The notes beneath the pieces are model-generated. The model made no database searches. It was given only the letters and a program-made list of their open reading frames with translations, and was not told the origin of the DNA. Below are positions 1-30,405 of a stretch of DNA of 30,405 bases, in pieces. Made by a program: the position numbers and the translations under genes. The stretch's first letter is position 1. Every line of letters starts with the position of its first letter. The DNA is taken from IMG/VR virus record IMGVR_UViG_3300017909_002920, positions 1 through 30,405 of that record; one strand, given 5' to 3'. Source of the DNA: a virus (taxonomy: Duplodnaviria > Caudoviricetes).

Positions 1-141
1 GACGATTTGACCGGGGACTTTGGGTATTGGGCCGTGGATGCGGGAACAACGCCAATGTCCGATTTGGCAAAACAACAGTCCCTTGAACGGCTTGCCCCGG
101 TCCTTGTCCAGTTGGGCGCGGACCCGCGCCAAATCCTTGAA
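1..141. repeat. Terminal direct repeat, left copy (assembly overlap of a circular or circularly permuted genome)
   Basis: 1-141 is identical to 30265-30405 (gacgatttgacc...aaatccttgaa), and the portal reading frame continues in frame across the join. Confidence 0.97.
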
Positions 142-297
142 GAAATGGTCCGCGTGTTCCAGCTCCCGGAAAACCTTGCGTCCCCGCCGGAACCGCCGCC
201 CGGTCCGCCTGGCGCTCCCGCTTCCCCGCCGGAAGGCTTGCCGCCGGAAGGTCCCCCAATCCCAATGGAAGGGGCGGTTGCCCCAATGGAAGGATGA
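1..297 (+). CDS. C-terminal part of the portal protein (continuation of 28834..30264)
   Basis: Position 1 corresponds to 30265, which is 1431 nt (477 codons) after the ATG at 28834, so the frame DDLTGDFGYW... is continuous. It ends in a Pro-rich tail, as is common in P22-like portals. The track ORF 7..297 is not a separate gene. Confidence 0.9.
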   Translation, partial: DDLTGDFGYWAVDAGTTPMSDLAKQQSLERLAPVLVQLGADPRQILEEMVRVFQLPENLASPPEPPPGPPGAPASPPEGLPPEGPPIPMEGAVAPMEG

Positions 298-300
298 ACC

Positions 301-828
301 ATGCCTATTGACTATGGCGCAACAGTCCCAACCGATGACATCCCCGCGGACTTGCTTGCCGCGGCGGAAGAATCGGAAGCGATGGTGGAAGATGAACTTG
401 CCGGAATGGTGGAACCCTTTGACCGCCCGGTATCGCCAAAGGTAATGAACGCCCTTGCCAAAGCGATTGCCGCCGGTGCAAAAGTCATGGGCTTTGAAGT
501 AGTCCCGGACCGGTACACGGAACCCGTTGGGGAGCTGGAACCGGCGGTTGTCCGTATGCTGGGGATGTTGGCGGCGGCGGCTTCCGACTATGGCAAGCCC
601 TTCCCCGTTGACGTGGGGGACATCCGGACGGAACAGGACTTGACCGCCATAACCGCGGCAATCCTTGAACTTTCCAAGGACAAGGACTTTTCCGCCTTCC
701 TTGACGTTCCCGCGGATGATGCGGAACCGGAAGCCAATGTTGCCATTGGCATTGAAGTTTCCGAACCGGACGGGGAAGATGAAATGGAAGACTTTGACTT
801 TGCATCCCGGATGCGTCCCCGCCGGTAA
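301..828 (+). CDS. Acidic hypothetical protein of the head module (175 aa)
   Basis: ATG lies 3 nt after the portal stop with a GAAGGA SD; codon usage is typical of the genome; no recognisable domain. Confidence 0.85.
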   Translation: MPIDYGATVPTDDIPADLLAAAEESEAMVEDELAGMVEPFDRPVSPKVMNALAKAIAAGAKVMGFEVVPDRYTEPVGELEPAVVRMLGMLAAAASDYGKPFPVDVGDIRTEQDLTAITAAILELSKDKDFSAFLDVPADDAEPEANVAIGIEVSEPDGEDEMEDFDFASRMRPRR

Positions 829-837
829 GGAAGCCCC

Positions 838-1314
838 ATGGCGTTCACGTCCTTGCGCCAACGCCTTGCCAAAGCCTTTGGTTTTGGGGGGCGTCCCCGT
901 ACCGTCATCCCCCGTTCACGCCGCGCCCAATACGTTGCGCGGTTTGGCGGGGACCCTATGCGGGAGCTTGAACAAGCGATTGCGAACAAGCAACCGGTGT
1001 CCTTTTTCTACAATGACAAGTGGCAACCGGAAGGCGTCCAAGGGAAGTACGGGCAACGCGTGGGCAACCCGCACGCGGTATGGAAAGGCGCCAACGGGAC
1101 CACGTACTTGCATCTATATGTGGACCCCCAATCCGCATCCGCAACAGGGGACCTTCCCGGTTGGCGAACGTTCATCATTAGCCGCATACAAAACGTTTCC
1201 GTCCTTGAGCTGGGGACGCGCCTGTTTGGCAAACCAATCCAGTTTGTGACCGCGCCAGGTTGGAATCCCGCATGGTACCGCCAGGTAGGCCAACCGATTT
1301 ACCTAATCAAATGA
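838..1314 (+). CDS. Stand-alone WYL-domain-like protein (158 aa)
   Basis: LEQAIANKQPVSFFY...RVGNPHAV...TYLHLY...WRTFIISRIQNVSVL follows the WYL pattern (L..AI...+.F.Y...R.+.P..+...YL...R.F.+.RI). AAGGAAG SD. No HTH is recognisable in the short basic N-terminus. Confidence 0.75.
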   Translation: MAFTSLRQRLAKAFGFGGRPRTVIPRSRRAQYVARFGGDPMRELEQAIANKQPVSFFYNDKWQPEGVQGKYGQRVGNPHAVWKGANGTTYLHLYVDPQSASATGDLPGWRTFIISRIQNVSVLELGTRLFGKPIQFVTAPGWNPAWYRQVGQPIYLIK

Positions 1315-1327
1315 CAAGGAAGTCCCA

Positions 1328-2209
1328 GTGACCACCCCGGAATCATCCCTTCACGTTGCCGCCAACAGTCCCCCCCAACATCAATCCACCGCGGAAGCCG
1401 TCCTTGCGCAAGCGCAAGCCGCGCACGCCCCGGAAACCGCCCCGGAAGCCCCGGAAACGGACGCGGAACCGGATGCGGAGCTGGAACCATCCATGGTTGC
1501 CGCCATGGAAGATGAAGGCGATTTGGTGGAGTACGAAACCACGGACGCAAACGGAAACAAACGCGTCCGGAAGCTATCTTGGAATGAAGCAATCAAGCGG
1601 GCGGACCCGGAAATTGCGGCCCTTATGCGGGGGATGCAACGGGACTATACGCAAAAGCGGCAAGCGGACGCGGAAAAGCACCGGGAATGGATGCGGGAGC
1701 GGGAAGTCTTGTCCAACGCCGCGGACCGCCTGGCGGAGCTGGAAGCCAAACGGGAACAAATGGAATGGGACCCGTTCAATCCGGAAGCGGTGAACAACCT
1801 GATTGAATCCATGGTTGCGCAACGGCTTCAAGAGGTTCTTGAACCAATGCAACAGGAATACCAAACCATCCAAGCGGAAGATTCATACAAAGCGTTCCTT
1901 GCCGCAAATCCGGACTTCAAGACGGACGTTGGCTTGCGGTCGGAAGTTCAACATTTGCTTGAAGGGAACCCCGCCTTGGACTTGGAAACGGCCTATGCGG
2001 CCGCAAAAGGGAAACAGCTAATGGCGGAAGCCAAAGCCGCCAAAGCCCAACGGGCGGCGGACCGCAAGGCCCGCAAGGAAGCGGCGTTGACCGCTACCGC
2101 TCCCGCCAGGCGGTCAACCAACCGCGGCCTTCCGGGGCGCTCCAACATGCGCAAGATGTCTAACGCCGATATTTTGGAAATGGCCAAAGCCGCGCACCGC
2201 AACCGATAG
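1328..2209 (+). CDS. Capsid scaffolding protein (293 aa, GTG start)
   Basis: Acidic disordered N-terminus, coiled-coil core with GMQRDYTQKRQ (the DYTxK motif frequent in phage scaffolds), basic C-terminus; directly upstream of the capsid gene; AAGGA SD at 1316-1320. Confidence 0.8.
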   Translation: MTTPESSLHVAANSPPQHQSTAEAVLAQAQAAHAPETAPEAPETDAEPDAELEPSMVAAMEDEGDLVEYETTDANGNKRVRKLSWNEAIKRADPEIAALMRGMQRDYTQKRQADAEKHREWMREREVLSNAADRLAELEAKREQMEWDPFNPEAVNNLIESMVAQRLQEVLEPMQQEYQTIQAEDSYKAFLAANPDFKTDVGLRSEVQHLLEGNPALDLETAYAAAKGKQLMAEAKAAKAQRAADRKARKEAALTATAPARRSTNRGLPGRSNMRKMSNADILEMAKAAHRNR

Positions 2210-2210
2210 T

Positions 2211-2239
2211 TGGACATAACCAACGGCCCGTGGTAGCCT
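2211..2239 (+). promoter_or_regulatory. Sigma70-type promoter upstream of the major capsid gene
   Basis: -35 TGGACA (2211-2216), 17-nt spacer ending in TGG, -10 TAGCCT (2234-2239), i.e. an extended -10 TGnTAnnnT. Confidence 0.65.
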
Positions 2240-2244
2240 TTGGC

Positions 2245-2350
2245 AATACGTGGGCTACCCGTTTTCGGCGCCAACGGACGCAAGGAACCCTTCAAAGGGC
2301 ACGCCTAAACCGTAGCATCCCCCCAAAACATCCCACTTGGACGTATCAAC
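2245..2350 (+). promoter_or_regulatory. Structured 5' leader of the capsid mRNA (candidate cis-regulatory RNA)
   Basis: Nested complementarities: ATACGT 2246-2251/ACGTAT 2341-2346; GCTAC 2254-2258/GTAGC 2312-2316; CCGTT 2259-2263/AACGG 2273-2277; CCCT 2288-2291/AGGG 2296-2299. Confidence 0.5.
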
Positions 2351-3400
2351 ATGCCCCCAAGTTCCGTTCTTACAACCACGCTTCAGCTCCTTCGGGACAA
2401 GCTGGTTGACAACAGCTTCCTTGCGCATCCCCTGATTGCCGCCATTCAGGAACACGGCAACCTTGTCAAAGTTTCCGGCGGCTCCCGCGTGGAACAACCC
2501 GTGATTTTCGGGGAACACAGTTCCATTTCCGAACTGAATAGCGGTTTCGAACCCGTCAACATGGCGGTTACGGACCCTTTTCACACCGCGAAATTCGAAT
2601 ATTCGAATTTCACCGCCCCTGTTGTCCTTTCCGCGGTCGAAAAGGCCGCCAACAAGGGGGATTTGGCCGTGGTGAACATCTTGGAATCCAAGATGAAGAA
2701 CGTACTCCTGGCGATGAAAAAAGAAGTTTGCCAGCAAATCATTCGCGGCAACGCTTCCAAGATTTCCACGCTTCAAACCTTGAACGGCAACGGCGTTTCG
2801 TCGGGCGGCGTGGACATTACCGCGCCCAACACAACCGGTTGGCTTGAAGCGCGTGCGCAAGCCGCACAAACCAACACGGTTGGCGGCCTTTCCAAGACTA
2901 CCTTCCAAGCCCAGAACTGGTACAACCAGTTCGTGGACGCGGGCGGAACGCTTGCCCTTGCCAATCTGGATGAACTGTTCATTCAATCCCAGCTGTACAA
3001 CCCCGCCGGTTCTACCCCGGACATCATGCTGATGTCCCCCAACGCATACGCGGCCTTCCTGGCGTTGATGGATGCACGGATTCAGTACATTTCTGTTGGC
3101 GACCGGGAAGGACTCAATCAGGAAATGGTCCCAACGTACCGGGGCGCCCGCATCTATGTGGACCCCAACCTTGGGTACAACGTCCATTCCACCATTTCCG
3201 CCAACCGGGAACCCGTTTCCGCGTATCTACTGAGTTCCGATCAGTTCCAACTTTACGTGGATACGGACGGATTCTTCAACGTGGGCGAAATGGAACGCGT
3301 CCCCGGTACCGCAACGGAAGCCGCCATGATTTTCTGCCGTATGCAGTTGGTCACGGGGCATCTTGCATCCCATTCCATTCTTCTTGACGCTGAGGCTTGA
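2351..3400 (+). CDS. Major capsid protein (349 aa)
   Basis: Size and position after the scaffold. The N-terminus TTTLQLLRDKLVDNSFLAHPL..VSGGSRVEQPV and later PDIMLMSPNAY..F and YRGARIYVD resemble podovirus HK97-fold capsids. Confidence 0.9.
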   Translation: MPPSSVLTTTLQLLRDKLVDNSFLAHPLIAAIQEHGNLVKVSGGSRVEQPVIFGEHSSISELNSGFEPVNMAVTDPFHTAKFEYSNFTAPVVLSAVEKAANKGDLAVVNILESKMKNVLLAMKKEVCQQIIRGNASKISTLQTLNGNGVSSGGVDITAPNTTGWLEARAQAAQTNTVGGLSKTTFQAQNWYNQFVDAGGTLALANLDELFIQSQLYNPAGSTPDIMLMSPNAYAAFLALMDARIQYISVGDREGLNQEMVPTYRGARIYVDPNLGYNVHSTISANREPVSAYLLSSDQFQLYVDTDGFFNVGEMERVPGTATEAAMIFCRMQLVTGHLASHSILLDAEA

Positions 3401-3404
3401 TCAA

Positions 3405-3842
3405 ATGGCAACTTCAACCCTTGTACAGTTTCTTGCGTCCGGTGAGGCCGGGGACACTTCGCACCGCCGCCAGGTTGAAACCTACCTTGCGTCCGGGGCA
3501 ATCACCAAAGGCGATATTGTCGCGTTCGATGACGGCAAGACCGGGGCGGACCGCATCCTGTATGTCGAACAGGCCGGTATCGTCGCAACCGGAAACGGCC
3601 TTGCCGCGGGCGTTGCGCTGGAAACCGTTGCCGCGGATGAACAGGTCCGCGTCATCGTTGCCGGGTACGCGGAAGACGTGTCTTGCGCGGCGGGCGTCGC
3701 TACCGCAACCGTGGTGAACGCCGCCGGAACCGCCGCCGGACAAGCGGAAGCCGCCGCCGCCGGTGATACCGCGGTGTTTGGTGTCACCGTGGAACCGGAA
3801 GCGGGCGGAACCGTGGATTTGATCGTCTACAAACGGTTCTAA
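3405..3842 (+). CDS. Capsid cement/decoration protein (145 aa)
   Basis: Small Ala/Gly/Val-rich beta protein right after the capsid gene, with ASGAITKGDIV and GVALETVAADEQVRV..G typical of DUF2190-like cement proteins. Start moved to ATG 3405. Confidence 0.75.
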   Translation: MATSTLVQFLASGEAGDTSHRRQVETYLASGAITKGDIVAFDDGKTGADRILYVEQAGIVATGNGLAAGVALETVAADEQVRVIVAGYAEDVSCAAGVATATVVNAAGTAAGQAEAAAAGDTAVFGVTVEPEAGGTVDLIVYKRF

Positions 3843-3867
3843 CCTCCTGGGGTCTTCCCAGACCCTT

Positions 3868-3913
3868 GCCCGTTCCCGGTGTCCCCCCTACCGGGGACGG
3901 GCTTTTCTGTTTT
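3868..3913 (+). terminator. Rho-independent terminator of the capsid operon
   Basis: 13-bp stem GCCCGTTCCCGGT (3868-3880)/ACCGGGGACGGGC (3890-3902, one G-U pair), C-rich loop, followed by TTTTCTGTTTT. Confidence 0.9.
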
Positions 3914-3927
3914 CATAGGCGGACCGC

Positions 3928-5319
3928 ATGAACCTTGGACAGTTGATCGATTTTGTCGGCAACCTGTTGGACTATGACCCTTCAAACAGTTCATACAGGG
4001 AACAGTTGGTTGCGCTTATCAACGACGCCCAAACCCGCATCTTAACGGACCGGCCTTGGGATTTTGCCCAACGGGACCGCAAGGTAAAGGCTTGGACGGA
4101 CACAACCGCGGACTTCAACTTCACGTTTGGTTCCGACGCGGTGACGGGCGCCTTGTTCCCGGTGTCAACGGATATGGTCCGCCCCGGAAGCGAGTGGACC
4201 GGGGCAACATTCACGGTCCCCAACGCGGCGGGGGAGCTGGAAGCGTACCGGATTGCGTGGGTAAAATCCGCAACGGAACTGTACTTGGACCGCCCCTTCA
4301 CAACCACGCTTTCCGGCGTGCGGAACGTCACCTTGCGGCGGCGGGATGTCTTCCTTCCGTCCGATTGTCTGCAAGTTCAAAACGTTTCGGACCCTTCCGT
4401 GGGTATCCCCGCCAAAGCCTTGTTCCTTTCCCGTTGGGAACGGGAAGATGCGGACTTGGACCCGGACCTGTTGGGCGTGGTGGAAGCGTACCTTCCCACG
4501 GACGGGAAGGTGATTCCAGCTCCCAACCGCCCAACGGGCGTGTCCGTCGTTGCGGGCGTGTCCCAAGGCGTCCGAACCATCAACGTGTATCAGGTCAACG
4601 TCCGGGGACCTTCCGCCACAAACTTTCCCGTATATCCGCGGGACGTATCGGACGGGTTTGAATCCGCGTTTTCAAAGGTCCGCGTGTTCAACCTGGCGGA
4701 CAACCAAACGCTTTCCTTCCAACCGCAACCGTTGGACCCGCAAACGGGCCTTTGGCGGCGGTATTACTTCACGTGTCCGGAAGCGGGTATCCTTGCCCCG
4801 GTCCGCATCCGCCATACGGAACCGCTTGAACCAACGGGCGTGACAACGGGAACCGATACTGTACCGCCGGACAACCCCGCCTTTGGGGGGATGGTACTGT
4901 TGCCGAACCTGGCGCTTTCCCACTTGGATACGCAAGCCTTCCGCGCCAGCTCCATCCGCTATGTATGGAACCAATCCGCCGCATATCAGTCCATCCAGAC
5001 ATACCCGCACGTGTCCGGGGACCAATACTTGAACGTGCGCATGTTGGTCAATCCGGAACGGTTGCAGGAAGATCAAGACGCCCCATTGGTTCCCCACGCC
5101 TATGCCCAAATGATTGCATACGCGGCCCTTGAAAACCTTGCGTTGAAGGTAGACAATCCGGCCTTGTCCGCGGTCTATGCCCGCAAAAAGGATGTCTTGT
5201 ACCGGGGTATGGAACAAGCGTACCTTCAAGCCGTCCCCCGTCGCATTGTCCGCGGCAACCCGACCGCCGGGTATCGCTTTGTTCGCAATCCCTTTGGGAA
5301 GTTGACGTTCACGCCATGA
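3928..5319 (+). CDS. Head-tail adaptor protein with a large beta-rich insertion (463 aa)
   Basis: Adaptor-like N-terminus (MNLGQL...LVALINDAQTRI...PWDF) and C-terminus (DAPLVPHAYAQMIAYAAL) flank about 300 aa of beta-type sequence; first gene after the head operon. Confidence 0.7.
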   Translation: MNLGQLIDFVGNLLDYDPSNSSYREQLVALINDAQTRILTDRPWDFAQRDRKVKAWTDTTADFNFTFGSDAVTGALFPVSTDMVRPGSEWTGATFTVPNAAGELEAYRIAWVKSATELYLDRPFTTTLSGVRNVTLRRRDVFLPSDCLQVQNVSDPSVGIPAKALFLSRWEREDADLDPDLLGVVEAYLPTDGKVIPAPNRPTGVSVVAGVSQGVRTINVYQVNVRGPSATNFPVYPRDVSDGFESAFSKVRVFNLADNQTLSFQPQPLDPQTGLWRRYYFTCPEAGILAPVRIRHTEPLEPTGVTTGTDTVPPDNPAFGGMVLLPNLALSHLDTQAFRASSIRYVWNQSAAYQSIQTYPHVSGDQYLNVRMLVNPERLQEDQDAPLVPHAYAQMIAYAALENLALKVDNPALSAVYARKKDVLYRGMEQAYLQAVPRRIVRGNPTAGYRFVRNPFGKLTFTP

Positions 5320-7496
5320 AACAACAGGTTTACCAAGTTCCGATTGCGGGCGGCGTTGCCACTTCGCTTCCACAAAACCCCATGGATGCGGGCGTTGCGG
5401 AAAACGTCTTCATTGACAAGCCCACGGGCGGTTGGTCAACCCGCGTGGGGTATGAACCGTGGATTCCAAGCGCAACATCATGGACGCCTTTTGGGAACAC
5501 CGGTCCCGTGTACGCGTTGCACGTTGCGCAAGCCCTTTCCGGCGGCGGGCGTCAAACCGTGTTGTATGAAGCGGACGGAAACCTGTTTCTCTTGTATGAA
5601 CTGGAAGGCGTGGATTCCGTGGTGGAGCTGGCGGACAACCGCCATATTCCAACCGCAACGGAACCTGGCGCGTGGTTCACGGATACCGCATACGGGACCG
5701 TCATTACCAACGGCGTTGACCGCCCGCTATTGGTCCGCCCGTGGCCGTTGCCGGGGACCTCGCATGTTGCCAGCGCAGCGGCCCAATGCGTCCGCCCGTT
5801 TGGCTTCCAAGGGCTTCCAACGCCCGTGGAACCACGCGTGGTGAAGCCTATGCCCGCTCCCCCGTCGTTCGGTCCCCCCAAGGCGTCCGGGAATGGGGCG
5901 GTAACCCTTTGGTGTCCTTCCGACGGGCAAGCGATTCCGGACGGGGGACGTTGGGGTTTGGGCTTTGCTAACAACGTGGGCGGGGATTCCGGGGACAAGG
6001 AAGCCTTGTTTGGTTGGGCGGTTTCCTTCATCACGGACACGGGAAGTGAAGGACCGGTATCCACGCTCCAATCAACCCGTTGGGGGCTTCCAGCGGACGC
6101 GGAAGGGTTCCGGCACGCGTGCGCCTTGGACATCCCTATTGGGCCGCCAGGGACCGTTGCGCGGAAGCTATACCGCACGTCCAACTATTCGGATGACTTT
6201 GTGAACGACGGGGACACAACCCTGTACTTCATCGATACCATCCGGAACAACGTGGAACCCTTGTTTTTTGATGCGGTGAACACCGCCAACTTGGGGCAAC
6301 CCTCCCCCGCAATCGCAACTGGACCGCTTCCAGCTCCGCAAGCCCGGTTTTCTGCCTTGTTTGCCGGTTGCCTTTGGCTTGACGGTGGAGTCAACGACGG
6401 GCGAACCCTGTACTATTCAACCATTGGGTTGATTGAACAGTTTGCCGCGGACGCCTTCATTGAACTATCCGCCCGCGGCGGTTCCGTGACCGCGTTGTTT
6501 TCCCACTACAATACGCTCTTGGTATTCCGGGAACGTGGGATTGATATTGTCCAAGGGACGTACAAGGACGGCTTCCAAGTCACCACGCTAACGGAAGGCG
6601 TTACGTGCCGCGCACCGCATACGATTGCAGCGGTTCCCGGTTTGGGTATCGTCTTCCTTGCGGTTGACGGCGTTTACGCGGTCATTGGCGGCCTTACGGG
6701 CGGTGCGGTGAATGAAGTCATCAACTTGACCATTCCGCAAGAGGAGTTCATACAGACATTCACGCAAGATTGCCATCCCAAGGCGGTTGGTTGCTATTCG
6801 GAACTGACGCGGGAATACCACGTGTACGTTCCAACAGGCGGAAACGACCGCCCGGACCGGGGACTTGTTCTTCACGTTGACCGCCTGGCGCGGGAAGAAT
6901 CCTTGTCCGCATGGACAACCCGCAAGGGCTTCCCGGTTGGGGCAATCGCAACGTTGTATGACGGAACCATCATCTTCGGACACAACACGGGAGCGGAAGC
7001 GGGCGGAAGTCAAAGTCAACGCGGGTTGTTTGTCATTAGCCACAAACGTTCCCTTGGGATGGAGTACAACGCGGACCCGCAACCCGTGTTGGAATACACG
7101 TCCCCCCCAACGTCCATATATCGTTCCGCTTGGACGGCCTTTGGGGACCCGCAACTGATGAAGCAAGTTTCATACGTGACCCTTTGGGTAATGACAACGG
7201 GCAAGCCACAAATCCAAATGCGCCATTACAAGGACTTTTCCTTGGTTCCCACGTTGGAACGGACGTACACGGCCCAAAGCCCGGATTCAATCCCGCAAGT
7301 GGTACTGGATGGTTTCCAGCTGGGAACCGGGGACTATCGGATTGACCGCCTTGTACCCTTGCGGTTTTCCGTTGCGCATCAATCCGCCGCGTGGTTTTGC
7401 TTTGAAATCGAAACAACGGAAGACTTGGTTTTGGTTGGGTATGAATATGAATACACAACCAAGGGAACGCGCGTGGTTGCCGGGGTTGTCGCATGA
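5316..7496 (+). CDS. Tail nozzle / packaged-DNA stabilisation protein (P22 gp10- or T7 gp12-like, 726 aa)
   Basis: ATGA overlap with the adaptor; propeller-like motifs (VITNGVDRP, LYYS, LLVFRERGI, GIVFLAVDGVY); size and position fit. Confidence 0.75.
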   Translation: MKQQVYQVPIAGGVATSLPQNPMDAGVAENVFIDKPTGGWSTRVGYEPWIPSATSWTPFGNTGPVYALHVAQALSGGGRQTVLYEADGNLFLLYELEGVDSVVELADNRHIPTATEPGAWFTDTAYGTVITNGVDRPLLVRPWPLPGTSHVASAAAQCVRPFGFQGLPTPVEPRVVKPMPAPPSFGPPKASGNGAVTLWCPSDGQAIPDGGRWGLGFANNVGGDSGDKEALFGWAVSFITDTGSEGPVSTLQSTRWGLPADAEGFRHACALDIPIGPPGTVARKLYRTSNYSDDFVNDGDTTLYFIDTIRNNVEPLFFDAVNTANLGQPSPAIATGPLPAPQARFSALFAGCLWLDGGVNDGRTLYYSTIGLIEQFAADAFIELSARGGSVTALFSHYNTLLVFRERGIDIVQGTYKDGFQVTTLTEGVTCRAPHTIAAVPGLGIVFLAVDGVYAVIGGLTGGAVNEVINLTIPQEEFIQTFTQDCHPKAVGCYSELTREYHVYVPTGGNDRPDRGLVLHVDRLAREESLSAWTTRKGFPVGAIATLYDGTIIFGHNTGAEAGGSQSQRGLFVISHKRSLGMEYNADPQPVLEYTSPPTSIYRSAWTAFGDPQLMKQVSYVTLWVMTTGKPQIQMRHYKDFSLVPTLERTYTAQSPDSIPQVVLDGFQLGTGDYRIDRLVPLRFSVAHQSAAWFCFEIETTEDLVLVGYEYEYTTKGTRVVAGVVA

Positions 7497-8155
7497 AAAA
7501 GTGGACGCAAGCGGAAGCAAGGGCGGGAAGGTCCGTTTCCCCGGAATCCATCAACGCGGAAGTCCGTGCCCAACAGGCGTCAATGACGGCCTTGGACCGG
7601 ACTCAAATGCCGGGGAACGCGTGGTTGGATGACGCGTATTTGCGGGACTATGCCTTGCATCAAATCTGGCAACAAGATTTGGTTGGTTCATCGGGGGAAC
7701 AGCAGAACGAAAGGGACGCAAACGTTGGTCCCCAATGTTGGGTTTCCAGTACAATCCAAACCGCCGCGGGCGGTTGGCGTACATTGACAACACAAACCCT
7801 AACGGGATTCAAGGGCGGTTCCCTTTTCGTTGAATGGTCTGCAAACGTGTACGTGAACAACGTGTTTGCGTATGGAATCAACGACGGGAAGCCCGGTTCC
7901 CCAAACTATGTCAATATGCGCATCCTTGTAAATGGCGTCAATATCGGGGAACGCCGCGGTGGCGGGTATCACCAACAAGCGCGTATCATCGGCACGCAAC
8001 GCCTTCCGCCCGGTGACTTGACCCTATCCCTTCAATGGCGGGACACGCCCACTTCCCAAGACGCGGCAACCGTGGAATCATTTGGGGGCAATACCCGGAT
8101 TCCATATGCGCACCTTTGGAACAACCGTTGGATTGCCATTGGGAGATACCGCTAA
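7493..8155 (+). CDS. Tail or fibre-like virion protein (220 aa)
   Basis: ATGA overlap; N-terminal AGRSVSPESINAE attachment-like motif; C-terminal beta-sandwich-like sequence. Confidence 0.6.
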   Translation: MKKWTQAEARAGRSVSPESINAEVRAQQASMTALDRTQMPGNAWLDDAYLRDYALHQIWQQDLVGSSGEQQNERDANVGPQCWVSSTIQTAAGGWRTLTTQTLTGFKGGSLFVEWSANVYVNNVFAYGINDGKPGSPNYVNMRILVNGVNIGERRGGGYHQQARIIGTQRLPPGDLTLSLQWRDTPTSQDAATVESFGGNTRIPYAHLWNNRWIAIGRYR

Positions 8156-9057
8156 TGTCTCGTTTGACGCAACCGCCCCTTGAAGACGGGGACCCGATTA
8201 ACGCCGCCAGCTTGAACGACCGGTTCACGCAATTTGCGCAACCCGCGGGAATCAACGCCTTCAACACGCGGGACGCGGCCTTTGACCTTCCCGCCTTCAA
8301 CGATAACGCCCGGTTTCTTGCAAAGGGAATGGCGGTATCCGAAATGGGATACAACCAATACAAACACGCGTTTTACAACACATTTTCCGGGCAGACAACC
8401 GGGGCGTTGCCCTGGCGCGTGTTGGATTCCGGCGGTTTGGATGAATCCCTTTCATTTGGGCCTTTGGGTTTCACGTTGGTTGAAGGGGACGCCTTGCGGG
8501 TCTATTGGGACTTGTCCATCCGCCCGCGTTGGGAAGGCGCGGCAAGGCCGTGGTTGCTTGCGGCGTTGAACTTCTCGCTTCCGCAATCGGGCGGCGGGGT
8601 AGCCCTTGAAATATCCAACGGGTACGGATGTTGGGCGTTTTGGCTTCAATGGGACATCACGGACAACACGCTTTCCAACTTTGTAAACGTGCCCGGACAA
8701 GGCGATTTCAATACCCCGGTTGTGGCGACCCGCGGCGGGGAACAGCTGAACAACTGCAAGTCAACGTCCGTTGCGCCCGCCATTCTTGAATACGCGGACG
8801 TGGTTGATGAAGGGGAACTTTCCGGGTCCATCGTGACAACGCCCGTTGGATGGACAAGCGTGGATGGTTCCTGGCATTACGTCCGCCCGTCCGGAAGCGT
8901 GACCGTGTATGGCGTCCGCGTGGTATTTTCCGGACCGTTTGGCGCATACCATTCCGGAACCCAAAACTATTTGGTCCGCAACGACGTGATTGCAACGTCC
9001 GCCAGGTTGGACCAACAGGCGGGAAGTATTCAAGCCCTTCATATGCGGACGAAATGA
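8155..9057 (+). CDS. Tail or fibre-like virion protein (300 aa)
   Basis: TAATG overlap fixes the start at 8155; N-terminal EDGDPINAASLNDRF resembles the G..+.A..+N..F motif of podovirus fibre N-termini. Confidence 0.65.
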   Translation: MSRLTQPPLEDGDPINAASLNDRFTQFAQPAGINAFNTRDAAFDLPAFNDNARFLAKGMAVSEMGYNQYKHAFYNTFSGQTTGALPWRVLDSGGLDESLSFGPLGFTLVEGDALRVYWDLSIRPRWEGAARPWLLAALNFSLPQSGGGVALEISNGYGCWAFWLQWDITDNTLSNFVNVPGQGDFNTPVVATRGGEQLNNCKSTSVAPAILEYADVVDEGELSGSIVTTPVGWTSVDGSWHYVRPSGSVTVYGVRVVFSGPFGAYHSGTQNYLVRNDVIATSARLDQQAGSIQALHMRTK

Positions 9058-9058
9058 A

Positions 9059-9784
9059 ATGGCATACACGCCCCCCAACACGTTTGCAGACGGAACCACG
9101 TTGGTTGCCGCGGAGCTGGAAGGGAACCTTCAAGCGTTGCGGGCCTATCTTCACCGTTCCGTTTTGTCGGGAGATATTGAAACGTCCAAGTGGATTGACA
9201 CGCGGCACGTTCAACCGCCCGATTATGACGCGTTCACGGGCCTTCAACATGGCGTGACCGGCTACCAGGGCGGACAATGGGCGGGCGGTACTCAAATCCG
9301 CTTGCAGTTCGCAACCAAGTATTTGTCCGGGAACGGGCGTCCGGAAAGCGAAACTTTCCACGCGATACCCCAAAGCGCGGTTTCCCTTGCGCTTAGACAA
9401 CCCGCGTTTTGCCTGTTTCATTACTGGTTTGAGCTGGAAAACGGGCGGGATTCTTCCACGGCCGCATACCAACTTCCAGTTGCGGAACGCCGCGTTTTCG
9501 TTGTCCCGTATACAGGCGTTGGTCCCTTTGAATCCGGGGACGCATATGCGCACCGGGCAAGGGTACAGGAAACCCGCAACGTCAATGAAAGCCTTGGAAG
9601 TTCATACCCAATCGGATTGGACCGCCCCTTTGTCCTTGCGGGAGGGTATGGCGCAAAACAAGGAACGTTTGCCCTTTCACGGGATAGTCCGGGGACGATT
9701 ACCTTTGGACTTGCGGCCCAATCATTGACGGACCGTTGCGGTATCGTGAACTGGGGTTTTGCCGCGGAAGTCTTCTATTTCTAA
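9059..9784 (+). CDS. Tail or fibre-like virion protein (241 aa)
   Basis: ATG 9059 lies 1 nt after the previous stop; MAYTPPNTFADGTTLVAAELEGNL is a fibre-type N-terminal motif. Confidence 0.65.
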   Translation: MAYTPPNTFADGTTLVAAELEGNLQALRAYLHRSVLSGDIETSKWIDTRHVQPPDYDAFTGLQHGVTGYQGGQWAGGTQIRLQFATKYLSGNGRPESETFHAIPQSAVSLALRQPAFCLFHYWFELENGRDSSTAAYQLPVAERRVFVVPYTGVGPFESGDAYAHRARVQETRNVNESLGSSYPIGLDRPFVLAGGYGAKQGTFALSRDSPGTITFGLAAQSLTDRCGIVNWGFAAEVFYF

Positions 9785-9797
9785 GGGATGAACTGAA

Positions 9798-10460
9798 ATG
9801 CCGGAACCAATCAGTTTGACAACCGCCCTATTGGTTGCAGGCGGCTTGAAGGCCGCGGGCGGTATCGCGTCCGGGGTTGGGCAAGCCCGTGCCGCAAAAA
9901 AAATGATGTTGTCCCCGGAAGAACAAAAGCGCCTTGCGGAACTGCAAGAACGGCAAGCCCGTGGTGAACTTGGGTTGACCGAACGGGAACGCGGCGTGAT
10001 GGAACAACGCTTCCTGGCGGAACAAGCGGGCGCCCAACGGGAGCTGGAAGCCGCGGCCCTTCAACAAGCCGCCGCACGTGGGTTGGGCGGTGCCATTTCC
10101 GGGCGGGAAATCTTCCTTGCAGAACAAGCAGAAGCGGGCGCGGAACAGGAAGCGAGACAACGCCAAAACCTTGCCGTTGAAGAAATCAACCGGTCGGAAG
10201 CCGCGGCGGAAGCGGCAACCATCAACGCCATGGTTGCAAGTCAAAAGGCCGCGGAAGCGCAACGCATCCAAGGGATTGCAAACGCGTTTTCATTGGGCTT
10301 TGGTGCCGCGGGAGATACCGCGGGCCAATATGCATCTATGGCCAATGAAGCGGAGCTTGCCCGCATCCAAGCGGAAATCAAAGCGGGAACCAATGCGCAA
10401 GCGCAAGGTGAACTGGAAACGCCAGGTGAACGGAACTTTGGAATGGGGACGCAAGCATGA
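9798..10460 (+). CDS. Small DNA-ejection (pilot) internal virion protein (220 aa)
   Basis: Gly/Ala-rich hydrophobic N-terminus (ALLVAGGLKAAGGIASGVG) followed by Ala/Gln/Glu helices, as in P22 gp7 and T7 gp14; first of three helical genes. Confidence 0.7.
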   Translation: MPEPISLTTALLVAGGLKAAGGIASGVGQARAAKKMMLSPEEQKRLAELQERQARGELGLTERERGVMEQRFLAEQAGAQRELEAAALQQAAARGLGGAISGREIFLAEQAEAGAEQEARQRQNLAVEEINRSEAAAEAATINAMVASQKAAEAQRIQGIANAFSLGFGAAGDTAGQYASMANEAELARIQAEIKAGTNAQAQGELETPGERNFGMGTQA

Positions 10461-12589
10461 TTCCGACCGGAAAACGCCCAAAGTATTTGGACCGCTATGC
10501 CCGCGTAGCCGCGGCCGCATACCGCGTGGAACAAATCACCAAAGCCGTTGAAGATGAACAAGCGCGGGTCCAATACTTGGATTCCTTGCTTGCGTCCGAA
10601 CGTCAAACCCTTGCGGCCTTGAATGAAACCTTCCGCGCAAGGCCCGTGGATTTTGCGGACGCCCAACGGCTATTGAAGGAACAAGCGGAGCTGGAAACAA
10701 CCATTGGGCTTGCCGAGGAAGCGGGGCAAGCCGCCGCGGCAAGGGCAAGCCGTCTTCCGGAAGATGAACGCCGGGAACTGGTTGTATTGACCCGGACGCA
10801 ACCCGCGCAAGCAATCGCCAAAGCGGAACGGTTGATTGCCCAATACCCTGGCGCGGCTTCCAAGGTATACGCGGACGTTGAACGGATGAAGGAACGCTTC
10901 AACCCGGATGACGTGGAAGCAATCCGCCGCCTGGCGCAAGCCGCCCGCGGGCCTTCCGTGGGTATCCCCGCCGCGGCACGGGAACGCGTGGAAGCCGCCA
11001 AACAAGCGTTTTCCGAAAGTATGGAATCCGCGTATTTCGCGGGACCTTCCGGTATCCGCGGCGGGTATGAAGGTCTTGAAGTTGCGCAATTGCGGGAGCT
11101 AACCGCCCAACAGTTGCGGGAACGTGCCGCCGCCGCGGATGAAGCGCAAGCCGCCCGCCTTGAAGCCCGTGCCGCGGCCTTGGATGCGTCCGCGTTTTCG
11201 ACCGGGGAAGATGCCCTTGCGGCCGCGTTGACAACCATTCGGACAACCGGGGACCCGCAAGCGATTGAAGATGAATACGCGCGTTCCGTGTACCAAGAGG
11301 CGTTGGAACGCCAGGCATACCGGAACGACCAACGGGCGGACTTTGAACAGGAAGTCTTGGATTCCCGCAAGCGGCTTGCAGAACTGCAACGGGAGCGGAC
11401 ACGCCTTGCGGGCGCCTATGACGACCCGCGCCAGGAAGTATTGCGGCGGGAGTTGCGCGCGCGTGGATTCAAAGTTGAAGACCCGTACATTTTGAAGGAT
11501 GGCAAGTACGAAAAGAACCCGCAAGCCTGGCGGAACGCCTACTTGAAGTATCAGAACACGCCCGAATACGCGTATTACATTGGGGCGCATGAACGCGTGG
11601 ATGAAGCCCTTGCGGGGGACAAAACGCTTTCCCCGTCAACGCGTGCCGAAAATATCGCGGTTTCCTTCACGATGATGCGGGACCGCCGCGGGGAAATGAC
11701 AACCCCGGAAGAACTTGCCAAACAACTTGAAAAGGCCGGAATCAAAGGGCGGGAGCTGGCGGACGCGGTTTCCTTCACCATGGCGTGGTGGAATCTTGGG
11801 GGACCCAATCAGGATGAAGCCACGGTCAAAGCACGGAAGGAACAGGAAGCGCAAGCGGAGCTGGAAGAAACCAAACGCCGCGATGAAGCCACGGACCTTG
11901 CACGCCAAACGGAAGACCAACGTGCGGAAGTGGCCCGCAAGGAAGCGGCAACCATGGGGGCAACCCAAGACTTGCGGCAACGTCAAGCCCTTGCGCAGAA
12001 ACGCCAAAGCGGCAAGGCATACATTGAAGAATACAAACGGCAGATTGCCATGGGCAAAACACGGGATGAAGCCGTTGCGATTGCACGGGACAAGGCCCTT
12101 GAAGTAGCCGCGGCAACAGGCGAACTTGCCCCGGATACTTCCGCCGCCGCGCAACGCGTCATCACGGGACAACGCCAAACCGTTGAACTTCCGTTTGAAG
12201 ACATCACACGGACCGCAAGGGGACTTCCGCCCGTGCAACCGGAACCGGAACTGTTCCAAGACCCGCGGGCGCCTTCCTTCCAGTACCGGAAAGTTGAAGG
12301 CGGATATGAAATCTACCGCAACGGGGAAAAGTTGAAGGACCTTGCAAGGCCCGGAACGGTCCCTTTCCGGTCGATTCAACGCGTAATGGAAGGGAAGGAA
12401 GCCTTGCCGGTGCAACGCCAGCAAACGGCTTCCACGGTCCCGGAAACAACGCCCGCGGTCCAAACCCTTGAAGAAACCACTATCCGTGCGGACAAGCCCG
12501 CCGCGGAACCGGAAGCAAAACCGGAACCGTTGCCGGACTTTTCCAAAATGACGGATGAAGAACTGCGCAAGTTGGCGGGCGGACAATGA
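10457..12589 (+). CDS. Middle DNA-ejection/internal virion protein (710 aa)
   Basis: Ala/Glu/Arg-rich helical sequence, ATGA-coupled on both sides; ejectosome-like position. Confidence 0.65.
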   Translation: MIPTGKRPKYLDRYARVAAAAYRVEQITKAVEDEQARVQYLDSLLASERQTLAALNETFRARPVDFADAQRLLKEQAELETTIGLAEEAGQAAAARASRLPEDERRELVVLTRTQPAQAIAKAERLIAQYPGAASKVYADVERMKERFNPDDVEAIRRLAQAARGPSVGIPAAARERVEAAKQAFSESMESAYFAGPSGIRGGYEGLEVAQLRELTAQQLRERAAAADEAQAARLEARAAALDASAFSTGEDALAAALTTIRTTGDPQAIEDEYARSVYQEALERQAYRNDQRADFEQEVLDSRKRLAELQRERTRLAGAYDDPRQEVLRRELRARGFKVEDPYILKDGKYEKNPQAWRNAYLKYQNTPEYAYYIGAHERVDEALAGDKTLSPSTRAENIAVSFTMMRDRRGEMTTPEELAKQLEKAGIKGRELADAVSFTMAWWNLGGPNQDEATVKARKEQEAQAELEETKRRDEATDLARQTEDQRAEVARKEAATMGATQDLRQRQALAQKRQSGKAYIEEYKRQIAMGKTRDEAVAIARDKALEVAAATGELAPDTSAAAQRVITGQRQTVELPFEDITRTARGLPPVQPEPELFQDPRAPSFQYRKVEGGYEIYRNGEKLKDLARPGTVPFRSIQRVMEGKEALPVQRQQTASTVPETTPAVQTLEETTIRADKPAAEPEAKPEPLPDFSKMTDEELRKLAGGQ

Positions 12590-15500
12590 CACCGGAACAG
12601 ATTGCCGCCAGGCGGGAACTTGTCCGGCGGGAGCTGGCGCGGCGGGAGCTGGCGCGGCGGGAGCGGGCTAAAATCCCACTTCCAAGGGAACAGGAAGAAC
12701 CCGTGGTGTTTGCGCCCGCGGGGGAAGTTGCGGAAGCCGCGGAAGCGGAAGTTGCGGAAGCCGCGGCGGAACGCGTTGCGGAAGCGGGCTATTTCGAAGT
12801 TCCGGGGCGGTCCGTATTGCAGGCGGAAGGGCGGGAGCGGGAAGCCCTTGCGGCCCAACAGGAACGGCAACGTGGGCGGGTTGCTATGCCTGGCGTCCGC
12901 GGTCCCGTGGAAGTCACGGAAGGAATCTTCCGGCCTTCCCGTATCCAAACGGTGGAAACCTTTGAACGTCCCGCGCCAGGAACGGGCGTCCTATTGGAAC
13001 CGCCGGAACCGGAACGGATTGCCGCGGCGGACTTGCCCGTGCCGTTCGACCCGTTGACCTTGAAGCCCACGTTGCGCCGCATGTATCGGGACCCGGAAAC
13101 CGGTACGTTTTCGGAACCCACGCTTGCGCAAGAGTTCCGGGAGGCCGCGGCCTTGCAGACGGAACGCGGGGAAGAAGCCTTGCGGGAGCGCCAGGCGGAC
13201 ATTCAACGCCAACAACGGGAACTGGATGCGGCCCTTGCGGCGGGGGAGCCAATCCCGTTCTATGAACAGTACGTGGGCAACCCCATTTCCGGTGTTCTAT
13301 CGCGGGCAGAACAAGGCGTTGGCGTGGTGGAAACTGAGTTGACCGCCGCCTTGCGTGCGGCCCTTTCATGGGGCGCCGTTGCCGCGGGGGACGCGTACTT
13401 CCGCGGCCTTGGGTATGAAGTCGACGAAAACGGGTACCCGTTGGACCCGGATGATTTTGGGTATGAAGTTGCCAAAATCCGGGAATCCTTGGGTATCCCG
13501 GAACTTGTCACGCCCTTTGGCGGCTTGAAAGGCGCGGCCCAATACTATGGCGAAAAGGCCGGGCTATCCCCGGAAGACATCACAACCATTGAAAATGCGT
13601 TGGATGCAATCCCGCAACTTGCCATCCCCCTTCCCGGCGTTGCCACGGAAAGCGGAACGCGGAAGGTCACAACATTTGACCCGGAAGGCCGCCGCCGCGT
13701 GGAAGACGTGGAAGTACCGTATCCGTGGGAAGACCCCAAGGGTTTCATCAAAGCGGAAGCCCGCCGCATTACCCAAAACGTTGCAAAGGGACGGACTTGG
13801 GGGGATGAATACTTGGATTCCCCGGCAACGCGGGAGTTTTATGCGCACGCAACCGGGGACGCGGACAACGCGTATATTGCGGGCATGATTCCGGAAATCT
13901 TGATTCCGGGACCGGAAGTCCTATTATCCGCGCCGGGCTACCTGGCGGGAGCCGCGGCGGATGTTTTGCGGGCGTCCCGCAACTTGGGACCGCTAATCCG
14001 GGCGGAACGTGCGGTGAAGATTACCGCGCAACAGTTGAAGAACGCCCGTGCCGCGGACGTACCGGCGGCGGAAATCGTCCGCTTTGAAGCCGCGGCGGAA
14101 CAAGCGTTGCGGCGGCACGCGGCCCTATCGGATGCGGCGGGGGACTATGACCCCACGCTATTGCGGAAGGTAGCGGAAAAGTCCGCGGATAAGGTTTTGA
14201 AGAACAAGTCCCCGGAACAGTTGCGGGACGTGCGGGCGGCCCTTGCCGCGTCTGATAGGCCGGAAACCATTGGGGAGCTGACGGATACCTTGCGGGGACT
14301 GTTGGCGGAAGATGACGTTGCGCGGATTACCACGTTGACGCAACGGAACCTTCCGGCGGACTTTGTATCCTTGACGGATACAATTGCGGTTCCCCGCGCC
14401 CAACTTGCGGCTGCAAAGGCGGCCTTGAAGGAACACCGGTCCGCGGCCTTTGTAAAGCCTTCCGGGGAAGTCTTGGAAGACTTGTTCAACCTGGCGCGGA
14501 AAATGCCGGAAGGCCCCAAACGGGATGCGGTACTGAAAACGTACCGGTCCGCACGTGCGGAGCTGGATGCGGTAGCAGCTCCCGCCCGCGGCTATGCGGG
14601 GTTGGGCAAATCACGCCGCCAGGTTGAAAACGCAATCAAAGCCGCGGCACGGGAAACCGGCGTGGAAGATGCGGCGGAATACGTCCGCCGGTTCGACCAA
14701 CGCCCGCCGCGGGACTTGCCCCTTGGGGACACGCCGCTTGCAAAGGAGCTGGCGAAATACGACAGTTGGCAAGACGTCCCCGCTACCTTGCGGCGGCGGG
14801 CGGTCGATTCTTACGACATAGCCGCGGCCCCAAAGTTGGCCCGCGGTGCGCGGCTTTCACGGGATTTGACGCGGGCGCAACTGTTCTTCAAGTCCGCCGG
14901 GAACGGCCTATTGGATGACACGTTCTTGCGTTCACGGTTCATGGATTCCATGCGGATGCGGCGGTTCCTTGCGCGGTTTGGTCGCTTGCGGACGGAAACC
15001 AAGGCCGTTGCGGACATTGGGCGGGAAATCCGCCTTGCGGGCAAGACCGCCTTGCGCACCATGGAAACCAAGTTGAAGGCGGGGATTGCCCGCTTTGGCA
15101 ACGTGGAAGATGCGGTTGACGACCTATTGAAGTCTGAGTTGACGCAAGCGGGGGAAGGGCCGCAACAGGCGTGGGAAGCCCTTTGGGGGATGGTCTACGG
15201 GGACGCGGTAAAGGATGACTTGGTTGCCGCGGTACAGGAATCCAAGGCGTTGCGCATGGATGAAGCGGGGGATTTTGCCGATTACCCGACCATTGAAACC
15301 GCAACCGCTATTGACCGCCTGTTTTCGGACCTTGAAGGCGTGATTCCGGGCGTTACCCCGGACCTTGCAGAAAAGGCGGAACGGGTAGGGTTGGGCGGTA
15401 TCGTTACCCCGGACTTCATCCCCGCGTTCTTGAAGGTCACCTTTGAAAACGGCTTGAAGAAAACGATTGCCGCCCGCAAGCGGTTGACCGGGGCGGTTCA

Positions 15501-17337
15501 AACGGCCGTGGATGATGTCATCTTGAACACGGACTTCACGCGTCCGACCGGGGCAACCCTGTTGGAGCGGGCGCAAGCGGCGGTCCGGATTCCGGGGCGC
15601 GGTGCGGTCCTTCCGGAAGACTTGTCCCGCCAGCTCGGAAACCGGATTCAGGTATATGACAAGTCCGCCGGAACCGCGGAAAAGGCCCTTGCGGAAGGCG
15701 CAGAATCCTTGGTTGTGGCGTTGGAAGAAATCCCGGTGCGGGAGCGGGCGGCGGTCGGGAAAATGGCGGCGGACGCCTTGGACTTTGTAGTCGGAACCGG
15801 GCGGCGGAATATCAGTCAACGATTGCAGTACGGGTACATTGTTCCCAACTTGCCCGTCCAAGTGGGAAGAACCCTTCAAATGGGGTTGGTCCCGTTCTTC
15901 ACCATTGGTGCGCGGAACGCGTTGCAGGCGTTTGACCGGGCGGGACAACGGGCGTTGTCCGCGTTGACGCGGCGGCGTGTCCTTGGGGGCGGACTTACAA
16001 CGGAAAATGGCGTATACCTATCGCCCAAAGTGCTTGATGATTTGGCGGATGAATACGGGCTTGGATTGACGCAAGTGGAAACGGAACGCGTGGGTTCCCT
16101 TGCGTCCGATATGATACGCGCCGCAAAGCGCCAGGCGCGGCGGGTTGAAGACCCGGACAACGCGGATTTGGTACAGTCCTTGGAAGAAATGGACCCGTTT
16201 TCCCGTGGGTACTTCCTACGGGTAGCGGAAGCCGCGGAACTAAACTTCCGCAAGTCCGTGTTTGAAATGGCGCTTGCACGCGGGGACGCCCCCCAAGACG
16301 CGGCGGAGCTGGCGCGGAAATCGCAACTAAACTTCCAAGACGTTCCGGATGCGGTCCAACGGACCCTTGGAAAGTACGTGGGGGAATCCGCCTTCCTGTA
16401 TCGGGCGGGGACGGAAGCCTTGCTTGCGATTGCGGCAAGCCCCAAACGTGCCGCCCGTGTTTTGCGGACCTTGCGGGCCAAAGCGGAAGTCCAAGACCCG
16501 TACAACATCCACGGGGACAAGGCGTTGAAGTCCATGGGCATTATTCCCAAAGGGGATGATGAAGTGTATTACTTGCCGGAAATCCCCGCGTTGCAACCCG
16601 TGGAAGCCGCCCTTGGGACCATCCGTTCCGTTGACAACTTGGTTGATGACTTGCGGTTTGCAACCACGCAATCCGCGGGAGTTATGGACGCCATTCAAGG
16701 CAAGCCGTTCACGGCTGGAACTGCAATCCAGTTGGGCGGTGAAGTCATCATGCCCGCGGTATTACAAGCGTATGACCGGTTCCAGGAAGGGGAAGAATAC
16801 AAAACCACGGACGTTCCGGACGCAAAGCCGTTGTCCGATGAACAAGCGTTTTGGGCGTGGATGATTATTGCCAACAACCGGGACCCGGAACATACCAACG
16901 GACAATGGGCCGCGTTCACCACGCTTGCGCCAATCAAACAACTTGAACCGCCCGCGGACAAGGCGTCCAAGTCCATCCCCGGTGCATGGACGGAACAACC
17001 GCCGGAAGGTATCCCCCACGTTTTGGTGGATGTCATTGACGGGGAACCGGCCTATTTCGTAGCGGAACCCACGCCGCAAGCGTTGTCCAACATCCGCTTT
17101 GCACGCAAAATGGACGTTGCCGGTTTGGACCGCCTGTTGCCCGCATACGCAATCCTTTCCGAACGGGACCGCGGTACCGCTCCCGTGTCCGTGTTTACGG
17201 AAGGCCGCCTTCCAACCACGTTGACGGAAGCCGCCGGGGAAGCCTTGCTTGGGTTTGAACAAGCGGATGTCCAACGGGAGCTGGAACGCCAGGCGGGAAC
17301 AGTCCGGGACATCCGGGAAGGAATCGAGATACAATAG
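12586..17337 (+). CDS. Large DNA-ejection/internal virion protein (1583 aa)
   Basis: Largest ORF and helical. The segment AELNFRKSVFEMALARGDAPQDAAELARKSQLNF resembles large podovirus ejection proteins. No enzymatic motif recognised. Confidence 0.7.
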   Translation: MTPEQIAARRELVRRELARRELARRERAKIPLPREQEEPVVFAPAGEVAEAAEAEVAEAAAERVAEAGYFEVPGRSVLQAEGREREALAAQQERQRGRVAMPGVRGPVEVTEGIFRPSRIQTVETFERPAPGTGVLLEPPEPERIAAADLPVPFDPLTLKPTLRRMYRDPETGTFSEPTLAQEFREAAALQTERGEEALRERQADIQRQQRELDAALAAGEPIPFYEQYVGNPISGVLSRAEQGVGVVETELTAALRAALSWGAVAAGDAYFRGLGYEVDENGYPLDPDDFGYEVAKIRESLGIPELVTPFGGLKGAAQYYGEKAGLSPEDITTIENALDAIPQLAIPLPGVATESGTRKVTTFDPEGRRRVEDVEVPYPWEDPKGFIKAEARRITQNVAKGRTWGDEYLDSPATREFYAHATGDADNAYIAGMIPEILIPGPEVLLSAPGYLAGAAADVLRASRNLGPLIRAERAVKITAQQLKNARAADVPAAEIVRFEAAAEQALRRHAALSDAAGDYDPTLLRKVAEKSADKVLKNKSPEQLRDVRAALAASDRPETIGELTDTLRGLLAEDDVARITTLTQRNLPADFVSLTDTIAVPRAQLAAAKAALKEHRSAAFVKPSGEVLEDLFNLARKMPEGPKRDAVLKTYRSARAELDAVAAPARGYAGLGKSRRQVENAIKAAARETGVEDAAEYVRRFDQRPPRDLPLGDTPLAKELAKYDSWQDVPATLRRRAVDSYDIAAAPKLARGARLSRDLTRAQLFFKSAGNGLLDDTFLRSRFMDSMRMRRFLARFGRLRTETKAVADIGREIRLAGKTALRTMETKLKAGIARFGNVEDAVDDLLKSELTQAGEGPQQAWEALWGMVYGDAVKDDLVAAVQESKALRMDEAGDFADYPTIETATAIDRLFSDLEGVIPGVTPDLAEKAERVGLGGIVTPDFIPAFLKVTFENGLKKTIAARKRLTGAVQTAVDDVILNTDFTRPTGATLLERAQAAVRIPGRGAVLPEDLSRQLGNRIQVYDKSAGTAEKALAEGAESLVVALEEIPVRERAAVGKMAADALDFVVGTGRRNISQRLQYGYIVPNLPVQVGRTLQMGLVPFFTIGARNALQAFDRAGQRALSALTRRRVLGGGLTTENGVYLSPKVLDDLADEYGLGLTQVETERVGSLASDMIRAAKRQARRVEDPDNADLVQSLEEMDPFSRGYFLRVAEAAELNFRKSVFEMALARGDAPQDAAELARKSQLNFQDVPDAVQRTLGKYVGESAFLYRAGTEALLAIAASPKRAARVLRTLRAKAEVQDPYNIHGDKALKSMGIIPKGDDEVYYLPEIPALQPVEAALGTIRSVDNLVDDLRFATTQSAGVMDAIQGKPFTAGTAIQLGGEVIMPAVLQAYDRFQEGEEYKTTDVPDAKPLSDEQAFWAWMIIANNRDPEHTNGQWAAFTTLAPIKQLEPPADKASKSIPGAWTEQPPEGIPHVLVDVIDGEPAYFVAEPTPQALSNIRFARKMDVAGLDRLLPAYAILSERDRGTAPVSVFTEGRLPTTLTEAAGEALLGFEQADVQRELERQAGTVRDIREGIEIQ
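12610..12667 (+). repeat. In-frame 15-bp tandem repeat encoding (RRELA)n
   Basis: CGGCGGGAGCTGGCG is exact at 12625-12639 and 12640-12654, with degenerate copies at 12610 and 12655. Confidence 0.9.
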
Positions 17338-17369
17338 GGCCGCCGGTCCACGCAAGCGGAGGAAACCAA

Positions 17370-17822
17370 ATGCCCACGCGTATTACCAACTTCATTCACG
17401 ATAGCGTCCAAGCCCCTTCCCCCGCTCCCGTGTTGGGGACGGCCTTTGATGCGAACGACGTGCATACCCACGACCTTCAAGCCACGCTTCCCGCTATGCA
17501 GCGGAACAAGCGGAACTTCCAAGGTATCGTGGAAGGTATCCACGTCCGGTTGACAAGTACCGGGGCGCCTTCCGCTACCAAAATTACAATCCGCATTTGC
17601 GCGGACGCGGCGGGGAACTTGACCTTGGTTCCGGACACGGAAGCGGATTTGGTTGCGGGTATTTCCGACACCACAACCCAATGCGCGGCGTTTTCCGTGA
17701 GACTTCCGCTTTTCCAAATCCTTGCCGGTCCGGGTAACGGCAACCTGTACCTTTTCGCCAAAGTGGACAACGCGACCAACGCGCCCAACTTCGCCCAATC
17801 CTGTATCACCTGGCGGGAGTAG
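17370..17822 (+). CDS. Putative virion structural protein (150 aa, beta-rich)
   Basis: Strong GGAGGA SD at 17358-17363; beta-strand pattern; no assignable family. Confidence 0.8.
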   Translation: MPTRITNFIHDSVQAPSPAPVLGTAFDANDVHTHDLQATLPAMQRNKRNFQGIVEGIHVRLTSTGAPSATKITIRICADAAGNLTLVPDTEADLVAGISDTTTQCAAFSVRLPLFQILAGPGNGNLYLFAKVDNATNAPNFAQSCITWRE

Positions 17823-17826
17823 GCCA

Positions 17827-18639
17827 ATGCCTGTTGTCCCATGTTTTGACCCCACGACCGGGGCAAGCGGCGGTCCCGCATCCGCTCCCAGCTCCGCACC
17901 ATTGACCGTGTTGGACATCGATTGGCCCACGCTTTGGGTTGACAACGGTTCCGTGGATGTCGATTTGTCCGCGTCCGGGACATATGTTTTGGGCGGTACG
18001 TCCTTCACGGTGGACCAAAACCATACCGGCGTGACCGCAACGTTGACTTCCGCGGGGTTGCGGATTGTTCAAACCATTGGCTTGAACTTTGATTGGTCGA
18101 TTGCCCTAACGGACAACAAAGCGGCGGACATCGCCAACTATGTTGTCTTGACGGCCGACATTACCGCAACCATTTCTTCCCGCCTGGCGGGCACAAACGG
18201 AAGTGGACTTTATGCGGTCGGATACACGACAACGCCCACTTGGGGAACCACGCCGGGGAATACCGCGATTGGCGGCGGTATCCGGGTCGCAAACAACGCG
18301 TCTCAAAATACAACGTGCGTTGTCCGCAACGTCACCGCCAATGGCGGAACCAACACGGTAACCAAAGTCAACCCGTCCACTTTCCACAACCGTTGGTTTG
18401 CGACGGGGACCGATTACATGGGCGCAAGGAACGCTTCCCCGTTCACGGACGCAACGCTTGTTCCGGGCGGTACGTTGAAGATGAATAGCACGTACACGCT
18501 TCCGAATACGCTTTATCCGTTCCAACATGCGTACCGAACAAACGCATACCCCATGGTTTGGACAAGTGGGAATACCAACTTGGATATGGACCTAACAGTC
18601 ACCAAAACCACGTGGATTGCGTGGCTTTCGGAGCCTTGA
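17827..18639 (+). CDS. Putative receptor-binding or tail-spike protein (270 aa)
   Basis: ATG 17827 lies 4 nt after the previous stop; short N-terminus and Gly/Ser/Pro linker, then a Thr/Asn/Gly-rich beta domain. Function is inferred from composition and position. Confidence 0.55.
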   Translation: MPVVPCFDPTTGASGGPASAPSSAPLTVLDIDWPTLWVDNGSVDVDLSASGTYVLGGTSFTVDQNHTGVTATLTSAGLRIVQTIGLNFDWSIALTDNKAADIANYVVLTADITATISSRLAGTNGSGLYAVGYTTTPTWGTTPGNTAIGGGIRVANNASQNTTCVVRNVTANGGTNTVTKVNPSTFHNRWFATGTDYMGARNASPFTDATLVPGGTLKMNSTYTLPNTLYPFQHAYRTNAYPMVWTSGNTNLDMDLTVTKTTWIAWLSEP

Positions 18640-18641
18640 AC

Positions 18642-18902
18642 ATGCCTTTGGACGTGATGGATACATACGACGTGGAAACCGGCATTTCCGGGTTTGTCGT
18701 CCGCGGTGAAGTGGTCCCGGATGAAGTGGTCACGCATGAAACGGACCAATACGTCATTGTTTTGACGGTACGGGAGCGGGCGGACGTTGACCCTATCGTT
18801 GCGGTTTATGACCCGGATTCCGCGTCAAGCCCCAACGCCGCGGATTCCCGGTCAATCGCACGCCCAATCGTTGCGCACCTTGCCGGGGAAAACAATGGAT
18901 GA
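18642..18902 (+). CDS. Small acidic hypothetical protein (86 aa), possibly a fibre chaperone
   Basis: ATG lies 2 nt after the previous stop with GGAG upstream; typical codon usage. Confidence 0.7.
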   Translation: MPLDVMDTYDVETGISGFVVRGEVVPDEVVTHETDQYVIVLTVRERADVDPIVAVYDPDSASSPNAADSRSIARPIVAHLAGENNG

Positions 18903-19188
18903 AATGACCCTGTTGCAGTTGGCGACCGGCCCAACGTCTTCCCTGATTCTACTGTTGGGTATGGCGTTGGCGCTTTGGCGCTTTGTCAACCATACCGTCA
19001 TTCCGGCGGTTACCCGTTGGGTTGACCTGCATCTAAAACAGGTTGATACCCTTATCATCGAACACGGGAAGGACCGGGAAGCGTGGCTTGAATCCATGCG
19101 GGAATGTAGGGAACAATCGGACCGGATTGAACGCAAGATTGGCGGCCTTTACGGGCGTCTTGAAACCCTTAGTTCCGGCGGTAAGTAA
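18895..19188 (+). CDS. Holin-like membrane protein (97 aa)
   Basis: One N-terminal TM segment (SSLILLLGMALALWRFV) and a C-terminal coiled coil; upstream of the endolysin; GGGGA SD. Confidence 0.55.
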   Translation: MDEMTLLQLATGPTSSLILLLGMALALWRFVNHTVIPAVTRWVDLHLKQVDTLIIEHGKDREAWLESMRECREQSDRIERKIGGLYGRLETLSSGGK

Positions 19189-19445
19189 TGGCGGGAGCAA
19201 GGCGCATCCGAAAAGGTGAACCGGGGTACGGACGCAAAAAGTTCGTTGTCAAGGGCACATACAAAGGCAAACCGTACACGGTCCGCTTTGGCGACCCCAA
19301 CATGGAAATCAAGCGGGATTCCCCCAAACGCCGCAAGGCGTTCCGGGACCGCCATGGTTGCGACAACCCCGGACCGCCCAACAAAGCGAAGTACCATTCT
19401 TGCAAGCTATGGTCCCGCAAGCCCGTTTCCAAACAGGTCAAATGA
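19188..19445 (+). CDS. Small basic viral protein (85 aa; DUF6321/DUF5754-like by recollection)
   Basis: KKFVV...VRFGDPNMEIKRDSPKRRKAFRDRHGC...YHSCKLW matches a motif (RFGD...RR..FR.RH.C...YWS...W) I recall from aquatic phages and large DNA viruses; TAATG overlap. Confidence 0.75.
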   Translation: MAGARRIRKGEPGYGRKKFVVKGTYKGKPYTVRFGDPNMEIKRDSPKRRKAFRDRHGCDNPGPPNKAKYHSCKLWSRKPVSKQVK

Positions 19446-19786
19446 TGGCGGACGATAGTTGTACCAAGGAAGTCAAAGCCCGATACAAAGTTTGGCCTTC
19501 CGCCCGCGCAAGCCAAGCGGTTGCCAAATGCCGGAAGCGCAAGGGCAAGGTCCGCAAGGGCAAGGAAGGACGGTCCTTGCGGCGTTGGGCCGCGGAAAAG
19601 TGGAAGGACATCAAAACCGGGAAGGATTGCGGTTCCGGCGGGGACACGGAATATTGCCGCCCGTCCAAGGTCGTTTCAAAGTCCAAGACGCCCAAAACGC
19701 GGGTTTCCAAGCGGGACAAACAGGAAGCCTTGTTCAAGAAACGGGCGGGGATGCGGGCGCCCACGCAACGCCGTCCAAGGCGATGA
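19442..19786 (+). CDS. Small basic viral protein (114 aa; DUF5872-like by recollection)
   Basis: C.KEVKARYKVWPSARAS.AVAKCRK ... LRRWAAEKWKD..TGKDCG...YCRP.K.VS..TPKT motif; ATGA overlap. Confidence 0.75.
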   Translation: MMADDSCTKEVKARYKVWPSARASQAVAKCRKRKGKVRKGKEGRSLRRWAAEKWKDIKTGKDCGSGGDTEYCRPSKVVSKSKTPKTRVSKRDKQEALFKKRAGMRAPTQRRPRR

Positions 19787-20559
19787 CGCGGCGGAGCTGG
19801 CAGATAGACTACGATTGCTGGGAATGCGGCGCGTGTTGTCGGGCGGTCAACTGTTCCTTCCTTGAAGGGAACCGTTGTTCCATCTATTCAATCCGCCCGG
19901 ATATTTGCCGCGTGGGGTATTCTTACAATCCGGCGGAAATGTCCGTTGGGGAATACCTGGCGCTAACGCGGGAAGCCTGCAAAACACTGGAAGGACAATA
20001 TGCCGTTGAAATCCGGGTACGGAAAGAAGACCATTTCGGACAACATCCGCAAGGAAATGAAGGCGGGCAAGTCCCAACGCCAGGCGGTTGCAATCGCATT
20101 GTCCAAGGCGGACAAGTCCAAGCGCAAGGGGACCAAATGACTTCCGGGTATCGTTTCAGCTCCGCATCATCGGGACGCCTGCAAACGTGTCACCCGGACT
20201 TGCAACTGTTGATGGTGACGGCCTTGGAAGACCCGGATTGCCCGTGTGACTTCACGGTCACGGAAGGACACCGGACGGAAGAACGCCAAAACCAACTGTA
20301 TGCGGAAGGGCGGTCCCAACTTCAATGGCCAAACAGCCGCCACAACAAACAACCGTCCATGGCGGTTGACGTTTCCCCATGGATTGGCGGCACGCTTTCA
20401 TGGGATTTGGACGACTATGAACCACTTGGGGCGCATATCCGTTCCACGTGGAACCGGTTGGAGCTGGAAGGCCGGTTGTCCGGTCAATACAACCTCACGT
20501 GGGGACGGGAATGGAAAACACTAGTGGACGCCCCCCATTGGCAACTGGACTTGAAATGA
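19783..20559 (+). CDS. YkgJ-type cysteine-cluster (CxxCxxCC) domain reading without a stop into the endolysin (258-aa frame)
   Basis: ATGA overlap at 19783; CWECGACC...CSFLEGNRCSIYSIRPDICR; no in-frame stop until 20557-20559. Confidence 0.7.
   Translation: MTRRSWQIDYDCWECGACCRAVNCSFLEGNRCSIYSIRPDICRVGYSYNPAEMSVGEYLALTREACKTLEGQYAVEIRVRKEDHFGQHPQGNEGGQVPTPGGCNRIVQGGQVQAQGDQMTSGYRFSSASSGRLQTCHPDLQLLMVTALEDPDCPCDFTVTEGHRTEERQNQLYAEGRSQLQWPNSRHNKQPSMAVDVSPWIGGTLSWDLDDYEPLGAHIRSTWNRLELEGRLSGQYNLTWGREWKTLVDAPHWQLDLK
20000..20140 (+). CDS. Small basic protein of 46 aa, absent from the ORF track and nested in the +1 frame of the YkgJ-endolysin ORF
   Basis: GGAAGGA SD, then ATG 20000: MPLKSGYGKKTISDNIRKEMKAGKSQRQAVAIALSKADKSKRKGTK*. 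This fits the widespread phage MPLK.G...IS.NI..E...G....QAVAIALS family (DUF6496-like by recollection). Its stop forms an ATGA overlap with the endolysin start. Confidence 0.85.
   Translation: MPLKSGYGKKTISDNIRKEMKAGKSQRQAVAIALSKADKSKRKGTK
20137..20559 (+). CDS. Endolysin, peptidase M15-family zinc peptidase (140 aa)
   Basis: EGHRTEERQNQLYAEGRS, SRH-x6-AVD and WGREW...DAPHWQL motifs of L-Ala-D-Glu peptidase endolysins. Confidence 0.9.
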   Translation: MTSGYRFSSASSGRLQTCHPDLQLLMVTALEDPDCPCDFTVTEGHRTEERQNQLYAEGRSQLQWPNSRHNKQPSMAVDVSPWIGGTLSWDLDDYEPLGAHIRSTWNRLELEGRLSGQYNLTWGREWKTLVDAPHWQLDLK

Positions 20560-20942
20560 TTGGGGCGTTGGTTGTTGGCGGCGTGTTGGTCTTCCTGGCG
20601 GGCGGCGTTGCCGGTTTCACGCTTTCCCGTGACCGGACGGAAGATGTCCTTGCGGAACAAACCCTATTGATTGCGGAGTTGCAGGAAGGGCAACGCGCCA
20701 TGGTGGAAGCCGTTGGAAAGCCCGTAGTGATTGACGCGGAAGTCCGGGCGGCCTTGTCTTCCGTGCCGCCCGCTTGCGTCAAGTCCCTTGGGGGAGACCC
20801 GATGACGGCCCAATGTCTACTTCAAACATGTTGGGCCTTTGGGCAATCATCCGCCCAAAGGCCCGATTGTGACGCGGCGGAAGCCGCGGCGGTTGCCGTA
20901 CTGAATCAGAACGGCAAATCATCCAAGGAAGCGTTGGAATAG
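20556..20942 (+). CDS. Membrane-anchored lysis accessory protein, possibly spanin-like (128 aa)
   Basis: ATGA overlap with the endolysin; N-terminal TM (IGALVVGGVLVFLAGGVAGF), short coiled coil, four Cys. Confidence 0.55.
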   Translation: MIGALVVGGVLVFLAGGVAGFTLSRDRTEDVLAEQTLLIAELQEGQRAMVEAVGKPVVIDAEVRAALSSVPPACVKSLGGDPMTAQCLLQTCWAFGQSSAQRPDCDAAEAAAVAVLNQNGKSSKEALE

Positions 20943-21316
20943 GTCCGTTCCGCCCGCGGTAGGCGGTCCGGTGCATCCGTACCGCTTGCGGGGGAGCTGG
21001 AATCCCTTGCGCCTACAAAGTCCCAAGAATGGGCCTTCACCGCGGCGGTCCATCCTTCCCCGGAACCGTCCTTGCGTTGCCACGTTTCCACGGAAACTTC
21101 CCCGGTCACGGAAACCCACTTGCCTTTGGAAAGGTGTTTCCCGGCGGTTTCCGCCCGTTTGCCAAACACGGTGACGCGGTACCACGTGGTTACCTTCCGC
21201 TCCCCCCAACCCGTGTCAACGGGAACCTTGAAGGTGCAAACGGTATCCCCGCCGCGGGTTTGGCGGACTTCCGGGTCAAAGGCAAGGCGTCCGGTCAATA
21301 CAATCGTTGCAGGCAT
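20906..21316 (-). CDS. ssb: Single-stranded DNA-binding protein (136 aa)
   Basis: IVLTGRLAFDPEVRQT...TTWYRVTVFGKRAE...LSKGKWVSVTGEV OB-fold and C-terminal DDLPF. Confidence 0.95.
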   Translation of the reverse strand: MPATIVLTGRLAFDPEVRQTRGGDTVCTFKVPVDTGWGERKVTTWYRVTVFGKRAETAGKHLSKGKWVSVTGEVSVETWQRKDGSGEGWTAAVKAHSWDFVGARDSSSPASGTDAPDRLPRAERTYSNASLDDLPF

Positions 21317-21317
21317 A

Positions 21318-22115
21318 TCAAACCCCCATTTCCGGGTATTGTGAGACCAACCACGCGGGCGGCGTGATGGTTTGTTCAAGGCCGCGTCCGGGCCAACTTT
21401 GCTCGGTTTCGCACGTGCGGAGCAGCATCAACAGGCGGTCCCGTTCGATTTCCGCCAGCTCCAAGGACATTTCATCCCAACGGAACACGGTGACATCATG
21501 CGGCGCGTTTTGCTCCGCAATCAACAGGAAGGCTTCCCGCGTCTTGGGTTCCCCATGAACCGCGGCAAGGCCCGCCAGGTAGTGGGCCGTTTGCAAATGC
21601 CAACCCGCGGTGAAGGCGGTCCGCGTGACTGTATGCGCATCCGTAGTGGTAAACGTCTTCAAGTCGACCAACACGTGATGTTCCCCGTCAATGACGGCAA
21701 GGTCCGGTTTGGCCTTCATCGCAACGCGGCCTTCCTTCCAAAACAGCGGTTCTTCCGCCTTGCACGCCGGATGTTCAAGCCAACCGGCAACGGTCGGATG
21801 CGTGATGATTGCGGAAGCCGCGGCAAGCCCTTGTTCATGTTCCGTGGGCGTGATGACTTCACGACCCGCGGCGGTTTCCAAGGCTTCCTTGTATGCCTTG
21901 GTTCGCTTGTCCTTGCGGCCTTCCCAAACCATGTACCGTTCATCAAACGTGAATGGTTCAAAGGTCAACGTATGAATCAAGCGCCCCATCATCCACGCCG
22001 CGGAATCCTTCCGGGGCGCGTGAAGTTCGTGTTGGTAGTGTAGCGGGGACTTCCGCAAATGCTTCAACGTGGAATAGTTCAAGCCTTCCGCGGCCCGGTA
22101 TTGTTCATCATTCAT
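21318..22115 (-). CDS. PD-(D/E)XK exonuclease, RecE/exonuclease VIII-like (265 aa)
   Basis: Y...GLNYSTLK...SPLHY, GRLIH...EP, KAKPD, VDLKT and WHLQTAHY motifs. Confidence 0.88.
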   Translation of the reverse strand: MNDEQYRAAEGLNYSTLKHLRKSPLHYQHELHAPRKDSAAWMMGRLIHTLTFEPFTFDERYMVWEGRKDKRTKAYKEALETAAGREVITPTEHEQGLAAASAIITHPTVAGWLEHPACKAEEPLFWKEGRVAMKAKPDLAVIDGEHHVLVDLKTFTTTDAHTVTRTAFTAGWHLQTAHYLAGLAAVHGEPKTREAFLLIAEQNAPHDVTVFRWDEMSLELAEIERDRLLMLLRTCETEQSWPGRGLEQTITPPAWLVSQYPEMGV

Positions 22116-22141
22116 GGTTGTTTCCTGGGGTCAATGGGCGT

Positions 22142-22648
22142 TCAAAAGGGAAGAACATGCGTGCAAACAACGCCCAACGCTTGCCACGCATGTGAAGAAA
22201 CCCCGTGCAAGGGTCCCGGATTGGACTTGGTACCAATGGCGGATGTCCGGTCCCCGCCGTGGATTTCAATGCAAGCGGTCCGTACCAAGGAATCCTTGTT
22301 CCCCTTCCGGCTACAGTTCAACGCCTGCAATACTTCCCGCCGGTAATACGCGGACCAATCCACGTTGCGGGAATCGCACATTTCCATGATGCGCCCAACC
22401 ACTTCCGTGGTTTTGACCACTTGGGTTGAAGGCGGACCCGCTTGCGTACATTCAAGGACCACTTCCAGCGATTGACCGGGGCGGAGCTGGCGTGCGGTAT
22501 CGTCAATCAACCGGCGGACTTGCGCCAGGTTGGCGGCCTTGTACGCTTCCACCACGCGCCCCGGACCGGGGACGGGCGGCACGCGGTACACGACCAACCC
22601 GGATGTTTCCGGACCGGGATCGATTCCGATAATCAAATGGTCCTTCAT
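22142..22648 (-). CDS. RuvC-like Holliday junction resolvase (168 aa)
   Basis: IIGIDPG..TSG, VVLE, K..LVR and a C-terminal HAWQALGV helix, consistent with the RNase H/RuvC fold. Confidence 0.78.
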   Translation of the reverse strand: MKDHLIIGIDPGPETSGLVVYRVPPVPGPGRVVEAYKAANLAQVRRLIDDTARQLRPGQSLEVVLECTQAGPPSTQVVKTTEVVGRIMEMCDSRNVDWSAYYRREVLQALNCSRKGNKDSLVRTACIEIHGGDRTSAIGTKSNPGPLHGVSSHAWQALGVVCTHVLPF

Positions 22649-23340
22649 GGGACGTTTTCCCCGTCCCCTTCATCGGGTCCCGCTTCCGCCTGGCGCTTTT
22701 CTTCAAACCACGCATGAATCTTCACCGCCCCGGACTTGTCCAACCAAGTCAACAGTTGCGCTTGCCGGGTAGCGTCAAGGGATGAAGGGTCCGGTTGCCC
22801 GTGGGCCGCGCACCATTCTTCCACGTCCGAAAGCGTGAGTTCATTTTGCGTCAACCGGTATTCGAGCTCCTTTGGTCCCAACTGTTTGGGACGTTGGGGA
22901 ACGATGGACTTCCGGGCGGCGGGCCTTGCGGGGGAACGTGCGGGGGAGCTGGCGGCGTTGCCGTCATCGTCTTCCGTGGGAAGTCCCGCGATCGATTGAA
23001 GCGAGTACCGCCGCAAATACGTGATTGCGGAACCAACCGCTTGCACGTCCTTCCGACCGCCCAAAGGCGCGGCAACCTTGGAAGACATCCATTGACCGGA
23101 ACTATGCCCAACCACGGTTTCCAAGGTGACAAGCCCGTCCGTGAATCCGGGATGTTGTGTCACGGAAAGCCCGTGGTCCGTGAACGCATCCAGTACAGCT
23201 TGCAGAACTGCGGAAACGGTTGCGTACTTGGAACGGAAATGCGGGTTGCGTGCATCCTTCAACGCGGGCGCCATGGTTTTTTGCGCACCGGACAACGCCT
23301 TGAACAAGGCTTCCCGTTGGTCTGAAAATCGAACTTCCAT
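22645..23340 (-). CDS. erf: ERF-family ssDNA-annealing protein (231 aa; alternative start 23346)
   Basis: KDARNPHFRSKYA and QAVGSAITYLRRYSL..IAGL..EDDDGN hallmark motifs; AGGAG SD 7 nt before ATG 23340. Confidence 0.93.
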   Translation of the reverse strand: MEVRFSDQREALFKALSGAQKTMAPALKDARNPHFRSKYATVSAVLQAVLDAFTDHGLSVTQHPGFTDGLVTLETVVGHSSGQWMSSKVAAPLGGRKDVQAVGSAITYLRRYSLQSIAGLPTEDDDGNAASSPARSPARPAARKSIVPQRPKQLGPKELEYRLTQNELTLSDVEEWCAAHGQPDPSSLDATRQAQLLTWLDKSGAVKIHAWFEEKRQAEAGPDEGDGENVP

Positions 23341-23342
23341 TG

Positions 23343-25595
23343 TCATTCTCCTGGGGTTTGCACGTTCCGGACGTGCGGGGTTTGGTCGTGGAAATGGGCG
23401 TGAATGGCCCGCAAGCCGTTTGAATCCCCGCGGCAAGCTCCGACCTTTTCGTAGTACGTGGTTCCGTTTGTTCTCACACGTTCGAAACCCACGCGTAGCA
23501 ACGCGGCGGACAACGATAGTCCGCGCCTTTGGGGATTGATATGGTCGTCAATGGCGGCGGCAAACTGCGCAACGGTGAAGCGGTTGCGCGGTCCCCCGTC
23601 GTTGTTTTGAAAGGCCGTGGTTGCACATTCCGTGTACCAATCGACATACCGGAAGGCGTCATTGTTTGCGTCCCGCAAGCGTTCTTCCACGGGCGTCAAC
23701 CACCATTGTTCCCCCGCGGCCCAACGGGCAACGCTTTCCGCGTACAACTGTTCCCGGTTGGCTCGCAACCATTCCAAGTCCGCCTTGCGGCCTTTGGGGA
23801 CGGCAACAACCCAATAACGACGGTCCCCGGTAGTATCTCGCAAGAGGTTCCGTTCATTGGATGTCATGGAAATGACGGTATGCCGCTTGAACGTGCGGAC
23901 CTTGCGCCCAAAGGGCGGGCGGATGCGGTCCGTTTGGGATGACAAGAACGCCTTGCGCAGTTCCTTGTCTCCCGTACTGTTGGACGACATTTCCGCGTCT
24001 TCATATATCCACGCCATATATAGTTGAAGATAGGCGTCTTTATCCTTCATATTGAACCGGGTATCGCTAAACAGACAACCAACCGTGGGAACGGTTGCCC
24101 ATTCACGGAAAAGCGTACTTTTCCCAAACGCTTGCGGTCCGGTCAAGACAAGGCACGTGTCCAACTTGCAACCGGGGTCCATGGCGCGGGCGGCAAGCCC
24201 AATGCACCAACGCAAGGAAAACGCCCGGTATACGTCCCTATCTTCCACGCCGCATGTATCCGCCAACCAACGGTGACACCGGGGTACCCCGTCCCACTTC
24301 AAGGTGCGTAGATAGTCCTGCAACGGGTTCCGCGTCCGTTCCCGGCATACCTGTTCCATGGTGGACCAAATCAGTTCCCGACCGGGGCGCCAGCTCCAAC
24401 CGTATGCCGTATCCATATGTTGAAGGACTTGTACCCACGCAACGTCCTCAAGCGGTTGTTCCCCGTCCATTTCCACGCCGCGGAAGGAATCAAACCAAAG
24501 GTCCCACGTATCGTCATCAACCAACATCTTGCGCAGATTGGAAGGACTGTTCAACGGTCCGCCCGGTCTCCCGTTCTTCCCCGGTCCTTGGACCAAATCC
24601 GCAAGGCCGGAACGGGACGTTCCCTTGTACGTGTTCCAATACGTACACGATTGGGGACCGGAAAAGTACCGGGCACGCCCGTCCGGTTCCTTGCAGAAAA
24701 ACCCGGAACCAATGGTGGAACCGCCAAAGGGACAAACCACTTTGGTCCGCTCCCCAGGTGACAACGCGTTTGCGATTGTTTGCCAAACACGCCCGTCCGC
24801 CAAACGCATAGCCCGGAAGTCAACTTCCACCGTGGTTGCGGTTTGCGGGCGCTTTGGCTTTGGGATTGCGGGCGGCACGCTCCCGTCCGGAAGGACACCG
24901 GGGCGCAAGTACGCTTCCCGCAAGGCCGCAAGGGTTTCCCGGTCCAACACGGTTGGCGCGGCGGTAATGACCCGCACGTCCCGTGGATTGCCTGGCGCTT
25001 TGGTGTTTTGGCTTCCCGGCATACGCGCCAGGCGTGCCCCAACATCATGCGTTGCGTCAAAGGCGGAAGGGATGTCCAAGGCCGGTTGGAAGGTGCGTCC
25101 CACTTCGAACGCAAGGCGGTTGGCTTCATCAATGATTGCGGCGGCTATCTGTTGAAGGGCAACCACTTCCCCGGACATGTCTTCCGTGATTGCGTAGTGG
25201 ACGTGGAAGCCCCAACCGGAATCAATCAACAGGGTTGGCGGCTCCCCAACGGCACGGGCAACGCACGAAACGATTTCATCACACAACAACGCTTGGAGCT
25301 GGCGTACCACGTCCGGTTCTTCCGCATACAAGCGGGCCTTCCGTTCCGCGGCACGGGCTTCAAGAACTTGTCCTTGGGCCTGGCGGGCGGCGTCGAACAA
25401 CGGGAGCAAGTCACAATCAAAAAACAAGGACGTGACCGCCTTGCAGTTTTGAACGGTCCGCCCGCGTCCATGGCGGTCAACCCGCTTGGACGGGAAGTAC
25501 CCCGTTGAAATGTATTCGCCGCCCTTCAACGATTGCCGGACATAGGTATGACCCGCGGGCGGCGTGGGCCAAACCCGTCTAATGTTTGCGTCCAT
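23343..25595 (-). CDS. Primase-helicase: AEP-type primase fused to a VapE-like SF3 helicase (750 aa)
   Basis: AEP motifs FFDCD, SGWGFHVHY and RLARMPGSQNTK; VapE motifs WDGVPR, PGCKLD, Walker A GPQAFGKST and LRDTTGDRRYW. Confidence 0.9.
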   Translation of the reverse strand: MDANIRRVWPTPPAGHTYVRQSLKGGEYISTGYFPSKRVDRHGRGRTVQNCKAVTSLFFDCDLLPLFDAARQAQGQVLEARAAERKARLYAEEPDVVRQLQALLCDEIVSCVARAVGEPPTLLIDSGWGFHVHYAITEDMSGEVVALQQIAAAIIDEANRLAFEVGRTFQPALDIPSAFDATHDVGARLARMPGSQNTKAPGNPRDVRVITAAPTVLDRETLAALREAYLRPGVLPDGSVPPAIPKPKRPQTATTVEVDFRAMRLADGRVWQTIANALSPGERTKVVCPFGGSTIGSGFFCKEPDGRARYFSGPQSCTYWNTYKGTSRSGLADLVQGPGKNGRPGGPLNSPSNLRKMLVDDDTWDLWFDSFRGVEMDGEQPLEDVAWVQVLQHMDTAYGWSWRPGRELIWSTMEQVCRERTRNPLQDYLRTLKWDGVPRCHRWLADTCGVEDRDVYRAFSLRWCIGLAARAMDPGCKLDTCLVLTGPQAFGKSTLFREWATVPTVGCLFSDTRFNMKDKDAYLQLYMAWIYEDAEMSSNSTGDKELRKAFLSSQTDRIRPPFGRKVRTFKRHTVISMTSNERNLLRDTTGDRRYWVVAVPKGRKADLEWLRANREQLYAESVARWAAGEQWWLTPVEERLRDANNDAFRYVDWYTECATTAFQNNDGGPRNRFTVAQFAAAIDDHINPQRRGLSLSAALLRVGFERVRTNGTTYYEKVGACRGDSNGLRAIHAHFHDQTPHVRNVQTPGE

Positions 25596-25603
25596 TGGGC
25601 TTC

Positions 25604-25789
25604 CTACGGTTTGGGGAGTAGGGCCGCCAACGCTTCCGACTGCAAGCGGCGGGCAAGGTCCGCTTGCGTTTGCGGGCGCAAAACGGATTCCACGTATTCA
25701 GGTACCGACAAACCCGCGGCGGCGGCGGACATTTTCAGTTCCCGTTCATGTTCAATGGACAGTTCCACACGATACTTTTTGGTCTTCAT
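25604..25789 (-). CDS. Ribbon-helix-helix (CopG/Arc-like) DNA-binding regulator (61 aa)
   Basis: Strand KYRVEL, helix, AAAAGLSVPEYV turn, helix; ATGA-coupled to the upstream gene. Confidence 0.7.
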   Translation of the reverse strand: MKTKKYRVELSIEHERELKMSAAAAGLSVPEYVESVLRPQTQADLARRLQSEALAALLPKP

Positions 25790-26052
25790 TCTGCAATCCT
25801 GTTGATTTCTTCAAGGAGCTGGCGGCGTTCATCGGGCGTCAACGCCGCTTCCGCCTGGCGGAACGCATACGGTTCCGTCCAACGGCAACGGGGAAGGCCG
25901 GTACACGCCAACCAAAGGAAGGTTCCGTTGGGGCGCTTGAAGCGTGCCCAACCGGCAAGCGGCGGACCATCCAAGCGCAAGCGGCGGGCGTGGGCACGTC
26001 CAACCGCGTTCACCAACTTCCGCTGGATGCGGTCACGGGTCAACCGCACCAT
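25786..26052 (-). CDS. Basic hypothetical early protein (88 aa)
   Basis: TGATG overlap fixes the start at 26052; ATGA overlap with the next gene. Confidence 0.65.
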   Translation of the reverse strand: MVRLTRDRIQRKLVNAVGRAHARRLRLDGPPLAGWARFKRPNGTFLWLACTGLPRCRWTEPYAFRQAEAALTPDERRQLLEEINRIAE

Positions 26053-26378
26053 CACAAATCCACCACGCGGACAACGCGCCAACCGTTGGGCAGCTCCCAT
26101 GAATAGTGGACTTGATTGGGGAAGTTTGGCGTATCCACGCGCGTTGTTTTCGGTTCTTCCGGGGCAATCAGGTTGACGCATCCGTGCAACTGGATGGTCC
26201 GGGCGTCCGGATGAAGATGGTGGAACGTGATTGCCGCATAGTGTGGATGTTCCCCGTCAACCAATGGGCCGCGGGTAGTCAACGTCACCGTCCATTCCGC
26301 AATCCCGTCCATGCGGTCCACCACGTCTTCACACCAGGCAACCAAGTGGTCTTCCGTCAATCGGTCAAAGTCTTCCAT
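26052..26378 (-). CDS. Hypothetical early protein (108 aa)
   Basis: GAAGGGGG SD before ATG 26378 (MEDFDRLTED...). The 222-aa track ORF is over-extended into the control region. Confidence 0.7.
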   Translation of the reverse strand: MEDFDRLTEDHLVAWCEDVVDRMDGIAEWTVTLTTRGPLVDGEHPHYAAITFHHLHPDARTIQLHGCVNLIAPEEPKTTRVDTPNFPNQVHYSWELPNGWRVVRVVDL

Positions 26379-26388
26379 GGTTCCCCCT

Positions 26389-26574
26389 TCAAATGGCCAT
26401 GTACGTGAAAAGCAAGGCGAAAATAACAAACGCCCCAACCGCATCTTCAACCCACGCCGGCACGCCGGGGACGCCAGGCACGCCGGGGACCGTGGGCGGT
26501 TGTGGGACAGTTTGTGGGACATCGTGGGACAGTTCATCTTCCCGCGGGTCCAAGTAGTGATTGCCGTATTCCAT
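26389..26574 (-). CDS. First early gene: small membrane protein with VPG/VPQ repeats (61 aa)
   Basis: AGGAG SD; TVPQPPTVPGVPGVPGVPA followed by C-terminal hydrophobic AVGAFVIFALLFTYMAI. Confidence 0.7.
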   Translation of the reverse strand: MEYGNHYLDPREDELSHDVPQTVPQPPTVPGVPGVPGVPAWVEDAVGAFVIFALLFTYMAI

Positions 26575-26616
26575 GGTTTCTCCTGGGGTCCGCCGGGGAT
26601 GTCCGGGGACGCGGCA

Positions 26617-26640
26617 AGGGTATCACATTCCAAAGTGGAA
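26617..26640 (-). promoter_or_regulatory. Candidate early promoter (extended -10) with adjacent palindromic operator
   Basis: Minus-strand TG-A-TACCCT (26625 to 26617), about 40 nt before ATG 26574; inverted repeat TTCCA-AAG-TGGAA at 26628-26640; no good -35. Confidence 0.4.
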
Positions 26641-26690
26641 ATACCGCAAAATGGAGAAAAGTCGGAAGATTTTGGGGTAGATTTGGGGAG

Positions 26691-26967
26691 AAAGCCCACC
26701 ATCACGGGACTTTGGGCCATAGTGCAGGGTAGCGGGGTTGGCGTGTCAACCCTGCACTGACTTCATTCCGCTATTGATGGGGGCTTTGGGGTGGACAGTG
26801 CAAGGTAGTGCAGGGTTTTCCCTATAGAGCGGTTGTTGTTGTTCTATATGTATTCGGAGCCAAAAACCCTGCACTACCCTGCACTATTTGTCGAAAAGGC
26901 CCGTGAATAGCCCATTTAATCAGTGCAGGGTTGACGTGCCAACCCTGCACTGTACCGCAAAGCCCCC
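26691..26967. repeat. Symmetric iteron/palindrome array (probable replication origin, alternatively packaging site)
   Basis: AGTGCAGGGT occurs 8 times: forward at 26721, 26797 (1 mismatch), 26807 and 26922; reverse at 26749, 26866, 26876 and 26942. Confidence 0.9.
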
Positions 26968-26972
26968 TTGTA

Positions 26973-26981
26973 TGCTATGTT
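26973..26981 (+). promoter_or_regulatory. Candidate late-arm promoter (extended -10)
   Basis: TG-C-TATGTT just upstream of the AAGGAG SD and ATG 27003; no clear -35. Confidence 0.4.
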
Positions 26982-27002
26982 TTCACCAAAGGAGTCTTCA
27001 CC

Positions 27003-27254
27003 ATGGACCACCCTTCCGAACACTTGCCGGGAAAGGTACTTTCCCCGGAACAGATTGACCGCGCGCTTGCGGAGCTGGCGCCGGATGCGCTTGCGTGTGT
27101 TGAACGGGCCTTGCGCGGCACGCAACGCCCCAACCGCGTGCAAATGGATACGGCCTTCAAGGTTCTTGACCTGGCGCGGGAGTACACAATCCCGGAACTG
27201 GATGCGCCGGAAGTTGAGGAGCTGCGCAACGTGTTGACGTTGGTTGGGCGTTGA
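27003..27254 (+). CDS. Putative terminase small subunit (83 aa)
   Basis: AAGGAG SD; helical protein, TGATG-coupled to the large terminase; function assigned by position only. Confidence 0.6.
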   Translation: MDHPSEHLPGKVLSPEQIDRALAELAPDALACVERALRGTQRPNRVQMDTAFKVLDLAREYTIPELDAPEVEELRNVLTLVGR

Positions 27255-28825
27255 TGTTGCCGTTCATACCGGGGCGCGTGCCGCCGGGGATGCAGCTGCA
27301 AGTGGGCGGGATGCTGGCGGACCTTCCGGCCTTTTCCCAACTTCACCGGGTACAGGACAAGGATTCCAAACGGCCCGTTCCGTTTGTCCCGTCCCCTATG
27401 CAAACCAAGATATTTGAAGCGGTTGCCGCCGGATATAAGCGCATATTGGTGTTCAAGGCCCGCCAGGTATACGCGACCACGGGTTGCAAAATGGTCCTTC
27501 ACCATCTTGCGTATACAACGCCGCATGAAGCTATGTATGCGGTGATTTCCATGCGGGATGATAGCGCAACGGCCCTATTGGATGACGCCCGCCGTTGGCT
27601 TGAAGACCCGCCCGCCTTGCTTCAACGTCCTATCCGAACCAAGGCCCGTTCCCGCATCCAGTACGACGATACCGGGGCAAGCCTTCAAGCGTTTACTTCC
27701 CGTTCATCCACGGGGTTGCGGTCGTTCACGCCCGCGGCGGCGGTCCTATCGGAAGCGGCGTTTGCCCCGGACTTGGAAGAAACCCTTGCGCAGTTGGACG
27801 CGGCGGTTGGGGACGGACTGTTGATTTTGGAATCAACGGCAAACAACCCCGCGGACTTCTTTTCCCAAATGGTAAAGGCCGCACCGGAAAACGGTTGGCG
27901 ATTAATCACCATGTATTGGTGGGAACATCCGGCTTATTGTGACCCACCAGAAATGGTCCCCGCGGATTTCATGGGGACGTTGACCGACTATGAAAAGGAC
28001 CTTCAACGGGAGTACGGGCTAACGCCTGGCCAGCTCCATTGGCGGCGGCGGACGGAAGCCCGGATTGGTTCCACGTACAAGTTCCGGCGGGAGTACCCCG
28101 CGTGCATGGATGACGCGTTCATTGACCGGGAAGGCGGGTATTTTGAAGAAACCCTAATGGGGGACATCCATGTTGTGGAACACGCCCTTCACGGCAACGC
28201 CCACGGGCGGGAGATAGAATCGCCCCAACCCCACGACAAGTATGTAATGGGCGTGGATATTGGCGGCGGCGTGGGCGGGGACTACTCCGCACTATGCGTG
28301 GTATCCGTATCCACGCGCCAGGTTGTATACGCGGAACGAAACAACCGCATAACCCCGGCGGCGTGGGCGCATAGGGTTATCCAAGTGGCTTCCCGCTACA
28401 ATCAAGCGTTGGTCCTTGCGGAGTCAAACAACCACGGGCACGCGTTTCTATTGGAAATGGACACGTGCGGCTATCGCCAACAATGGCGCAACCCGCGCAC
28501 CGGGAAGCCTTGGGTAACCACGCTCCAAAGCAAGTTGGACGCCTTTGATACCTTGCGGGAATCCTTACAGTTGATGTCTATTTTGGACCGCCCAACGTGG
28601 TTGGAACTGCGGTCTTTGACCATCCCGCCAGGGAAAGTTGCACCGGAAGCCCCCAAAGGGGCATATGATGACGCGGCGGTTGCGTGCGCATTGGCGTTCC
28701 GTTGTTTGCGGGATGTTCCGGGGAGCTGGCGGACGCAAGCGTTACACTCAAACCGCACGCGGATTGATGACTTGATTACCAAAGCCCGTGCCCGCCGCAT
28801 CCGTTCTTCCGTCCTTCCGTTTTAG
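27254..28825 (+). CDS. terL: Terminase large subunit (523 aa)
   Basis: Q motif (PSPMQ), KARQ Walker A region, Walker B AVLSEAAF, LESTAN, and nuclease motifs MGVDIGGGVGGDYS, ESNNHG and YDDAAVACALA. Confidence 0.95.
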   Translation: MLPFIPGRVPPGMQLQVGGMLADLPAFSQLHRVQDKDSKRPVPFVPSPMQTKIFEAVAAGYKRILVFKARQVYATTGCKMVLHHLAYTTPHEAMYAVISMRDDSATALLDDARRWLEDPPALLQRPIRTKARSRIQYDDTGASLQAFTSRSSTGLRSFTPAAAVLSEAAFAPDLEETLAQLDAAVGDGLLILESTANNPADFFSQMVKAAPENGWRLITMYWWEHPAYCDPPEMVPADFMGTLTDYEKDLQREYGLTPGQLHWRRRTEARIGSTYKFRREYPACMDDAFIDREGGYFEETLMGDIHVVEHALHGNAHGREIESPQPHDKYVMGVDIGGGVGGDYSALCVVSVSTRQVVYAERNNRITPAAWAHRVIQVASRYNQALVLAESNNHGHAFLLEMDTCGYRQQWRNPRTGKPWVTTLQSKLDAFDTLRESLQLMSILDRPTWLELRSLTIPPGKVAPEAPKGAYDDAAVACALAFRCLRDVPGSWRTQALHSNRTRIDDLITKARARRIRSSVLPF

Positions 28826-28833
28826 GGGCTTCC

Positions 28834-30405
28834 ATGTTGGAACCTTCCGATATTCAAACCATCGTTACCCAACATGATGCGTATTGGGACCAAAGGCGGG
28901 ACCGTCTACAGGAATACAGACGGCTCTATATGACGCGGTTTTGGACCGCGGATAGGTACGATCGTATGGACGGGGTACAACGGACGGAAGTTCCCAAAGC
29001 GTATGCCGTGGTGGAATCGTACCTTGGTTCCTTGTACGCAAAAAACCCCGCGGTACGCGTGGAACCGGACTTGCGGGACCGCGGAAACCCGGAAGTAGCG
29101 CAAGCGACCGCCAACCAATACCTGTTGACCATCCGGGAACAGTTGGAAGACGCAACCCGCCTGGCGTTGATATACCCGGCGGCCTTTGTCAAACTTGCCC
29201 CGGTTGAAAATGTAGACCCGTTGAAGCGGGTTTCATGCGCGGCCCTTCCGCCTTGGGAAGTCATCGTTGACGCAACCGCATGTTCATGGGACCAACAACG
29301 GCACGTTGGGCACGTGTACCTAATGCCGTTGACGGAAGCGGGGGAGCGGTACGGTAAGGAGCTGGAAGCGTTCCGTTCCCGTGAGTACGTCAAATGGATT
29401 GAATCCACGGGCGTTGCGGGAAAGGACATCATGGTTGGGGTCAACCCCGGTCAAAGCGGCGTTTCCGATACGGACAAGTGGGTGCGTATCGTGGAAATGT
29501 ATGACCTTTTGGAAGATCGCCTGTTGGTATGGTCCCCCGACTATGACAACGGGCAATCCTTCCTGTTTGAAGGCGTCCGGGTCCAAGTGGGAGCGTTGGA
29601 CGTGGAAGCGGACGCGGAAGCGCCCACGCCGGAAGGGGAACTTCAACACGAAACAACCGGGATTCCGTACAAGTCCGCAAGCGGGCGTCCCGTTGTCCCA
29701 ATCGTTCCGTTGTACTTTTCAAGGGACCCGGACACGCCCTTGCGCGGGTACAGTTTGCTTTCCCGCTCCCGCGATCAGTTTACGGAAATGAATCTGTTGC
29801 GGACGTATCAGGCGCAAGGCGTCCGCCGGATGGCGCGTCAATGGATGGTCCGGGCGGGCTTCCTTGCGGAAGACGCGTGCGCGAAAATCTCCCAAGGCAT
29901 TGACGGGGAATTTGTGGAAGTTGACCTTCCGCCAGGAACACCGCTTGAAGGGAACATTCTTGCGGTACCCCAATCCCCAATCCCCGCGGACATCACGCTT
30001 TATGCGCAAACCGTTGACGCGGATATTCGGGACGCGGGACTATTGGCGCCTTTCACGCGTGGGGAAGTCACCAAATCCACGGCAACGGAACAAAACCTGT
30101 TGGCGGCCTATACGTCATCGGAGCTGGGGCGCATGGCCCGCATCCGGGACGCGGTAATCACGTCCCTTGCGATGACGTACAACGTCATGTTGTCCGTTGT
30201 CCTTGGGGATGACGCGGAACCGTTGGCGCTCCCCAATCCGGTTGGACCAACCATCCTTTCCGCGGACGATTTGACCGGGGACTTTGGGTATTGGGCCGTG
30301 GATGCGGGAACAACGCCAATGTCCGATTTGGCAAAACAACAGTCCCTTGAACGGCTTGCCCCGGTCCTTGTCCAGTTGGGCGCGGACCCGCGCCAAATCC
30401 TTGAA
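28834..30405 (+). CDS. Portal protein (575 aa in total; continues through the junction to a stop at 295-297; missing from the ORF track)
   Basis: Open frame from ATG 28834 (MLEPSDIQTIVTQHDAYWDQRRDRLQEYRRLY...SLYAKNPAV...PWEVIVD...RGEVTKSTATEQ) directly after terL; TATE-type motif and size fit P22-like portals. Confidence 0.9.
   Translation, partial: MLEPSDIQTIVTQHDAYWDQRRDRLQEYRRLYMTRFWTADRYDRMDGVQRTEVPKAYAVVESYLGSLYAKNPAVRVEPDLRDRGNPEVAQATANQYLLTIREQLEDATRLALIYPAAFVKLAPVENVDPLKRVSCAALPPWEVIVDATACSWDQQRHVGHVYLMPLTEAGERYGKELEAFRSREYVKWIESTGVAGKDIMVGVNPGQSGVSDTDKWVRIVEMYDLLEDRLLVWSPDYDNGQSFLFEGVRVQVGALDVEADAEAPTPEGELQHETTGIPYKSASGRPVVPIVPLYFSRDPDTPLRGYSLLSRSRDQFTEMNLLRTYQAQGVRRMARQWMVRAGFLAEDACAKISQGIDGEFVEVDLPPGTPLEGNILAVPQSPIPADITLYAQTVDADIRDAGLLAPFTRGEVTKSTATEQNLLAAYTSSELGRMARIRDAVITSLAMTYNVMLSVVLGDDAEPLALPNPVGPTILSADDLTGDFGYWAVDAGTTPMSDLAKQQSLERLAPVLVQLGADPRQILE
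30265..30405. repeat. Terminal direct repeat, right copy
   Basis: Identical to 1-141. Confidence 0.97.

Follow-up and report, generated by a model that had tools for sequence, protein, structure and literature searches.

Gene layout and the region downstream of the capsid genes

The window, by which we mean the whole 30,405-nucleotide stretch of DNA that was analyzed, is IMGVR_UViG_3300017909_002920, which represents a complete phage of 30.4 kb, has direct terminal repeats, and comes from seawater metagenomes. Its plus strand carries the terminase, portal, capsid, and virion protein genes, and its minus strand carries, from 26574 to 20906, genes for four small proteins, a primase/helicase, ERF, a RuvC-like resolvase, an exonuclease VIII-like protein, and SSB. 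Annotated phages match the window capsid protein at 23 to 27% only, and neither a repressor nor an integrase was found among the 30 window proteins scanned. The capsid region is made up as follows.

2351..3400, plus strand, major capsid protein gene (PHROG 9953 major head protein, E 7.5e-21)
3405..3842, plus strand, gene for a 145-aa cement-like protein, 3' of the capsid gene (ORF); its stop codon opens the UTR
3843..3913, plus strand, 3' UTR element made up of a single-stranded lead, hairpin 1, a terminator hairpin, and a U tract (predicted fold)
3844..3854, plus strand, putative seed CUCCUGGGGUC, formed by an open CUCCU toehold and the 5' arm of hairpin 1 (predicted fold, matches)
3849..3866, plus strand, hairpin 1 (predicted fold), in which the seed's GGGGUC half is buried at an opening cost of about 7.3 kcal/mol
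3868..3913, plus strand, intrinsic-terminator-like hairpin and U tract (14 bp, stem 3868-3902, loop 3882-3888)
3928..5319, plus strand, next late gene, 463 aa, with its own ribosome-binding site (RBS) 3' of the UTR's U tract

"Cement" and, below, "scaffold" are labels by position for which Atlas assignments are leads only; the 145-aa gene has an Atlas cluster score of 0.97, with Phage_cement_2 on 17% of the cluster's members, and PHROG, Pfam, and PDB gave no matches to it.

The RNA from 3840 to 3913 has a predicted minimum free energy of -38.3 kcal/mol (z -5.8), and none of 200 shuffles was equally stable. A sequence-only reading of this DNA had proposed a terminator with a C-rich loop, and the predicted fold agrees, with a UCCCCCC loop on the G+C-rich stem at 3868-3902 and a U tract behind it; in several relatives the U tract is short or absent. 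The same reading had also envisaged two alternative hairpins acting as a switch on the seed, and this idea had to be given up, because the 3847-3861 form is only about 7% populated (pair probability 0.07, versus 0.78 to 0.93 for 3850-3865) and the CUCCU lead is unpaired with a probability of 0.92. No consensus promoter was found upstream of 3843 and no minus-strand promoter-like site near the UTR. Rfam gave no covariance-model match in the window at the gathering score, C4 RNAs included, and six chance-level matches at 3700-4050 (E 0.8 to 8).

Several features elsewhere in the window are recorded here in their own right. Two matches below the Pfam cut-off mark candidate regulators: a weak WYL-domain match (E 0.006) in the gene at 838-1314 before the scaffold gene and a weak ParD/NikA ribbon-helix-helix match (E 0.004) in the small early gene at 25604-25789. 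Between the divergent early and terminase genes, positions 26700-26970 hold eight AGTGCAGGG-type 11-mers in direct and inverted orientation; the array, which is kept in the closest relative (L007) although the spacers differ, looks like a replication origin or a packaging/operator array. By eye, a promoter-like TGGACA-17-TAGCCT was noted upstream of the capsid gene (2210-2240, plus strand) and an extended -10 upstream of the first early gene (26613-26625, minus strand), and a promoter-like GGGACA-18-TACAAT lies at 17306-17335 (plus strand), upstream of the 17370 gene. The window strongly avoids GATC, GCGC, AATT, and CTAG, lacks CCCGGG, AGGCCT, and CGTACG entirely, and has CG directly after CCWGG at 50 of 60 sites, which suggests restriction avoidance or overlap with methylated sites. 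With regard to the host, a seedless 21-kb family member (L419, capsid 63%) lies inside a metagenome-assembled genome (MAG) labelled uncultured Dehalococcoidia, a placement that may reflect a mis-binned phage contig.

Copies of the seed motif at three early ribosome-binding sites

An exhaustive search of the window for TCCTGGGGT gave four matches, all on the plus strand (3845, 22123, 23349, and 26581), compared with a mean of 0.20 in 100 dinucleotide shuffles, none of which reached four. CTCCTGGGGTC is exact at 3844-3854 and 26580-26590 and has 10-nt matches at 22123-22132 and 23348-23357, in agreement with the earlier statement that the core recurs at only three other places (11, 10, and 10 matching bases). 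These three copies sit 5 to 8 nt ahead of the ATG of the minus-strand genes 26574, 23340, and 22115 and are, as had been claimed, the RBSs of the first early gene, ERF, and the exonuclease.

Start 26574, minus strand, first early gene, 61 aa, without a family (ORF)
26580..26590, minus strand, predicted target 1, RBS of the first early gene (11 Watson-Crick pairs and one G-U pair)
23340-22645, minus strand, ERF gene (PF04404, family match)
23348..23357, minus strand, predicted target 2, ERF RBS, overlapping the 3' end of the primase gene (10-nt match)
22115-21318, minus strand, exonuclease gene, PD-(D/E)XK exonuclease VIII-like (family match)
22123..22132, minus strand, predicted target 3, exonuclease RBS (10-nt match)
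26383..26388, minus strand, possible weak second target, G-run Shine-Dalgarno sequence ahead of the 26378 gene, which would pair over 6 bp with the terminator loop

On the minus strand the copy at 3844 leads only to TTG-TAG, which direct reading bore out, and the earlier remark that CCTGG elsewhere is nearly always CCTGGCG is matched by 50 of 56 other CCWGG sites, with one further CCTGGGG at 24754, within the primase gene. The ERF site overlaps the last codons of the primase gene and is thus under a second constraint. Since ERF, the exonuclease, and the first early gene lie on the other strand, about 7.7 to 12 kb from the UTR on the circular map, we infer that the pairing, which spans 10 to 12 bp, would occur in trans; a cis-encoded phage antisense RNA of the OOP, Sar, or aQ type was rejected, as the targets are distant, the pairing is short, and there is no long perfect duplex.

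The length of the UTR matches is not special, since 65 exact matches of at least 9 nt to the UTR occur elsewhere in the genome and the longest, of 13 nt, fall inside coding regions; it is the position of the copies that is unusual.

Predicted pairing with window genes

When 34 gene starts were ranked by pairing energies that count opening costs on both sides, the exonuclease ranked first (-10.0 kcal/mol), ERF second (-9.9 kcal/mol), and the first early gene fifth (-8.4 kcal/mol), with 1% and 5% quantiles of -9.7 and -7.6 kcal/mol for 250 random transcript windows; the UTR thus joins an open CUCCU lead to exonuclease and ERF as its top-ranked predicted targets. The third and fourth ranks go to the late gene 10457 (-9.1 kcal/mol) and the 26378 gene (-8.5 kcal/mol), each through 6 bp with the terminator loop. 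The sequence-only reading had seen in this loop a second seed for the ssb and 26378 genes, a proposal that found no support here: ssb reaches only -4.1 kcal/mol with 5 bp, the late gene 10457 scores as well as the 26378 gene, and the loop is not conserved, being C6-C7 only in the window and L008, with no conserved C-run in L010, L013, L016, and L020. In the closest relatives, where L008/L129 keep both the C7 loop and a GGGGGAA site, the terminator loop may serve as a second seed.

Three further candidates were tried and rejected. A conserved unpaired UCCC(C) seed of the RNAIII/RsaE/icaR type does not describe this element, whose seed is CUCCUGGGG in lead and stem. The scaffold gene was discarded as a window target, since its 11-bp bulged pairing scores only -4.2 kcal/mol and the same scaffold RBS occurs in seedless lineages. 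An unusual host anti-Shine-Dalgarno sequence was discarded as the cause of the shared RBS word, the capsid RBSs of a second clade (S2, below) being of the canonical GGAGG type.

Distribution of the element and its matches in the phage family

Of 143 capsid relatives that viral contigs yielded, the best 80 were used, with further loci added by terminase and ERF. Most family members have a two-hairpin element at the place of the window UTR; four (L001-L004) have a gap of 18 to 19 nt. A DNA-pattern scan of the viral contigs gave 30 matches, seven of which are this UTR (one of them new, L087) and the others unrelated. The tree of 81 members (79 distinct intergenic regions and two outgroup rows) contains six UTRs with CTCCT(T)GGGG (clade S1, that of the window), 15 with GTCCTC (clade S2), 21 with TACACT/TACAAT, three members without a UTR, and 34 others. 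In a 26-row subset S1 and S2 each occupy one side of a branch, and their union was rejected (AU p=8e-5).

The TACACT/TACAAT linker, which lies between the hairpins in 21 distinct UTRs, often 17 nt after CnnCGC, is scattered over the tree (members include L030, L067, L022, G013, G014, G048, G049, and G031) and absent from the seed-bearing clades; it is possibly a late promoter overlapping the terminator.

Using all called starts of 28 genomes, which were called independently of the hypothesis with a crude gene caller, the best 7-mer of a genome's own UTR hits three to six starts in all eight S1/S2 genomes, and none of 22 to 26 foreign UTRs does as well. In the 20 other genomes the best counts are one or two starts, and only G007 (2 versus 1) is unmatched by foreign UTRs. 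The eight positive genomes are two lineages, not eight. A 9-nt word complementary to both the ERF and the exonuclease RBS is present in the window UTR (p=0.006 against 2,000 UTR shuffles) and in none of 16 other UTRs; for the same ERF/exonuclease pair, six S2 genomes gave p values of 0.002 to 0.04, G026 gave 0.06, and seven others with a UTR gave values above 0.35, while the control pairs primase/RuvC and capsid/next gene all gave p>0.15. The same blocks emerge from a helix-energy matrix of 18 phages, in which late-gene sets, too, have a slight preference for their own UTR; scaffold and terminase account for this in S2 only.

These comparisons bear on the possibility that the matches arose by chance, with a C/U-rich terminator region mirroring purine-rich RBSs and shared ancestry multiplying one accident. 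The leads and loops of the UTRs are indeed pyrimidine-rich across the family, the 65 genome-wide matches noted above are what such an account expects, and only two lineages are clearly positive. However, shuffles that keep composition are significant in the seven genomes above, foreign family UTRs and within-clade swaps both fall short, and the S2 loop is conserved, unlike its stem, so that we judge chance highly improbable. A third candidate seed, a CUUGCCC loop in G026 and L359 that matches ERF and scaffold, is at most suggestive, with p about 0.06 and 13 of 27 foreign UTRs equally good.

Seed and predicted targets in the clade of the window

UTRs were tied to early regions through contig overlaps at 98 to 100%; for the complete 31-kb relative L282, the UTR was taken from L016 (100% overlap). 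CUCCU(U)GGGG is kept in the six distinct UTRs of this clade, and hairpin 1 shows pair-keeping changes in relatives. In L008/L129 all 13 of 13 positions pair at the first early RBS, and L016/G011 has 8 to 10 pairs at four early RBSs (first gene, e4, ERF, and SSB), its word CCAGGAGA occurring four times in 20 kb, every time at an early start. In L131, a 94% relative, four of five occurrences of the word are at starts. The seed of L013/L284 carries one extra U, and its first early RBS target carries one extra A; this target pairs at -23.9 kcal/mol with its own L013 UTR and at -17.8 to -21.8 kcal/mol with other UTRs, and the L013 UTR is the worst partner for five other targets. At the scaffold RBS a match of 7 nt to the clade's own UTR is reached in one of four cases.

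The first-early-RBS site is conserved in L129, L134, L131, L283, and L284. In contigs from four of four sequencing runs the seed at 3844-3854 is unchanged; the base preceding it changes from C to T, so that one more pair can form with the sites of the first gene and of ERF, and a further two UTR changes preserve the hairpins as G-U pairs. In the closest relative (L007, 87% nt identity), two of the three target sites carry G-U-compatible C-to-T changes, the one at the ERF site being silent for the primase; the L007 contig lacks the UTR region. The exonuclease site is unchanged in L007 and in run X5. In three of the four runs a 180-nt piece lies between the first RBS and the first gene while the RBS stays put, so the site is tied to the operon start and not to the particular gene behind it. 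L284 has a different first gene behind the first early RBS, and 26574-26580 is an insertion hot spot.

A different seed and a wider set of predicted targets in a second clade

The 15 distinct UTRs of S2 have GUCCUC as their putative seed, carried by the hairpin-1 loop; 11 of 15 predicted folds leave it fully open, and in 14 of 15 it costs at most 1.5 kcal/mol to open. This loop is kept while the preceding stem arm averages 38% identity. Its complement GAGGAC stands at the ERF and exonuclease genes in six of six S2 genomes, targets that had been named beforehand together with the first gene, and at SSB in five of six and scaffold in six of six, both of which were added after the data had been seen; it also stands at the large terminase gene in four of five. 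The SSB site of G008 is a G-U version of it. The late-to-early direction of the sequence-only reading is too narrow for the family, since scaffold and large terminase are matched as well in S2.

The S2 scaffold RBS matches its own UTR over 7 to 15 nt in 11 of 11 cases, compared with at least 7 nt in 10 of 47 from other groups, and straight pairs reach 11 in L070 and 15 in L059. Within the clade, own UTRs do better than swapped ones (p=0.0002 on 11 rows that include near-copies; exact p=0.002 on seven representatives). The loop GTCCTCG goes with TGAGGAC at scaffold and SSB, and the loop GTCCTCTC goes with GAGAGGAC; in G045, G028, and G029 the ERF and exonuclease genes keep GAGAGGAC although the loop pairs with only 7 to 8 nt of it. 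Two other matches, an 11-bp one between the terminator loop and the RuvC RBS of G047 and 8-bp ones to the primase RBS in G045/G028, are possible second seeds.

Seed and targets are thus conserved and change together in two separate clades, as the earlier proposal predicted of relatives, and such co-variation is absent in most lineages. As far as sequence comparison can establish it, the UTR is a real, co-evolving RNA element.

The CUCCU lead might instead be kept for translational coupling, by pairing in cis with the next gene's RBS on read-through RNA, with the early match as a by-product. The lead does pair with a downstream GGAG in the minimum-energy fold of L010, L016, and L020, whereas the window does not adopt this fold. 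Coupling of this kind seems very unlikely to us, as it accounts for 5 to 6 nt only and not for the GGGG/CCCC flank, the matched indel, or the loop seed of S2, where the next-gene site reads GAGGTG or GAGT/GGGA.

Lineages without a seed

Shared RBS words also occur where no antisense copy does. In G002, G021, G023, and G031 the ERF, exonuclease, and SSB RBSs have words of 7 to 10 nt in common, and no exact or convincing wobble complement was found in the UTR or elsewhere; for these four genomes and G022, no relocated antisense copy was found among the matches listed. Likewise, a search of ten distant genomes at a threshold of 9 nt, which misses the 8-nt loop seed, gave no match among those listed. 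These four genomes suggest that the shared word has another or older cause, and the tag in seedless lineages, and perhaps that of the window, may be read by a protein or a host RNA.

It is therefore necessary to consider that the RBS word is a protein site (for a translational repressor, a RegB-like nuclease, or a DNA-binding operator protein), with the UTR copy as a further site or as a decoy on a minus-strand RNA. All four window copies lie on the same DNA strand, and T4 RegB is a precedent for a protein that cuts GGAG in early mRNAs (PMC1702504). Nor did a wobble test show a preference for the plus strand: at the first non-matching flank of 46 sites there were 18 G-U-compatible changes versus 25 opposite transitions, and the split between flanks (15 G-U versus 4 A-C on one, 3 versus 21 on the other) follows RBS composition. 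However, lineage-specific extensions to 15 nt and a matched one-base indel are predictions of base pairing and not of a protein motif, the plus strand, on which the U tract lies, folds more stably than the minus strand in 65 of 79 UTRs, and the search for a minus-strand promoter-like site near the UTR was negative. The S2 targets, moreover, are spread over both DNA strands, each one reading as sense in its own mRNA and the UTR copy reading as antisense in every case, in line with recognition of RNA rather than of DNA. We therefore regard a protein site as unlikely and favor an RNA that pairs with its targets.

Discussion

Our results suggest that the capsid-cement 3' UTR is probably a trans-acting anti-RBS RNA, predicted to repress the first early gene, ERF, and the exonuclease. 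The UTR would pair in trans over Shine-Dalgarno sites and block translation as late transcripts accumulate, with repression being what we infer from the fact that every site covers a Shine-Dalgarno sequence. The timing is suggested by the fact that capsid transcripts are normally late and abundant. In S1 the open CUCCU lead would dock on AGGAG and strand exchange would follow, and only messages with CCCC just upstream would take GGGG from hairpin 1 (about 7 kcal/mol), giving 10 to 13 bp; ordinary AGGAG sites would thus be bound weakly and tagged ones strongly. In S2, pairing with the loop would replace toehold and strand exchange. A processed or untranslated form of the RNA seems favored, because a ribosome that has reached the stop codon would sit on the seed. 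The level of capsid mRNA could then act as a clock that lowers the end-resecting and strand-annealing proteins during packaging and, in S2, scaffold and terminase too.

The pairing could also be real and have another direction or outcome, such that early (or scaffold/terminase) leaders open hairpin 1 and alter termination, read-through, or stability, or that the duplex shields the RBS from a GGAG-cutting nuclease. All of the covariation evidence is blind to direction, and read-through RNA of L008 and L013 offers the GGGG arm another partner 3' of the terminator. On the other hand, every target has a Shine-Dalgarno site at its center, where a duplex keeps the 30S subunit from binding, as described for icaR (PMC3868564), hairpin 2 does not overlap the seed, and opening of hairpin 1 need not disturb the terminator, so that the reverse direction appears to be of low probability compared with repression by the UTR.

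The icaR 3' UTR motif of Staphylococcus aureus pairs over a Shine-Dalgarno sequence and blocks initiation, and RNAIII and RsaE use anti-Shine-Dalgarno pairing in trans on several mRNAs; in the accessible text of that source, icaR pairs with its own message and its ectopic 3' UTR is without effect in vivo (PMC3868564). The phage element resembles these systems in having a 3' UTR-type motif over Shine-Dalgarno sites, but as that text describes them they are bacterial and carry a fixed UCCCC motif, whereas the phage UTR combines an anti-Shine-Dalgarno core with a lineage-specific flank, and it is predicted to act on opposite-strand genes of the same phage. OppZ and CarZ of Vibrio cholerae are 3' UTR-derived autoregulatory sRNAs whose pairing inhibits translation (PMC7398697), and CisR is a 3' UTR sRNA that represses a phage mRNA (PMC13250501). 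The phage UTR likewise is the 3'-end RNA of an operon, situated between a stop codon and a predicted intrinsic terminator as 3' UTR-derived sRNAs are, and the S2 scaffold match resembles OppZ-type feedback within a gene cluster. In contrast, OppZ, CarZ, and CisR, according to the accessible parts of these reports, are host encoded and RNase E cut and/or Hfq assisted, and the main predicted targets of the phage UTR are in another operon. While its membership in the 3' UTR-derived sRNA class is unproven, the analogy suggests that the phage UTR would work like bacterial anti-Shine-Dalgarno 3' UTRs and 3' UTR-derived sRNAs.

C4 RNA carries short, loop-borne complementarity to its own phage's mRNA, and matched changes between related phages set immunity specificity. 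The C4 RNA of P1 and P7 differs in that it has a gene to itself, acts on a single target operon, and belongs to a temperate phage, and the window UTR has no Rfam match to it. This antisense RNA is named in PMC8201110, and further phage RNA examples are given in PMC10884466. SviR of the PLE satellite occludes an RBS by pairing in trans (bioRxiv 10.1101/2022.04.08.487710), lambda makes PreS, LPR2, and 6S RNA, the last of which comes from the late operon and has one early-operon target by RIL-seq (10.1101/2024.10.31.621285), and VpdS is another mobile-element RNA that pairs in trans (review, PMC12197685). These are like the phage UTR in being mobile-element RNAs pairing in trans; unlike it, they are, in the accessible text of these sources, stand-alone sRNAs with mostly host or helper-phage targets, and none is described there as a capsid 3' UTR with tagged RBSs of its own phage. 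The predicted outcome is closest to that of T4 RegB, by which early mRNAs are inactivated via GGAG Shine-Dalgarno sites (PMC1702504); RegB is a protein nuclease, whereas the phage UTR is a candidate RNA for the same job. In the literature searched, which included few subscription papers and no supplements, no phage capsid 3' UTR matched to early RBSs of its own genome was found, and the phage sRNAs in the accessible parts of that literature are mostly host-RNA acting or cis antisense.

More speculatively, the family may possess a protein-free regulon in which lineage-specific tags beside Shine-Dalgarno sequences are read by the tail of the capsid mRNA, a timer that would silence recombination genes and, in one clade, trim scaffold and terminase. 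The seed would then have arisen or been rewritten at least twice in the family, at different places of the same two-hairpin scaffold. As the tags differ between lineages, the mRNA tail could in addition silence the early genes of superinfecting phages, and of close kin alone. We advance this wider reading tentatively.

The switch-off of early functions in small lytic phages without a known repressor is largely unexplained. Nature supplies matched seed and target alleles, such as the extra U with the extra A and the 7- to 15-nt loop matches, so that the idea can be tested without the host, and the comparison of own with swapped UTRs could be applied across uncultured phages. If the proposal is true, a structural-gene 3' UTR that co-evolves with the tagged RBSs of its own phage would provide a compact infection timer and a means of balancing head proteins.
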